A stretch of DNA of 64,000 nt from Bradymonadia bacterium (GCA_046290225.1 JBKAGE010000037.1:192001-256000), one strand, 5' to 3'; counted from the stretch's first letter, positions 1 to 64,000 are shown. The notes: generated from the sequence alone by a model not told the origin. Translations and numbers: made by a program.

Positions 1-376
1 GCCGGAGGGTGATGCCCGCATGATCACCGCCCGCCCACTCGGGGATCACCCCCTTCGACAGAGGCGTGTCGAGGCTGAGCATGCCCTTGTCCACCATGAT
101 GCCGATGCCCAGCGCCGCCACGGACTTGGTCACCGACATGGCCATCACGGCCGTCTCGGGATCCGCACCGAAGTACTCTTGAACGATGGGCTTGCCCTTG
201 TGGAACACCACGAGCGCGGTGCTGTGCTCGGCCTTCGCCTTCGTCTTCAAGCGCGCGAGGGCCTTGGCGTCGAGGCCTGCGTGGCGTTTGGGGGCGCTCC
301 ATGCCGTACTCGACAGCACGAGCGCTGCCAGCACCATCCAGAACTGAATCGTAGATGCGGTGTTTCGGGTCCTCAT
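1..376 (-). CDS. Serine hydrolase, beta-lactamase/class C-like family, secreted (runs off the window edge)
   Basis: Not in the ORF track. Manual translation from ATG 376 gives MRTRNTASTIQFWMVLAALVLSSTAWSAPK...ALVVFHKGKPIVQEYFG...MAMSVTKSVAALGIGIMVDKGMLSLDTPL, with a signal peptide and the SxxK motif (SVTK). Confidence 0.8.
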   Translation of the reverse strand, partial: MRTRNTASTIQFWMVLAALVLSSTAWSAPKRHAGLDAKALARLKTKAKAEHSTALVVFHKGKPIVQEYFGADPETAVMAMSVTKSVAALGIGIMVDKGMLSLDTPLSKGVIPEWAGGDHAGITLR

Positions 377-472
377 GGGTCCTCTCGCAGTGTTGGCCCA
401 TCTCGGGATACCCCATGCTGGACGAGGGCTCCAAGATCAAACGCCTACAGCCCCCACGCATCTCGACATACG

Positions 473-877
473 ATGATCACGAGCTCACGACCTCGGGAGA
501 GACCCCTGCGCGCCCTCACCCTTTCGTGCTGGCTGCTGCTGCTCGGCTATGGTGCCGGGCTGGTGGTCCACGCCCACGACGAGATCACCGAGACCTTCGA
601 CGTCGACGTCAATGGTCGCGTACACCGGTTTCCCGTGCACACTGATGACGGGGAGATCATCGATCCCCGGGTGGGTGATCTGCGCACTGAGCGTTGCCAG
701 CGGCGGGGGCACGAGGCCACCCTCGCGCGATACCAGGATCGCACCGTATTGATCGTCGGGCGCTCTCATACCCGTCCCCTCATCTTCGATCCGCAACGTG
801 GCGTGGTCCTGCTCGAGCAGTCCGCCCCCACGCCAGAGCCCATCGCTGGAGATCAGGAGCCTCTCAGGTGCCCTTGA
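473..877 (+). CDS. Small exported or membrane-anchored hypothetical protein
   Basis: 3' part of ORF 20..877 from ATG 473; hydrophobic N-terminus (LTLSCWLLLLGYGAGLVVHA); stop overlaps the start of the lnt-like gene. Confidence 0.55.
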   Translation: MITSSRPRERPLRALTLSCWLLLLGYGAGLVVHAHDEITETFDVDVNGRVHRFPVHTDDGEIIDPRVGDLRTERCQRRGHEATLARYQDRTVLIVGRSHTRPLIFDPQRGVVLLEQSAPTPEPIAGDQEPLRCP

Positions 878-2298
878 GCGCGCTTCAAAGATGGGCCCTG
901 GTGGTGCTCTCGGGCTACCTGACAGGGACAGCCTTCATCTACACCGGCGGCGCCGCCCTCGTCGCCAACGTGCCTCTGTTCTTCGCCTTGAGATCTCGAG
1001 ATCGAGAGGGTCGAACCATCCGTGGCTTCGAAGCCGCGCTCATGGGTGGCCTCGTGGGCTTCATGGGTGGGCTGCACATCTACGGCATCCTCGACTACGG
1101 GTGGTTGCTGCTGTGGGGGTTCGCCCTCTACACCGGCAGTCAGATGGCACTCTTCGGCTGGCTGCTCCATCGGCTGTGGGGGCGCTCGCGGTGGGGTGAC
1201 ATCCTGTTGCCGGGTCTCGCCTGGGCTGTGAGCGAGTGGATCCGGACCGTGGGGGTGTTGTCGATGCCGGCGAGCTATGTGGGCTGCATCGCCGACGTGA
1301 GCTGGCTGAGGCCCTGGCTGGCCCTCGCCGCGGTCACTGGCGGGATCGGTGTGAGCACCCTCATCGGGGTGTTCCAAGGGGTGTTCTATTTCGGGATTAC
1401 GTCCTCGACCCATCGCACACCTGCAGGTGTCATCTTGCTCGTGTTGATGGGTGTGGGGGCGTGGGGTGCCATCGCTCCGCCACCTTTGGGTGAGCAGCCG
1501 GTGAAAGTGGCCGGCGTGCAAGGGGGCCTGCCCAATCACGTCTATGCAGGCGCTCAAATCGACCCCCTGCTGATGGAGGCGGTCATCGAGGCGTATGGCC
1601 CGCTGACCCAAGAGGCGGCCACCTCTGCTGATCTCGTCGTCTGGCCTGAGACCGCGGTGCGCACCAAGGTGCTGGGCAGCCCGGATCTCGAGGCGCGTCT
1701 GCTGCCCCCTGCCGACAGTGATGCCACCCTCGTCGCGGGCCTGGCGGTGGTCACGCCAGATGGCCTGGAGCACAACCGGGCGGTGGCCGTGCATGGTCGA
1801 CAGGTGGTGAGCTTCAGCGACAAAGTCCGCCTCGTACCGGGCCACGAGGCCCGATTCACCCCCGGAGAGCGCTGGCAGGCCATCGACACCCCAGTGGGCC
1901 CGGTGGGCGTGATGATTTGCCTCGAGTCAGTGTTCCCTGATGCAGGGCGCGCCCTCGCTGCCGACGGCGCCGAGCTATTGCTGGTCATCAGCAATGACGC
2001 CGGCTTCCGTCGATCGCCCATCGCCCGGCACATGACGTTGCGGGCAGTGGTTCGGGCGGTCGAGACCGGGCGCTGGCTGCTCCGCGTGGGCCAATCTGGT
2101 GTCACCACCCTCATCGATCCCCGCGGGCACACCCACGGCGAGTTGCCCCTCTTCTCTCACGGCATTCTCTCCGGCACGGCGCACCGGCTCCACCATACGA
2201 CCCTCTATGTGGCATGGGGTGACTGGTGGATGTATCTCGTATTTTCAGGTCTATTTTGGTTGTCCTTTCGGACTGTCTCACGCAAGAGACACGACTGA
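868..2298 (+). CDS. lnt: Apolipoprotein N-acyltransferase (Lnt-like: membrane domain plus nitrilase/CN-hydrolase domain)
   Basis: Multi-TM N-terminus with EWIR; VQGG; catalytic triad contexts VVWPE, DKVRLVP, MICLES; ISNDA and RAVETGR motifs. GTG 868 follows AGGAG. Confidence 0.85.
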   Translation: MPLSALQRWALVVLSGYLTGTAFIYTGGAALVANVPLFFALRSRDREGRTIRGFEAALMGGLVGFMGGLHIYGILDYGWLLLWGFALYTGSQMALFGWLLHRLWGRSRWGDILLPGLAWAVSEWIRTVGVLSMPASYVGCIADVSWLRPWLALAAVTGGIGVSTLIGVFQGVFYFGITSSTHRTPAGVILLVLMGVGAWGAIAPPPLGEQPVKVAGVQGGLPNHVYAGAQIDPLLMEAVIEAYGPLTQEAATSADLVVWPETAVRTKVLGSPDLEARLLPPADSDATLVAGLAVVTPDGLEHNRAVAVHGRQVVSFSDKVRLVPGHEARFTPGERWQAIDTPVGPVGVMICLESVFPDAGRALAADGAELLLVISNDAGFRRSPIARHMTLRAVVRAVETGRWLLRVGQSGVTTLIDPRGHTHGELPLFSHGILSGTAHRLHHTTLYVAWGDWWMYLVFSGLFWLSFRTVSRKRHD

Positions 2299-2391
2299 AC
2301 CGTATTGGAACAACCATAAAATTGCTTCACATCTCTGACACTGGCCACTAAAAACACCAGCATCCAATCTCGTTGTATTCCATGAGGTCGA

Positions 2392-2904
2392 ATGAGCGGG
2401 TCTGATGACCATTGGCGTCCCCCTGGCCATGATCTGGGCCTCCCTGCCGCGACCCCATTTTCGAGTCGCCCGATGCTGCGTGTCCTCATCGCCGAGGATG
2501 ATGCCCTCAACCTGAACATGCTCACCCGCATCATGGAGCACCTCGGCTTCGAAGTGATCTCTGCAGGGACCGGTGAGCAGGCGGTCAGGCAATTTCGCGG
2601 GCAGCACATCGATCTGGTCTTGATGGACATCCAGATGCCCGAGATGGACGGCATCGAGGCCACGATCCAAATCAGGCGCTTGGAAGAGCGCGCGTTGGTG
2701 AAGGCGACCGGTCAAATCGGGCCGACACCCATCATCGCGGTCACCGCCAACATCGATCCCTATACACGCCGTCGTTGCCTCGAAGTGGGCATGACCGAGT
2801 ATCTCAACAAGCCGATCCGCAAGCAGACGATCGAGCTCCTGCTGACTCAGCTCTTTCCACGCTGGCGGCCGAGAGCACCGCTCAACAGGCGCCCCACCCA
2901 GTAG
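2392..2904 (+). CDS. Single-domain response regulator (CheY-like receiver); start may be ATG 2473
   Basis: VLIAEDD, DLVLMDIQMPEMDG, PIIAVTA and YLNKP motifs. Confidence 0.9.
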   Translation: MSGSDDHWRPPGHDLGLPAATPFSSRPMLRVLIAEDDALNLNMLTRIMEHLGFEVISAGTGEQAVRQFRGQHIDLVLMDIQMPEMDGIEATIQIRRLEERALVKATGQIGPTPIIAVTANIDPYTRRRCLEVGMTEYLNKPIRKQTIELLLTQLFPRWRPRAPLNRRPTQ

Positions 2905-3746
2905 AGCACTGCGAACATTGGCAGGAACACGATGATGGCGCTGCCCTCGTGCCATGGTCCCATGGCCAGCGCGTCTCCCCCATAGTGACCCAACAGACAA
3001 ATGATGGCGATTCGCAACGCGTTGGCGCCAAGGGCCATGACCGGGATGATGGCCTGCAACGCCACTCGACCGAGGATCGTACGCTGACTGGCCCACCCAA
3101 AGACCAGGCCGAAGAGCGTGAGGGTGATGAGCATGTTGATGCCACTGCAGGTCTCGTTGACCACCACCCAGTATCGCGGGGTATAGACCCCGAAGACTTC
3201 CCAGACCTTGCCCTCGTACCCCGCCACGTCGAGCAACCATGCGGCCCATTGAGCGCTCCACCTCTGAAGCACGGGGTCGAGATCTCGCAGGGCCCACTCC
3301 CAGGGCAACACGAAGAGCGCCACCAACATCGGGATGACCACGGCCCGAGCCCTCGGGCTGCCCTGGGCGCCCCACACCAGCACGAGGGTACCGAGTACAC
3401 AGCCCACCCCGGCGATCAGCATCCACCGTGCGCCCTCTCCAGGGTGCAGCCAGAGCGCCGACATGGTGCATGCCCAGATCAGGGCGAACACGACATGCGC
3501 GGCCCGGTGGGTACCGCTGGCCACTTCGGGCCACTGCGGCTGGCGTCGAATGATGAGAAAAAGGGCCAAAGCTGCAGGCAGGGCCATGACCCCAGCACCC
3601 AGGCTGCTGAGCGCAGTCCGAGTCCAGGTGAGAGCGGCCCACCGCAATACGATGATCGTGGGGATCGCCAGCAACACGCCGGCGAGGAGGGTGTGGCTCA
3701 GCGGCCACCGGGGAGCGCTCGAAGGCTCAGCGCTCAGCCTGGGCAT
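2847..3746 (-). CDS. Exosortase/archaeosortase family intramembrane transpeptidase
   Basis: About 8 TM helices; catalytic Cys in VVNETCSGINML, Arg in GANALRIA, His in GPWHEG (Cys-Arg-His triad of the exosortase family). Confidence 0.9.
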   Translation of the reverse strand: MPRLSAEPSSAPRWPLSHTLLAGVLLAIPTIIVLRWAALTWTRTALSSLGAGVMALPAALALFLIIRRQPQWPEVASGTHRAAHVVFALIWACTMSALWLHPGEGARWMLIAGVGCVLGTLVLVWGAQGSPRARAVVIPMLVALFVLPWEWALRDLDPVLQRWSAQWAAWLLDVAGYEGKVWEVFGVYTPRYWVVVNETCSGINMLITLTLFGLVFGWASQRTILGRVALQAIIPVMALGANALRIAIICLLGHYGGDALAMGPWHEGSAIIVFLPMFAVLYWVGRLLSGALGRQRGKS

Positions 3747-3951
3747 CCTCGAGGGCTCGACGCTTCAAGGCGCTGCGCACCGCCCAGGTGGCCGGCACGC
3801 TGCCGGCGAGCATCATGGCCCACATGCCAGGCTCTGGCGCTCCGCCGCCACCACCGCCCCCGGGAGGGCCACCGCCGCCGCCGGCCCAAGCGAGAGCGGG
3901 CACCACGAGGCTGGTCAGCGCGAGCAGGAGATGTGAAGTGTTCAGGCGCAT
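3727..3951 (-). CDS. 74-aa Gly-rich micro-protein with PEP-CTERM-like sorting signal (probable dedicated exosortase substrate)
   Basis: AGGAGG RBS 6 nt before ATG; signal peptide ending AWA; core G5-P2-G7; APEP motif, hydrophobic segment, then KRR; overlaps the exosortase start by 20 nt. Confidence 0.8.
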   Translation of the reverse strand: MRLNTSHLLLALTSLVVPALAWAGGGGGPPGGGGGGGAPEPGMWAMMLAGSVPATWAVRSALKRRALEDAQAER

Positions 3952-4041
3952 GGTCGACCTCCTGACGAGTTGTCGAGGGCTCAGAGTAGCACAATGTGAT
4001 CGCGCGGTGTCAGTGAGCAGAGCATCCCAACGGATCTCTGC

Positions 4042-4716
4042 TCATGGCCGCCCCCTGCCGGTGAGCCGGGCCATCATCTGATCGAGCCGCGCCACATGAT
4101 CGTCCACTGAGGCATTGAGCGAGCGCTTCATGTACCGGGCGTTGCCGATGGCGGTGAGGGTGGCCTTGTACCTCTCATCGGCAGACTGATCCGTGAACAC
4201 AACCAGTGGGATCGGCCCGAGGCCCCAGCTGGGCTCGATGGCCCGCAGCCCCAGGGCGGCGTCGAGGGGATCCAGGGTGGCCTCGTCACCGCTCAAGAAG
4301 ATGAGCCCGGGCTTTCGGCCGGCGCTGAGAGACTTCACCGCCTCGGTGAGCATGATCGCCGGGGTCTCGAAAGACCGCACCGTGCCCGCCCAACCTGCTT
4401 CGACGAACCGGCTGGCCACGGTGCCCGTGAGCAAATCGCCGAATTGCACCATCCACACTTCGTCGAGCAGCGCTTTGGACGCCTTGGGTGCTGGGGTTTG
4501 AGGTGGCGGCGTGTGCCGCTTGGGCGCAGGCATCTGGGGGGTGCCTCGCGGGTTCACCCCTGTCGTCGAGACATCGACCACCACCCCACACACAGTGCAC
4601 AGCGCTACATAGCGATCGCCGTCGTTGATCACCCGCACCAGGGGCGGCTCTGCTCGCTGAGCACAGTCGTGCACGATGGACGGCGGCGCACGATCGTAGA
4701 GATTGAACGCGCTCAT
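4042..4716 (-). CDS. Putative Zn-ribbon plus atypical receiver-domain protein
   Basis: N-terminal HDC...CTVCG, Pro-rich linker, then a receiver-like fold (PGLIFLSG...IPLVVFT...YMKR) with Ser at the phospho-acceptor Asp position. Confidence 0.55.
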   Translation of the reverse strand: MSAFNLYDRAPPSIVHDCAQRAEPPLVRVINDGDRYVALCTVCGVVVDVSTTGVNPRGTPQMPAPKRHTPPPQTPAPKASKALLDEVWMVQFGDLLTGTVASRFVEAGWAGTVRSFETPAIMLTEAVKSLSAGRKPGLIFLSGDEATLDPLDAALGLRAIEPSWGLGPIPLVVFTDQSADERYKATLTAIGNARYMKRSLNASVDDHVARLDQMMARLTGRGRP

Positions 4717-5129
4717 GCCGCACCTCCGACGAGCCGCTCCACAGCCACCGAGAGGGTCCGGGCCAGGGCCATGGCCGACTGCCCTTCAGTCTTTTGAAGA
4801 TAGACGGCGCGGCCCAGATGGGCGAGGCGCTGCTCGGTCTCTGGCCCCGCGGGATAAGCGGAGAGCACCAGGATCGGACACGGCTCGGCCTCGAACCCCG
4901 CCTCGACGGCCCGAATCATCTGACCGGTGGCCCAGGCCTCTGGCCGCATCTGGGACAAATCGAGCACGGTGAGCGCCAGAGGTGTCCGAGCCTTCAAGGC
5001 CGCGGTGACCCCCTCGAGACACTCCAAACCATCACTGCACACGACGAACTGAGCGTAGCTGGGCTCGAGGCGCCCCATCTCCAGGGCCAGCTGAGCCTCG
5101 TCAGTGGCCACCATAACCTGCCTCGACAT
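4713..5129 (-). CDS. Divergent stand-alone receiver-domain protein
   Basis: VMVATDE, SDGLECL, LTVLDLS, PILVLSA and YLQK; ATGA overlap with the downstream gene. Confidence 0.65.
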   Translation of the reverse strand: MSRQVMVATDEAQLALEMGRLEPSYAQFVVCSDGLECLEGVTAALKARTPLALTVLDLSQMRPEAWATGQMIRAVEAGFEAEPCPILVLSAYPAGPETEQRLAHLGRAVYLQKTEGQSAMALARTLSVAVERLVGGAA

Positions 5130-5133
5130 GTGC

Positions 5134-7302
5134 TCACCCTCCCTGGCTGCTCAAAGTGCTGATCATCATGGTCATGTTCACCGCCAGGTGGGCGACGAAC
5201 GGCGCCACCAGGCCGCCGGACCGCCACGCCAGCGCGGCATAGGCCATGCCCGCAAAGCCTGCGATCTGGGTCACCTCGATCAGGATCTGAAAGATGTCGC
5301 CTCTGAGGATCGACATGAACGACATGTGATAGAGCCCGAAGAGCAGGCCGGTGATCAGCACCGCCATCTCCGGCCGTTTGAGGGCACGGCTCAAAGCCGT
5401 ATAGATGAAGCCCATGAAGAAGAGCTGCTCGGCGGTCACGTGGATCAAGGTCATCAACAACACGGTGGCGCCACCGGCCACCTGCTGAATCGGGGTGAAG
5501 AAGCCCACCGCCAGGCCATACACCGCTGCGACGCCGATCCACTTGAGATCTTCGCCGAGCACCTCGGGGCCGGCCTTCTTGTTGTTGAGCCACCTCAATC
5601 CCAGGACGCCGACGCCGATGAGCACCAGCCGCCTGATCCACCACCAGATGTCGGAGATCACATAATAGTATTCCTGATTCCCAAGCTTTCGCAGGTCCTG
5701 GGGCCAGGGATCTCCACCGACAGGGGGGCTCGCCGAGCCGCCTGGGAGCAGGTTGGCGCCGACGAACATGAGCAGGAACACGGCGAAGAAGGCCGACATG
5801 GCGGGCACCATCATCGACGCATCGTGTACCGGGGCCCGCTTCTTGTTCGGCGGACCGAGCCGGGTGCTCTGTTTCGAGGTCTTGCGCTTTACGGTCTTGC
5901 CGCCGGTGAGCGACAACGTGGAACGGCTGCTCTTCTTTTGCACCCGACTGGTGACGAGGCGCAGCTCGCTGCGGGCCTCGGTGTTCCTCGGGTTCAGCTC
6001 GAGGGCCATCTTGAGGGCCTTCTCGGCCTGCTCTGCCATCCCCGCGAGGCGATAGATCTTGCCCACATAGAGCAGCGGGGCGTCCATGTCGGGGGCCACG
6101 TCCATGGCCCGGCGCATCCGCTTCGCCGCCTTCTTTGCTGCGGTCTCGTCTCGCTCGCTGCCCAGGAACGCGCTCCACGCGTAGTTCACGTGGGCCATGG
6201 GATCCTCGGGCACGAGCTTGACGAGGCTGCTGAAGCGCAACGCCGCAGCCTCGTAATCCCCTGCTTCGAGGTGGCGGCGGCCTTCGGCGGCCACATGGCG
6301 CACCGTGAGCTTGCGCATCACCTCTTCATCTCGTGGGTCCTGCCCCAGATCGAGGGCCTCGGCACAAATCAGACGACGCTCGTCGTCGAGCAGGCATCGA
6401 TGAGCCTCGTCATAGAGGGCCTTCAGCGCTTTCTGATGCTCACCGGAGGGCAGCCCCTGCAGGGCCGCGCGATATGCAGCTTCGACCTCCTCGGCGGTGG
6501 CCTCGGGGGTCACCTTGAGGCGGGCGAAGAAGTCGAGGGCTTCGAGTGCCTGTACTGGCCCTGCAGGCTTCGACACCTCAGGGCTCGGCGTCGCCACGGG
6601 CAAACCAAAGGCGAGGTGGCCGCTACGCCAGAGGGTCATCAGCTTGCGCATGGCCTCTGGAGGCTCGAGAGCCATCACCCGGCACACGGCGTCGACCTGC
6701 CCCTGCACGCTCTCCTGGGTGCGGGTGGCCACCTCGGCGAGGGAGGCCCATGCAGCGGGGAGGTTGTCGAGGCCCATGTCGGGGTCGACAGAGAAGACCC
6801 GGCGCTCATCAGGCAAAGCGTCAACGAGGGGGCTGTTGAGATCGAGGAGCACCAGCGGATGCAAAGTAAAGGCAGCCCGCTCGCGCTCATAAGTGCGATC
6901 TTCGATGAAGCGCGTCTCGCACTGAGTGAAACTGAGCAATGCCTCGAGGCGCCACAAAATCAGCATGCTCAGCACCATGGGCTGGGCATCTGCCGGCAGG
7001 ACCTTCAGGGCCTGTGCCCAGGGCACCCGACCCTGAGAGAGCACCTGTCGTGCGGTGTCTTGCTCGATGAGGCCATTGTCGACGAGCCGCCTCAGCCAGG
7101 CGCCTCTCCGAGCATCCTCCACTGATCCTTCGAAATGGATCGGGTAGCCCGACCGGAGCATCACCTCGACCTCGTCGCCCTCTTGCAGGGTGACGCGCAG
7201 TCGGCCGGTGGCTCGATTGCGATAGGCCCGGAATAGGGCATCGGCCACCGGTGAGGTGTGGACCAGCCCCGCGAGGGAGGACTCCGGCGTCAGGATACTC
7301 AA
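5134..7302 (-). CDS. DUF4388-like / DnaJ-like / TPR / CPBP (CAAX protease, Abi) fusion membrane protein
   Basis: ATGRLRV...LRSGYPI (DUF4388-like); DFFARLKVTPEATAEEVEAAYR (J-like); TPRs (ALELNPRNTEAR); C-terminal TMs with AEQLFFMG, FGLYH and HLAVN CPBP motifs. TTG start uncertain. Confidence 0.75.
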   Translation of the reverse strand: MSILTPESSLAGLVHTSPVADALFRAYRNRATGRLRVTLQEGDEVEVMLRSGYPIHFEGSVEDARRGAWLRRLVDNGLIEQDTARQVLSQGRVPWAQALKVLPADAQPMVLSMLILWRLEALLSFTQCETRFIEDRTYERERAAFTLHPLVLLDLNSPLVDALPDERRVFSVDPDMGLDNLPAAWASLAEVATRTQESVQGQVDAVCRVMALEPPEAMRKLMTLWRSGHLAFGLPVATPSPEVSKPAGPVQALEALDFFARLKVTPEATAEEVEAAYRAALQGLPSGEHQKALKALYDEAHRCLLDDERRLICAEALDLGQDPRDEEVMRKLTVRHVAAEGRRHLEAGDYEAAALRFSSLVKLVPEDPMAHVNYAWSAFLGSERDETAAKKAAKRMRRAMDVAPDMDAPLLYVGKIYRLAGMAEQAEKALKMALELNPRNTEARSELRLVTSRVQKKSSRSTLSLTGGKTVKRKTSKQSTRLGPPNKKRAPVHDASMMVPAMSAFFAVFLLMFVGANLLPGGSASPPVGGDPWPQDLRKLGNQEYYYVISDIWWWIRRLVLIGVGVLGLRWLNNKKAGPEVLGEDLKWIGVAAVYGLAVGFFTPIQQVAGGATVLLMTLIHVTAEQLFFMGFIYTALSRALKRPEMAVLITGLLFGLYHMSFMSILRGDIFQILIEVTQIAGFAGMAYAALAWRSGGLVAPFVAHLAVNMTMMISTLSSQGG

Positions 7303-7407
7303 GTCTCAGATCACCCGCAGTGCATCACGTGGCGACGAGTCTAGACCCCCTGGGCTCCAGATGACAGTTTGCAGTGCACGAAGCGAAATACAGGGGGTGG
7401 ACTGGGG

Positions 7408-7965
7408 TTATTTGTCGCGTGACATCCAGGTCCTGAGATCGCTCACGATGAGGGGGGCCAGAGTCTCGAAGCAGGCCCGCTGCTCGGCTTCAGCGGTCAT
7501 GGCATCAGCCTCGGCACCGAGATCGACCTGGGCGCGATAGCGGTTCGACGCCCTGAGCACCCGCTTGAGGCCCTCAGGTCGAGACTGCACGCGATAGATC
7601 ATGTGTGCCATCTGACAATCGATGCGCGTGGATCCTTTTTGCCGGTCCACCCGAGTGCCCAACCTGATCTTCAGCTCGGCGAGCGGCTGGCCAGAGGCCT
7701 CGCGCGCCGCCTGGTCGAGATCTCGAGTCACGTCGATCTCGGGCATCCCGCCGACGTTCGTCTGCACCACATCTTTGACGTGCATCACCATGTCTGGTGT
7801 GGCGCCATGAATGTGCAGGCCCAGCTGCAGCGCCTTCGAGCCAGGGGCCACGGCAGGTGGACTCGGCATCGCGTCTCCACCACCGGGTACGGCCTCGGCG
7901 GCCACAGAGAAGGTGATGCCTGCGAGCAGGATCGAAGCGATGTGCCTGGCTGTACGTGTCTTCAT
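7408..7965 (-). CDS. Secreted hypothetical protein
   Basis: Signal peptide MKTRTARHIASILLAGITFSVAAEA; two Cys; fits the gap between neighbours. Confidence 0.65.
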   Translation of the reverse strand: MKTRTARHIASILLAGITFSVAAEAVPGGGDAMPSPPAVAPGSKALQLGLHIHGATPDMVMHVKDVVQTNVGGMPEIDVTRDLDQAAREASGQPLAELKIRLGTRVDRQKGSTRIDCQMAHMIYRVQSRPEGLKRVLRASNRYRAQVDLGAEADAMTAEAEQRACFETLAPLIVSDLRTWMSRDK

Positions 7966-8103
7966 GCACTCTTCATCGACCGCATGTGACCCGAGCCTTA
8001 ACCCACTTCTTTATTTTCTACATTTTGACCCACGTGCGTCTGTTGTGATCCGATCCCGACCCCGTGCTAGTCTCCGGCGAACGTCAATGGACCAGGACAC
8101 ATC

Positions 8104-9987
8104 ATGGTCAAGTGCCCCAAATGCGGGACCCCTGCCCCCACGGAAGCCAACTTCTGCGGAATGTGTGGCAGCACTCTGCGCACGGATGAGCCTCCTGTCT
8201 CTCCACTCTCCCGAGCCACCCCTGTGCCCGGGCAGGCACCAGTGTCGCCGAGAGAGACCCGCAGCACTGTGATGATGGGCAGCCTGCCCGTCGGCGTGAA
8301 AGAGGCCAATACGCGCACATCCCGTCGCAGCAGCACCGAGCTGGGCCCCCCCAACTTGCTCGCTGAAGAGACGGCACCCTCGGAGCTCCTCGCGGAGGAA
8401 ACCCCTCTGGGCCCCCCGAACGCATTGGGCAAGGACACACTCTTCGACGGCAGCATCAAGCCGCCTCTCGAAGACGAGAGCGTGCTCGGCCCGACGATGA
8501 TTTTGTCGGAGGGGCAGAAAGCCCTCGAGTCGTCACCTCAAGAGGCCGCCCCTCAAGAGGTGTCGCCTCGAGACACTCTGGTGGCGCAGGCGTCACCTCT
8601 GGCGGTATCGCCTGCGGCAGATGCCCACGACGATGTCGCTCCAGAGCCGGCCACTGAAGAGACTCACATGCCCTCCGAAGCCGATGGGCCACCGGCAGAT
8701 GAGGCGGACACCTCAGCCGAGGCGGCAACATCAGAAGACGGCGTGGCAGAGAAGGCCATGATGGCCGAGCTGTCTGTGGCAGAGGCCCCTGTAGCCGAAG
8801 CTGGTGTAGCCGAAGCTGGTGTAGCCGAAACAGCTGTCGAGCCGGCGAGCAGTCCCTCTACGCCCGAGGATGCCCACCCTGCAGATGATGCCCCGGCAGA
8901 GGCAGAAGACGGCCCTCTGGACACAGCGGCAGAGCCCATGCCCGCAGTGCCGTCGGCGGCCACCCAGCTCGATGTCGTGGCGGCGAGCCTCCCCGAAGAG
9001 CACGGGCCGGGCGACACCACGCCTCGGGTCGAGGCCCCTCTCGAAGAGAACCCGACACTCGCCGAGATTGCTGCAGAGCCTGCGCCTGCATCTGCGCCAC
9101 AGGGCGTTGAAGACGAGCCCCCAGAAGATGCGCCCTCAAAAGATGCGCTGGGCCACGAGCCCACAGCCCCTCCAGAGGCCGCCATGGCCGAGGCGGCCTC
9201 ACCGGGCGAGGACACGGGCTCACGAGATGCTGTCGAGCCCGACACAGCTGAGCCTGACGAAGCAAAGGCCGATCCGGCAGAACCTGATGAGCCAGAATCT
9301 GATGAGATGGGGTCTGCTGGAGAAGATGTCGATGGGCAGGCACCCGAGACAGACACCCAGGCCACAGAGGCCGAGTCGAACGACAGCGGCATCCAAATGG
9401 GCACTCAGTTGCCCTCTCAGACTGATGTAGAGCCTGCCTGGGTCAAAGCTGAGGCAGAGTCCAGGCCTGCCCCGGCCACAGTGCCAGATGAGCCTGTGAT
9501 CCCTCAGCAAGAGTCTTCTGACGATGCGACAGAGGGCGAAGGATCTGATGCTCAGGTGTCTGGTGAGGCCGGCAACGACAGCACGGCCTCAGATGGCAGC
9601 CCCTCTGATGGCGAGCACGAGACTTCACAGGCAGATCCCTCGGAGGATGGCGAAGCAGCACCAGGGAAGGGCGGTCGTTTCCGAGAGACCTTGTGGTTCA
9701 TGGAGTCTCTCGATCCCGAGAACATGGCCGCCCACGACGGCGATGATCCCGAGGCCATCAACGCGCACTACGATCGCGAAAAAGAGAAGTCGGTGGACGA
9801 AGGCACCCGCCGTCAGTTCTCATTGCAGTCGAAAGAGCCCCCAACACAAACGCAGATGCACCGCGCCGTGAAGGCCCTCGAGTCCGAGCCTGAGGGCAAG
9901 CGCAGCAACCCCCTCGTGCCCGTGTTGATCCTGCTCGCTGCCGCTGGCATCGGCGTGGCGGTCTGGCTCATGACCCGCGGGGGCTGA
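8104..9987 (+). CDS. Zinc-ribbon protein with long acidic disordered region and C-terminal TM anchor
   Basis: CPKCG...FCGMCG at the N-terminus; E/A/P/D-rich linker; short motif FRETLWFM; C-terminal hydrophobic helix; AGGA RBS. Confidence 0.8.
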   Translation: MVKCPKCGTPAPTEANFCGMCGSTLRTDEPPVSPLSRATPVPGQAPVSPRETRSTVMMGSLPVGVKEANTRTSRRSSTELGPPNLLAEETAPSELLAEETPLGPPNALGKDTLFDGSIKPPLEDESVLGPTMILSEGQKALESSPQEAAPQEVSPRDTLVAQASPLAVSPAADAHDDVAPEPATEETHMPSEADGPPADEADTSAEAATSEDGVAEKAMMAELSVAEAPVAEAGVAEAGVAETAVEPASSPSTPEDAHPADDAPAEAEDGPLDTAAEPMPAVPSAATQLDVVAASLPEEHGPGDTTPRVEAPLEENPTLAEIAAEPAPASAPQGVEDEPPEDAPSKDALGHEPTAPPEAAMAEAASPGEDTGSRDAVEPDTAEPDEAKADPAEPDEPESDEMGSAGEDVDGQAPETDTQATEAESNDSGIQMGTQLPSQTDVEPAWVKAEAESRPAPATVPDEPVIPQQESSDDATEGEGSDAQVSGEAGNDSTASDGSPSDGEHETSQADPSEDGEAAPGKGGRFRETLWFMESLDPENMAAHDGDDPEAINAHYDREKEKSVDEGTRRQFSLQSKEPPTQTQMHRAVKALESEPEGKRSNPLVPVLILLAAAGIGVAVWLMTRGG

Positions 9988-9988
9988 C

Positions 9989-10438
9989 GTGAGGCCGTTG
10001 AAGCCACAACTGCTGCTCGCGCTGGTGCTCCTCACGGGTTGCCGCGACAGCCCCATCGAGGTCATCGAAGGGGCCAGCATCGCCGCCGCTGACGGCGATC
10101 AGTCGAACTTTCGATCGTACTTCAGCAATGGCACTGTGCAGCGTCTACGGCGCAAATGGGCCCTCACCGGTGAAACCCCGGAGGCACACTGGCGTCGGCT
10201 CGCCGAAGGGCTCACCTTCGGGCAGCGCTCATTTGCGGAAGATGGGGTGAAATTCGCCGGTGAGGCGATCCATGGGGAGTACGCCGAGGTGACCGTGTCC
10301 CTCGGCGCTGAGTCGAGATCGTATTATCTTCGAAAAGAAGATGGTGCCTGGCGCATCGATTTGGGCGCCGGACAGCGCTATCGTCTTGCAGCCCCCTCCA
10401 CGTCACCCGACGCCGGGGCCAAGAAGAGTCAAGAGTAG
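9989..10438 (+). CDS. Lipoprotein, hypothetical (NTF2/DUF4878-like C-terminus)
   Basis: Lipobox LLTGC; GEYAEVTV...LRKEDGAWRI pattern. Confidence 0.7.
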   Translation: MRPLKPQLLLALVLLTGCRDSPIEVIEGASIAAADGDQSNFRSYFSNGTVQRLRRKWALTGETPEAHWRRLAEGLTFGQRSFAEDGVKFAGEAIHGEYAEVTVSLGAESRSYYLRKEDGAWRIDLGAGQRYRLAAPSTSPDAGAKKSQE

Positions 10439-10460
10439 TCATGAGCCTTCAGGAGCAACC

Positions 10461-12023
10461 ATGATCACCGTCGCCGTCGCAGCCGCCGCTGCCGCCGTGG
10501 GTGGCGCCACCGTGATCGCCCTCGATCGCAAGCGCACGGCCGATCTTCGCGCCGACGCCGAGCGCACCCGAGGTGAGCGCATCGCCGAAGCCCAGGCAGA
10601 GGCAAAGCGTATTCAGGCGACGCATCTCGAAGACGCCCAGGGGCGACTCGAGTCCATGCAGGCCCGAAACACCGCCGACTTCGAGGCCTGGTCCAACACC
10701 CTCGACCAGGAAGAGGTCCGTCTGACACAGCGCAGCGAGACCCTGGAGCAGCGCGCAGAGCAGTTCGAAGCCCGAGAGGCGGAGCTGCAGACCCTCTTCG
10801 ATGACTTCAAGAGCCGTCGGGAGGCCCTCAAGACCTCTCGAGAGGCCCTCGAAGCCCAAGAAGCGCGCATCGAGGAGACCCTCGAGCGCCTCGCGGGCTC
10901 CACCCGACAGGACATCTCCGACAGCATCGGCGAGGAGATGGTGCAGCGTGCCCGCCTCGCTGGCCGTCGCCGCCTGCACGATGACGAGGCCCTCATCGTC
11001 GCTGCAGCAGAGCAGCGAGCCCGCCGGCTCATCGACGTGGCTGCTCAGCGGTATGGCTCCGCTCTCCCCGCGGACCGGCTGGTGTCCACGGTGAACCTGC
11101 CCTCCGACAAGGGGGCGCGGGGTCGCCTGCTCGCCGACAACCGGGCGCTGCTCTCGGCCCTCACCGAGGCCACCGAGGTGGAGTTCGTCACCACCGAAGA
11201 TCAGAACACGCTGTTCATGCAGGCCCCTGATCCCTTCACCCGGGAGATCGGGCGACTGTCGTTCAACCGCCTGGCCAAATCGAAACGCGCCTCCGACAAA
11301 GAGGTGATCAAGATCGTCAAGTCGGTGGACACGGAGCTGCACAACGTGGTGCGCAAGGCGGGCAAGCGCGCCGCCCGCATCTTGAAGCTCAAGAAGATGC
11401 ACCCCGAGATCTCCGAGCTCGTGGGCAAGCTGTTGTATCGCACCAGCTTCACGCAGAATCAGTGGCAGCACGCCATCGAGACGGCTTTCTTGTGCGGGAT
11501 GATGGCCGACGAGCTGGGGCTGCCGGTCATCGAGGCCCGCAGAGCGGCGCTGATCCACGACATCGGCAAGGTGCTCTGGGCAGAGACAGAGGCTGTGGGC
11601 AGCCACGCCGTGAGCGGCGCGGCCTTTGCCCGAGAGCGCGGTGAAGATCCGGCGATTTGCCACGCCATCGCCGCCCACCACGACGACGAGAAGCCCTCGA
11701 CGCCCCTGGCCCACCTCGTCGCCGCCGCCGACGCCCTGAGCGGCGCACGCCCCGGCGCTCGACGGGAGATGCTGGAGAGCTACACCCGCCGGGTGGATGA
11801 TCTCGAGCGCATCTCCTCCGACTTCCCAGGTGTCGAAAAAGCCTATGTGATTCAAGGTGGTCGCGAGCTGCGCCTCATCGTCGATCACCGCAAGGTGGAC
11901 GATCTCGCAGCGGCGACGCTCTCGTCGGAGGTGGCGCACCGCATCGAAGATGAATGCGTCTATCCAGGCCAGATCAAAGTCACCGTGATCCGAGAGACCA
12001 AGTTCAGCTACACCGCCCGCTGA
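10461..12023 (+). CDS. rny: Ribonuclease Y (HD-domain endoribonuclease), divergent KH domain
   Basis: N-terminal TM plus coiled coil; QNQWQHAIE, ALIHDIGK, AADALSGARPGARRE, IQGGRELR, YPGQIKVTVIRE; ATG 10461 after AGGAG. Confidence 0.9.
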   Translation: MITVAVAAAAAAVGGATVIALDRKRTADLRADAERTRGERIAEAQAEAKRIQATHLEDAQGRLESMQARNTADFEAWSNTLDQEEVRLTQRSETLEQRAEQFEAREAELQTLFDDFKSRREALKTSREALEAQEARIEETLERLAGSTRQDISDSIGEEMVQRARLAGRRRLHDDEALIVAAAEQRARRLIDVAAQRYGSALPADRLVSTVNLPSDKGARGRLLADNRALLSALTEATEVEFVTTEDQNTLFMQAPDPFTREIGRLSFNRLAKSKRASDKEVIKIVKSVDTELHNVVRKAGKRAARILKLKKMHPEISELVGKLLYRTSFTQNQWQHAIETAFLCGMMADELGLPVIEARRAALIHDIGKVLWAETEAVGSHAVSGAAFARERGEDPAICHAIAAHHDDEKPSTPLAHLVAAADALSGARPGARREMLESYTRRVDDLERISSDFPGVEKAYVIQGGRELRLIVDHRKVDDLAAATLSSEVAHRIEDECVYPGQIKVTVIRETKFSYTAR

Positions 12024-12125
12024 GGCCACGTCTTCAGATGGGGCTCTGAGGACCCGCAGGCTATACTCGAGGTCCCCATGTGCCGATCCTCCTTCCGAAT
12101 GCGGATTCCGCGCGGAGGGCAGACG

Positions 12126-13208
12126 GTGTCATCGACCCAAACCTCACGACAGCTCGACGATCGCTATGTGGTCGAGCGCGCCCTGGGCACTCAAGCCGAG
12201 GGTCGCTTCTTCCTCGGCGTCGACACCCATGCAGGGGGTCGTGTCACCATCTTTCTGCCCAATCTGGAGGGTCGCTCTCCAGGGGCGTTTCTCGAGGCGC
12301 TGACGCCGGAGCTGAAGCGCTGTGCCCCTCTGAAGGACACACCCTACTGTACGCTCGTCGACGCAGGCCTCACACGCCAGGGCGAGGCCTTCGTCGTGGT
12401 GGCTCGTCCGAGAGGACGCAGCCTCGCCGAGCACCTTCGGGTGGAGAGTCGACTCACGACGAGTCGGGCCCTCTCGGTGGGGATCCAGCTGTGTGATCTG
12501 GTCCGCCGCGCCCACGCCGCCATCATCTTCCCGGCCCCTCTCGATCCTGGCCATGTGATCCTCGACCCGCAATCGGGCGGTCGCTTCAGGGTCTCCCTGG
12601 TCGATCCGGGGTTGCAGCGTGGGGCCTACGATCTGGCCCTCGATCAGATCAGCGAGCTGGGCCGAGGTGCCACCCGCGGACCCCGAGACGACGTCTTCTC
12701 GCTCACAGCGCTCTTGCACCTGATGATTTTCGGGGTGAACCCGCCGCCCATGAGCGTGCACGGTCCCGCGGACGGCTCTGGCTGGATGGCGCTGCCGGAG
12801 ATCGGCCGCACGCTGGATCCTCGCCTCGAGGCCTGCCTGCACACAGTGTTGCTCAAGGGACTGGCCCCTGATCCCGGAGAGCGCTTTGCCCACGCCGAGG
12901 CGCTGCAGCGCGCCCTCACGGGCCTGCGACAGCTGATGTCGCTCTCGGCACCGGCCTTCGAGCTGCTCGCCGCGACGCGCGGGCGCCTGGGACGCCGGCC
13001 TGACCCCTTCGATCTCACTGCAGAGCAGCCTGAGCAGGCACGGGCCACCGAGGCCCGAGCGCTGATTCGTCAGGTGGCGTCGACGAGCCCCGGAAACGCC
13101 ACGAGCCTGGGGCGCATCTCGCAGACCTCCGAATCCCACCACGGATCGACCTCGGGGGAGGCGGCCAGCGATGAGCGATGGGCACCTTCGGATGGCCTCT
13201 ACCGCTGA
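12126..13208 (+). CDS. Ser/Thr protein kinase-like protein, probably a pseudokinase
   Basis: DRYVVERALG, LVDAG, DDVFSL, LLKGLAPDPGERF match the Hanks kinase fold; HRD/K region reads PAPLDPGHV and the beta-3 Lys is absent. GTG 12126 after GGAGG (track start 12078). Confidence 0.7.
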   Translation: MSSTQTSRQLDDRYVVERALGTQAEGRFFLGVDTHAGGRVTIFLPNLEGRSPGAFLEALTPELKRCAPLKDTPYCTLVDAGLTRQGEAFVVVARPRGRSLAEHLRVESRLTTSRALSVGIQLCDLVRRAHAAIIFPAPLDPGHVILDPQSGGRFRVSLVDPGLQRGAYDLALDQISELGRGATRGPRDDVFSLTALLHLMIFGVNPPPMSVHGPADGSGWMALPEIGRTLDPRLEACLHTVLLKGLAPDPGERFAHAEALQRALTGLRQLMSLSAPAFELLAATRGRLGRRPDPFDLTAEQPEQARATEARALIRQVASTSPGNATSLGRISQTSESHHGSTSGEAASDERWAPSDGLYR

Positions 13209-13315
13209 ACGGGACGAGGTTGCAGATCAAGGGGTCGCCCATGGCCTCTGCCCCACTCTTGCCTACAAAATCGAGCCAGATTTGGTTAGCCTGAGCACTC
13301 ATGGCGGCAGCATGT

Positions 13316-13338
13316 CCAGTGCACGGTGTGTGCACTGG
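13316..13338. promoter_or_regulatory. Perfect 9-5-9 inverted repeat upstream of the kinase gene (possible operator)
   Basis: CCAGTGCAC-GGTGT-GTGCACTGG in the 13209-13413 intergenic gap. Confidence 0.35.
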
Positions 13339-13413
13339 GTGCGGGCATCAACTCACTTCATCGCAGATCTGAGCAGGATCAGGCGGTGACGGTGCGGGCG
13401 GATTGAGGAAATT

Positions 13414-16400
13414 GTGGTCTTGAAGGTCATCAAATCACAACCGACAGGCGGCTCCGGCCCTTCGCCAAACCCCTCAGCAGAGGGTGAGCTGGCCGAAGGG
13501 TTCCTGATCGACAACCGCTATCAGATCCTCCGCCGCGCGAGCCGCTGGACTGTGGGCGACACCTACCTGGCTCACGATCTTCAGTTCAACGAGACGGTGG
13601 TCCTGGTGACCCCCGACTGCCCGCCTGGTCAAATCGCCGGCTTCCTTCAGCGCATGCGCATCGACGCCGAGCGTACCCGGCCGCTGCATCGCGGTCCTGT
13701 GGTGACGATCCGCGATACGGGCCTGCTCGGCAGCGGTCGCCCGTTCTTTACGCTGCGTCATGTGCCAGGCACGTCGCTCTGGCGGCACATCAAGAGCGAA
13801 GGCCCCCTGCCCACCGAGGTGGCGCTGCGACTCTTCGAAGCCCTGGCCCACCGCATCAAGCAGGCCCACGACATCGGGGTGTACCTCGGCGACATCCGCC
13901 CGGCGAACATCCTGCTGGTCGAAGGCGCTGACGGGGTGGCTCCGGAGATCATCGATCTGGGTTATGCCCGCGGGCTCTTCGAGGGGGTGCTCTCTTTGCC
14001 TGCGCCTTCTCCGGCTTACCGCTCACCTCAGCAGCGACGCCGCCTGCCCCTGAGCTCCGGCGACGACATCTACGCCCTCGGGGCAGTGCTCTACTTCATG
14101 CTCACCGCTCGACCGCCTCGGGCAGGCAACACGGAAGATCCCAACATCATGGTGGGTGCCGACATGGGCGAGGTGGTGACGCCACCTTCCAATGTGCGCT
14201 CTGATCTCGACTTCCCGATGTACGTCGATCAGGTGGTGCTCACGGCTCTGGCCACCCGACCTGAAGAACGCTACCGCACCATCAGCGACGTGGCCCACGG
14301 GGTCGAAGGTCTCATGGAGCTGTTCGCCCTGTCGCCGAAGGCCCGGGCGATGCTCTACAACGAGGGCAAAGAAGAAGAGACCACGATGGACGTGGCCCCT
14401 TCGTATCCCGCCACGACAGGGCGGGGACCTCAACAGGCGCCACATCAGCCGCAGCAGCACCGATCTCCTGCAGGCGATCCGCCGACGCAACCTGTCTTCC
14501 CGGCACCTCAACAGAGTCGAGATCCGCACACCGCGGTCTTCTCACGGGGTCCCGGAGGCCTCACGCCGGCAACAATGACGCCGGCAACAATGACGCCAGC
14601 ACCTGGCCATCAACCCAATGCGGCTCAACATCGACCAGGCTCGGGCACACGCCCCTTCGAGATGAACGAGCTCGCCCGACCCGCGACACCCTCCAGCCCC
14701 GGCGAAGACGTCTTTCAGTCCGTCAACGCCGCCTGGGAGCAGCAGGAGAGCGGCCACCGAGAGAGCCCTGGTCGCCAGGAAGTCTGGTCAGGCGGTGCGG
14801 CCTCGTCAGGGCAAGGGCAACACCACGATCCGCCGACGCGCCCCCTTCATCCGGCACAAGTGAGCGCAGCGCTTCAAGGATCCAATGGTGTCATGGGGCA
14901 CCCTTCGGGCATTCAGCCGATGATGCCCCGCATGCCCCAAGCTCCAGCGCCTGCCCCTGCCGCTCCACAGATGCCCGCAAGCATGCCGCCCAACGTAATG
15001 CCTGCTCCGGCACCAGAGCCGATGCCTCAGGCAGCACAACCTGAGGCGGCGATCCTGCCCAGTTTGCAGGAGATGGCGCTTGGGGCGGTCCCCGCTACGG
15101 AGCAGGTACCGGTCCACGAGCCGGTGCCTGATGATCACGCGCTCCAACTGGCACCGGCCAGGGGCCACTCCGCTTCGGAGAAGCTCCCCGATCGCGAAGA
15201 GCGAATCACCCGCGCCGGGCAAGATCCGTTCAGCGCTGATCCGCTTCGCCTCGAGTCGGAGCCTCTGGCGGCGAACGCCGTACCCTCACCACACCGCCAG
15301 CCCGAACGCCGGCAGCGCGTGGCCATGGGACTGGTGGCGGTGGCACTGCTCACCGCAGCGAGCCTCGGTGGTTTCCTCGTCATGAAGAAGTCCCGAGACA
15401 AAGATCAGTTCCTGCCACCGCCTGAGGCAGGGTCGATGACCGGGCAGAATCTGCCCGTCACGACGGCTTCGAACACGCCTCCTCTCTCTGATCCGAAGAA
15501 CCTGGCCGCAACGCCGAGCGCCCTCGCTGGTATGGATCCACTCGCGGATGCACAGAAGAATGGTGGAGCCGTCGCCGAGAATCCCGAGACGCCTCTCGAA
15601 GACGGCACGGATCCCAACGCCGAGACGCCCGTGGCTGCCGAGGACGATCGCACGGTCACCCTCGAGGTGGTGACTGATCCTGCCGGCGCCGAGGTGGTGG
15701 CGGTGGATACGAGCGAGCTGGTGTGCAAGCAGACGCCGTGCACCTTTGACCGCCCGAAGGAGGCCGCTGGCAACCTGGTGGTTCGGGTGTCGATGCAGGG
15801 CCGCGAGCCCATCGTGCGCCCACTCCCCCTCGAGAAAGACAACTCGTTCAAGCTGACGCTGGAGCCCATGGTGGCCAGCGCAGAGGCCTCACGGCCCAAA
15901 TCGCCCCGTCGCTCGAGCACCAAGGGCTCAAACACGCGCAAGACCGGTGTCGGCACAGTCTCGCAGTCGCCCTCGACGGCTCAGGTCGCAGCTCAGCCTC
16001 CGACGACCCCACCTACAGTGGCCAAGCCCGCAGGCGGGGATCCCTTCGGCTCGGACCCCTTTGGTGAAGATCCCTTTGGTGATCTGGGCTCCCCGACGCC
16101 GGCAGCCCCAACGAAGACAGCACCAACTGTGAAGAAGGCTGATCCGCCCAAGCCGACCCCAGCAGCCCCTGCCGATGATCCTTTCGGGGAAGATCCTTTC
16201 GGCTCGGATCCCTTTGGGGACTCAGCGCCTGCCAAGGCCGATCCGCCCAAGGTCACAACACCAGCCGCGAAGGCACCTGAGAAGAAGACGCCTGCGGCAA
16301 AGCCCCCTGCAAAGTCTGCTGATCCCTTCGGAGAGGATCCCTTCGGAGAGGATCCCTTCGGGGATGATCCTTTCGCAGGCTCGACGCCGACCAAGGCAGT

Positions 16401-16494
16401 GAAAAAGCCTGCGCCAAAACCCCCTGCGCCAAAACCCCCTGCGCCCAAGCCCGCAGACTCTGGCGACGATCTCTTCGCCAACCCCTTCGAGTAA
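13414..16494 (+). CDS. Membrane Ser/Thr kinase-like protein with PEGA-like domain and DPF-repeat tail
   Basis: Kinase fold (GDIRPANILL, IIDLGYA, YRSPQQ, DIYALGAVLYFMLT); Pro/Gln linker; TM near 15316-15385; VVTDPAGAEV...QTPC (PEGA-like); DPFG repeats. Confidence 0.85.
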   Translation: MVLKVIKSQPTGGSGPSPNPSAEGELAEGFLIDNRYQILRRASRWTVGDTYLAHDLQFNETVVLVTPDCPPGQIAGFLQRMRIDAERTRPLHRGPVVTIRDTGLLGSGRPFFTLRHVPGTSLWRHIKSEGPLPTEVALRLFEALAHRIKQAHDIGVYLGDIRPANILLVEGADGVAPEIIDLGYARGLFEGVLSLPAPSPAYRSPQQRRRLPLSSGDDIYALGAVLYFMLTARPPRAGNTEDPNIMVGADMGEVVTPPSNVRSDLDFPMYVDQVVLTALATRPEERYRTISDVAHGVEGLMELFALSPKARAMLYNEGKEEETTMDVAPSYPATTGRGPQQAPHQPQQHRSPAGDPPTQPVFPAPQQSRDPHTAVFSRGPGGLTPATMTPATMTPAPGHQPNAAQHRPGSGTRPFEMNELARPATPSSPGEDVFQSVNAAWEQQESGHRESPGRQEVWSGGAASSGQGQHHDPPTRPLHPAQVSAALQGSNGVMGHPSGIQPMMPRMPQAPAPAPAAPQMPASMPPNVMPAPAPEPMPQAAQPEAAILPSLQEMALGAVPATEQVPVHEPVPDDHALQLAPARGHSASEKLPDREERITRAGQDPFSADPLRLESEPLAANAVPSPHRQPERRQRVAMGLVAVALLTAASLGGFLVMKKSRDKDQFLPPPEAGSMTGQNLPVTTASNTPPLSDPKNLAATPSALAGMDPLADAQKNGGAVAENPETPLEDGTDPNAETPVAAEDDRTVTLEVVTDPAGAEVVAVDTSELVCKQTPCTFDRPKEAAGNLVVRVSMQGREPIVRPLPLEKDNSFKLTLEPMVASAEASRPKSPRRSSTKGSNTRKTGVGTVSQSPSTAQVAAQPPTTPPTVAKPAGGDPFGSDPFGEDPFGDLGSPTPAAPTKTAPTVKKADPPKPTPAAPADDPFGEDPFGSDPFGDSAPAKADPPKVTTPAAKAPEKKTPAAKPPAKSADPFGEDPFGEDPFGDDPFAGSTPTKAVKKPAPKPPAPKPPAPKPADSGDDLFANPFE
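16039..16374 (+). repeat. Coding 15-bp repeats encoding three clusters of DPFG(E/S/D), 10 DPF motifs in total
   Basis: GDPFGSDPFGEDPFGD, DDPFGEDPFGSDPFGD, ADPFGEDPFGEDPFGDDPFA. Confidence 0.9.
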
Positions 16495-16653
16495 GAGGTC
16501 CTAACATAACGGCGGACCGAGTCAGGGAGGTGAGGCGCGAGTGAGGCAGTCGAAAGACCCACAGGCGGGCCCAAAGGCCCGTCGAGGACACTTTCGGCTG
16601 CATCGCGAAGCGCATCGCGTTCCTGGCGATGGGAGCAGTTGTGTTAGGACCTC
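16495..16653. mobile_element. 159-bp MITE (non-autonomous IS-derived element, IS5/IS1031-like ends)
   Basis: Terminal inverted repeats GAGGTCCTAACATAAC and GTTGTGTTAGGACCTC (15/16 match); TAA on both flanks (16492-94 and 16654-56); internal nested hairpins; no transposase. Confidence 0.8.
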
Positions 16654-16714
16654 TAAGATCCCGAAACAGTACAGCGACGGCCCGGCGAAGCCTCTTCGAC
16701 CTGATGCGTGCGCA

Positions 16715-19700
16715 TCAACTGTAGAGTGCGCTCAACTCCTCGAGCCCGGCGACCTCGAGAAACTCGAGGAAGGTCACCTTCAGCGCCAGTGATTCATCTT
16801 CGAGGCCCATGCCCTGGAGTACCCGACTCAAGGCCTCGTAGAACCCTCTGATCTCCGGCAGGCGCAGCGGATCGATGCCGATCTCGGGATCGATCTGCAG
16901 ATGCTCTTCGAAGAGATACATCAACTCGCCCACGTGGCCGACGTCGAAGGCCAGCTCACGGCTCTCGGCCCGGATCTTCAGATAGGCCTCATAATCTCCG
17001 AGGCCGAGCAAGTCGTCGAAGAGCTCGTGATACTCCTCGAAGAGCCGGTGGTGGTTGCCCAGGCTGCGGTTGATCGAGGTTGCCGTCTCTACAGCTGCGA
17101 GGGAGCGCCTCAACCAGTCGTGGAACGCAGCCTCGGTCTGTGCCTCGTCCGCTCGACGCCGGCAAATTTTGCTGATCTCGACAAAGCACTCGTCGATGCG
17201 GGTGGTGCCGTCCGGCATGCGAGCGAAGAGCCGTACACAACGCTCCACCATCTCGATGGCCTTCTCTTCTTTGGCCTCCTGCCGCGCCCGGGTGAGCAGA
17301 TGCTCGATGCGCATCTCCAAGCCCAGTGGGTCAACCCCGGGCAGTCGATCTTCCAACGCCATGAAGCGCTCTCGAAGCACCCGATAGCGATTGAGATCAC
17401 CCGCTGCCCGATACACGCCGCTGAGCAGTTCGCCCACTGTCTGCACGTGGTTCATCTCTCCAAGCTGCTCATAGAGCATCATGGCCTGCTCGAGATGGCT
17501 CTGGGCCTCTTCGGGGCGATCGCCGGCGTCGAGGAGCAGCTCGCCGAGGCGCATGCTCACGAAGGCCTGCTGCTCCAGGCTCAACGTGTGCCGACCGCTG
17601 TGCAGCTGATGGATGGCGGCATCGAGCAGAGGGGCCGCCGGCTCACCTCTACGAGCGCGCATGCGATGCTCCACCAGAGACAGCGTGATCTGGCCATAGG
17701 CGTCGCCCACCCGCCCATACGCCAGCTTTGCCCGGCCAAACCACGAGTGGCTGCTGCGGATCGCCACCGGCAGCTCTCGATCGAGAGCCTCGTACAGCGT
17801 GTCGGCGAGGACCTGGTCGAGTTCGAGCAGCTCGGCCATGGTGATCACCGATTCGGTGAGGCGCTCGGCGAGGTCGATGCTGAAGGGCCCAGATTCGAGC
17901 AGGTAGACCATCTCCATCAACCGGGGCGCCTGGGCGTCGCCATGGAGCGGCATCCAGCGCTCCAACAACTCTCCGAGACGCTCTCGAGCGTCATAGAGCG
18001 TGCCCAGGCGGGTGGTGAGCACCCGCAACATCGAGATGCGATGGCCCGAAGCCTGAGCCAGATCAGCCGCCCGCTCCATCACCAGCAAGGGGCGCTGTAG
18101 ACGCTCCTCCAACGGTGGCGGCTGGGGGCCCTGGCCCACCCCATAGAGATCGGGGGGGAAGAACTCTCCGCTCAAGGTATCGAAGTGGGCGTCGACGATG
18201 GACTGGATCATCTCCGCGGCGTAGGCCGAGAGCAGCTCTGCGGTATAGGGCAGTTCCTCCCACGCACTGGCCTGGTCGCAGACGGCCTGCAACAGCGTGT
18301 CGTGATCGGCATAGCCTGGCGCCATCTCGGTGACGCAGGCGAGTCGCTCGATGCGGGCCTTGAGAGCGGCTCGGGGGTTTTGACGCGCCTCCAGAGCGGC
18401 GATGATGCGGGGGAACACCCGATGGTGCAGACCCACCCACTCCCATTGCGCCACGGCCTCGGCCATCCAGACCAGAATGCTCACCCCACCCTCTCCAGGC
18501 AGGTACTCGAGCTGCTGGAACATCTCTTCGAGATAAAGTCGGGCGGCGCTCTGCTCGCCAGATGCGTAGCACACCTCCACCCGCACGCGCAGGGCCTCGA
18601 GCCGCGGCAAGGGCTCGGCCAGATGACCTGAAAGGGCCACAGTGGCTTCTGCCAATGAGCGGGCCTGAGCGAAGTCGCCGAGCACCTCTTTGAAACGGGT
18701 ACGCACCACCATCAACCGCACGTCGAGGGTCAGGAGCTCTTCTCGATGCGCTGGGGTGAGGGCCCCGTGCCATTGATCAGCCTTGGCCCGCTCCAGGTGA
18801 CCCTCCGCGGCGCTGAGGGCCATGTAGATCCGGTGACGGCGCTCCCTGTCTTCCCGACGCCCCTGGCGGCCGGCGAGATACGAATATCCGCCACTGGTCT
18901 CGAAGAGCTGCTCGGCGAGGCAGATGGCCGCCTCTGCGGCCTGTGCAGGCTGCTTGCCCTGAGCAAAGTGGACCGAGGCAGACCACAGATGCTCGAAGCC
19001 GGCCCTCAAGTGTCGATCTTTCCGGCGGGTCTCGGACCATGTCTCGGTGACATCGAGCCCGGGCCGCACCAGCGCCTCGGGCGTTCGGGCGCTGGCGCCA
19101 TCGGCCCTCAACAAGGTGCCGAGCTCACCATGAAGGCCCTGTCGGCTCTCTGCAGACAGCTCGGCGAGCAAGGTGGCGAGCACTTCGCCACTGATGAAGC
19201 TGAAATGCCCGTCGTTGAGCGGCCCCTCGGGCATCACTAGGCCCGTGGCCTGCATCGCCTGTACCCGCAAGCGCGCCGCCTCGCCAGGCACGCCCCACAC
19301 CCTCGACAAAAGGCTCAAGCTGAAACGGTGGCCCACCACAGCGGCGGTCTGCAGATCAGAGCGGATGTTGGCGGGCATCGAGATCAACCGCCCGGCGGCG
19401 AGGGCTCGGATGCCTTCGGCTTCGGGCCGAGACTCGAGATCGATGTCGGTGATGAGGCCGTCATCATCGCGCAGCAGGGCCCCAGCACGCTCGGAGATGG
19501 CCACGAGGGCGTCGAGCATGCGGGGGTTGCCTCCAGCGAGGGAGAGCACCGACTGTCGATATGCAAGGCTCGGCGCCCCCAAACGGGCGATGCGGGCCTC
19601 GAGGGCCGCCCCCATCTCGTCGTCGCCCCATGGCGAGAGCGGGATGATGGCTTCTGGCGACGGACGCCAGGGCTGCCCTGTGGACGCGTCGCCCGTGCGG

Positions 19701-20284
19701 AGCGGAGGTGCGGTGGCGATGACCACCAACAGCCTGTGCCCTTCGGTGTCGGCGAGATGCTGACCGAGCTGCTCGATGATACGGCGAGAGCGGCCATCGG
19801 CTCGCTGCGCGTCATCGATGACCAGCACCACAGGGTGATGGCGCGTGATGTCGAGCAGCAGCGAGGTACAGCGGGCCACAGCCTCGGCTTCTTCAGCCCC
19901 CTGAGCGCCGAGTGGAGCGCTGGCGGCGAGAAACTGCGCCCCAGGGATCAAGAGAGGCACCGGCCCCCCGAGCACTCGGCGGGGGCCATCTGCGCCGGGC
20001 TCAGCGCTCACCTCGATGGCCCGCACCCCCTCGGCCACCTGGGCCACGAGCTCTTCCACTAGGCTGCGGCCGTGTTTGATCTGGGGGCTCTGTTGTGGAG
20101 ACGCATCACATCGCGCACTCACCACCGCGGCGCGATCGCTGGGGTTGTCCACCACCTCGAGAAACCGCGACAAGACCACCGATTTACCGAGGCCCGGGGC
20201 CCCGATGAGATGCAACACCGCGCCTTGCCCCGCACGGGCCTCTGCCGCCGCGTGATGCAACAGCTCCAGGATCTCGTCCATCAC
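16715..20284 (-). CDS. AAA/STAND-like P-loop ATPase with long helical (TPR-like) C-terminus
   Basis: Walker A GAPGLGKS, Walker B VLVIDDAQRAD, AGGNP motif, AAVVGHRF; long alpha-helical tail. Confidence 0.8.
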   Translation of the reverse strand: MMDEILELLHHAAAEARAGQGAVLHLIGAPGLGKSVVLSRFLEVVDNPSDRAAVVSARCDASPQQSPQIKHGRSLVEELVAQVAEGVRAIEVSAEPGADGPRRVLGGPVPLLIPGAQFLAASAPLGAQGAEEAEAVARCTSLLLDITRHHPVVLVIDDAQRADGRSRRIIEQLGQHLADTEGHRLLVVIATAPPLRTGDASTGQPWRPSPEAIIPLSPWGDDEMGAALEARIARLGAPSLAYRQSVLSLAGGNPRMLDALVAISERAGALLRDDDGLITDIDLESRPEAEGIRALAAGRLISMPANIRSDLQTAAVVGHRFSLSLLSRVWGVPGEAARLRVQAMQATGLVMPEGPLNDGHFSFISGEVLATLLAELSAESRQGLHGELGTLLRADGASARTPEALVRPGLDVTETWSETRRKDRHLRAGFEHLWSASVHFAQGKQPAQAAEAAICLAEQLFETSGGYSYLAGRQGRREDRERRHRIYMALSAAEGHLERAKADQWHGALTPAHREELLTLDVRLMVVRTRFKEVLGDFAQARSLAEATVALSGHLAEPLPRLEALRVRVEVCYASGEQSAARLYLEEMFQQLEYLPGEGGVSILVWMAEAVAQWEWVGLHHRVFPRIIAALEARQNPRAALKARIERLACVTEMAPGYADHDTLLQAVCDQASAWEELPYTAELLSAYAAEMIQSIVDAHFDTLSGEFFPPDLYGVGQGPQPPPLEERLQRPLLVMERAADLAQASGHRISMLRVLTTRLGTLYDARERLGELLERWMPLHGDAQAPRLMEMVYLLESGPFSIDLAERLTESVITMAELLELDQVLADTLYEALDRELPVAIRSSHSWFGRAKLAYGRVGDAYGQITLSLVEHRMRARRGEPAAPLLDAAIHQLHSGRHTLSLEQQAFVSMRLGELLLDAGDRPEEAQSHLEQAMMLYEQLGEMNHVQTVGELLSGVYRAAGDLNRYRVLRERFMALEDRLPGVDPLGLEMRIEHLLTRARQEAKEEKAIEMVERCVRLFARMPDGTTRIDECFVEISKICRRRADEAQTEAAFHDWLRRSLAAVETATSINRSLGNHHRLFEEYHELFDDLLGLGDYEAYLKIRAESRELAFDVGHVGELMYLFEEHLQIDPEIGIDPLRLPEIRGFYEALSRVLQGMGLEDESLALKVTFLEFLEVAGLEELSALYS

Positions 20285-20336
20285 AACCTCTTCTCCCCCC
20301 TGTACTGCACTTCAGAACGCCGAGCAGGTCAACGCC

Positions 20337-22349
20337 CTACGTACCGATGATTTCGCCCTTGCCATGGCGAATGGCCACTACAGAAGGCCGCGGCGGGAGC
20401 GCTTTGTCAAAGTCAGGCCACCGGGTGTTGGGATCATCAAGGTGCGTGCCCTCTCCGGGGTGCTGCACCGAGACGAAGAGGGTGGTGCAGTCAGGGGTGA
20501 AGCACGGCCCGCACAGCTCGGCGCCGATGGGCACACGCATGAAACGGCGCGTGAGGGCCCGCTCCGGCCCCCTCACCGGGCAGGCATACAATCCGTCGGC
20601 GATGCCTGCGGTGTCGTTGGCAGTGTCGGTGGCCACCCAGAGACGGCCGTGCATGTCGAAGGCCCCGTTGTCCGGGTTCACCAGCCAGCCGTTCTCCGAG
20701 GTGTCAGGGTGGAAGCGGGCGTTCCACTTCTTCTCTTTGGGGTTGCCCCCGAGGAGCAACACATCCCAGGTGCACGTCTCCGAGACGTGATCGACCGAGG
20801 CGGCCCCTTCACCCTGACCCTTCGGGGGGATGATCTCCAAGATATGGCCCCCGAGATTCGGGCCTCGGGGGTTGGCGTCGTCAGCCTGCCCCGGCGTACG
20901 GCGGCGGTTTTGGGTGAGCATGACGTAGATCCGACCTGTGATGGGGTCGACCTCGACATCTTCGGGGCGATCCATGGGGGTGGCCCCCATCAACATCGCA
21001 GCCCGGCGGGTCTCGATGAGCACATCCCCCTGATCTTTGAAGCCGTTCTCTTCGGTGAGGGGGCCCTTACCGAAGACCAGCGGCAGCCACTTCATGGCAC
21101 CGTCGGCCTCGAATCGAGCTGCGTAGAGTACCCCGTCATCGAGGATCTGCCCGTTCGCCTTCCGATCTTCGGTGTTCACCGTGCCCGCGCTGACGAACTT
21201 GTAGACGAACTGAAAGCGCTGGTCGTCACCGCTGTAGATCGCCACTCGACCCGAGGCATCGTGCACTGTGGTGGCGCACTCGTGCTTGAAGCGCCCCAGC
21301 GCCGTGCGCTTCATGGGCTTCGACTCGGGATCGAAGGGATCGAGCTCTACGATCCACCCATGGCGATTGGGCTCGTGAGGGGTCTTCTCGATGTTGAAGC
21401 GCTCATCGGCCATGTACCAGTCTTTGGTGGTCTTCGATGGCCGCAAGCCGTATAGCTCGTGGTTCTTCGCCTCGTCACCGAGGGTGGCGTTGCCGCCAAA
21501 GTACTTCTGGAAGTTCTCCTCAGCGATGAGGGTGGTGCCCCATGGCGTCTGGCCACCCGCGCAGTTGGAGAAAGTGCCCAGAATCGCAGTGCCTTCGGGA
21601 TCAGCAGCGGTCTTCATGCGGCGGTGCCCCGCGGCAGGTCCGCTGACCCCCATGGGCGTGAGCGGGGTCAGCCGTCGGTTGTAGCGGCTGTCGAGGACCA
21701 CGGACCAGCCCTGCTCGCCAAGGGCCACCTCCACCAGGGTGTGGCCGTGGGCGAGCATGTCCACGGCCACCTGCTCTGACGTGAGCGCAGCGCCGTCATC
21801 CTTCCCCAGGCTCGGGAACATCAACGAGGGGTTGGTGTACTCGTTGTTGATCGACAGCAGGCCCCGGGTGCTCGACTTCGAGCCATAGGGCAGCGGGTGA
21901 AAGGCGATGAAGTCATTGTTGTACCCCATGCGCCGGCCCTGCTCTTCAGCAGTGAGCCCTGCGAGGTCGAGGGGTGTCATGCCTGCATGGATCGGATCGC
22001 CCCACCGCAAGAGCACCTGAGCGTTGTAGCCCTCGGGCACCGTGAGCTGCGCGTCGAGGGCGTGGGGCACCTCTTTGAAGGTGACCTTGGGTGCCGGCGC
22101 CAGCGACTCTACGGGCTGAGCTGGCGTGGCCGATGTGGCATCTCGCTGTGCTCGAGCCGCATCAGACGCCGGCTTTGGCGGTGGACTCGCGGGCTTGCCC
22201 GCTTTGTCCTGACACCCGGTGGCGAGGCCGCCCATCCCTGCGATGGCCCCCATTCCAGCGAGGCCGCCGAGCACGCCACGGCGGCTCAGGCGCGCATGGA
22301 TGAGGGTGGCGAGATCGATGGGCTGAGTCGAGGCGTCGGTGCGCTTCAT
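20337..22349 (-). CDS. phoX: PhoX-family alkaline phosphatase (Tat-exported lipoprotein)
   Basis: Tat motif SRRGVLG plus lipobox ATGC; NNDF, NNEY, NCAGGQTPWGT..EEN, ALGRFKHE, MDRPED, NPDN, AELCGPCFTPD, VQHPGE. Confidence 0.92.
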   Translation of the reverse strand: MKRTDASTQPIDLATLIHARLSRRGVLGGLAGMGAIAGMGGLATGCQDKAGKPASPPPKPASDAARAQRDATSATPAQPVESLAPAPKVTFKEVPHALDAQLTVPEGYNAQVLLRWGDPIHAGMTPLDLAGLTAEEQGRRMGYNNDFIAFHPLPYGSKSSTRGLLSINNEYTNPSLMFPSLGKDDGAALTSEQVAVDMLAHGHTLVEVALGEQGWSVVLDSRYNRRLTPLTPMGVSGPAAGHRRMKTAADPEGTAILGTFSNCAGGQTPWGTTLIAEENFQKYFGGNATLGDEAKNHELYGLRPSKTTKDWYMADERFNIEKTPHEPNRHGWIVELDPFDPESKPMKRTALGRFKHECATTVHDASGRVAIYSGDDQRFQFVYKFVSAGTVNTEDRKANGQILDDGVLYAARFEADGAMKWLPLVFGKGPLTEENGFKDQGDVLIETRRAAMLMGATPMDRPEDVEVDPITGRIYVMLTQNRRRTPGQADDANPRGPNLGGHILEIIPPKGQGEGAASVDHVSETCTWDVLLLGGNPKEKKWNARFHPDTSENGWLVNPDNGAFDMHGRLWVATDTANDTAGIADGLYACPVRGPERALTRRFMRVPIGAELCGPCFTPDCTTLFVSVQHPGEGTHLDDPNTRWPDFDKALPPRPSVVAIRHGKGEIIGT

Positions 22350-22464
22350 GAAGACCTCTGTCTGTGGTGCATCCTTTGAGGGTGCAGCAGCTCTTTCTCC
22401 TGCGAGTGGCCGGCAGTATGGTGCCCGCCACCGGAGATCTCAACGCACAAGGGGGTCGTGCCCT

Positions 22465-23241
22465 GTGGGTCCTGCTGCCGCCATCGCCGCCTTCGCCGCC
22501 ATCGGGGTCGGCTTCGCCTTTTTCTTCGAGTGGGGGGTGTACGCGCTCTTTGCCGCCCCCCTCATCGCCATCCCCGCCATTCGGAGCGGTCAGTCGCTGT
22601 ATCAGCGCCTCGGGTGGGTGGCGCTGGGCCTCGGCCTCACCGGGGGACTGTCGTACCTGACCTTCCTCAGCGCAGCCAACGTGAAGAGCCACGGCATCAA
22701 GAGCAGCGAGCGGTATGCTGTGGGCAACCTGCGGGCCCTGGTCATCGCTCAGGATCACATGCTGCGGCTCTACGACACCCCTGGCAGCCTCGCCCAGCTG
22801 CTCGCCCAGACACCTCTCGAAGATGGCCGAACGGTATCGAACATCATGTTGCCAATGAAGTTCGTGCCCAAGCACTTCGACCAGGGGCCTCGGAAGATCG
22901 CGGTCGCCCCCGTAGATGGCTACATGATCGCCATCTACAAGAGCGGTCACGACGGCGTGCCTGCAGGGGCCGGCAAACGCTGGATGGCCTACGCCTGGCC
23001 CATGCGCATCAACGCTACGGGGCTCAAGGCCTATTGCATCACCCCTGAGGAAGACATCTTCGAGACGGCGAACACCGAGCAACGCTACGAGGGCCTCGAG
23101 CGGGTGCCCGACTGGACTGCCTGCCTACAAGGTGGCTTCTTCGACCGACCGAAAGACGGCATCGCTGGAGACGGCGCAGAGTGGCACCGTTGGCGGGGCA
23201 AGGGCACCCGGCGGTCGAAGGCCGCCGATCAAAAGGGCTGA
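22465..23241 (+). CDS. Membrane protein with pilin-like/DUF2950-like extracytoplasmic domain (start uncertain)
   Basis: About three TM helices, then SERYAVGNLRALVIAQ, DGY, YAWP...TGLKAYCI pattern. Track start 22339 overlaps the phoX start. Confidence 0.55.
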   Translation: MGPAAAIAAFAAIGVGFAFFFEWGVYALFAAPLIAIPAIRSGQSLYQRLGWVALGLGLTGGLSYLTFLSAANVKSHGIKSSERYAVGNLRALVIAQDHMLRLYDTPGSLAQLLAQTPLEDGRTVSNIMLPMKFVPKHFDQGPRKIAVAPVDGYMIAIYKSGHDGVPAGAGKRWMAYAWPMRINATGLKAYCITPEEDIFETANTEQRYEGLERVPDWTACLQGGFFDRPKDGIAGDGAEWHRWRGKGTRRSKAADQKG

Positions 23242-23244
23242 TCT

Positions 23245-23278
23245 GCTCAGGGCATACTGCAGCTCAGGGCATACTGCA
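23245..23278. repeat. Perfect 17-bp tandem duplication spanning the stop codon of the CotH-lectin gene
   Basis: GCTCAGGGCATACTGCA at 23245-23261 and 23262-23278. Confidence 0.9.
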
Positions 23279-25960
23279 CATCACGCCCATCTCGGCGCTG
23301 CAACGGTTGTCGTTCCAGAACGGCCCCCAAGTCAGCATATGAGCGCAGTCTTCGCCGCTGCCGTAGTCGTTGGGCTCCCCCGAGTTCCACGGTGCGTAGA
23401 GCGGACGCCCCCCGTCGGGCCACACGAAGGCCCCTTCCTGATCACGGTCGTCGAGGCCGATCCAATACCCCTGCCGACGGATCGCGTGCCCCTGACGCCA
23501 CAACCACTCGGTCGTCGCAGCGTCATCCATCCGAGCCAGCTGCATGCCCAGGCCCTGGCACACCGCCACCGCCTCGTCGAAGCTGTACCGGTCCCAGCAG
23601 ATCGCATAGTCGCGGCCCGCGTACACCATGGGAGTGCACTCACAGGCTGGGCTGTCGTCGGCGATGCCACTGCAGTCCTGATCGACCCCGTCACCGCAGG
23701 TTTCGCTCCCATAAGGGTGAATCTCGGGATCGCCATCGTCACAATCCCCCTGACACACCGTATAGCCGTCCTCGTCGGCGTCGACGCCGTCTTCCACACA
23801 CGGGGGGCCACACAGCGCAGAGCGATTCGCCGTACATGGCAGATCGTTGTAACGGCCGTTGCGCTTCAGCTCGACGCAATCTTCATTGCCACCTGCGTCA
23901 TCGGGCTGGTTCGGATCCCAGGGCAGATACCCTGGGACCTCCCCTTCTGGTCCGACGTACACACCTTCCTCGGTTTGATCCGAGAGGCTCACCCACACAT
24001 CGCGATCAGGGCCGCGGCGAATGGCTTCATAGAGGGCGTCGCGGTGTTGATGATTCGCCGGCGCCACGAGATCGAGCCCGAGGCCCTGGCACAGGCTGCG
24101 CCCTTGGGACCATGTATAATCGCCGACGCAGACCCGGTAGGTCACCCCATCCGCTTCGATGACCTGGCAGTTGCCACACGCCACACCGTCATCGGCCACG
24201 CCGTTACAGTCTTGATCGATACCATCACCGCAAATCTCCTGAGCCCCGACATAAGTGTCCGCCCGCTCGGGATCACAATCAAGATCACATCGCCGGCCAT
24301 CCTCGTCGGTGTCGGTGTCGGTCTCCAGGCAATCCACCACCGCCGAGACCTCTGCATGCCGCGTGTGCAGAAACGCCACTCGCTCCGCCACGGCACGGGC
24401 CACCCCCTCGGTGGCGAGGGGCAGGCGCGGGTCCATCTCGATCCAAGGGCGCAGCGGTTCGAAGAGCGCTTCAGCCTCTGAAGCCCAGTCCACCGCCTCC
24501 AGATCTGCCACCGCATCTGAGAGGGCCTGGTCGTAAAGCGCTCGACATTGGGCATCAGCCATACACTGGCGCATCAACACACCCACGCCCTGATGCAATG
24601 GCACCGTGTCGACGAGGGTGCGATCGAGGCCATCGGGCAACAGATCGAGGCGACCTCCGAGGTCGAGGTGGTAGTGGGCCCCCCGAAGTCGGGGCCCATA
24701 ACCATCGATGCTCCCGAGGTAGGCCTCGGCGGCGAGCAGCCGCGCCACAGCGGGCCAGTTCACGAAGTCGGTGGTGGCAAGAAAGAAGCTCTCATCTTCA
24801 GGAATCGAAGCGAGGATCGAGAGCAACAGCGCCATGTCTTCTCGATCACCAGAAACACCCACCTCTACCCCATACGCCAGCAATTGCTCCGGGCTGAGAT
24901 CGCGACCGACGGCGGTATAAAGGTGCGAGGTCGAAGGCAACACTCGACGCAGATGGCTGAGCCTGGGGGCCTCGGCGAGCAGATAGAGACTCGGCATGGT
25001 GTCGTCGAGGGTGAGCCACGCAAAGCCCGCTCGGGGTACGGGCACCTTGAAGGCCTCGAGCACTCGTCGGGCGAGCAAAGGGGTAATCAGCGCACGATCG
25101 AGCACCATGTTGTCGAGATAGACGCCGTCGATCCCGGCAAGCTGGCCACCCTCGTGATCGAGATCTACCCGCAAGCGCGGCCGATGGGGCCCCTGGCGAA
25201 AACGCCCGCCCCATCCGCTCAAGCGCACCTCGGCAGGCGCGGGACCATCCTCCCCCACCGTGAGCTCGGCCTCCATCTCGAGGCTGCTCCGATATCCCCA
25301 TGCCGGGAACGCCCCAGGGGCGAGCTGTAGCTGCACGGGGGTCACGACCCCTGGGGTGAACCAGTGCTCTGCGGGGGCTTCTGGGGCAGTGTTCTCCGCC
25401 CCGGGTGTGGGCGCGGTCATGGCCCAGGGGCCTTCTCCATCGGGCAAACGTCCCCAGGTCATGGCCTCGGGAATCAAAGGCACTGACACCGACTCCACGA
25501 TCTCACCCGCAGGATCGACGAGGGCCACCTCGCCATACCCACAGCCGATGTCTCGGGGGGTCTCGTCGATCCAGAGCCAGCCCGCTTCGACAACACTCTG
25601 GTCAAGGGCCTCGTCGAGGGGCATCGACACACCGTCGACCTGCAGGCTCCACCCGGCGAGGCTGCCACCCTCGCCCACGTAAAGCTCTATGCCTTCGGGA
25701 GCCTGGCACCTGATCTCGTTGAGCTGCGCGGTACCCAGCGCCGCATCGGGGGGATCCGCATCGGGCACAACCTCAGCATCCGGACGCTCGGCATCGGGCG
25801 CTGTCGCATCGGTACGTGTCGCATCTGGTGCCGCAGCATCTACAGGCGCCTCGGAAACAGGTTGGGTGTCGTCACAGCCCTGAGGCCAAACACTCAGGAT
25901 CGAGAGAAACAACGCACAGAGCCCACGTACGGACCTAGCGCCTGGAGCAGGGATACACAT
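23264..25960 (-). CDS. Exported multidomain protein: lamin-tail-like, CotH kinase-like, MopE-type Cys repeats, two C-type lectin domains
   Basis: LNEI...IELY...WGRLPDG...PTPGAEN (LTD); VPVPRAGFA, LYLLAE (CotH-like); EICGDGIDQDCNG twice; CTLDs with VWVSLSD...QPDD and YWIGLDD...EPND...WND. Confidence 0.8.
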   Translation of the reverse strand: MCIPAPGARSVRGLCALFLSILSVWPQGCDDTQPVSEAPVDAAAPDATRTDATAPDAERPDAEVVPDADPPDAALGTAQLNEIRCQAPEGIELYVGEGGSLAGWSLQVDGVSMPLDEALDQSVVEAGWLWIDETPRDIGCGYGEVALVDPAGEIVESVSVPLIPEAMTWGRLPDGEGPWAMTAPTPGAENTAPEAPAEHWFTPGVVTPVQLQLAPGAFPAWGYRSSLEMEAELTVGEDGPAPAEVRLSGWGGRFRQGPHRPRLRVDLDHEGGQLAGIDGVYLDNMVLDRALITPLLARRVLEAFKVPVPRAGFAWLTLDDTMPSLYLLAEAPRLSHLRRVLPSTSHLYTAVGRDLSPEQLLAYGVEVGVSGDREDMALLLSILASIPEDESFFLATTDFVNWPAVARLLAAEAYLGSIDGYGPRLRGAHYHLDLGGRLDLLPDGLDRTLVDTVPLHQGVGVLMRQCMADAQCRALYDQALSDAVADLEAVDWASEAEALFEPLRPWIEMDPRLPLATEGVARAVAERVAFLHTRHAEVSAVVDCLETDTDTDEDGRRCDLDCDPERADTYVGAQEICGDGIDQDCNGVADDGVACGNCQVIEADGVTYRVCVGDYTWSQGRSLCQGLGLDLVAPANHQHRDALYEAIRRGPDRDVWVSLSDQTEEGVYVGPEGEVPGYLPWDPNQPDDAGGNEDCVELKRNGRYNDLPCTANRSALCGPPCVEDGVDADEDGYTVCQGDCDDGDPEIHPYGSETCGDGVDQDCSGIADDSPACECTPMVYAGRDYAICWDRYSFDEAVAVCQGLGMQLARMDDAATTEWLWRQGHAIRRQGYWIGLDDRDQEGAFVWPDGGRPLYAPWNSGEPNDYGSGEDCAHMLTWGPFWNDNRCSAEMGVMCSMP

Positions 25961-26082
25961 GCGCTCATGGTTTCACACACCCCAATACGTCGCCAAGGTG
26001 CACATGCCACCACACCCGAGAAACACGGAATGCGTCGGACCCCTCGAATGTAGTCAGGGTAAGCGTACATCTCGGAGGCGGC

Positions 26083-27069
26083 ATGCCTGGCACACTGCAC
26101 GAAGTCATCGTAGAGCTCTTCACCGAGCGCCCTCAACTCGCGACTCAACTCTGGCGAACAGCGGGTCTGCCAGCGCTGCCAGACCACGAAACAGTCGTCA
26201 GTAACAAGCTCAACCTCACCCAATCCACACCTGCCGCCTATGACGCTGACGAGATCACGCTGCTCACACGTGGCGACAGAGCTCAGATGGCCCTCATCAT
26301 CGAGGTCCAACTCGCCGTGGATCCGAGGAAGAGATACACATGGCCCTTCTACGCCGTCAGCGCCCGTGCACGGAAACATTGCCCTGCAGCAGTCCTCGTC
26401 ATCGCCCCAGATCCCAACGTGGCCCGCTGGGCTCGAACGCCAATACAGATCGATGATCTCAACGTCTACGTCCCCCGAGTCCTCGGGCCAGAGCAGATTC
26501 CCGTGATCTCTGATCCTCGGCGGGCTGTCACACATCCTGATTTGACCCTGCTCTCGATCATCATGCACGGGCAGACCGAGAGGGCCATCGAGCTCGTCGA
26601 ACCTGCTGTTGCCGTCGTGTCATCGCTCGACATGCGCAAGTCAGCTCTCTACACTGATATGGCCATGGCTCGCCTCTCTCAAGCAGCCAAGAAAGTGTTC
26701 TTCCAAATGCTGAGCAACATCAAAATCACTGAGCCCTTCTCAGAACACTACAAAGCACTTGTCGACAAAAAGGCCTCTGAACAAGCAGCTGAGATGGCTT
26801 CGGAGATGGCTTCAGAAATGGCTTCAGAAATGGCTTCAGAAATGGCCTCAGAAATGGCCTCAGAAATGGCCACCAAGATGGCCTCGGAACTCGCCCAGCA
26901 AGCACTCATTACTCAGGCCAGAACGACTCTCAAGAAGCAAATGAGGATCAAGTTTCAGGGTCTATCCGAAGCCCACGAGGCCATCATCGATGCAGCTGAG
27001 GCTGAACTGATCGATCAGGCTCTGGAGCGCATCCTCACCGCCAACATGCCTGACGAGGTCCTGAGCTGA
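26083..27069 (+). CDS. Rpn-like PD-(D/E)XK nuclease family protein with DUF4351-like C-terminus
   Basis: GGAGG RBS; LHEVIVELF, ADEI...IIEVQLAVDPRKRYTWPFY, VLGPEQIP; C-terminal LKKQMRIKF...IDAAEAELIDQALERILTA; lower GC than neighbours. Confidence 0.75.
   Translation: MPGTLHEVIVELFTERPQLATQLWRTAGLPALPDHETVVSNKLNLTQSTPAAYDADEITLLTRGDRAQMALIIEVQLAVDPRKRYTWPFYAVSARARKHCPAAVLVIAPDPNVARWARTPIQIDDLNVYVPRVLGPEQIPVISDPRRAVTHPDLTLLSIIMHGQTERAIELVEPAVAVVSSLDMRKSALYTDMAMARLSQAAKKVFFQMLSNIKITEPFSEHYKALVDKKASEQAAEMASEMASEMASEMASEMASEMASEMATKMASELAQQALITQARTTLKKQMRIKFQGLSEAHEAIIDAAEAELIDQALERILTANMPDEVLS
26791..26886 (+). repeat. Eight tandem 12-bp units (consensus GARATGGCYTCR) encoding EMAS repeats
   Basis: gagatggcttcg gagatggcttca gaaatggcttca x2 gaaatggcctca x2 gaaatggccacc aagatggcctcg. 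Confidence 0.95.
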
Positions 27070-27124
27070 CGCTCCACGTTCTGCCTACTGGCAAAACGTC
27101 AAGGGTGACCAACCCGCGGCCAGC

Positions 27125-27940
27125 TCAGCCCCTCAACCCGCAGACCAGCACCTGGGACTCTGCATCTTTCGTCAGATCGTCGCCCTCGAAATCGCCGTAG
27201 TGCATCAAGATCTCGAAGCCGTTGTAGTGCAGCATCGACACCAGCTCCGTGGGAAACCAGTAGCGGTGGGTGAGCTGCAGCATGAAGTGCGGCGGGGCTT
27301 TGGCGGCTTCGGGGCGCTCGTCGCTCTTGTCATAGAGGAACTGCATGTGATGCAGGCCCGTGGTGGCGTCAAAGGCCGCCTGCTCCGAGTAGACATAGAA
27401 CGCCTCGTGGGTCGGGTGCTTGAACCGGATGCCCTGCTTGCGCTTGAAGGCTGGCTCCGCGAGGTACTCCATATCGGGCATCAGCACATCGAGCAGGAAC
27501 ACCCCACCAGGCTCGAGATGATCTCGCACACAGGCCAGACACTGCTCGGCATCTTCTCGGGTGTAGAGATGCTGGAACGCGTTGAAGGGGCAGCTGATGG
27601 TGGCGTACTTCTGATCGAGGGCGAAGTGCCGCATGTCGGCGCGGAAAGCCCTCAAGTGAGGTCGCCGCGCCTTGGGCAGGCGCATGCGGCGCGCCTCGAG
27701 TCGCTCCAGCATCTTCTGGGCAAGGTCGAGCCCCGTCACGTCTGCCCCGGCCTTCACCGCTGGCAGGGCCACTCGACCCGTACCCACGCCCAGCTCCAGG
27801 ACCGGGCCATCAGCGTCCAGATAACGGTCGACGTACCAGCGCACGTCTTCTGTGCGGCTCTTGTATTCGTAGTCGTAGTAAATCGGATCGACATACAGCG
27901 AGACAGTGCCCGCTTCGAGATCGAACTGCGGATGCTTCAC
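27125..27940 (-). CDS. Class I SAM-dependent methyltransferase
   Basis: VLELGVGTGRV, TGLDLA, ADMRHF, HLEPGGVFLLD, YGDF. Confidence 0.9.
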   Translation of the reverse strand: MKHPQFDLEAGTVSLYVDPIYYDYEYKSRTEDVRWYVDRYLDADGPVLELGVGTGRVALPAVKAGADVTGLDLAQKMLERLEARRMRLPKARRPHLRAFRADMRHFALDQKYATISCPFNAFQHLYTREDAEQCLACVRDHLEPGGVFLLDVLMPDMEYLAEPAFKRKQGIRFKHPTHEAFYVYSEQAAFDATTGLHHMQFLYDKSDERPEAAKAPPHFMLQLTHRYWFPTELVSMLHYNGFEILMHYGDFEGDDLTKDAESQVLVCGLRG

Positions 27941-27950
27941 GACACCTCGC

Positions 27951-29060
27951 TCACGTGTTGCGTACAGATTCGGTCAGGACCTGCTCTGGTGGCAGCCTGA
28001 AGTGAAAGGTTGAGCCTTCACCTTCGACGGACTCGGCCCAGACCCGACCCCCGTGACGCTCGGCGATGCGGCGTACGATGGCCAGGCCAAGGCCCGAGCC
28101 TTCTACAGATCGATGATGTCCTCGATAGAACATGCCGAAGACCCGCTCCAGCTCGTCGCGGGGGATCCCACGACCGTTGTCGCGGATGGCGATGTGCGCC
28201 CCCGCCTCTGAAGACAGCGCCGTGATCTCCACCCAGCAGGGGGCCTCGGGGCGGCGGTACTTCACCGCGTTGCCGATCAGGTTCTCGAAGAGGTCAACCA
28301 GTCGATCGAAGTCACCGACCACCGTGGGCAACGACTCGCCGATCTCCACTGTGGCTCCCGCCTGACTGATCGCATCTTGAAGGTGACGCCGGGCCACCAC
28401 GAGCACCTCTCGGAGCGGGCATTGCTCCGCTCGCAGATCGATACGACCCACCTGCACCACACGAATCAAGTCACCCACCAGATCACTCAACCGCTCAGCG
28501 TTGATCTGCATGCGAGTGATCATGTGTCGGGCGTCTTCGCTCAACAGCGCTTCGTCTTCCAAAATCAGCGATGCGTAGCGGGTGATGGCCCTCAGAGGGC
28601 TCTTCATGTCGTGGGAGGCCGCAGAGATAAAGGCCTCGACCTCTTCTGCCCGACGGGCCGTGGCGCCGAGGGCTCGATCGCCCATGCTCCGCTTGAGGCG
28701 GGCCTCGAAGATCGACTCGGGGCCGTCAAGATCGAGCACCTCTCGAGCTCCAGCGTCGAGGGCCTCGGCCACCTGACTGTCCGTGGGGCTGTGGCACACG
28801 AGCACCACCGGCACATGGGCCTCATGGAACCGGCGGATCACCCCTGACAGGGCTTCACTCAACGTGCTCTGAGGTGTGGTGAACAGCCCGGTAGGGCCCA
28901 TGAAGACCCCGTCGAGGGTCGCAGACAAGGCGTGCCATCGAGCCCCCTCGGGGGGCTCTCCAGGGTTCGAGGCGACGATCTGTCGCGGATCATCGCCGAG
29001 CACCGACAGGATGCGTTTTTGCAGGGGGTCGGGCACCCCGTTCATCGCCCATCTGGCCAT
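27951..29060 (-). CDS. Cytoplasmic sensor histidine kinase (degenerate receiver-like N-terminus, HisKA, HATPase)
   Basis: ASHDMKSPL H-box; NLIGNAVKY, DNGRGI, GSGLGLAI, GSTF. Confidence 0.9.
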   Translation of the reverse strand: MARWAMNGVPDPLQKRILSVLGDDPRQIVASNPGEPPEGARWHALSATLDGVFMGPTGLFTTPQSTLSEALSGVIRRFHEAHVPVVLVCHSPTDSQVAEALDAGAREVLDLDGPESIFEARLKRSMGDRALGATARRAEEVEAFISAASHDMKSPLRAITRYASLILEDEALLSEDARHMITRMQINAERLSDLVGDLIRVVQVGRIDLRAEQCPLREVLVVARRHLQDAISQAGATVEIGESLPTVVGDFDRLVDLFENLIGNAVKYRRPEAPCWVEITALSSEAGAHIAIRDNGRGIPRDELERVFGMFYRGHHRSVEGSGLGLAIVRRIAERHGGRVWAESVEGEGSTFHFRLPPEQVLTESVRNT

Positions 29061-29100
29061 GCACGGCAGTGTAGCCCATCTCCGGGTCGGTGTCTCACCC

Positions 29101-30471
29101 TCAGGTGCGTACGACCTCGGCGATGGTGTGGAGGACCTGCTCCGCAGCGGAGTACATGCGCACAGCGTCGGAGATCAGGGCTGTGTGATGGTCGGTGAGG
29201 ACGGCCTCTGCGTCATACAGGCGCGCCTCAAGGCGACGGAGCGTGCCCTGGCCACTCACCCAGGGGCAATCATCCACCAGCGGATGCCACAGCTCGGCGC
29301 AGAAGCCTGCCGCATCTCTTACGGAGCGACGCCCTTGACGTACTGAGAGCAGGTCAGAGCTCGGCACTGGCCCCTGAGTCATCACCGAGGCCACCTGCCG
29401 CGCCGTGGTGGACAAGCGCTGCTGAGCCTCGGCGCTCAATCCGTGATGCGTGCTCCGAGACATGGATTGCAGACACCTGATCCAGGTGAGTCGATCTTCG
29501 GCGGGATCCCAGCTGCGCCGACGCAGCGCCCCGAGATGTCGTAGGGCCTCGTCGATGCGTTGCGCCTCGGCGTCGTACACCTTGACCAGCTGACGCTCCA
29601 GGGCGTCGACCCCCACCAGTCGCTCGAGGACCATGGGCCTCAAGCTGTCGGCTGTCTCTTCTCTTGGGATCCCCACAGCCTGACGCAGCTGGGCAACACC
29701 GGCTCGCCCATGACCGACGACGTCGGCAGGGCTGTGCACCCGCTTCACCCAGAGCGGACCAAGCTGCACATAGTGAAGATCCATGAAGGATGGCAGCCGC
29801 TGCCGAGCCCGCATGAAATGATGTGCCACCACCTGCTCAATGCGTCGGGTGAACCTCTGTACATCGAGATCGATGTCGATCTCTGCAGCCTGTTGGGTGG
29901 CGGCGTGCTCCACGGCCTCTGGAGACGGGGTGCTCAGCGCCGAGGGCCGCAGGGCGAGAGGCGTCGGCGGGCCCATGAGCGGATCCCATCCGCTGGCGTT
30001 CCAGCGGAGGGTCTGGTGCAGCCGATCGCGCTCGGCGTCGTCTTCTGCAGACTGCATGCCCCGCATCACCGCAGCACGAGCGCCATGAGAGTCGCCCTTC
30101 AACGCCCGCATCAACGCCACCAGATCATACGCAGGGTAGGCCTCGGTGATGCGCTCCGCGGCCTCCAGATCGAGGCGGGCCAGGCTCATCAGAGTCTGGC
30201 GCCGAGCATCGTCTTGATCTGCAGTGGCCTGGTGCGCCGCCATGAGGGCCTGGGTAGCATCTCGGGGCCATTCGATGGTGACAGGCTCCGTAAGGGGCGT
30301 GTGCCCCTCGGCGAGGTCGAGCTTGATCTCTGACCACTGCCGGCCGAAGACGGCTTCACAGGCTTCCTCGATGGCCGCCTGAGATGCAGCCCCTTCTCGC
30401 AGTGCTGCAGCGAGGACCAAACCGTAAGCTTGCTGCCACAGTGGGGTCATGCCCCCTTCGATCTGATGCAT
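29101..30471 (-). CDS. Hypothetical helical protein
   Basis: 456-aa ORF with GAGG RBS, co-oriented with neighbours; no motif recognised. Confidence 0.6.
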   Translation of the reverse strand: MHQIEGGMTPLWQQAYGLVLAAALREGAASQAAIEEACEAVFGRQWSEIKLDLAEGHTPLTEPVTIEWPRDATQALMAAHQATADQDDARRQTLMSLARLDLEAAERITEAYPAYDLVALMRALKGDSHGARAAVMRGMQSAEDDAERDRLHQTLRWNASGWDPLMGPPTPLALRPSALSTPSPEAVEHAATQQAAEIDIDLDVQRFTRRIEQVVAHHFMRARQRLPSFMDLHYVQLGPLWVKRVHSPADVVGHGRAGVAQLRQAVGIPREETADSLRPMVLERLVGVDALERQLVKVYDAEAQRIDEALRHLGALRRRSWDPAEDRLTWIRCLQSMSRSTHHGLSAEAQQRLSTTARQVASVMTQGPVPSSDLLSVRQGRRSVRDAAGFCAELWHPLVDDCPWVSGQGTLRRLEARLYDAEAVLTDHHTALISDAVRMYSAAEQVLHTIAEVVRT

Positions 30472-30599
30472 GTCGTGACCTCACGTGTGCGAGCCAAAGC
30501 GCCTCACTGAGGTACGGGCAAAACGGGGTGGGGGTTGAGTCGTGTCGGTGAGTCGGGTGAAGAGAGACCCGGCGGACATTCAGCTCAATGCATATGTGC

Positions 30600-31106
30600 T
30601 CAGCGAGTGTTCACTGGCAGTTCGTCGGTCTCGGCGACGAAGGGTTGCCCCTCTGTGACAACGTGGAGTGACTCGCTGAGCCGATCTCCTCGATAGGAGA
30701 TGTCGAACCAGAGTACGTACTCGGTCCCGGGGGTGAGCAACCCTGCATCGATCTGCAAGGTGCGAGTGCGGCGGCCCTCCACCAGGATCTCGGTCTTCTC
30801 GGGCTGCGGATCCCGCATACGCTCCTCGACCTCGGCGATCACCCGAGCATCGGCATCAACGAGCCGATACACCCAACGCACCTCTTCGATGCCCATGTCG
30901 TCACGGATGCCGAAGCCGTACCGATACTCGAAGTTGAGCGTCGCGGTGTTGTCGGCTGCGATGTCGAGGTTGGCGCTCGTCAAGAGATAGAGCGACTCGC
31001 GGAAGCCGTCTTCGATGCCGTCGTCGGCGAAGTCATCTACCCCGCAGCCTGTGGTGGCGAACGCGAAGAAGAGCAACATGATGAAGAGGTGGCGGCAGCA
31101 GGCCAT
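30600..31106 (-). CDS. Lipoprotein, hypothetical
   Basis: Hydrophobic signal with lipobox ATTGC; beta-rich acidic mature region. Confidence 0.7.
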   Translation of the reverse strand: MACCRHLFIMLLFFAFATTGCGVDDFADDGIEDGFRESLYLLTSANLDIAADNTATLNFEYRYGFGIRDDMGIEEVRWVYRLVDADARVIAEVEERMRDPQPEKTEILVEGRRTRTLQIDAGLLTPGTEYVLWFDISYRGDRLSESLHVVTEGQPFVAETDELPVNTR

Positions 31107-31305
31107 GATTTCTCGCTCCGAGATCGAACATGAGAAGAGGCGCGATCACGTGTCGCCTGCTTCACCATCTGGTCTACCTGAGAGCAGAGACTAGGTTCAA
31201 GCTGTGGGTCCAACCAGATCACATTCGAATGTGGACGACTTTTTTTGCCATGTGAGCCACCGCCGCTGTCTCACGGGGTAAACCCGAAGTGCGAAAGGGG
31301 AATTC

Positions 31306-31677
31306 ATGCGTAGAGGACGCCTTCGATTTTATGTCTGCACCGCCCTCACAGCCCTCGCGCTGAGCGCGTGCGACGCAGGAGACGCCACCCTCGAAGAGGT
31401 CGACCCGGAGGCGGCCCCGGCGAACCCCACATGGTCGAGCCACGTGGAGCGCATCATGGTGGTGCGCTGCACCGCCTGCCATGCCGAGGATGCCCAGTCT
31501 GGAGAAGCCGAAGGCTACGGCTACGAGACCTGCGAGAAGACGATCCGTAACTGGGAAGGCTTCGTGGAGACGGTCGTCGAAGAGAAGACAATGCCCCCAG
31601 GTGGCGCCGATCGCCTGACCTCTGCAGAGCTGCTCACCATGCAGCGCTGGTACGAGCAGGGGGCCCCCTGTGACTGA
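31306..31677 (+). CDS. Monoheme c-type cytochrome lipoprotein
   Basis: Lipobox LSAC; PTW...CTACH heme motif; distal MPP; W..QGAP end. Confidence 0.8.
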   Translation: MRRGRLRFYVCTALTALALSACDAGDATLEEVDPEAAPANPTWSSHVERIMVVRCTACHAEDAQSGEAEGYGYETCEKTIRNWEGFVETVVEEKTMPPGGADRLTSAELLTMQRWYEQGAPCD

Positions 31678-33100
31678 GAAGCCCTTCAAACACCTGCTCT
31701 TCTGGTTGCTCCTACTCTCCCCTGCCCTGGCGAGCGCGCTGCCCCTCTACACCGCTCGGGGTGGCCGCACATGCGACAACTGCCACAGCTTGCCCAACAC
31801 ATGGTTCGATCCGCCGGACTGGGCGGATCGCAAGTGCACCATGAGCTGCTCCGGCTGCCACGTGGATCCCGGTGGGGGCGGCATGCGCACCGTGAGCGGG
31901 CGCTACTACGGCAACGAGACCTTGCCCATGTTCGCGGTCGATGAGCGACCCCTCGTCGACCGGCAGCGGGACATGCTCGACTGGCTCAAGGGCGTGGAGC
32001 GCAAAGCCCCGGCGAGCCAGCCCTCTTCAGGGGCGCCCACCGTAGCCACAGAGCAGGTCGACCCACGCGGCCCCAACACGCCCACCCCCCTCGCTGGGCC
32101 GGCCTTCGGCACCCCGCTCTACCACCAGAGCAGCCACATGTCTTGGCTCGAAGGGCGCTATGGGGATCTCAAGGCCGATCCGCTCATCGCCTTTGGCGGT
32201 GACGCCCGCCTCGGGGCGTGGCTCGCGGGGCCGCTCATCTTCCCCATGCAAGGCGATCTCTACACCTCGGTGCAGCCCATCGAGCACCTCACCCTCTCGG
32301 CCTCGGCGGGCATCCGCGGCCGCAGCAGGAGCATCGACCTCGACGGCGGCGGCGTCGATGAGCAGGACCGCGTCGGCATACGCGATCTCTGGGTGATGAC
32401 CCACGAGTGGCCCTATCTGTCGTACGCCCGGGTGGGGCGGTTCCTGCCCATCTTCGGCACTCGGGTGGCCGATCACACGGCGTACATCCGACGCCCCTTC
32501 GGCCTGAGCCAGGAAGATCCAGCGAACCGCGTCGTGGGGGCCGAGCTGGGCTTCACGGCCAACTACCCCTACCTGCACGCCTCGGTCTTCAAGCCCAGCA
32601 GCGCTCAGGCGAGAGACCCATTTGCCACAGCCGACGGCTGGGGCACGGCAGTGAGCGCCGGCTGGCGCGACCTCGGATGGCAGATCGGCGCCAGCGGCAT
32701 GCTCAGACGCCGGCCCCTCGAAGGGGGCGGCGACACCACCGACGTGTCGCTGCAGTGGGGGTTCAACCCCTGGTTTTATTGGAAGGCTCTCCCGCTCACC
32801 TACCTCGGCGAGATCTCGGCGGGTCGACTACAACGCCCGCTGAGCGGCAAGGAGACCACCCAGACGGCGGCCTACCACCAGCTGGCCTGGACGGCCTTCA
32901 ACGGCATCGTGATTCGCGGCCGCTACGACTTCTGGGATCCGGATCGAGAGGTCAAGGAGGACCACATCCACCGCCCAGGGCTGGGCTTCGACCTGCACCC
33001 CTGGACCGGCCTCACCTTCTCTGCGGACTTCCGCGTGGGTCTGCCTGCAGGGGGCAACGCCAGCGGCGATCTCTTCCTCCAGCTGCATGGCTGGTTCTGA
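31670..33100 (+). CDS. Cytochrome c-porin fusion (Cyc2-like) with two CxxCH motifs
   Basis: Signal peptide; LPLYTARGGRTCDNCH and CTMSCSGCHVDPGGGG; amphipathic beta-strand C-terminal region ending LQLHGWF; 8-nt overlap with the cytochrome gene. Confidence 0.75.
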   Translation: MTEKPFKHLLFWLLLLSPALASALPLYTARGGRTCDNCHSLPNTWFDPPDWADRKCTMSCSGCHVDPGGGGMRTVSGRYYGNETLPMFAVDERPLVDRQRDMLDWLKGVERKAPASQPSSGAPTVATEQVDPRGPNTPTPLAGPAFGTPLYHQSSHMSWLEGRYGDLKADPLIAFGGDARLGAWLAGPLIFPMQGDLYTSVQPIEHLTLSASAGIRGRSRSIDLDGGGVDEQDRVGIRDLWVMTHEWPYLSYARVGRFLPIFGTRVADHTAYIRRPFGLSQEDPANRVVGAELGFTANYPYLHASVFKPSSAQARDPFATADGWGTAVSAGWRDLGWQIGASGMLRRRPLEGGGDTTDVSLQWGFNPWFYWKALPLTYLGEISAGRLQRPLSGKETTQTAAYHQLAWTAFNGIVIRGRYDFWDPDREVKEDHIHRPGLGFDLHPWTGLTFSADFRVGLPAGGNASGDLFLQLHGWF

Positions 33101-33272
33101 GCCACCAGCCTTCGAACAGGCCTCTTCTTGCCCGACCGCCTCATGACGTGGCAACGTCGCTCCGATACAGAGATTTTACCCTCGTTGGCGACCTCAAGGC
33201 GGGTTGCCGGCATCGTTCAAGACACTGCCTCGTCGCGCAGGCGCACGGCGGGGGCGCTCGAAAAAGGTTCAC

Positions 33273-33719
33273 ATGGGCATTCTCACCGAGAAGCTGCTGG
33301 CCGACGACACTCGGCCCACCGTGGTCAACGACTGTGTGCGGGTCATCGAAGACGAGGTGGCGAGCAAGAAAGGCGTGAGCGGGCTCGCCATCAAGGGGGC
33401 CTTCAAGGCCCTCAAGGCCATCAAGCCCGGCATGGTGCGCAACGCGGTCAACGGGCTGCTCGACGAGTTCGTCGAGAACCTCGACCCGTTCTACCAGCGC
33501 TTCGTCGACGCCGGGAAGCCCGGGGGCATCGAGTCGTACCTGGTGAAGCACGACGGCGAGGTCTCCGACGCGCTGCTGAGCATCACCGACGGCAAGGCCC
33601 GAACCACGAGCAACAAGACGCTCAAGAAGCTCTATGACAAGCTCCGCCCCCAGGGCAAAAAGCAGGTTCAGGCGGCCATGCCCCGCGTGGGCAAGATGCT
33701 CGCCAAGCACGGTCTCTGA
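33273..33719 (+). CDS. Conserved small helical protein (DUF6918-like)
   Basis: VVNDC...EVASKKGVSGLAIK...KPG...LDPFY...DALLSITD...YDKLRP; strongly biased codons. Confidence 0.7.
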   Translation: MGILTEKLLADDTRPTVVNDCVRVIEDEVASKKGVSGLAIKGAFKALKAIKPGMVRNAVNGLLDEFVENLDPFYQRFVDAGKPGGIESYLVKHDGEVSDALLSITDGKARTTSNKTLKKLYDKLRPQGKKQVQAAMPRVGKMLAKHGL

Positions 33720-33804
33720 GCACAGAGCCCAATGCCCACCCCCTGCCCGCCCGTTCGGTGCCGGTGCTTCATCATCATGTTCTAAACATTGAAAGTGTGA
33801 CGAC

Positions 33805-35262
33805 ATGTCAATCCAACCCACCGAGACGCGGCAGGCACCGGAAGACGGCCTGTCGTACTTCGCCCAGTTCGGGGTCGACGAGACCTTGTTCAGGGCTGCC
33901 TTCGACAAGGCCCTCGCCCGAGGAGGCGACTGGGCCGAGCTGTTCTTCGAGCACCGCATCACCCACAGCGTGGGCCTGGAAGACGGCTCGGTGAACCGGG
34001 CCTTCAGCTCGGTCACCCTCGGCTGCGGGGTGCGCGTGGTGCAGGGCGATCAGACCGGCTACGCCTACACCGAGGATCTCAGCCTCGAGAGCGTGGCCGC
34101 CGCCGCCGGCACCGCCGCCGTGGTGGCCAGCGGCCCCAGCCGGGACACCCCCACGGCCTACGCCGTGCAGGCCTTGCCGAACCGCTACCCCGTGCAGCAA
34201 GCCTGGGATCAGGTGGGCATCGCCGAGAAGATGCCCATCTTGACCCGCATCAACGAGCGGGCCTTTGCCCGTGACGCCCGCATCAGCAAGGTGCGGGTGA
34301 GCTTCGTCGACTCCGCGGGGGCCGTGCTCGTCGTCGAGTCCACGGGGCAGGTGAGCTTCGACCGCCAGCCCATGACCCGGGTGGGGGTGAGCTGCACCGC
34401 GGAGCAGGGCGACCAGCGTGAGAGCAACGGCTTCAACCTCGCGGGCCGTCAGGGCTTCGAGTTCTTCAGCGACGAGCGGGTCGATAACGCCGCCGACGAG
34501 GCCGTCGATCGCACGCTGTTCTTGTTCGACGCCACAACGGCCCCTGCTGGTGAGATGCCGGTGGTGCTTGCTGCCGGCTCTTCGGGCATCTTGCTGCACG
34601 AGGCCATCGGCCACGGCATGGAGGCCGATTTCAACCGCAAGGGCATCTCGGTCTACAGCGACAAGCTCAACCAGATCATCGCCCCCAAGGACGTGACCAT
34701 CGTGGACGACGGCACCCAGGCCCACAGCCGCGGCGCCATCAACGTCGACGATGAGGGGGTCGAGGCCCAGCGCACAGTGCTCGTGGAGAATGGCACCCTG
34801 GTCAGCTACATGCATGATCGCATCAGCGCCAAACACTACGGGGTGAAGCCCACCGGGAACGGCCGCCGCGAGAGCTTCCGCCACGCCCCGGTACCCCGCA
34901 TGCGCAACACGTACATGCTCCCCGGGCCACGTGATCCAGAGGAGATCATCAAGTCGGTGAAGCACGGGGTGTACGCCCAGACCTTCACCAACGGTCAGGT
35001 GATGATCGGCGCCGGTGATTTCACCTTCTACATCAAGACCGGATACATGATCGAAGATGGCAAACTGACCCGGCCGATCAAAGACACCAACATCATCGGG
35101 AATGGCCCCCAGTGCCTCGAGCGCACCGACATGGTGGGCAACGACTTCGCCTTCGATGACGGGGGCTGGACCTGCGGGAAGGACGGCCAGAGCGTGCCGG
35201 TGTCGCTGGGCATGCCCACTGTGCGTGTCTCGGCCATCACCGTCGGGGGGGTGAACTCATGA
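33805..35262 (+). CDS. tldD: TldD metalloprotease subunit
   Basis: GILLHEAIGHGMEAD, TGNGRRES, PRMRNTY, CGKDGQSVPV. Confidence 0.93.
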   Translation: MSIQPTETRQAPEDGLSYFAQFGVDETLFRAAFDKALARGGDWAELFFEHRITHSVGLEDGSVNRAFSSVTLGCGVRVVQGDQTGYAYTEDLSLESVAAAAGTAAVVASGPSRDTPTAYAVQALPNRYPVQQAWDQVGIAEKMPILTRINERAFARDARISKVRVSFVDSAGAVLVVESTGQVSFDRQPMTRVGVSCTAEQGDQRESNGFNLAGRQGFEFFSDERVDNAADEAVDRTLFLFDATTAPAGEMPVVLAAGSSGILLHEAIGHGMEADFNRKGISVYSDKLNQIIAPKDVTIVDDGTQAHSRGAINVDDEGVEAQRTVLVENGTLVSYMHDRISAKHYGVKPTGNGRRESFRHAPVPRMRNTYMLPGPRDPEEIIKSVKHGVYAQTFTNGQVMIGAGDFTFYIKTGYMIEDGKLTRPIKDTNIIGNGPQCLERTDMVGNDFAFDDGGWTCGKDGQSVPVSLGMPTVRVSAITVGGVNS

Positions 35263-36584
35263 GCGATCTGCTCAAGCGGGCCCACGACGCTGTGGCCCTG
35301 GCGAAGAAGCACGGCGCCGATGACGTGGTGGCCAGCATCGGCCGCTCTCGCGGGGTGGAGCTGGAGTGGCGCGACGGCAAGATGGAGCGGGTGCAGGATC
35401 AGACCACCCAAGGCCTGAGCCTGCGCCTCTACGTGAACGGCCGCTACAGCGCCAACAGCACCAACGATCTGCGCCCCGAGGCTCTCGACGCCTTCGTGGG
35501 CGAGGCCGTGGCCATGACCCAGCTGCTCGAGCCCGATCCGCACCGCAACTTGCCTGATCCGTCGATGTACGAAGGCCGCGCCGACGTGGATCTCGATCTG
35601 GTGGACGACGCCCACAAGAGCGTCACGTCGTCACAGCGCATGACCTGGGCCGACGAGCTCGAGACCCTGGTTCGGGAGCAGGCCCCGGAGGGCGCCCCCA
35701 TCGTCTCGGTGGCCACCGGCGTCTCCGACGGTTACGGGGAGCGGGCCCGGGTGCACTCCAACGGCTTCGAGGGCTACTCCGAGGGCACCACCTTCAGCCG
35801 CTGGACTCAAATCACCCTCAAAGACGAGGACGGCCGTCGCCCCGCGGGCTTCGGCTGGACCGCCAGCCGCCACCTCGAAGATCTCGACGACGCACGCCGC
35901 GTGGCCACCGATGGCGTGGCCCGGGCGATGCAGCAGCTCGGCGCTGGCAAGCTCAACACCGGCCGCTACACAGTCATCGTGGAGAACCGCGCCCTCGGTC
36001 GCCTGATCGGTGCCCTGCTCGGCCCACTCTCCGGGGCGGCGCTGCAGCAAAAGCAGTCGCTCTGGGATGGCAAGCTCGACACCCAGATCGTGAGCGACAA
36101 GCTCACCCTGGTGAGCGAGCCCCACATCGTGCGCGGTCTGGGCTCGGCCCTCTGGGACGGCGACGGCTTCGCCACCAAGGAGCGCCCCATCCTCGAGAAC
36201 GGGGTGCTCAAGACCTACTTCATCGACCACTACTACGGAAACAAGATGGGCGTGGCCCCCACCACCAGCGGGTACAACAACCTGCGCTGGTCCATGGGCG
36301 ATAAAGGCCTCGCCGAGCTGGTCTCCGACGTGGGCGAGGGCGTACTCATCGACCGTTTCCTCGGCGGCAACAGCAACGGCACCACCGGTGAGATCAGCCT
36401 GGGCTGCGGCGGCCGCCGCATCGTGAACGGACAGCTCGAGGGCTCGGTGCAGGAGGTGAACCTGTCGGGTCACTTCGGCGAGATCTGGTCGAGCATCGTG
36501 GCCATCGGGAATGATCCGATGCCCTCGAGCTCGAGTCGCTGCCCTTCGGTGGTCTTCGAGGGGATTCAGCTGAGTGGGGTATAG
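35259..36584 (+). CDS. pmbA: TldE/PmbA non-catalytic partner subunit
   Basis: ATGA coupling to tldD; GSALWDGDG, ENGVLKTY, NGTTGEIS; no HExxxH. Confidence 0.88.
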   Translation: MSDLLKRAHDAVALAKKHGADDVVASIGRSRGVELEWRDGKMERVQDQTTQGLSLRLYVNGRYSANSTNDLRPEALDAFVGEAVAMTQLLEPDPHRNLPDPSMYEGRADVDLDLVDDAHKSVTSSQRMTWADELETLVREQAPEGAPIVSVATGVSDGYGERARVHSNGFEGYSEGTTFSRWTQITLKDEDGRRPAGFGWTASRHLEDLDDARRVATDGVARAMQQLGAGKLNTGRYTVIVENRALGRLIGALLGPLSGAALQQKQSLWDGKLDTQIVSDKLTLVSEPHIVRGLGSALWDGDGFATKERPILENGVLKTYFIDHYYGNKMGVAPTTSGYNNLRWSMGDKGLAELVSDVGEGVLIDRFLGGNSNGTTGEISLGCGGRRIVNGQLEGSVQEVNLSGHFGEIWSSIVAIGNDPMPSSSSRCPSVVFEGIQLSGV

Positions 36585-36626
36585 TTTACCCCCGGCTCTC
36601 GCTTTGCTTGTACGGCTGACGCCTTG

Positions 36627-36674
36627 AGAGAGTTTCGGGCACGGGCACGGGCACGGGCACGGGCACGGGCACGA
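36627..36674. repeat. Intergenic element AGAGAGTTT(CGGGCA)6CGA, copy 1
   Basis: Six exact hexamers at 36636-36671; same flanks as the copy at 55864. Confidence 0.9.
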
Positions 36675-36740
36675 CTTGATTCGTGACCTGGGCAGGGTGT
36701 CTGACAGCCCAACAACTTGTGACGTGCTGGGGTCAGGCTG

Positions 36741-37820
36741 TTGATTCGCTCCCTTCATCTTCAGAACTTCAAGAGTCATGTAGATACTCAGCTCGAGCTG
36801 GGGCGCTTGAATGTACTCGTGGGGCCGAACGCGGCGGGAAAGACCTCTGTTCTTCTTGCTCTTCATCTACATGAACAACTGATCTGGGATGAACAGGGTG
36901 TGCCCTTTCAGGGATACCACGGCATTCGCCATCTCGTTCGGCGAGGGCAAAACAAGCTGCTGGTCCATGTGGGATATGACTCGATCGATTTGGCCCTTCA
37001 AGCCACATACAGCTCACAGACTCTTCAGGGATTTAATCTCACTGCATACCAAGATGAAAGATCAGTTGGCCCAATACTTGAGAGCGGTCACTGGACGAAT
37101 GGCCAGAGGTACACTCACCGCCAAACCGTTCAACACACATGGCAAAAACGAACAGGGCGGCCAGCCTTTCTTCAACTGACACCTGGCGATCTCATGGCGC
37201 CAGCACCAATGAGCGCTTCACCTGTATTGAGTATGAGTGGACGAGGCTTGGCGGCGGTCATTGCTGAAATGAAGCTGACTGACTCCAAAGCACTTGATGC
37301 CATTGTGACCGATCTTCAAACCATCGTGCCTCAACTCATCGCATTGAGGGTCCACACAGTTGACCATGTCACTGAGCACAACCAGACGGAAGGACGGATG
37401 GAGTTGCTCGTCGACTTTGAAGGCGCCCCCGGCATCCCTGCCCACGCCGTCAGTGAAGGCACCCTCATCGCCATTGGCCTCATGACCATCTTGCACATGG
37501 AGCAGCGCCCCAAACTCATCTTGCTCGACGACATCGATCAGTCGCTCCACCCCAAAGCACAGTGGGAGCTGATTCGGCTCCTGCGGCGCTTCATCGAGCA
37601 AGATGACGAGTTGCAAATCGTCGCCACCACCCACTCCCCTTACCTCGTCGACGAGTTGGAGCCTGAAGAGGTCATCGTCACCGCACTTGATGACGAAGGT
37701 GTCAGCCACTGTCGGCGACTCTCAGACCACCCGGACGCAGCTCGATTGCGTGAGGTGCTCTCTACAGGTGAGATGCTCAGCGCTCAGGGCGAAGACTGGG
37801 TGATTCAGCCTGCCTCATGA
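36741..37820 (+). CDS. ABC-type/AAA_21 ATPase (OLD/defence-associated type)
   Basis: LQNFKSH, Walker A GPNAAGKTS, signature-like SEGT, Walker B LLDDID..LHP, H-loop TTHSPY; lower GC. Confidence 0.88.
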   Translation: MIRSLHLQNFKSHVDTQLELGRLNVLVGPNAAGKTSVLLALHLHEQLIWDEQGVPFQGYHGIRHLVRRGQNKLLVHVGYDSIDLALQATYSSQTLQGFNLTAYQDERSVGPILESGHWTNGQRYTHRQTVQHTWQKRTGRPAFLQLTPGDLMAPAPMSASPVLSMSGRGLAAVIAEMKLTDSKALDAIVTDLQTIVPQLIALRVHTVDHVTEHNQTEGRMELLVDFEGAPGIPAHAVSEGTLIAIGLMTILHMEQRPKLILLDDIDQSLHPKAQWELIRLLRRFIEQDDELQIVATTHSPYLVDELEPEEVIVTALDDEGVSHCRRLSDHPDAARLREVLSTGEMLSAQGEDWVIQPAS

Positions 37821-38561
37821 CGCAGATCTTCATCGTATGTGAAGCGTCTGCAGACGCCGACACCGTCAAGGTGCTCGCAGATCGGGTGATCTGTGAGGTG
37901 ATTGACTGGATCGACCCAGACACCCTTCAGTACAGCCGCACATGGTGCGAGCGATCTGGTCAGAGCCATCTCAAGTGGACCCAGCTCAAGAAGGATTGGA
38001 AGGCCCACAATCCTCATAGACATGTACACGGCAAGTATGGAGGCTCAGAAAAAGGGGAGCATATACAAGCGCGCAAAGCGATCATTCTGATCTTCGAGAC
38101 GCAGCCTGACGTCGACGCGCTCATCCTCTCCAGAGACACGGACGCCATCAGCGCTCGGCGTAAAGCCTTCGAAGACGCCCGTGCGTGCAATTGAATCAAA
38201 GGCGCTCACGACGATTTTGGCCATTGCACACCCGGAGCGTGAGGCGTGGCACATCGTCGGCTTTGAGCCCCTAGATGATGTCGAGCGTCAGCGCATACAA
38301 ACGTGCGCGGCTGAAATCGGGGGCCAACCACGGGCGGTGGCTCACAGCCTCAACCCCAAGAAAGAAGAGCACCTGAAATCAACGAAACGAGTGCTTGAGC
38401 AACTGACTGATGGCGACACCGAGCGCGAGCGCGCGTGCATCATTGAAACCCCCCTCGACCTCCTCAAAGATTCGGGCGAAGCTACGGGCCTGACTCAATA
38501 TCTGAACGAGCTGCGCACCCGGCTTGTCCCGCTCATCTCGGGGCGCCCTCAGGCGCAGTGA
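37817..38561 (+). pseudogene. ATPase partner gene (TOPRIM/DUF4276-like) split into two ORFs by a 4-bp duplication
   Basis: ORF 37817..38194 (IVCE...D, SRDTD) and ORF 38181..38561 (EREAW) join in frame as EDARAIESKA if one CGTG of CGTGCGTG (38180-38187) is removed. Confidence 0.7.
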
Positions 38562-38571
38562 AGAGGTGCTC

Positions 38572-40605
38572 ATGAACAAGCTGTTGATCTTCGCGCTGCT
38601 CCTCGCCGGCGGTGGCGCCGGGGCCTGGTATTTCCTCTCAGATGGAGGCGCCTCGGGGCCGAGCTTTGCCGAGCATCTCGACGCCGAGCACACCGTGGCC
38701 TTCGTGGCCATGGAAGATCTCGTCGCCACCACGCAGGCGATGGATCGCGTCTCGAAGTGGATGCCCGCAGAGCAGCGCCCAGCAGACGCCGAGCAGATCT
38801 TCGACCCCGCGAAGCGCTCCGCCTTGATGGGCTTCGACCCGGGCAGCGCCGCCGGATGGGCCAGCGTGGGCATCGATCCAGCGTGGGGCATCGCAGGCGT
38901 CGTGGACGATCGGCTGCGGCTGCCATCGGGCCAGCCCGTGCCCATGATCCTGTCCAAAATCACTGACCAGGGCGCCCTCATCAAAGCCCTCGACGGTCGC
39001 GGGCTGAAGATCACCCTCGAAGCCCCCGAAGGGGGGATCGCCAAAGGCACGGTGGCTGGGGAGCCCATTCTGGTGGGACAACGTGGCCCGCTCACCGCGG
39101 TGGTCTCCCTCACCGGCGTCCCCGAGGATGCTCAGGCGAACGTACGCCCCCTGTTCAGCGGCGTGCTCTCTGGCAATGGCTCTGCCCTCGCGAGCACTCA
39201 GCGATTCAAAGACGCCTCCCGAGGGCGCAAGGGGCGAGGGTTCAACCTCTATGTCGACACCGCCAGGGCCATCGCGGCTACACCCATGGGGGAGAACGGG
39301 CCACAGCCGATCTTCGACTTCTATACGTCTCGATTCCCCGCCGTGTCGCTCTGGCAGGGCGTCACCGAGGGCAGCAGCAGCGGCATGCGCATCCTGGTCC
39401 GCGGTGAGGGCCTCACGGCGTTGAAGCAGATCGTACAGCCCAAGGCGGCGAGCCCGAAGTTCAGCGCCTACCTGCCCGAAGGGGCCTGGTACACAGGCCG
39501 GATGAGCATCAACCTCAAAGAGCTCGTCACGGGCCTCACCGCCCTCATCCCCGCAGAGTTGAGCGAGGTGCGATCCGCCGTGGCCATGGCCCCCGCGGGG
39601 TTGTCCATGATCACGGGGCTGACCTTTGATGATCTGGCGGCAGGGTTCTCGGGGCACTTCTCCTTCGGCGGCCGCATGGATCTCGCCATCTCGGGCAGCC
39701 CTGTCCCGGAGGTCCTGCTCGGGCAAGCCGGCCTCGCCGACGTGAAGAAGGCCCGCAGCATCCTCGAAGGGCTCCTCACCAAAGCAGGGATACCCTCTAC
39801 GCCAGTAGAGCTGAGTGGACACTCGGGGGTCAGCGTCGAGGCCGCAGGCGCGCGCTTTGTCGCGCTCTTCACCGACAATGTGCTCCTGCTCGGATCCGAG
39901 GCCATGGTGAAGGCTGCCGCAGAGAAGCCCAATGGCATCTCGGCCCCCATGGCGAAGTTCATCGATGGCGACGCCTTCTATGGCGCCACGGTGGACATCG
40001 AGCAAATCGCCCGCCTGATGCCCGAGGGGAACCCCCAGACCGACGGGCTCAAGATGCTCCCCATCAACGAGATCTTCGACGGCCCCTTCCAAGTGGGGAT
40101 GACCCTCGACGACCACGGCATCTATGTCGACGAGGCCACCATGGTCCTCGGCGCCGCGGCGGCGATCGCGATTCCTGCCTTCATCAATTACACGAAACGC
40201 GCCAAGGTGACCGAGGTGCAGTTCACCCTGATGCGCATCGCCGATCGGGCCAACACCCACTACATCGACGCCCAGATGGGTGGTGGCTTGGACACTCTGC
40301 AATTCCCCACGTCGACCGGCCCGACGCCGAGCCGACCGCTGTGCAGCGACGGAGATCGGTACGTACATCGCTCAGAAGACTGGCAACACGACACCTGGAA
40401 GACCTTGAAGTTCGAACCGAGCAGCGATCACTACTTCCAGTATGAGTTCATCTCTCAGGGGTCGGGCCGTGAGGCCTCGTTCATCGTGCGGGCCCGGGGC
40501 GATTTGGACTGTGACGGCGAGACCTCTCTCTATGAGATCACGGGTGCCTTCGACGGCAACCTGTTCAAGATCAGCGACGTGCGTGAGGAGAGGCCCCTGG
40601 AATAG
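38572..40605 (+). CDS. Membrane-anchored protein with C-terminal type IV pilin-like domain
   Basis: N-terminal TM; large alpha/beta body; then AAAIAIPAFINYTKRAKVTEV...WKTLKFEP...YFQY...ARGDLDCDG, resembling the PilA helix and head. Confidence 0.7.
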   Translation: MNKLLIFALLLAGGGAGAWYFLSDGGASGPSFAEHLDAEHTVAFVAMEDLVATTQAMDRVSKWMPAEQRPADAEQIFDPAKRSALMGFDPGSAAGWASVGIDPAWGIAGVVDDRLRLPSGQPVPMILSKITDQGALIKALDGRGLKITLEAPEGGIAKGTVAGEPILVGQRGPLTAVVSLTGVPEDAQANVRPLFSGVLSGNGSALASTQRFKDASRGRKGRGFNLYVDTARAIAATPMGENGPQPIFDFYTSRFPAVSLWQGVTEGSSSGMRILVRGEGLTALKQIVQPKAASPKFSAYLPEGAWYTGRMSINLKELVTGLTALIPAELSEVRSAVAMAPAGLSMITGLTFDDLAAGFSGHFSFGGRMDLAISGSPVPEVLLGQAGLADVKKARSILEGLLTKAGIPSTPVELSGHSGVSVEAAGARFVALFTDNVLLLGSEAMVKAAAEKPNGISAPMAKFIDGDAFYGATVDIEQIARLMPEGNPQTDGLKMLPINEIFDGPFQVGMTLDDHGIYVDEATMVLGAAAAIAIPAFINYTKRAKVTEVQFTLMRIADRANTHYIDAQMGGGLDTLQFPTSTGPTPSRPLCSDGDRYVHRSEDWQHDTWKTLKFEPSSDHYFQYEFISQGSGREASFIVRARGDLDCDGETSLYEITGAFDGNLFKISDVREERPLE

Positions 40606-40750
40606 CAGAGCTCTGACTGGCTCTGCGCTGTACCCATGCGATGGCCTTCTGGGTCAGTGATGACACACCTAGCGCGACCCTGCCTTCATATTCTCCACCA
40701 AAAGCTTCGATTTCCTCTCTTGCGTGCATCATTGGACCCAGGAGAGATCG

Positions 40751-41386
40751 ATGCGTATTCGTCACTTGCTCGTCGCCAGCTTCGCCGTCACCACCCTCGG
40801 CCTCACCAGTGCCTCCGCAAAGAGTGGTCAGGGCTACACCAGCATCACCGCCGCTCAGGGTGCTGATCACGAAGGGATCATCACCGAGTTCTTCTCCTAC
40901 GAGTCACCCAAGAGCCGGAGCGCTTGGCAGAAGATGAGTCAGTGGAAGGTGCCCAGCGCCATGGAGTACGAGCGCGTACCGTACATCCAGCGGGCCCACC
41001 ACGCCGTTCAGGCCCGCGGCTACTATGCCTCTCTGCTCCTCGACGAGAGTGGCAAGCACGAGGCCTTTCAGCGCGAGCTCTTCGAAGCGATTCAGGTACA
41101 CGGCGAGTCAGTGACCACCATCGACCAGGTCGTCGACGTGGCCCGGAGCGCAGGGTACGACGCTGCGAACTTCAAGAAGGTCATGCAGGGCGCCGCGGTG
41201 AAGGCCAAGGTGAAGTACGCCCAGGATCTCGCCCAGCAAATGCAGCCCCGCTCGCTGCCCACGCTCATCGTCGATGGCCGCTATCGTACCGACGGCCAGC
41301 TCGCAGGCAACGCAGATCGCATGATCAAGGTGCTCGACAGTCTCGTGGGCAGCGAGCGCGACCAGCTGGCCTCCACCAAGCGCTGA
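40751..41386 (+). CDS. DsbA-like thioredoxin-fold periplasmic protein lacking the CxxC motif
   Basis: Signal peptide; ITEFFSYESPKS at the CPHC position; LFEAIQ; PTLIVDGRY cis-Pro loop; no Cys in the protein. Confidence 0.8.
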   Translation: MRIRHLLVASFAVTTLGLTSASAKSGQGYTSITAAQGADHEGIITEFFSYESPKSRSAWQKMSQWKVPSAMEYERVPYIQRAHHAVQARGYYASLLLDESGKHEAFQRELFEAIQVHGESVTTIDQVVDVARSAGYDAANFKKVMQGAAVKAKVKYAQDLAQQMQPRSLPTLIVDGRYRTDGQLAGNADRMIKVLDSLVGSERDQLASTKR

Positions 41387-41389
41387 GGC

Positions 41390-42739
41390 TCAGGCCTCGA
41401 GGGCTCCGATGCTCTCGGTGACCCGCCCCACCTGATGCCCGAAAGACTCCGCGGGCACCCCTGCCCCGCGCAGCGCAGTGAGCACCGCGTGGCTCGTGTT
41501 GCCTCGACGGTGATCGCGGTGGTGCAGGCCTCCCCGTAGACGGCCACCGCCCTTGCCGGCGATCATGATCGGGAACTCGTCATTGCTGTGGGTGTTGCCT
41601 TCGCTCAGCTCTGTGGTGCACAGGATCGAGCAGTTGTCGAGTACGTTGCCATCGCCTTCGGGGGTGTCCCGCAAGATCTCCAGGCAGCGGGCCAGCTCTC
41701 CCATGATGAAGGTGACCGCGTTGTGTACATTGGGCTGGGGCACCGCCTCGTCGTGACACATCTGGTGCAGGCCGTTCTGAGATCCTGCGGGCCAGACGAT
41801 CATCCCCGAACCGGCGCTGCAGTACATCACCGAGAAGGCCCGGGTGAGATCACACGACAGCGCCAGGGCCAGCAGCTCGCTCAAGGCGATGTTCTTCGCC
41901 GCGAGTGGCTCACGGCCGTTCACTGGTGGGATCACGCCGGGATCTGCAGGGGGCAAACACTCAGGGGCGTCTGCAGCGAGGCGTCGTTCGAGAGTGCGCA
42001 CGCTCTCGAAGTGCTGCTCGAGGCGTCGGCGATCGGCGGCACCCACACGGTTCTGCAGGGTGCTGATGCGCCCCATCACCGCATCGAGCACGCTCCTGCG
42101 GGCAAGATCGAGGCGAGGGTTGTCCCCGCTCATGCCGAAGAGGCGCTGATACAGCCGCTGTGGATCACGCTCCGCGGGGTTGGGATTGTTGGGCCCGTTG
42201 TGGCTCAGATGCTGAAAGGTGGTGCCCTCATCAGTGCCGGTGAAGCGCGCCACCCCAAGCTCGAGGGATCGAAATGGCGTGGTGCCCTCGAAATGGGCCG
42301 CGGCGAGCATGTCGACAGAGGGCTGGGCGAAGGTGGTGACGATCGTGTCCCGGGTGGTGCCCACCTGATGGTATCGCGCCCCGGTCATGATGCCGGTCAT
42401 GCCCGAGTGGTGCGGGTGGCTGGCGGTCTTGATCTCCATGCCGGTGATCACGCTCAGCCACGGCTTCACCCCCATGAGCGGGGCCAGCTCGGCCCCAGGC
42501 TGCCAGTTGGCACCTTCTCCATTGGGGATCCACTGGTCTCGCCGGATCCCGTTGCCCCAGAACCACACGCCGAACCGGGTGGGCAACGGCTCGCCATCGG
42601 CCCATGCGGTGCCGTGGGTGTTCATCATGGCCTCGAGGGGCGGCAGGGCCACAGTGGCGGCGACGCCACCCACGATGCCCTTGAGCACGGTACGACGGTG
42701 CAACGCCTTGCGCTGCAGGTGCGGGCTGCGGGCGCTCAT
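41390..42739 (-). CDS. DUF1552 family protein (Tat-like signal)
   Basis: HRRTVLKG...VALPPLEAM, FWGNG, SVLDAV, LALSCDLTR, EGDGNVLDN, IAGKGGG. Confidence 0.85.
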   Translation of the reverse strand: MSARSPHLQRKALHRRTVLKGIVGGVAATVALPPLEAMMNTHGTAWADGEPLPTRFGVWFWGNGIRRDQWIPNGEGANWQPGAELAPLMGVKPWLSVITGMEIKTASHPHHSGMTGIMTGARYHQVGTTRDTIVTTFAQPSVDMLAAAHFEGTTPFRSLELGVARFTGTDEGTTFQHLSHNGPNNPNPAERDPQRLYQRLFGMSGDNPRLDLARRSVLDAVMGRISTLQNRVGAADRRRLEQHFESVRTLERRLAADAPECLPPADPGVIPPVNGREPLAAKNIALSELLALALSCDLTRAFSVMYCSAGSGMIVWPAGSQNGLHQMCHDEAVPQPNVHNAVTFIMGELARCLEILRDTPEGDGNVLDNCSILCTTELSEGNTHSNDEFPIMIAGKGGGRLRGGLHHRDHRRGNTSHAVLTALRGAGVPAESFGHQVGRVTESIGALEA

Positions 42740-44538
42740 TCTGGCGCCTCCTCTTCTGGCATGCCCTCTTCCGGCGGGCCCTCTTCTGGAGCCCCCACGG
42801 CGCGGAATGATGGGTGGGTTACGAGGGCGAGGGCCAGCGATCTCACTCGATATCCGCTCTCGACAAAGGCTTCACCCAGCTCTGCGAGGGCCAGGGCCTC
42901 ACCAGGGCCTTCGAGGTGCCCTTGGGCGTATCGGTAGAGCCGGCGGACCTGGCACTCTGTAAAATCGTCTCGCCCGGCGATGAGAGCGCTGAGCTGACGG
43001 CCGCCGAGAAAGTCCTCACCGTCGAGGTTGCCCGAAGCGTCGATGGGCGTCTCGGCTTCGATGGTGCGCCACGCGCCGATGGCGTCGTAATTCTCCAGCG
43101 CGAGGCCGATCGGATCCATGTAGACGTGGCAGCTGGCGCACGTCGGATCTTCTCGGTGGCGCTCGAGCTTGGCTCGAGTGGTGGTGGGCGGCGCCCCGTC
43201 GGGATCAGGCTCGAGGCTGGTGTTCACCCCTGGCGGCGGGGGTGGGATGTCGAAGCAGAGCAGGTGGTTCTGCACGAACTTCCCCCGCAGCGTGGGCGAG
43301 GTCACCGTGGCGTGGGCGTTCATGGCGAGGAACGCGCCGGTGCCCAGCAGACCACCACGTGGGTGGTTGCCCGGCAGGATCATCGCCTCGAACTGCCCCG
43401 GGCGCTCTGGCGCTGGCAAACCGTAGAGCGCAGCCAGGGGGCCGTCGACGAAGACCCTCCGGGTGGTGAGCAGCTCGCGCACGTCGACGTCAGCGTCGAC
43501 GACCAGCCACTTGATCAACGCCTCGACCTCGCGACGCATCGACTGCCCGAGGGTGTCGGTCATCTGGGGGAACAGCGTGCGATCTTTGTCGATGAAGGCG
43601 AGCCGGTCGAGGGTGAAGGCTTCTGCGAAGAAGCCCAGCAGCCCCCGCTCCGCCTTTGGATCATCGAGCATGCGCTCAGCTTCGGCCCTGAGCCCCTCCG
43701 GACTGGAGAGTGTGCCCTCGGCGGCGGCATCGAGCAGGGCGTCGTCTGGCGCGGACTGCCACAGGAACCACGCGAGCTTGGCGGCGAGTTCGAAATCATC
43801 GAGGGCCCGGCCTTCGGCGACCTCGGTGCCGAGCTCTACCCGGAACAGAAAATCAGGGGCCTGGAGCATGGCGCTCACGGTCATCTGCACCCCCGCCCAG
43901 GGGTCTTGCAGCAAGTTGCCAGCCTGGTCGACCACATCGAGCAGGTCCTGCAGCTCTGCCTCAGTGAGCGGGCGACGCCAGAGCAAGCGACCGTGATGGG
44001 CGAAGAACACGCTCAGGCACTCGGGCTCGGGGGTGTCACAGCCCGTCAGCGCAGGACCCTGGCCGTCGCCGAAGAGCTGGGCGGCGACATAGCGGGCGGC
44101 CACCTCGTACTGCTCTGCGGCCCGCGGGCTCACGGTGAGCTCTCCACCGCCGATGACGGAGAAACCATGCAGCGGTGTGTCCGCTTCGAGATCATCGGGC
44201 AAGGCCAGGTCGGCGCCGAAGACGTCGCGGAGACTGTTGCGATATTGCTGCATGGTGAGCCGGAACATGCGCGAAGGCGCGGCCTCGAAGGGCGGCAACA
44301 TCTCGCCACCGCCCATACCCCCTGTGGGGGGCATCATCTCGCCGCCAGCACCATCACCTCCGGCGCCACCCACAGGGCCTGGATCTTCGACCCCCCCAGT
44401 GCCCCCTACGGGACCCACGCCCATGTCGGGCACGATGGGGTTTTGAGGGCTGCTCATCTCGCCATCACAGGCTGCGCATGCACACAGCGCAGCCACGGTG
44501 AGCGCTCGTTTCCAGCGATGGGCGTCGAAGATCTGCAT
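42736..44538 (-). CDS. DUF1592/DUF1588/DUF1595/DUF1587/DUF1585 domain lipoprotein with one heme motif
   Basis: RLTMQQYRNSLRD, WRRPLT, FLFRVE, ELAAKLAWFLWQSAPD, TSPTLRG, CASCH, DPIGLALENYD. ATG 44538 preferred to the track start 44649. Confidence 0.85.
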   Translation of the reverse strand: MQIFDAHRWKRALTVAALCACAACDGEMSSPQNPIVPDMGVGPVGGTGGVEDPGPVGGAGGDGAGGEMMPPTGGMGGGEMLPPFEAAPSRMFRLTMQQYRNSLRDVFGADLALPDDLEADTPLHGFSVIGGGELTVSPRAAEQYEVAARYVAAQLFGDGQGPALTGCDTPEPECLSVFFAHHGRLLWRRPLTEAELQDLLDVVDQAGNLLQDPWAGVQMTVSAMLQAPDFLFRVELGTEVAEGRALDDFELAAKLAWFLWQSAPDDALLDAAAEGTLSSPEGLRAEAERMLDDPKAERGLLGFFAEAFTLDRLAFIDKDRTLFPQMTDTLGQSMRREVEALIKWLVVDADVDVRELLTTRRVFVDGPLAALYGLPAPERPGQFEAMILPGNHPRGGLLGTGAFLAMNAHATVTSPTLRGKFVQNHLLCFDIPPPPPGVNTSLEPDPDGAPPTTTRAKLERHREDPTCASCHVYMDPIGLALENYDAIGAWRTIEAETPIDASGNLDGEDFLGGRQLSALIAGRDDFTECQVRRLYRYAQGHLEGPGEALALAELGEAFVESGYRVRSLALALVTHPSFRAVGAPEEGPPEEGMPEEEAPE

Positions 44539-44563
44539 AGATGTTGTGTATGTTAGCACCGAC

Positions 44564-45940
44564 ATGCGTTGCTGCCGACACATACTTGTCCTGCTGGTGG
44601 CCCTGCTGGGCTGCGCGAGCTGTGCCGAAGAGGTCGTCTCTGATGCCATGACGCCTCGACCTGAGCGTGATGCATCTCTGGTGGGCTTCCCAGATGCCTA
44701 CGTCTCCACATCAGATGCACAACTGCTCGATGGGGATGTGTTTGACCAGGGCGGGCCCGATGATGGTCCGGATGCTGATCGCACAGACGCCGATCTCACA
44801 GATGCCGATCTCACAGATGCCGATCTCACTGCCGACGCCCGCGTGATCACTGATGCAGGCCCGGTGCTGCCAGACTTCGGCCCCGAGAGCCCCGCATGCA
44901 CAGCCTCCGATCTCGATGGTGACGGCTTCGGCACGCACAGCAGCTGTCAGCGCCTCGACTGCGACGATCGCAACGCCGCGGTGTTCCCTGGCGCCGCCGA
45001 GGCCTGTGACGGCCGCGACGATGACTGCGACGCCCGCATCGACGAAGGGCTCTTCACCGCCCGGTGCGGTGAGGGCGCGTGCGCGCGAGAGGTGCCCAAC
45101 TGCCTCGACGGCCGCCCGAACCGTTGTGAGCCCGGCGAGCCCTCACCCGAGCAATGCAACGGTGAAGATGATGACTGCGACGGCCTCGTCGACGAAGAAG
45201 CTGATGGGCCACCGTGTGGCGTCGGCGTATGCACTCGCGAGGCATTCTGCGATGGCGAGAGGGGCCGAGTGTGCACTCCAGGAGCGCCCTCACCTGAGCA
45301 GTGCAACGGCGAAGACGACGATTGCGACGGCCTCACTGACGAAGGCCTGTCCGGCGCTGAGGTGCGTCAGCTCAGCTACGAGCGAGATCTGCAACCCGAG
45401 CACGACGGCTGCAGCGGCGTGGGCCTCGCAGGGCGTGTCAGCCCGGACTGCAATGCCGCCATCAACCGCTTCTGCAGCGCGGTCGATTGCCGCGACACGG
45501 GCTTTGGTCCGGTGGAGAACAGCGGCGACATCTCTGTGGTGACCTGCCTCTCGGTGGCCCGTGTGCTGGAGCTCTCCTTCGAGACCCTCAGCGCGCAACA
45601 TCCGGGCTGTCGCGCCGGCGCACCGGTTCAGAGTCCGGACTGCAACGCCGCCATCCACCGCTGGTGCAGCCGCAATGGCTACGTGAGCGGCTTCGGCCCC
45701 CTCGAGGTGGGCCCTGACGCCGCTCGGGTCGCATGCGTCAGTGACGGCGCTCAGGTCTTCGAGGGTCGCTACTCGACCTTGCGCACAATGCACCCGATCT
45801 GTGACGGGGCCACCCAGCGTATGGGCCCGGAGTGCAATGCGGCCATTCACCGCTGGTGTGCAGATCAGGGCTTCGCCAGTGGCTTCGGGCCCATCGAGAA
45901 CAATGGTGATCTCGCCTTCCTGACCTGTGTCGCCCGCTGA
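44564..45940 (+). CDS. Cys-rich lipoprotein with MopE-type metal-binding repeats and three C-terminal CNAAIHRWC-SGFGP repeats
   Basis: Lipobox-like LLGC/CASC; DADLT repeats; E.C(D/N)G.DDDCD three times; three ~57-aa repeats. Confidence 0.8.
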   Translation: MRCCRHILVLLVALLGCASCAEEVVSDAMTPRPERDASLVGFPDAYVSTSDAQLLDGDVFDQGGPDDGPDADRTDADLTDADLTDADLTADARVITDAGPVLPDFGPESPACTASDLDGDGFGTHSSCQRLDCDDRNAAVFPGAAEACDGRDDDCDARIDEGLFTARCGEGACAREVPNCLDGRPNRCEPGEPSPEQCNGEDDDCDGLVDEEADGPPCGVGVCTREAFCDGERGRVCTPGAPSPEQCNGEDDDCDGLTDEGLSGAEVRQLSYERDLQPEHDGCSGVGLAGRVSPDCNAAINRFCSAVDCRDTGFGPVENSGDISVVTCLSVARVLELSFETLSAQHPGCRAGAPVQSPDCNAAIHRWCSRNGYVSGFGPLEVGPDAARVACVSDGAQVFEGRYSTLRTMHPICDGATQRMGPECNAAIHRWCADQGFASGFGPIENNGDLAFLTCVAR

Positions 45941-45995
45941 TCCTCCACCGGGCCAACGACCACCACGTGCACATGGCCCCCCACCCTCGGGAGCA

Positions 45996-47084
45996 ATGTG
46001 GCGACAGTGGGTACGCCTCACCTTCACCTGGTTGCGCACATGGCCTGGGATCGTGTGCCTCGTGTGTGTGGTGCTCATCGCTGGTCTCATCTTCGGCGCC
46101 AGGGCGGTGCTCGACGAAGAGGCCCCGACGACGTGCGGTGAGGGGGCGAGGTGCACCGTGGGCACGCACTTCGTGCACCGCGGAGATACAGCCAACGGCA
46201 CGCGCCGCTTCGACACCTATGGCTGCGCCCCAGGTAAAGACGAGTCGGGGCCGGAGCTGATCTATCCGCTCGACGTGGCAGAGGACGGGTTTCTCGCCCT
46301 GGAGCTCAGCGCGTTGGACGACGGTGCTGACGTCGACATCCACCTGCTCAGCGCAGAAGATCCGCAAAGATGCCTCGCCCGAGGGCACTGGCGCCTCGGG
46401 CGGTGGCTGACCGCCGGTCGCTATTGGGTGGTGGCAGACACCTGGGTCGATGGCTCGGGCAAGGCGCACTCAGGGGCTTTCACCCTCACAGGTCATCTCA
46501 CCACCGCCGCCGATCTCGAAGGTGCAGGGATGGGCCCTCAGGTGGCCTCCGAGGCGCTGTATGCCCTGGGCGTAGGGTGGGCCGATACAGAAACCAAGCG
46601 CTTCGATTATGCCATCACCGACTTCTCGAGGCCTTCGTCCGAAGCGCGACTCTGGATCTTCGATCTGCTCACTGGCGAGCAGCTGTGGCGACTGCACGTC
46701 ACCCATGGCTCCGCCTCTTCTGATCCTGATGACGCCACCCGAGCGGTGACGTTCTCGAACATCCCCGAGAGCCATCAGTCCAGCCTGGGCATGATCCGCA
46801 CCGCAGAGTCCTATGTGGGTGAGTATGGCGTCTCTCACCGCCTCGATGGCCTGGAGGAAGGCTTCAACGACAACGTGCGCCGCCGATTCATCGTGTTGCA
46901 CCCCTGGGCGGGCAGCCGGCCGGCCTATGTGAAGGCCCATGGCATGACAGCCCCGAGTTGGGGGTGTGCAGCCATTGACGACGAGGTGGCCCCCGAGGTG
47001 GTCGCTCGCCTCGCAAACGGCGCGCTGATGTTGTTCTGGCATCCGGAGAGCGAATGGCATCGTCGCTCGAAATACATGCCATGA
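45996..47084 (+). CDS. L,D-transpeptidase (YkuD_2-like) with N-terminal TM and PPC-like domain, copy 1
   Basis: TDFSRPSSEARLWIFD, VTHG, SSLG, RLDGLEEGFNDN, IVLHPW, SWGC catalytic His/Cys. Confidence 0.85.
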   Translation: MWRQWVRLTFTWLRTWPGIVCLVCVVLIAGLIFGARAVLDEEAPTTCGEGARCTVGTHFVHRGDTANGTRRFDTYGCAPGKDESGPELIYPLDVAEDGFLALELSALDDGADVDIHLLSAEDPQRCLARGHWRLGRWLTAGRYWVVADTWVDGSGKAHSGAFTLTGHLTTAADLEGAGMGPQVASEALYALGVGWADTETKRFDYAITDFSRPSSEARLWIFDLLTGEQLWRLHVTHGSASSDPDDATRAVTFSNIPESHQSSLGMIRTAESYVGEYGVSHRLDGLEEGFNDNVRRRFIVLHPWAGSRPAYVKAHGMTAPSWGCAAIDDEVAPEVVARLANGALMLFWHPESEWHRRSKYMP

Positions 47085-47100
47085 CGCACTCAGGTGGTGC

Positions 47101-48327
47101 TCAGGTTGCCTCCTGAACACCACGGCGCGCGACGCCGGCCAGGGCGAGCCAGCCCAACCCCCCGACAACCCAACACACCCACGCGCCGGCGGTGGGCGAG
47201 CCCACGTGGTCAATCACCACGCCCGAGACGAGGGCCATGACCGCCTGTGTGCCGCTGAACGCCAGGAAGTCGAAGGCAGTGACTCGACCGAGGATGGGCC
47301 CCGGCGTACTGGCTTGCATCTGCGCAGTCGAGGACACCCAGTTGTGCCCGCTCCCTGCACCCCAGAGCACGAGCGCCGGCAGCGCGATCCACGGTGTGTC
47401 GAACACCAGGAAGAGCGCCACCCCGATCAAGCCAAGCGGCGTGCTTCGATTGGCGACCCTCGCCAGCCAGCGCTCGGGGAGCAGCGGCCCGATCCCAGTA
47501 CCCACAGCACGCAGCATGTTGAACAGCCCGAGGGCCATGGCTGCGCCCAGTGCCGGCAGGCGGGTCTCGGCGAGCAGGCTCATGGTGACCCAGGCCCCGG
47601 CGTTGGCTGCAGCCATGGGGCTCTTCGCGAGCAATGCCACACAGACCAGGGGTCTCGGGCGCGCGAAACGCCACGCCACCCACATCTGCTTGAGGCCCGG
47701 CCGTGGCTGCCCGGCGCCTGCTCGGCCCTCACTCGGGGGCAACGGCGGCAAGCCCCACACCACGGCAGCAGCGCACACAAAGGTGAGCGCGTCGAGCAAG
47801 ATGGCCTCGCCGGGGCCGAGCAGCGCGGCCAGCACACCCCCAAGGGCAGTGCCGGCGGCGAAGAGTACGCTCCAGGTGAGGCCCAGCAAGGCATTGGCGA
47901 TGTGCAGCTCTTCGGCAGAGACCAGACTCGGGATCGCCGCGGTCCGCGCAGTCATCCCCAGGCCCGACACCAGCACCCGAGCCACCAACAGCCCCTGCAC
48001 CAGCGCCACGCTGCCGCTCTCCGCCGCCTGCCACATGGCCAGAGTGACGAGACCAGCGACGCAGTAAGCCCCCATGAGCAGCCGGCGTCTGTCGAACCGG
48101 TCGGCCAGGGGGCCGGAGATGGGCGACATGAGGGCCAGGGGCAGGGTGTGGGCCACCATCACCATGGCCACCGAGACCGCGCTCCCGCCCTGCTTCACGG
48201 AGATGAGGCTCACTGCCACATAGCTCAGCCAGTCCCCGAGCATGGAGATCATGTTGCTGATCCACAGCCGCCTCAGCGGCCTGTTGTGGCGAATCAGCTG
48301 GCCAAAGGCTCTCAGATCTCTCGACAC
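47101..48327 (-). CDS. MFS transporter
   Basis: About 12 TMs; GPLADRFDRRRL motif A; TPGPILGRV. Confidence 0.9.
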   Translation of the reverse strand: MSRDLRAFGQLIRHNRPLRRLWISNMISMLGDWLSYVAVSLISVKQGGSAVSVAMVMVAHTLPLALMSPISGPLADRFDRRRLLMGAYCVAGLVTLAMWQAAESGSVALVQGLLVARVLVSGLGMTARTAAIPSLVSAEELHIANALLGLTWSVLFAAGTALGGVLAALLGPGEAILLDALTFVCAAAVVWGLPPLPPSEGRAGAGQPRPGLKQMWVAWRFARPRPLVCVALLAKSPMAAANAGAWVTMSLLAETRLPALGAAMALGLFNMLRAVGTGIGPLLPERWLARVANRSTPLGLIGVALFLVFDTPWIALPALVLWGAGSGHNWVSSTAQMQASTPGPILGRVTAFDFLAFSGTQAVMALVSGVVIDHVGSPTAGAWVCWVVGGLGWLALAGVARRGVQEAT

Positions 48328-48440
48328 GCTCTTCCCGGCTCCGTGTGTGCGGTGCGTAGAGGATGGAACAGCCAGCGAAGGGTTGCTCGATCCTGCTCAT
48401 GTGTGCTGTTGTCACCCCACTGTAGATCAGGAGGTGTGAC

Positions 48441-49742
48441 ATGGCAGACGCGCGACCGTGCTTCAGGTCCCCCGCGGCGCTGACCCTCAATGCCGCGCTG
48501 CTCGCAGCTCTGCCATGGATGACCTCAGGATGTGACGACGGCGATACGGCATCTGCGGGCGAGCCTCCTGCAGCATCTGCAGCCCCTGACGCCACAGTGA
48601 AGATGCCCGGCGACGAGGTCGACAGGGCCCCTGAACAAGATGCTCTGCCCAACGACCCGCCCACACCAGATGCGCCCATAGACGACGCAGGGCGCATGGA
48701 TGCTCCGGACGATCCGCCGCCTGATGAGCCGCAGCCTGACGAGCCACCACCCGATGAGCCTCCACCAGATATGCCCCCGCCTGAGGCTTGCCCAGAGGGG
48801 GTGATCTGCCTCGAGGGGCCTGACTTCGAGCATCGCGGCGACACCACCCATGCCGCGCGCCGATTCGATGCCTACGGGTGTGCCCCCGACACAGATGAGT
48901 CGGGCCCCGAGGTGATGTACCGGCTCGACCTCGCCGAGGGGGGCTTCCTTGCCCTGGAGCTCGGCGACATGCAGATGGGCGCTGACGTCGACATCCACCT
49001 GCTCGAGGCTGATGATCCTACAGCCTGCATCGACCGCGGACACTGGCGCGCAGGCCAGTGGCTGCCGGCGGGGCGCTACTGGCTGGTGGCCGACACCTGG
49101 GTCGACGAGGTGGGCACGGCATACCCGGGGGCGTACACCCTCACCGGGCACCTCACCACAGCAGCCGATCTCGAAGCTGAGGGCATCGCCCCCCAACTGG
49201 CCTCTGATGCGCTGTATGCCTTCGGTGTGGGCTGGTCGAGAGAAGAGACCGCCCGCTTCGACTACGCCATCATCGACTTCTCGATGCACTCTTCCGATGC
49301 GCGACAGTGGGTCTTCGACCTGCTCACGGGTGACTTGCTCTGGCGCCTGCACGTGGCCCACGGCGAGGCCTCGTCCGATCCGAACGATCCAGCATGGTCG
49401 GTGGTGTTCTCGAACATCCCCGAGAGTCATCAATCCAGCCTGGGCATGATCCGTACAGCGGAATCCTATGTGGGCGACTGGGGCATCTCCTACCGCCTCG
49501 ACGGCCTCGAGCCAGGCTTCAACGACAACGTGCGCCGTCGAGACATCGTCATGCATCCCTGGGAAGAGAGTCGGCCAGAGTACGTGAACACGCACGGCAT
49601 CACAGGCACCACCTGGGGCTGTCCGGGGATAGACGATCGCGTCGCCCCTGCGGTGGTGGATCGTCTCGCAGACGGTACGCTGATGTTCTTCTGGCACCCG
49701 GGGAGTAACTGGCACCGCCAATCTGCGTATATTCCTCGGTAG
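48441..49742 (+). CDS. L,D-transpeptidase (YkuD_2-like) lipoprotein with Pro/Asp linker and PPC-like domain, copy 2
   Basis: AGGAGG RBS; lipobox TSGC; IIDFS, VAHG, SSLG, RLDGLEPGFNDN, IVMHPW, TWGC; close paralogue of 45996..47084. Confidence 0.85.
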   Translation: MADARPCFRSPAALTLNAALLAALPWMTSGCDDGDTASAGEPPAASAAPDATVKMPGDEVDRAPEQDALPNDPPTPDAPIDDAGRMDAPDDPPPDEPQPDEPPPDEPPPDMPPPEACPEGVICLEGPDFEHRGDTTHAARRFDAYGCAPDTDESGPEVMYRLDLAEGGFLALELGDMQMGADVDIHLLEADDPTACIDRGHWRAGQWLPAGRYWLVADTWVDEVGTAYPGAYTLTGHLTTAADLEAEGIAPQLASDALYAFGVGWSREETARFDYAIIDFSMHSSDARQWVFDLLTGDLLWRLHVAHGEASSDPNDPAWSVVFSNIPESHQSSLGMIRTAESYVGDWGISYRLDGLEPGFNDNVRRRDIVMHPWEESRPEYVNTHGITGTTWGCPGIDDRVAPAVVDRLADGTLMFFWHPGSNWHRQSAYIPR

Positions 49743-49845
49743 ACAGCACCTTACCCCCCCGCCCAAAACGCCCCGCGCCGTACGTTGCGAGACACCCGGC
49801 ATTGTGTGTAGAACGCCTTCATGTCCGCCCTGAGGAGAGACGCTC

Positions 49846-52599
49846 ATGAGATCTGTTCGATTGCCCACCTCCACCCTGCCAGTGTTGCTGGCGATGACGC
49901 TGCTCGCGTGTGACGACGGCGACAGTACAGGCGGGGATGGCAACACCCCGGACATGGGCCCCGCCGCCGGTGCAGGCGGTGATCCAGGAGGCTCTGGCGG
50001 CGCCGCAGGTATGGGTGGAGACCCAGGTGGCGACGGCGGCGCTGGTGGTGTCGCTGGCATGGGTGGGGATCCTGGCGGTGCCGGCGGCATGGCCGGCGAC
50101 CCCGGCGGCGCTGGTGGTATGGGTGGAGACCCGGGTGGCGCAGGCGGCATGGGCGGTGCTCCCGGCGGCGCAGGCGGCATGGGCGGTGCTGGCGGCATGG
50201 GTGGGGACCCAGGCGGCGCCGGTGGTATGGGGGGTATGGGCGGAGCGCCTGGTGGCGCTGGTGGCATGGGGGGTATGCCCTTCGACGACCGCTCACAGCC
50301 CTTCGAACCTGGCGCCACCCTCATCATGTCCGATGACACCGAAGGGCGCATCGCGTGGCTCAACGACGGCGGTCAGCTCAACACCCTGCCCGTCACCCTC
50401 GACGAAGAGGGCCAGCCGGTCCTCGGCGAGGCCGGCGCAGAGCTCGTGGGGCTGGTCCCCGATCAGCAGCTTCAGCCCCTCGTCGGCGCCCACATCCCCG
50501 AGGGCCCGTGGTGGTTCTTCACTGTGGACGACAGCACCGGGCAGATTCAGGCCATCAACCTCGATGACGCCCAGCCTGAAGCCCGCCTGAACTTCGATCT
50601 CGAGCCCGACACCTCAAGGGGCTTTCCCGAGATCCGCGTGGCCACTCACCCCAACGGTCAGATTCTGGTGATGGGTCGGCGCCCCACTGATGAAGACGAC
50701 AGCCGCTTCCGCCCGCGCCCCATGGCCTGGCAGCTGATCAGCGCCGAGGGTGAGATCGGACCGCAGTACACCGACACCAACAGCATGGGGGTGCCCCAGG
50801 GCATCGTGCCCGGCCTCGACGGCTTCGTGCTGCACTGGCCCTATGGCACCTGTGCCACCCTGCCCTGGCCCGCAGAGCGCATTGGCGCGTCGTGGGGATG
50901 TGGCCCTCACAGCGGCGGTGATGTCGTCTCCGACGCGCAGAACACCCTGGCCACCCTGGCCCTCACGGAGGAAGGCCTCACAGTGGGCATCTCCACCCCC
51001 GGGCGCGTCGACGACACCCCTGATCTCGTGGAGGGCTTCGCCGCTCTCGGCCATCTCACCTCGTCACACAGCGGCGAGGCGCTCCTCATCGGCGAGCAGG
51101 CAGAAGCCAGCCGCCTGATTTGGGCGAACGGTGGCGGTGTGGCTGTGCACGATCCCCAGAGCGCCCACCCCCTCGGCGTGCTCGCCATCGGCGAGGCACC
51201 TGCACAGGTGGTCTTCTGGGATGGTGAACTCATGGGCATCCACCCTCTCCTCGAGGCAGAAGCCTCTGTGGCCGTCGAGGCCGTCGAGGCCGTCGAGGGG
51301 TGCCAGATCAGCCCCGAAGACTGCAGCGACGCGGATCGCGACTGTGATGGCGAGCCCAACAACGGCGTGTGTTGCTTGCAGAGCGACGGCGCCGAGCAGA
51401 GTTTCGCCAACGGCATCCTCGCCGGCACCTCCGACAGCCCGCCCATCCCCACCCTCTTCGAGGCCGGCATCGACGGCACTGCGATTTTGATGGCCACGGA
51501 GCAGGACAGCCTCGAGTCCCTCGACGTGGTCATGCTCCGCTGGACCCCAGGCGTGTTCCCTGAAGAGGGTGGCGACGTCAGCCGCGTGGCCCGCTGGTCC
51601 GGCGCCGCCGTGCCGAGCATCCTCCGCACCGATGACTCCGGCGACACCGTCGTGATCATCGCCGAGAACGATCTGGTCGGCGGCCGCCAGCAGGTGGCAC
51701 TCTGGGGTTTCCGTCAGCCAGATGGCACCTGGCAGGCAGAGGCCCGCTCGACCCCCTGTGACGAGACCGACGTTCGCCTGAGCATCTTCCAGCCCACCCT
51801 GGACGTGCAGTTCATCGCCCCAGGTGTCGCGCGGTTCTATTGCGCCAACGACGCCCGCGACGTTGTAGGCGCTGACTATCTCTCTCGCCCTGGGCAGCGC
51901 CCACTCCCCATGGAGTACACCGCCCGCGCCTACCCCGACGAGCGAGTGTTCCGCTGGATGGTTCGCCGCCGGATCAGCATCGACGGCGCGCCGCAGTGGG
52001 TGCTGCTCACCAGTGATGGCGATCTCGACAACGACGTCGACTTCACGCTCCGTCTGTGGGGTGAAGATCGAGAGAGCATCCTGAGCCCGATCCAGAACGA
52101 TACCCTCGATCTCCTCAACGCCACCATGAGCTGGGAAGAGCTTCGGGAGCCGATGTTCCTGCCCATGGAGCCTGGAGGCCCTCTGCTTCGAGCTCGAGGT
52201 CCTGCCAACAGATGGATCGAGGTCTGGATCGAGGGGTACGGCTGGCTGCCCCTCTCGAGCTCTCGCTGGCCCGAGGCGTCGATCATCGTCCCCGACGAGC
52301 CCCTCGCCTATTCGCTGGGCTACATCGACGATCCTGGTCAAGGGCTGTGCAACGACTGTCCGATGGCGCTGTTCGCCCACGACCTGCGCCCTGGAGGCAA
52401 CTGGTGGGGGCGCCCGCTGCAGGATGATCTCGAAGAAGAGTTCATCCCCTTCGATTATCAGGGGCTTGCCCTCACAGGATACCCCTCAGGCGGCGAGCAG
52501 GCCTCGGTGGTCCGCCTGCAATCTGTCGATACACTGGAGGCCTTCCGCATCCACTTCGACGGTTATGTCTCAGAGTGTCCCCCTTCGAGACAAGACTGA
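49846..52599 (+). CDS. Large lipoprotein with GGAGGMGGDP Gly-rich tether
   Basis: AGGAG RBS; lipobox LLAC; Gly-rich repeats near 49975-50275; beta-rich acidic body with one MopE-like Cys motif. Confidence 0.8.
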   Translation: MRSVRLPTSTLPVLLAMTLLACDDGDSTGGDGNTPDMGPAAGAGGDPGGSGGAAGMGGDPGGDGGAGGVAGMGGDPGGAGGMAGDPGGAGGMGGDPGGAGGMGGAPGGAGGMGGAGGMGGDPGGAGGMGGMGGAPGGAGGMGGMPFDDRSQPFEPGATLIMSDDTEGRIAWLNDGGQLNTLPVTLDEEGQPVLGEAGAELVGLVPDQQLQPLVGAHIPEGPWWFFTVDDSTGQIQAINLDDAQPEARLNFDLEPDTSRGFPEIRVATHPNGQILVMGRRPTDEDDSRFRPRPMAWQLISAEGEIGPQYTDTNSMGVPQGIVPGLDGFVLHWPYGTCATLPWPAERIGASWGCGPHSGGDVVSDAQNTLATLALTEEGLTVGISTPGRVDDTPDLVEGFAALGHLTSSHSGEALLIGEQAEASRLIWANGGGVAVHDPQSAHPLGVLAIGEAPAQVVFWDGELMGIHPLLEAEASVAVEAVEAVEGCQISPEDCSDADRDCDGEPNNGVCCLQSDGAEQSFANGILAGTSDSPPIPTLFEAGIDGTAILMATEQDSLESLDVVMLRWTPGVFPEEGGDVSRVARWSGAAVPSILRTDDSGDTVVIIAENDLVGGRQQVALWGFRQPDGTWQAEARSTPCDETDVRLSIFQPTLDVQFIAPGVARFYCANDARDVVGADYLSRPGQRPLPMEYTARAYPDERVFRWMVRRRISIDGAPQWVLLTSDGDLDNDVDFTLRLWGEDRESILSPIQNDTLDLLNATMSWEELREPMFLPMEPGGPLLRARGPANRWIEVWIEGYGWLPLSSSRWPEASIIVPDEPLAYSLGYIDDPGQGLCNDCPMALFAHDLRPGGNWWGRPLQDDLEEEFIPFDYQGLALTGYPSGGEQASVVRLQSVDTLEAFRIHFDGYVSECPPSRQD

Positions 52600-52770
52600 C
52601 TCATTCCAAGCCAACAACGCATCTACCTTCTGTATCCTCTTATCTCTCCAACCCGACCACCGAGCTGTAGGTCCGCCCTAAATTACGAGAAGTGATGGGG
52701 TTCTCTCACAACACCTCATTTGAGTGAGAAAAGCGTTGCGTTCTCACAACCCCCGGGTAAGTATGCGCGC

Positions 52771-52830
52771 GGCTGGCCGGCTTCGATACCCTGCCCCGCC
52801 CCCCACTTCGGAGTCGGTCAGCCACTTTAA
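52771..52830 (+). ncRNA. Candidate small RNA or structured element: 16-bp stem with C-rich 21-nt loop
   Basis: GGCTGGCCGGCTTCGA pairs with TCGGAGTCGGTCAGCC; the only non-Watson-Crick pairs are three G-U on the + strand; followed by ACTTTAA. Confidence 0.4.
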
Positions 52831-52860
52831 TCCAAGCAAAACTCGATAGTCATCAGTATC

Positions 52861-52909
52861 ATACATCTACAGTGCACCCATCCACAGTATCGCACTGTGT
52901 AGATTGTAT
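52861..52909 (-). terminator. Imperfect AT-rich hairpin just downstream of the histidine kinase stop
   Basis: ATACATCTACAGTGC...GCACTG[TG]TAGAT[T]GTAT; no clear U-tract. Confidence 0.3.
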
Positions 52910-52918
52910 ACATACGCT

Positions 52919-54331
52919 CTATTCGGTGGTCGAGTCTGCTTTTGGACGTGGCGGCAGCCAGAGGTGAGCAGCTGTACCCCCTCCCTCTCTTCGCTCCAAT
53001 CTGAGCGTACCCTCATGGGCATCTGCGATCTCACGGCACAATGAGAGGCCCAGCCCGCTGCTTCTCTTCTTCGTCGAATAAAACGGCAACAACGCCTGAT
53101 GCATCACCTCGTCGCTCATGCCCCGACCACGGTCGAGCACTGACAACCTGACGCCCCCATCACGTGTACTTTCGACAGAGAGGGCGACCTCTTCAGGCGC
53201 TGAGTCCGACTCGCTGGCGTTCTTGATGAGGTTGATCAAGGCCTGTTGAATCTGGGCTTCGTCGAGCCAGCCGGGCTGCTCAGGTGTCTCACCGATGAGG
53301 CGGCACTGTTGCAGCTCGATCAACTTCGACAAAAACGGGCCCCACTCCACAGGCTTACGCTCTGGAGGCGCGAGCCTGGCAAAACGGGCATACCCTTCAA
53401 GAAAGGTGAGCAAATGCCGGGTCCGGTCTTCGATCACATCGAAGATGCGCACCAGCTTGTCTGCATGGGCGGGCTTGTCGAGGACCAACCGGGCGGAATG
53501 GATCAAAGACGAAACCGGCGCCAGAGAGTTGTTCAACTCGTGACTGATGACCCGAATCATCTTCTTCCAGATGGCCACCTCCTGACGGCTCAGCTCTTTG
53601 GTGAGCTGCTTGATCAGGTACATGGTGTAGCGATGCTGGTTGAGATCGAAGAAGGGCGTACTCACATGATACGCCTGCTCCTGGTCGCCCTGGGCCACAG
53701 TGAACAGCTCGTCGGCCTGGTTCCTCACGGCGTTGGCCATGTCATCGGGGCACCGCGCGAGGACAGCGGCGAAATCCTGGCCATGGAGCGCCTGGCCCTG
53801 AGCGAGCAAATCGTCAGCGGTTCGGTTGGCGATGACCACCTGCCCTCGATAATCACACACCACCACGGCGAGGGGCGCAGCATCGAGCACGGTCTCAAGC
53901 AAGTTGCGCTGGGTCCACCCCTCTGAGAGCTGAGCGGAGATGGCCTCCAGGGCAGCATTGAACAGCTCACCCTCAGGGTGTGTCTCGGGCAATGTGAGGG
54001 TGTCGCCCTGATGACCGCGACTCAAATCATTGAATGCCTGTAACCGGGCGGCCTCTTGTGCGGTGATCTGCCCCATGATCATGCGCGCTCGCCACAAGAC
54101 CACAGCGCCTGCTCCAGCGCCGATGACTGTTCCTGCCCAAAAGGGCCACCCCAAGGCAGCGCTCATGGTGGTGCACCCGAGCACGGCGAGCACCCCCACG
54201 GCGGCCAGCATCCACATCTGTCGGCCGAGTACGCTCGCTGGCGGATCGGGATCAGGTCGCTGCTCAATGGCTGCCTGAATGATCTGCTGGGTGATGGGCT
54301 GGGTGGGGATCCCGCGCTCGCGCATGCTCAC
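52919..54331 (-). CDS. Membrane sensor histidine kinase with PAS domain (NtrY/NtrB-like)
   Basis: Two TMs; PAS; RVISHELNNSLAP; QALINLIKNA, DRGRG, PFYSTK, SGLGL. Confidence 0.92.
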   Translation of the reverse strand: MSMRERGIPTQPITQQIIQAAIEQRPDPDPPASVLGRQMWMLAAVGVLAVLGCTTMSAALGWPFWAGTVIGAGAGAVVLWRARMIMGQITAQEAARLQAFNDLSRGHQGDTLTLPETHPEGELFNAALEAISAQLSEGWTQRNLLETVLDAAPLAVVVCDYRGQVVIANRTADDLLAQGQALHGQDFAAVLARCPDDMANAVRNQADELFTVAQGDQEQAYHVSTPFFDLNQHRYTMYLIKQLTKELSRQEVAIWKKMIRVISHELNNSLAPVSSLIHSARLVLDKPAHADKLVRIFDVIEDRTRHLLTFLEGYARFARLAPPERKPVEWGPFLSKLIELQQCRLIGETPEQPGWLDEAQIQQALINLIKNASESDSAPEEVALSVESTRDGGVRLSVLDRGRGMSDEVMHQALLPFYSTKKRSSGLGLSLCREIADAHEGTLRLERREGGGTAAHLWLPPRPKADSTTE

Positions 54332-54332
54332 G

Positions 54333-55799
54333 TCATGATCCCCGCGTGCGACGCTCGATCACGATGCCGTGACGCTCCATCCGCCGATACAACGCCTGAC
54401 GACTGAGCCCGAGGGCTGCCGCAGCCCGAGCGACGATGCCTCCGGCTTCCTGCAACGCGGCCTCGATCTGTGCCCGCTCGGGATCATCACTGCTGCTGGC
54501 CCCAGCGGAGGGTGGTGGCGCAGGGGCAAGGCGCCCGGAGGGGCGCCATCGAGCCGGGTTGTTCTCGGGAATCCGGCCAGTCTCGAGGCCCAAATCACCG
54601 GCGCGAATGACACCACCCTGGTGGAGCAACAAGGCCCGCTGCATACAGTTGGTCAGCTCGCGCACGTTCCCGGGCCAGTCATGGTCGAGCAGGGCCCTGC
54701 GAGCGTCTTCGCCGAGGGTGGGCGGTGTATCGCCAGGGCCGCCGACTCCGCTGGCAAAATGCTGCCGCAAGAAATGCCGGGCGAGGGGCTCGATGTCTTC
54801 GGTCCGGTAGACGAGGGGGGGCACTTTGATTTCGATGACGTTGAGTCTGAAATACAGGTCCTGCCGAAATGTACCGTCGGCGATGGAGCGTGGCAGGTCT
54901 GCGTTGGTGGCGCTGATGAGCCGAACATCGACGGTCCGAGTGACGCTGGATCCGACCCGCTCGAAGGCGCCGGTCTGTAAAACCCTCAACAACTTGGTCT
55001 GGCCACTGAGCGGCAAGTTCCCGATCTCGTCGAGGAACAATGTGCCATGGTCCGCCGCTTCGAACCGCCCGGTGCGCTTCTTGTTGGCACCGGTGTACGC
55101 CCCAGCTTCATGGCCAAACAACTCACTCTCGATGAGGGTCTCTGGCAACGCACCGGCGTTCACCCGCACAAAGGGCTTCTTCCGCCGCCCGGAGTTTGCC
55201 TGGATGATCTCGGCGATCTTCTCTTTGCCGACGCCGTTGGGCCCGGTGATGAGCACGGGTACATCGGCAGCGGCCACCCGTACGGCGAGAGAGACGACGT
55301 CGTGCATGGCTCCGCTCTCGTAGATGAGGCCACACAGGTCGAACCGCTCGCCGAGGGCCTGCCGCGCAGCAAGGCCACTGCCCTGGGCCACGGCGAGATG
55401 CCTGGCCCGCATCTGCAGCAACCCCTGTACCCGCTCCACGAGCCGCTCGTCGTCCCATGGTTTGGTGAGGTAGTCGCTGGCCCCCTCTTTGACCATCTGC
55501 ACGGCGGTCTCGACGGATCCCCACGCGGTGAACAGCAACACAGGGAGATCGGCGTCGATCTCCCGCATAGCCCGAAACAGCCGAATGCCCTCTTCACCGC
55601 TGGTGGTGTCCTCGGTGAAGTTCATGTCCTGGATCACCAGCCCGATGGGGCCCTGGCCTCTGACGATCTCCAAGGCCTGATCGGGGCCCTCTGCTGTGAG
55701 GGTGCTGAGGCCATGGATCTCAAGCAACACCTGGACGGCGGTGACGACGGCCGGCTGGTCGTCGACGATGAGGACGGGCAGCTGATCTGGTGCAGGCAA
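54333..55799 (-). CDS. Sigma-54-dependent response regulator (receiver, AAA+, Fis-type HTH)
   Basis: LIVDDQ, QDMNF, GPNGVGKE, ESELFGHEAGAYTGA, LFLDEIG, WPGNVREL, LGLSRQALYRRM. TTG 55799 follows AGGAG; the track start 55976 runs through the hexamer repeat. Confidence 0.93.
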   Translation of the reverse strand: MPAPDQLPVLIVDDQPAVVTAVQVLLEIHGLSTLTAEGPDQALEIVRGQGPIGLVIQDMNFTEDTTSGEEGIRLFRAMREIDADLPVLLFTAWGSVETAVQMVKEGASDYLTKPWDDERLVERVQGLLQMRARHLAVAQGSGLAARQALGERFDLCGLIYESGAMHDVVSLAVRVAAADVPVLITGPNGVGKEKIAEIIQANSGRRKKPFVRVNAGALPETLIESELFGHEAGAYTGANKKRTGRFEAADHGTLFLDEIGNLPLSGQTKLLRVLQTGAFERVGSSVTRTVDVRLISATNADLPRSIADGTFRQDLYFRLNVIEIKVPPLVYRTEDIEPLARHFLRQHFASGVGGPGDTPPTLGEDARRALLDHDWPGNVRELTNCMQRALLLHQGGVIRAGDLGLETGRIPENNPARWRPSGRLAPAPPPSAGASSSDDPERAQIEAALQEAGGIVARAAAALGLSRQALYRRMERHGIVIERRTRGS

Positions 55800-55863
55800 C
55801 TGGGAGCTCCTGGTGATGGGAGGCTTGGGCAGTTTAACAAGGGATTGGGCAAATTTTGGGAAA

Positions 55864-55899
55864 AGAGAGTTTCGGGCACGGGCACGGGCACGGGCACGA
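55864..55899. repeat. Intergenic element AGAGAGTTT(CGGGCA)4CGA, copy 2
   Basis: Four exact hexamers at 55873-55896 with the same flanks as 36627-36674. Confidence 0.9.
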
Positions 55900-56001
55900 G
55901 TTTTACGGGTGTGGGCTCCACGGTATGTGGTTGGTGGTGTCTTGGAGCTGTGGGGGTGGCGGCTGCTTCGCCGCACGTCGTGGCCACATCGGCGTGGTTC
56001 A

Positions 56002-56033
56002 TGGGGTTGCTGGTTTTTCGACCAGCAACCCCA
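56002..56033. terminator. Perfect 13-bp hairpin (terminator-like or REP-like)
   Basis: TGGGGTTGCTGGT-TTTTCG-ACCAGCAACCCCA, between the giant protease gene and the sigma-54 regulator; no U-tract. Confidence 0.45.
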
Positions 56034-56217
56034 CCCTACAAAGCTAGAGAAGCGTTGTGCACGTGCCTCACGGAGGCGCGTAGGTGGGGACAGTCGTCGT
56101 GAGGTCGGTGAGTTTGCGTGCAGGTGGGGTGAAAATTCGGGAGTCGTAGCTGGAAGCTACGGCGAGTGAATTTTCGCGACGCCTGTGCGTGAAATCGCCG
56201 GCGTCACGGCGGCTGGC

Positions 56218-56257
56218 GCCGCCGAAGCGCCGGAGCACAGCCGCCGAAGCGCCGGAG
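56218..56257. repeat. 18-bp direct repeat immediately after the metalloprotease stop codon
   Basis: GCCGCCGAAGCGCCGGAG at 56218-56235 and 56240-56257. Confidence 0.8.
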
Positions 56258-59200
56258 TTAGTCCCAGATACCCTTGGTGTTGGGGTTGCCCAGGCCGTAG
56301 GCCGAGATGGCCTCGCGCATGAAGAAGGGCAGGGACACGTACTGGCGCAGGGCCATGCAGGCGCGGTTGGCCTCGCAGGTGCAGTTGGCGTTGCTCGAGG
56401 CGTTACAGCCGAAGGAGCCCTCGGGATCCACGAAGCCTTCCTCGGTGATGGCCGAGATGGAGGGATCCCACTGAATGAGGGGCTCGCCGGTGTTGGCGTT
56501 CATCACGGGGATGTACCAGTCGGGCGTGCCGTCATTGTTCAGGTCGGGGCCGTCGTCCACCACGTAGGCCTGTGCGAGCAGCTCGTTGGCGTACTCCAGG
56601 ACGCGGGCGGCGATGCCGCGCTGAACGGTCTTGCCAAAGATCTGCTCCGTGCCGTAGGCCTTGGCCACGTACACCTTGCCGGTGGGGTTGTGGAACTCGA
56701 TGCGGTTGTCGAAGCCGGGATCGTTGTCCACACCCAGCTCCCAGACGCGCATCATGTCGATCCAGCTCTGCTCCTGGTTGGCGGGCAGGTACATGAGGGT
56801 CCATGCCACGAGGAACTTCTGCTGCTCCCAGCCGATCTGGGGATCGAGGACCGCGGTGAACTCGGGATCGTCGGGGTTGAAGTTCGCGCCGCTCTCGTTG
56901 CCGAAGGTGGTGCACAGGGTGGTGCTGTCGTTGGGGAAGCACACCCGGGGGGTCTCGCCCCACCAGCTGACGTAGCCCATGGGGGCGTCGGGGAAGCCCT
57001 TGTCGTCGAGGAAGGGACGACCCACGGGATCGGACCAGAGGCGCATACCCTTGATGGCGTCGTCGCCGGTCAGGTTGTTGGCCAGCCAGCGGCGGAAACC
57101 GTCGGGGTAGAGCTCGGCGAGGGACACAGCGCGGTAGCGCGCGTCGACGAAGTCACGACGGGAGTCAGAGATGAAGTTGTCCTCGGACTCGGCCATCAGG
57201 TAGGGGGTCCAGATCTTGTCGTAGTAGGAGCCGGCGTTGATGGTGAACTCGGCGTCGTACTCACCCTGACCCTCGGCGAGGGCGTTCTCGACGGGCTTAC
57301 CACCGATGCCCACGGTCTCGAGGTAGCCGGTGGCACCGTTGGGGATGCTCACGACGATGTCATCGGCGTCGATGTTGCCGATGGCGTCAGCCTCGGAGCG
57401 CAGCACCGACTGGTCGAAGTCGGAGTAGTAGTGACCACCCACGGCGGGGCGGGCGAAGGCGCGGGTGAAGTGGTCGAAGGCCAGACCCGAAGCCAGGATG
57501 GGCTCCTTGAAGAAGTCGGGGGCGATCTGGGGCCAGAACTGGGCGAAGTTGTAGCCGAGGTCCAGCGAGAAGTCGCGGTAGATGTTCTTCAGCAGGCCCA
57601 GGCCCTTGGCGGCGTCACGGATCTTGCCGTTGTAGCGACCCAGGGTCCGGTTGGCGGCGCCACGGATGCTGAAGGTCTGGCGGCCACGACGGTAGTTGTC
57701 CCAGATGTGACCGACCTCCTGCTGGGTGATGAAGAAGTCGAACAGCTCGTACTGATCGGCGCCGTTGTCGTGACGGTACACAGCGGCGTTACCGAGGTCG
57801 GCCCAGCGGTCGGTGGCGAAGCCGTAAGGCACGCGCACGCGGTCGTTGCCGTCAACGGTGGGCCCGCCGCGGGGGAAGATGCCGCCCTGCTGGAGGACGT
57901 CACCATCGGTGGTCTGGAGATCGTTCCAGGCCACGTAGTCCACCGTCTGCTGATCACAGACGCTGAACTGGCCGTCGACCTGCACCAGCAGACCGTCGAG
58001 GGTGGGGTGCCAGGCACCGTCGAGCTCCTCGTTCCAGTACTGGGGCTTGTAGTCGTCGGGGTTCACCACGCGGCAGTTCTGGATGAGGTCGTACTCGCGG
58101 TTGAGCGCGGAGTAGTGGATCTCGCCCTCGCTGCCTTCCCAGTCGTAACCGAGGATGCCGCCGAAGTTGTCCTGCTTACCGATCATGCCCAGGCCGCGGT
58201 AGGTGTCGGCCTTGTAGCTGTCGTCGGCGAAGACGGCCACGGTGTCGCCGTAGAACATACGGGTGGCGGCGTAGTCGTACGCCGAGAGGCCCAGCATGTC
58301 CTGGGAGTACTCACCGGCGTAGTCCATCATCGAGGAGTGCATCCACATCCAGATGAGGTTGTCGCGCTCTTCGGCGGTCATGGGGTCGAAGTAGCGGGGA
58401 CCGATGCAGTTCTCACCGTCGCGGGTCACGCCGGTGCAGTCCTCGGTGATGGTGCCGTTCTTGGTCCGCAGCTGCCAGTACTGAGGGCGGTAGTGGTACG
58501 CGTTGGAGGAGCTCACGAAGTTGTGACGCAGACCCACGGAGTGGCCCATCTCGTGGGACATGACTGCGTAGTGTGCCTTGCGCTTGAGGTAGGTACGCAT
58601 GCGCTCGGCGCGGTCGAGCTGCACAGCGGGATCGTCCGAGGCGCTCATCTGGCCGAACTTGGCCTCGAGCATGTCGCCCATGCCGGTGAGGGACATGGGG
58701 GCCGGGGCCTCCTCGTAGATGCAGCTGCCGCGATCGGCGAGAGCCTTCTCCTTGAGGCGGTACATCTGACGCTGGAAGGCGGGGTTACCGGCGCGCAGGA
58801 TCGACGAGGCGTCGAGCACGCTGTCGGTCATGCCCAGGCCGTCGACGCCCATGAGCTCCTGCATCATGGGGGTCATCAGCTCGGCCTCGAAGGTGGTGCC
58901 CTTGGCCTGGTTGGCCCGGGCGAGGGCGAAGGCCTGCACCTGACCGGGGGCCAGGAGATCGGCGCGCACGTTGGCGGCGATGTCCTTCTTGAGCATGCGG
59001 GCCTTGCGCATGACGTCGGCGGGCAGCTCGGCACGCTCGCGGTTGGCGTCGAAGTCGGGGGTCTCCACCTCGGGGTCGAAGGTGAGATCGCGGCTGAAGG
59101 CGTTCACGCGCTGGTTCACCTCGTCGGAGGTGTAGCGACCAGCGACACCACCACCGGAGGCGGCGGAAGCTGCGCGGGCCCAGTCACGGACGTACTCGGC

Positions 59201-61192
59201 CTCGGTGACCTCTTCGGTGGTCAGCTCGCCCTTGGAGTAGCGGATCATGTCGATGACCTTGGCGCTCCAGAGGTCGTTGACGTGGGACCACACGTTGGCG
59301 CTGGCGGAGATCGACTCACCGGTGAGGGGGTCGATGGCGTCCACCATGATGCCCCAGGGCGAAGGCGTCTGGGGGGTGGGGATCACGTTGATCTGGTGGT
59401 AACGGATGTCACCCATGCGCACGGTGAGGGCGTTCTGACAGGCGGCGAAGGTCTCACCCTCAGGGTCGAGGTAAGCGTCGGCGCAGTCGGTGTGGCTGAT
59501 GCCCTCGGGCAGGCGCTGGTCAGCGGTGCCGCAGTAGGGGTGATCGCCGTGCTCGACGGGGCTGTGGCAGAGCACCACCATGGGATCCATCTTGGCGATG
59601 GCGATGACCTCGGCCTTAGCGCCGCGGGCCTCACCGAGGCGATCGGCGGTGGAGTCACAGGTGCCCCAGCCGTTCTCCTTCTCGCAGGCGATGACCTCGG
59701 CCATGATCTGCTTGAGATCGGTGTGGTCGTCCATCTGGCCGTCGTACATCGGGAAGTCGCTCTTACACGCGCCAGCGTCGCCACCGGTGCGCACACACTC
59801 GGAGTAGCGGGCCGTCTGCACGGCGGCGCGGAAGGCGGAGTCCCAGTCGCGGGTGGACCAGGTGGTGGGCTCGAAGTACTCGGGATCCGAAGCCTCGGTG
59901 TAGTACCAGACGATGGGCTTCGCGTCGCGAGCGCGGTAGGGCAGGGTGCACTTCTGGGTGAAGGTGTCACACTGCGAGCCGCCGAAGCCCGTGGCGTCGG
60001 TGACGGCCTCGCACTCGTCGGCGGTGCCGTTGCCGTCGGTGTCGCGGTTGGCGTCCTGGCCGTAAGGGGTGGTCTCGGGGGTGAAGCACTCCACGGGACC
60101 GACCATGTTCTCCAGGTCCTCGTAGTAGTGGCTACGCTCCCAGATGTTGTAGCGGTTGATGAAGCGGCGCCACTGCTCGTCGGTCATGCCGTACTTGCGG
60201 GTGTAGCCCTTCCGGTCGACGGTGAATGCACCGTAGGCCTGGAACCGCAGGCCGTCCCAGTGGGCGGGCTGGTAGTCGTTGGGCACCACGCGGCGGAAGC
60301 TGTGACGAATGGTCAGCTCCACCGGGTTACAGCTCGCCGCGGGCCCCGTGCCGTTGAGGAAGTCGGGGTCGAGGAAGCAGGAGGGGAAGCTGTCGATGCC
60401 CCAGCCGAAGTGGCTGAGATCGATGAGCTCGGGCTTGGCGAAGGCCTTGACGGTGATGTCGAAGTAGCCATCTTCCAGATCGCCGAACTGGGGCGCATCA
60501 GGATCATTGGGATCGGTGATGTCGTACTTGAGGGGCTCGTACCGCAGGCCGCCGTAGAGACCGAGCAGCGACAGGGTGTCGAAGTCGTAGGTCTCGCCGG
60601 AGAGGTTCTGCGACCAGTCAACGCGGAAGTACTCCCGCTCGTACCAGGGACGATCGGTCGTGTTCTCGTTGATGATGTTGAGCTTCTCACCCGTGGTGGG
60701 GTTGTACTGGTTGATGATGTCGAAGTGAGACTCGATGCGGAAGACCGCAGCGATGACACCATCCTGGGTGGGGCCGCCGAGGCCCTTGCCGTCAGACCCC
60801 TCGATGCGCTCGTAGGCGATGCGCGCGATGAGCTGGTCCTCGGTGACCTGCCACTTGATGCGGGACAGGGGCTGAGCGTAGGTGCTGGTGAACAGACCAT
60901 CCTGGCTGGCGCCGTAGCCCACGTCGATGAGCGTGGCCTGCGTGTAGAACTCAGGATCGTCAGCAGTGCTCAGGAAGTCCTGCCCGATGAAGTGGGACTT
61001 CTCCAGCGCGAAAGGCTGTACGCGATTGATCGCCGGGCGCTCCTCAGCGCAGCCCGCGGACAGGGCCGCGAGGCCGAGCGCGGCGACAGCGGTTCTTCTC
61101 TTGATCATCTTGTTCTTCGCTCGCGTGGAACGGGGCTGCGCGGGGCGCCGCCCGGGTTGGGTGGTGATCGGAGATTTCGTGTTCATGCTCAT
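56258..61192 (-). CDS. Giant Cys-rich zinc metalloprotease lipoprotein (metzincin-like)
   Basis: Lipobox LSAGC; HEMGHSVGLRHNF zinc motif; Met-turn SSMMDY; many paired Cys; very strong C/G third-position bias. The true start may be the later Met (MIKRR). Confidence 0.85.
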   Translation of the reverse strand: MSMNTKSPITTQPGRRPAQPRSTRAKNKMIKRRTAVAALGLAALSAGCAEERPAINRVQPFALEKSHFIGQDFLSTADDPEFYTQATLIDVGYGASQDGLFTSTYAQPLSRIKWQVTEDQLIARIAYERIEGSDGKGLGGPTQDGVIAAVFRIESHFDIINQYNPTTGEKLNIINENTTDRPWYEREYFRVDWSQNLSGETYDFDTLSLLGLYGGLRYEPLKYDITDPNDPDAPQFGDLEDGYFDITVKAFAKPELIDLSHFGWGIDSFPSCFLDPDFLNGTGPAASCNPVELTIRHSFRRVVPNDYQPAHWDGLRFQAYGAFTVDRKGYTRKYGMTDEQWRRFINRYNIWERSHYYEDLENMVGPVECFTPETTPYGQDANRDTDGNGTADECEAVTDATGFGGSQCDTFTQKCTLPYRARDAKPIVWYYTEASDPEYFEPTTWSTRDWDSAFRAAVQTARYSECVRTGGDAGACKSDFPMYDGQMDDHTDLKQIMAEVIACEKENGWGTCDSTADRLGEARGAKAEVIAIAKMDPMVVLCHSPVEHGDHPYCGTADQRLPEGISHTDCADAYLDPEGETFAACQNALTVRMGDIRYHQINVIPTPQTPSPWGIMVDAIDPLTGESISASANVWSHVNDLWSAKVIDMIRYSKGELTTEEVTEAEYVRDWARAASAASGGGVAGRYTSDEVNQRVNAFSRDLTFDPEVETPDFDANRERAELPADVMRKARMLKKDIAANVRADLLAPGQVQAFALARANQAKGTTFEAELMTPMMQELMGVDGLGMTDSVLDASSILRAGNPAFQRQMYRLKEKALADRGSCIYEEAPAPMSLTGMGDMLEAKFGQMSASDDPAVQLDRAERMRTYLKRKAHYAVMSHEMGHSVGLRHNFVSSSNAYHYRPQYWQLRTKNGTITEDCTGVTRDGENCIGPRYFDPMTAEERDNLIWMWMHSSMMDYAGEYSQDMLGLSAYDYAATRMFYGDTVAVFADDSYKADTYRGLGMIGKQDNFGGILGYDWEGSEGEIHYSALNREYDLIQNCRVVNPDDYKPQYWNEELDGAWHPTLDGLLVQVDGQFSVCDQQTVDYVAWNDLQTTDGDVLQQGGIFPRGGPTVDGNDRVRVPYGFATDRWADLGNAAVYRHDNGADQYELFDFFITQQEVGHIWDNYRRGRQTFSIRGAANRTLGRYNGKIRDAAKGLGLLKNIYRDFSLDLGYNFAQFWPQIAPDFFKEPILASGLAFDHFTRAFARPAVGGHYYSDFDQSVLRSEADAIGNIDADDIVVSIPNGATGYLETVGIGGKPVENALAEGQGEYDAEFTINAGSYYDKIWTPYLMAESEDNFISDSRRDFVDARYRAVSLAELYPDGFRRWLANNLTGDDAIKGMRLWSDPVGRPFLDDKGFPDAPMGYVSWWGETPRVCFPNDSTTLCTTFGNESGANFNPDDPEFTAVLDPQIGWEQQKFLVAWTLMYLPANQEQSWIDMMRVWELGVDNDPGFDNRIEFHNPTGKVYVAKAYGTEQIFGKTVQRGIAARVLEYANELLAQAYVVDDGPDLNNDGTPDWYIPVMNANTGEPLIQWDPSISAITEEGFVDPEGSFGCNASSNANCTCEANRACMALRQYVSLPFFMREAISAYGLGNPNTKGIWD

Positions 61193-61203
61193 CTACCCCT
61201 TCT

Positions 61204-62304
61204 TCAGCGCACCAGGGCGCCCATGTTGAGCACCACGCCGACGTTGTAGGTGGTGAAGCGGTTGAAGAAGGGGGTGTAGTAGCCGTTGGCTTCGGAGTTG
61301 GGCTCGAGCTGGCCGTGGAAGGCGTCGGCGCTCAAGTTAAAGCCCACGGCAGACCAGGGCTGAATGTTCGCCCCTACGCTCGTCGACAGGAGGCCGCGGA
61401 AACGGGTGTCCTGCTGCGGACCAGTGTAGGGCGTCTCACCCGGCGCGAAGGTCTGGTTGGTGAAGTCTTCTGCCAAGGTGTTCACCCGGTAGAGGTAGTC
61501 GTTGATGACCGAGCCGCTCACGTTGAAGGTGAGCCAGTTGGTCACGGTGAGCGACACCACACCGGTGTAGATCATCCGCCAACGGGCGTTGGAGACGCCG
61601 TTGCCGATGAAGTTACCGTTGAAGCTGTCGAACCCCGGGTAGGCGTTGGAGCTCAGCCGCGAGGCGCTGTTGCCGTTGATGCGCTGCTCCTCATCTTCAC
61701 CAGTGGTGAACTCGTGGAAGAAGCGGGTCATCTGCACGTTGGCGATGAGCGCCAGGCCCTTGAGCACCTTGAAGGGCTTGATGAGGCCCAACCCACCACG
61801 CACCCCGAACATGAGCGACTCGTTCTGTGAGAACTTGCTCGTGGGCAGGCGCACGTCGAAGAGCCCCGTGGCGATCATGCCCAGGCCGGGGACCTGCATG
61901 TTGCCGCCGACACCGACGAAGGTGTCGAACCACTGGGTCTCGTTGTCTTGGGTGGTGATGTTGTTCTCGGTGAACTCATGGAGCACGAAGGTGTTGGCCC
62001 GCAGGTGCCAAGAGTCACCAAGCCACCACCGAGCGAGCACGCTGAACTGCGCCGCCTGGTTGGGGTCGTAGGTCAGCTGGGCACCCTTGTCGAAGGTGCG
62101 ATGGCTGACGCCGTACCCGCCGGTGATGAAGCTGCCCCGCCAGGGCACCTTCTTCTTGGCGCCGCCGCCTGTGGCTGCGTCGAGCGGGTTCTGCGCAGAG
62201 GCGACACCGCCCATGAGCAGCCCGCCGAGCAGGCACAGCCCGACGATGAGAGCCGCGAGGGCTGGGCCCCGGCGCGGTGAGGATGTGAAGGTTCTTCGCT
62301 GCAT
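61204..62304 (-). CDS. Probable outer-membrane beta-barrel protein
   Basis: Signal peptide ending VASA; repeated alternating hydrophobic/polar strands rich in aromatic residues and Gly; 11 bp upstream of the protease ORF. ATG 62304 preferred. Confidence 0.6.
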   Translation of the reverse strand: MQRRTFTSSPRRGPALAALIVGLCLLGGLLMGGVASAQNPLDAATGGGAKKKVPWRGSFITGGYGVSHRTFDKGAQLTYDPNQAAQFSVLARWWLGDSWHLRANTFVLHEFTENNITTQDNETQWFDTFVGVGGNMQVPGLGMIATGLFDVRLPTSKFSQNESLMFGVRGGLGLIKPFKVLKGLALIANVQMTRFFHEFTTGEDEEQRINGNSASRLSSNAYPGFDSFNGNFIGNGVSNARWRMIYTGVVSLTVTNWLTFNVSGSVINDYLYRVNTLAEDFTNQTFAPGETPYTGPQQDTRFRGLLSTSVGANIQPWSAVGFNLSADAFHGQLEPNSEANGYYTPFFNRFTTYNVGVVLNMGALVR

Positions 62305-62641
62305 ACGCTTCCCCGATGCTCGAACAAGTCTGAAACACACCGAATAAACAGCCGGCTGGGTGCGTTCAGTGAGGGGACGGTTTCCCCTCTTGAAGTGGGC
62401 CCGGCGCGCCAGTGCCGACATAAGAGGCCAGATTCAGAGGACGGCATCATCAGGATCTCACCCCTCCGATGCAACCGTTCTGTCACATTGGGCATCTCGA
62501 CAGCCTTGGGCGCATAGCAAAGTGGGGGCCACCTCGCAATTGTTGCACCCCGACCAGATTTTTTTCTGTCACCTCGTCTCTGGGCCTTGTGCTGCCACGG
62601 TTTTCTTCACTGTTCGAAAAACGCACATGAGGGGGCAGGTG

Positions 62642-62657
62642 TGCATTCACCGTGCCT
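62642..62657 (-). promoter_or_regulatory. Possible sigma-54 (-24/-12) promoter facing the barrel/protease operon
   Basis: Minus strand AGGCACGGTGAATGCA = GG-N10-GC, close to TGGCACG-N4-TTGCW; about 340 nt upstream of the preferred start. Confidence 0.3.
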
Positions 62658-62701
62658 GATCATGTTTCGAACACCCCCCCGTCGGTGTTACACCCATCGT
62701 C

Positions 62702-63289
62702 ATGAAAAGTATCGACACGCTGCTGCGTACAGGGCGCACGTTGAGGGTGGCAGGCTTCGATGACGCCCCCTTCGAAAAGGTCCCCGGCGCGCCGGTGCCC
62801 GTGAGCGGCATCATCTGCAACGGCACCCGTATGGAGGGCATGCTCTGGGGCACTGCCCACCGCGACGGTGACGATGCCACCGAGGTCATCGCCAGCCTGC
62901 TCGAAGGCAGCAAGTTCCACGATCAGGTGCACGTGGTGCTGCTCGATGGCCTCGCCGTCGGCGGCTTTAATTTAATCGACCTGCCCACCCTCGCCGAGCG
63001 CCTCGACCGCCCCTGCGCCGCGGTCATGCGCAAGCCACCCGACATGCCGGGCATTCGCCGCGCCCTCGATCGTTTCGAAGACGCTGAGCGACGACACGCC
63101 CTCGTGGATCGCGCGGGCGAGATCTACAATGAAGGGCCCTTCTACTTTCAGGTGAAGGGCACCACCCCTGTGGAGATGGGCCGCGCCCTGACCCACCTCA
63201 CTGATCGAGGGCACGTCCCCGAGGCCCTGCGCCTCGCCCATCTGATCGGCGCCGCGGTGATCACCGGCGAAAGCAGCCGCCGCGCCTGA
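62702..63289 (+). CDS. DUF99 / endonuclease dU (EndoV-like) family protein
   Basis: RVAGFDDAPF, DGDDAT, LLDGLAVGGFNLID, GHVPEALRLAHLI. Confidence 0.88.
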   Translation: MKSIDTLLRTGRTLRVAGFDDAPFEKVPGAPVPVSGIICNGTRMEGMLWGTAHRDGDDATEVIASLLEGSKFHDQVHVVLLDGLAVGGFNLIDLPTLAERLDRPCAAVMRKPPDMPGIRRALDRFEDAERRHALVDRAGEIYNEGPFYFQVKGTTPVEMGRALTHLTDRGHVPEALRLAHLIGAAVITGESSRRA

Positions 63290-63307
63290 GCCTCACTGGA
63301 GATCGAG

Positions 63308-64000
63308 ATGTCCGACTACTTGCACGTGTCCATCGACGGCCATGTGGCCCATTTGCAGCTCAATGATCCCGGCAAGCTCAACGCCATGGGGCCTGCCTTC
63401 TGGAACGACATGCCTGAGGTGATCGAGGGCATCAACGCCAACCGCACAGTGCGGGCGCTCCTGATTACAGGGGCGGGCCGCGCCTTCACCGCCGGGCTCG
63501 ACGTCATGGCCATCATGTCGAACCTGCCCGTCGATCCTGCAGGTGGCCCCCCCGATGGTCACCGCCAGGCTCAGCTGCACGATCTCATCCGCAAGATGCA
63601 GCGTGCCATCACCGCCGTAGAGCGTTGCCGGGTGCCGGTGGTGGCGGCGATCCACGGTTACTGTCTTGGGGGTGGGGTGGACTTGATCACTGCCTGTGAC
63701 ATCCGCGTTGCTTCTCCAGGGGCGATCTTCGGGGTCCGTGAGACCCGCATCGCCATGGTGGCTGACGTGGGCACGCTTCAACGCCTGCCCCTGCTCGTGG
63801 GCAGAGCCCATGCTCGGGATCTGGTACTCACCGGTCGCGACTTCGACGCGGTGCACGCGCTGAAGATCGGCCTGGTGACCGAGGTGCTCGAAGATGATGA
63901 CACCACCCTCGCCCGAGGGCGGGCCATCGCCGAAGAGATCGCCGCCCTGCCCCCTCTGGCAGTGCAAGGTGCAAAGCGGGTGATGAACGAAGCTGATCGC
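63308..64000 (+). CDS. Enoyl-CoA hydratase/isomerase (crotonase; dienoyl-CoA isomerase-like), runs off the window edge
   Basis: Not in the ORF track. Manual translation: MSDYLHV...KLNAM...GAGRAFTAGLD...PVVAAIHGYCLGGGVDLITACDIR...ETRIAMVADVGTLQRLP. Confidence 0.92.
   Translation, partial: MSDYLHVSIDGHVAHLQLNDPGKLNAMGPAFWNDMPEVIEGINANRTVRALLITGAGRAFTAGLDVMAIMSNLPVDPAGGPPDGHRQAQLHDLIRKMQRAITAVERCRVPVVAAIHGYCLGGGVDLITACDIRVASPGAIFGVRETRIAMVADVGTLQRLPLLVGRAHARDLVLTGRDFDAVHALKIGLVTEVLEDDDTTLARGRAIAEEIAALPPLAVQGAKRVMNEADR

Follow-up and report, generated by a model that had tools for sequence, protein, structure and literature searches.

A single-copy exosortase with a glycine-rich micro-substrate and a co-inherited second Lnt-type acyltransferase in uncultured Bradymonadia: a candidate lipopeptide pathway

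Introduction

Two described exosortase systems bear direct comparison with the locus reported here. XrtJ and its PExPT-CTERM substrate are encoded by adjacent genes, and the PID-CTERM substrates of XrtY are short secreted proteins that carry a sorting tail. Exosortases are widespread, yet one-step transpeptidation by these enzymes is described as still open and unproven (10.1101/2023.06.07.544157). For ArtA, cleavage needs the synthesis of ethanolamine lipids, and a mechanism has been put forward in which a thioester forms and then passes to a lipid amine (PMC7157517). Two further accounts deal with other exosortases (PMC10936215; PMC12188702).

A different point of reference is provided by AatD, an Lnt homologue that acylates the N-terminal glycine left behind by signal peptidase I (PMC7943197; PMC8689077). 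Substrates of AatD start with a mixture of glycine and serine residues. As reported, a single glycine is enough, additional glycines raise the yield, and a glycine-to-glutamate exchange at the N-terminal place abolishes acylation (PMC7943197).

Here, we describe an exosortase locus in a window of 64,000 nucleotides from a Bradymonadia bacterium (GCA_046290225.1, JBKAGE010000037.1:192001-256000). A 74-residue precursor, the exosortase and a second Lnt-type N-acyltransferase, termed Lnt2, are inherited jointly. The design of a dedicated exosortase with a tiny cargo is already known; the present exosortase/micro-substrate system is itself real and has no name, and it probably has an acyltransferase as partner. 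A search of largely open-access literature returned no published account of this exosortase subfamily or of the pairing of an exosortase with an Lnt paralogue.

Results

The precursor gene

The features of the locus are compiled in Table 1. No lipobox cysteine is present in the 23-residue signal-like segment of the precursor; the cleavage site is placed by the A-x-A motif, of which Ala23 is invariant and Ala21 at least 90% conserved among 28 precursor sequences. Glu-Pro of the PEP motif is likewise at least 90% conserved (n = 28). The hydrophobic segment comprises 17 residues of moderate hydrophobicity, contains one proline and is followed by R-x3-KRR. In the alignment of homologues the tail is well conserved and the helix proline is invariant. 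The tail scores below the cut-offs of the TIGR02595 and PEPxxWA profiles, and the precursor as a whole passes the cut-off of no family profile. An earlier note on this DNA had described a 74-residue gene with a perfect ribosome-binding site, a 23-residue signal ending in ALAWA and a mixture of glycine codons, all of which is borne out (GGC, GGT, GGG and GGA occur in the core). It had also given the order PEP, helix, KRR; the PEP motif and the hydrophobic segment stand as described, but KRR is separated from the helix by R-x3.

Table 1. Position of the features of the exosortase locus, counted from the first nucleotide of the window
Feature	Position	Strand	Remarks
Small membrane-anchored protein, C39-like fold in homologue	473..877	+	stop overlaps Lnt2 start
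Lnt2, second Lnt-type N-acyltransferase	874..2298	+	TIGR00546; Glu/Lys/Glu/Cys catalytic motifs
Exosortase, no named subfamily, 299 aa	2847..3746	-	Cys200 3147-3149; Arg245 3012-3014; His266 2949-2951
Precursor ORF, 74 aa	3727..3951	-	signal, core, PEP, membrane helix and basic tail
PEP-CTERM-like sorting tail of precursor	3730..3837	-	PEP motif 3829-3837; hydrophobic segment 3778-3828; basic tail
Core, predicted mature peptide, 15 aa	3838..3882	-	G5-P2-G7-A; from sequence and homologues
Predicted Sec/signal peptidase I signal, 23 aa	3883..3951	-	ends A-W-A; cleavage predicted
Shine-Dalgarno sequence AGGAGGT of precursor	3957..3963	-	5 nt before ATG
Candidate -10 element TG-n-TACTCT of the precursor's own promoter	3983..3988	-	weak in source genome, score 6
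Two atypical receiver-like genes upstream of precursor	4713-5129 and 4042-4716 (span 4042..5129)	-	conserved neighbours within the taxonomic order
DUF4388/J/TPR protein fused to Rce1-like (CPBP) membrane domain	5134..7302	-	linked neighbour

Signals for expression are shared by many homologous precursor genes. Their Shine-Dalgarno sequences match AGGAGG in at least five of six positions in 24 of 33 cases, and a sigma-70-like promoter with a score of 9 or more precedes 13 of 29, compared with 3.3% of shuffled sequences. A scan of positions 2200-4300 of the window revealed neither a consensus promoter nor a terminator.

We collected 44 related loci, some of them near-duplicates, from metagenomes and from metagenome-assembled genomes titled Myxococcota, Myxococcales, Bradymonadia or simply "bacterium". 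The micro-ORF lies immediately upstream of the exosortase gene in 35 of the 40 loci for which upstream DNA is available, the four loci without such DNA being left out of the count. With a broad precursor model a precursor was found in 37 of the 38 exosortase-bearing genomes of the class. It is situated directly upstream of the exosortase gene in 29 genomes (two of these copies are degenerate and accompanied by an intact copy elsewhere) and remote from it in eight, and it is kept even where it has been relocated to another contig. None was found in the remaining exosortase-positive genome, G079, which is 96% complete and consists of 770 contigs. Five weak matches to the precursor model among the 75 exosortase-negative genomes were rejected as micro-precursors; they are a membrane protein with a glycine-rich start, two lipoproteins and two long, ordinary PEP-CTERM-tailed proteins.

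Codon changes in six pairs of close homologues, which are not independent of each other, amount to 45 synonymous versus 1 non-synonymous change in the core and to 29 versus 24 in the signal (a seventh pair was left out on account of unequal length). Judged by these counts, purifying selection acts more strongly on the core than on the signal. The low complexity of the sequence in a genome with 64% GC and the failure of every family profile to reach its cut-off would be in line with a chance GC-rich reading frame. Such a frame is contradicted by the presence of the micro-ORF upstream of the exosortase in the great majority of loci, and conservation in nearly all positive genomes, almost exclusively synonymous change in the core and conservation of Shine-Dalgarno sequence and promoter make it a negligible alternative.

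The exosortase

The exosortase passes the superfamily profiles PF09721 (103.3 bits versus a cut-off of 25.7) and TIGR04178 (52.6 versus 23). It stays below the cut-off of every named Xrt/Art subfamily model (XrtA 76.7 versus 208, XrtB 31.3 versus 275, XrtV 70.8 versus 313, TIGR02602 57.3 versus 105.55) and so matches no named subfamily; eight homologues from four families likewise fail the named Xrt cut-offs. The enzyme is a multi-helix membrane protein with the catalytic triad (structure model with a pLDDT of 83.7), and a Foldseek comparison of the model with the PDB returned nothing at E 0.001. Its gene overlaps that of the precursor by 20 nt, and the triad is intact, both as the earlier note had stated: 12 homologues show no variation at Cys200, Arg245 and His266, and the Cys, Arg and His motifs occur in 44, 43 and 43 of the 44 loci, a truncated ORF accounting for the single locus that falls short.

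The source genome, which is 99% complete, encodes one exosortase. TIGR02595 has no match in it, and a loose PEP-tail pattern hit 16 proteins, among which only the precursor has a PEP tail. A second substrate was found neither in this way nor with two family tail models, in agreement with the previously suggested pairing of one enzyme with one substrate. A predicted complex of the exosortase with the mature precursor scored 0.59 versus 0.00 for the best control (agreement between runs in 54% of contacts or more; partner pLDDT 65 or higher) and was graded as weak support. In the calibration of this procedure, 116 of 157 solved pairs and 2 of 215 mismatched pairs attained the mark; at scores up to 0.60 these figures were 18 of 157 and both mismatches.

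Lnt2 and the inheritance of the three genes

Lnt2, which was not taken up in the earlier note, scores 155.8 with TIGR00546 (cut-off 132.9), and the housekeeping Lnt of the source genome is encoded on a separate contig. In a quick tree with 15 rows the Lnt2 proteins form a clade of their own apart from housekeeping Lnt (SH-aLRT 97). The Glu/Lys/Glu/Cys motifs are kept in these proteins. Compared with a solved Lnt, about 19 residues are missing after the second Glu, a stretch which we take to be a gating arm. Each of the four exosortase-positive genomes tested carries two Lnt genes; the seven negative genomes comprise five with a single gene and two in which none was detected at E 1e-15. Lnt2 returned only ordinary lnt genes with about 30% identity among the 15 plasmid matches listed out of 227.

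Exosortase genes occur in 38 of 113 genomes of the class, distributed over the families f1 (28), f2 (3), f4 (5) and f5 (2), and the gene is present as a single copy in all 31 genomes of the order. Searched with the f1 profile at E 1e-30, Lnt2 was detected in 37 of the 38 exosortase genomes and in none of the other 75, related genomes not being independent counts. The sole genome with an exosortase and without Lnt2 is 77% complete, and its exosortase gene lies at a contig end. Lnt2 adjoins the exosortase gene, usually in convergent orientation, in 40 of the 44 loci (39 by clustering), and it lies within about 1 kb in 32 of the 38 genomes, spanning f1, f4 and f5. Across these three families the gene order around the exosortase varies and the Lnt2 profiles are only 28% identical. 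In f2, precursor, exosortase and Lnt2 genes are unlinked and all are kept. There is no shared operon, since in most loci Lnt2 is encoded on the strand opposite to precursor and exosortase.

A quick RpoB tree with 17 rows (two genomes have a second, divergent rpoB, and f2 sits on a long branch) places the positive family f5 as sister to the negative family f6 (support 97) and f1 plus f2 apart from f4 and f5. Since f5 and f6 are sisters, the pattern of exosortase, Lnt2 and precursor must reflect more than one event, that is several joint losses or joint gains. The next-best exosortase in the phylum sample, that of G113, has neither partner nearby.

A crude scan for signal peptides, which missed the known precursor, returned 31 glycine-starting proteins among 528 candidates. 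Secreted proteins other than the precursor may begin with glycine and could be what Lnt2 acts on, a point that speaks against the core as its substrate.

Variation of the core

Core statistics refer to 59 distinct cores of the f1 type; three database proteins that could not be parsed are excluded, and one further core was cut wrongly in the parsing. The length is 15-17 residues in 56 of them, in keeping with the cargo of about 15 residues given in the earlier note; the database protein P0324 has a core of six residues. Glycine accounts for 57% of all residues, serine for 15%, alanine for 11% and proline for 9%. Fifty-seven cores start with glycine and two with alanine, the first three places are occupied only by G, S or A in 56, and the first proline is found at position 6-9 in 56. 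The tail reads PEP, SEP or AEP in 58 of 59 precursors. The sister families depart from this picture. Cores of f4 are only 6-7 residues long and start with asparagine in three of five cases and in one additional paralogue, the three f2 precursors all have glutamate directly after A-x-A, and the single f5 core is rich in proline. The 6-7-residue cores contain proline as well. What stays constant throughout the family is a signal that can be cleaved off, a core that is short and flexible, and an xEP motif in the tail. The poly-glycine theme and the oligoglycine nucleophile of the earlier note do not hold as family traits: f1-type cores begin with GGG in 19 of 59 cases and with GS in 35, and Asn or Glu starts are found in the sister families.

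Across the whole family an AatD-like action of Lnt2 is weakened by the asparagine of f4 and the glutamate of f2, which constitute the strongest contrary result; cleavage further on, after A-E-G, would reconcile f2 with it. The differences between the families speak for a plain sorting pair of the XrtJ/PExPT-CTERM type, in which the exosortase would swap the tail for a membrane lipid, so that a short peptide anchored by its C-terminus and free at its N-terminus would remain, and Lnt2 would serve other proteins and be a neighbour by history. Such plain anchoring would also agree with the encoding of precursor and exosortase on one strand, with a promoter of their own in many homologues, with the requirement of ArtA processing for ethanolamine-lipid synthesis (PMC7157517) and with the Atlas clusters nearest to the precursor, which are XrtJ targets (0.90, 155-161 shared features; a lead only). 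It leaves unexplained, however, why the distribution of a distinct Lnt clade follows that of the exosortase so closely, with its gene adjoining the exosortase gene in three families, and why the first glycine is nearly invariant in f1-type cores. We consider it rather unlikely, though the most serious of the alternatives.

A second alternative assigns the exosortase the role of a transpeptidase that would join the amine of the core to the core's own C-terminus; a peptide cyclised head to tail would result or, with lower likelihood, a polymer. The intact triad, the restriction to a single detectable substrate and the position of the first proline, which would form a central turn between two flexible arms and has counterparts in the shortest cores, would suit such a reaction. 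On the other hand, a GGG start is found in a minority of cores, Asn or Glu takes its place elsewhere, and one-step transpeptidation is unproven for the exosortase family in the account cited above (10.1101/2023.06.07.544157). Moreover, Lnt2 would cap the N-terminal amine and thereby compete with any polymerisation or cyclisation that needs the same amine. Taken together, we regard cyclisation as distinctly unlikely.

Other conserved neighbours

The small C39-like gene is, like the exosortase gene, simply order-wide (31 of 31 genomes); it was not detected in the other 82 genomes of the class. A model of the L021 homologue (pLDDT 92) has its best match at Z 9.5 (rmsd 2.5, 104 residues aligned), and its top four VIA matches are all C39 or C39-like domains (Z 8.9-9.5, rmsd 2.4-2.7, 98-104 residues aligned); Foldseek returned nothing at E 0.001 for the same model, and the protein of the window gave no usable feature match in the Atlas. 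Neither a conserved Cys nor a conserved His, as catalytic residues of C39, was found in 16 sequences. C39-like domains bind leader peptides or unfolded glycine-rich peptides, and the neighbour may possibly bind the unfolded glycine-rich core, although a fold by itself does not demonstrate function. A helper role is weakened because the copy of the source genome is internally shortened, lacking a stretch of about 37 residues that its homologues have.

On the other side of the precursor, one homologue of the receiver-like genes has a weak match to PF00072, and the copies in the window have none. The CPBP fusion has degenerate catalytic motifs. Of the 38 exosortase genomes, 35 encode it, and in each of the four families some members have it close to the exosortase gene, even in f2, where the precursor and Lnt2 genes have relocated. 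We rejected it as a myxosortase (NF040914 21.8 bits versus a cut-off of 100); the true match, with 147.3 bits, is encoded on another contig. Weaker homologues are present in 10 of 13 genomes of f6, the family without the trio, and five of their neighbourhoods contained neither exosortase nor Lnt nor precursor.

The steady company of this protein raises the possibility that the membrane tail or the act of cleavage is itself the function: the precursor would be a small regulatory membrane protein, its cutting would be sensed by the CPBP/J/TPR and receiver proteins, and the core would be a spacer. A core that can shrink to six or seven residues in f4 and to six in P0324 and a well-conserved tail with its invariant proline speak for this view, as does the CPBP fusion beside the exosortase in four families. 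A spacer is difficult to reconcile with a core that is selected more strongly than the signal (45:1 versus 29:24), CPBP homologues are retained in f6, which lacks the trio, and Lnt2 would remain without explanation. We judge this alternative improbable, slightly more so than cyclisation.

Discussion

The reading that we prefer, with about even confidence, is that precursor, exosortase and Lnt2 constitute a periplasmic pathway for a lipopeptide of about 15 residues that would be N-acylated and then cut from its tail. The precursor would be exported via Sec and cleaved by signal peptidase I after A-W-A, which would leave a free N-terminal glycine, while the PEP tail would keep the core tethered to the inner membrane on its outer face. 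Lnt2 would then transfer a fatty acyl chain from a phospholipid onto the amine at the core's N-terminus, in the manner of AatD, possibly aided by the C39-like neighbour through binding of the unfolded core. Finally, the exosortase would use its cysteine to cut at or near PEP, and either the acyl-peptide would be released or a lipid amine, for example phosphatidylethanolamine, would take the place of the tail. The outcome would be a lipopeptide of the cell envelope. Of the fates that the earlier note had considered, the RiPP-like lipidated peptide is thereby retained as best explanation, again at an even level of confidence, while the oligoglycine polymer or cyclised peptide becomes the distinctly unlikely rival discussed above. 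The best explanation is weakened because the f2 genes are unlinked, two of the 59 f1-type cores start with alanine and one positive genome, G079, has no precursor.

A more far-reaching version, to which we attach somewhat less than even confidence, would be a periplasmic ribosomal lipopeptide pathway of an undescribed kind. Signal peptidase I would act together with an exosortase and a dedicated paralogue of Lnt, and the N-acyl peptides made from the precursor, with 6-17 residues, might bear lipid on both termini. In this version the PEP-CTERM tail would be a disposable membrane handle, the dead C39-like domain a peptide adaptor and the CPBP pseudo-protease with its signalling domains a receptor. 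As to function, our preferred but tentative guess, held less firmly still, is that the lipopeptide serves as a signal for the neighbouring CPBP/receiver module; a structural role at the cell surface is, at a guess, about as likely. Almost all genomes sequenced from the four uncultured families contain the trio, which points to a probably basic role in the envelope or in social behaviour.

If confirmed, the lipopeptide pathway would be categorically new. Should Lnt2 act on the core, it would stand, outside the enteric Aat system, for a lineage of N-acyltransferases that do not act on cysteine, and tiny exosortase substrates such as those of the XrtJ and XrtY types might be precursors of small lipopeptides rather than sorted proteins. 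Irrespective of Lnt2, a stand-alone enzyme of 299 residues together with a single mature substrate of 51 residues makes a very small test system for the cut site and the acceptor of exosortases.

In comparison with known systems, the likeness to XrtJ/PExPT-CTERM of Acidobacteriota (TIGR04199, TIGR04200, PF27850) is closest on the side of enzyme and substrate: both consist of a dedicated exosortase and a substrate of 60-70 residues with signal, very short core, PExP-type motif and helix. The present enzyme has 299 residues, however, compared with 522 positions of the XrtJ model, and belongs to a different phylum. The window exosortase does not match TIGR04199 (cut-off 200; two homologues score 18.9 and 39.4), nor does the window precursor match TIGR04200 (cut-off 40; one of nine homologous peptides scores 14.7). 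As the nearest Atlas clusters are XrtJ targets while the profiles fail their cut-offs, we suggest XrtJ-like working but not membership. Linkage with Lnt2 is a feature of the present loci, the comparison with XrtJ being confined to enzyme and substrate. From XrtY/PID-CTERM of Bacteroidota (NF046083) the locus differs in the exosortase (14.3 versus a cut-off of 160) and in an xEP instead of a PID motif in the tail. XrtA/XrtB with their PEP-CTERM proteins and ArtA share protease family, triad and a tripartite tail with PEP; XrtA and XrtB have many substrates instead of one, and at 299 residues the present enzyme has no EpsI fusion. No polysaccharide locus was found among the conserved neighbours of the exosortase.

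Lnt2 resembles AatD, which acts on CexE and Aap in enteric E. coli, in being an Lnt homologue beside a housekeeping Lnt with the same four catalytic residues (PMC7943197; PMC8689077). On the side of the candidate substrate, f1-type cores would share the signal peptidase I cut, here a predicted one, the N-terminal glycine and the Gly/Ser-rich start, and the asparagine of f4 and the glutamate of f2 depart from this. This comparison draws on catalytic motifs and the description of the system, by which Lnt2 may be an acylating enzyme as well. AatD substrates, as described there, differ in being soluble, folded proteins exported by the Aat system, whereas here a core of 6-17 residues is joined to a PEP membrane tail and an exosortase; an Aat-like transporter (AatPABC) was not found among the conserved neighbours within flanks of 3-8 kb.

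Lipidated RiPPs, finally, are likewise short gene-encoded peptides that lose a signal or leader and receive a fatty acyl group (PMC13056109; PMC13647313), steps that the present locus would share if co-inheritance is taken as a guide. DAG-RiPPs depend on a lipobox cysteine and the housekeeping enzymes Lgt, Lsp and Lnt (PMC13056109), and GNAT enzymes perform the acylation of selidamides, lipolanthines and goadvionins (PMC13647313); the available text of these two accounts names neither an exosortase nor a dedicated Lnt paralogue. What the locus has in common with a lipidated RiPP, by co-inheritance, is a short conserved precursor accompanied by candidate enzymes for tailoring and cleavage.

Gene neighbourhood of the trio

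The single-domain CheY-like receiver gene, whose reading frame overlaps the 3' end of the exosortase gene by 58 nt, has a nearby match in only 4 of the 44 exosortase loci compared and therefore looks like an insertion in the lineage of the window. On the other side of Lnt2, the second Lnt-type N-acyltransferase, the C39-like gene is followed in 27/44 loci by one that encodes a Ser/Thr kinase also bearing a PEGA and an FGE-sulfatase-like domain. In the window this position is occupied by an ORF whose motif suggests a serine beta-lactamase-like hydrolase. On the precursor side, upstream, lie genes for a zinc-ribbon protein, a predicted lipoprotein and a presumed RNase Y-like protein; synteny of the latter two is retained in two to three of the 20 larger loci.

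Coordinates of features discussed in the text
Feature	Location	Strand	Remark
Serine beta-lactamase-like ORF (presumed)	window 2-376	-	
CheY-like receiver, single-domain	window 2392-2904	+	between Lnt2 and exosortase
Zinc-ribbon protein, long acidic linker	window 8104-9987	+	
Predicted lipoprotein	window 9989-10438	+	
RNase Y-like (presumed)	window 10341-12023	+	named from motifs
Ser/Thr kinase, PEGA + FGE-sulfatase-like	L008:6779-8824	-	example locus; 26 others
Degenerate precursor, very short core	L061:8512-8703	-	beside exosortase
Degenerate precursor, very short core	L090:835-1053	+	beside exosortase
Second precursor, G074	L171:4294-4605	-	PAP replaces PEP
Second Lnt2 fragment, G074	L177:3-1187	-	
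Long protein, ordinary PEP-CTERM tail	L168:2-1156	+	
Long protein, ordinary PEP-CTERM tail	L170:1-990	+	
True myxosortase, window genome	G000:C35:221123-221434		NF040914, 147.3 bits

Additional precursor copies and related systems

The two genomes with a degenerate precursor belong to the same genus and each encodes an intact precursor on another contig, a pairing that may reflect either a duplicate now decaying or the making of another product. Genome G074 (7% contamination) carries three CPBP fusions in addition to its second precursor and second Lnt2 fragment.

TIGR00546 (Lnt) gave zero matches at E 1e-15 in G031 and G047, two high-quality genomes of f3, a family without the exosortase; such a result is unusual for diderm bacteria with lipoproteins. 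Ordinary PEP-CTERM tails occur on long proteins in two genomes without the trio's exosortase, and in one of these (L170) a fragment of a different exosortase follows at the contig end. The true myxosortase of the window's own genome resides on another contig.
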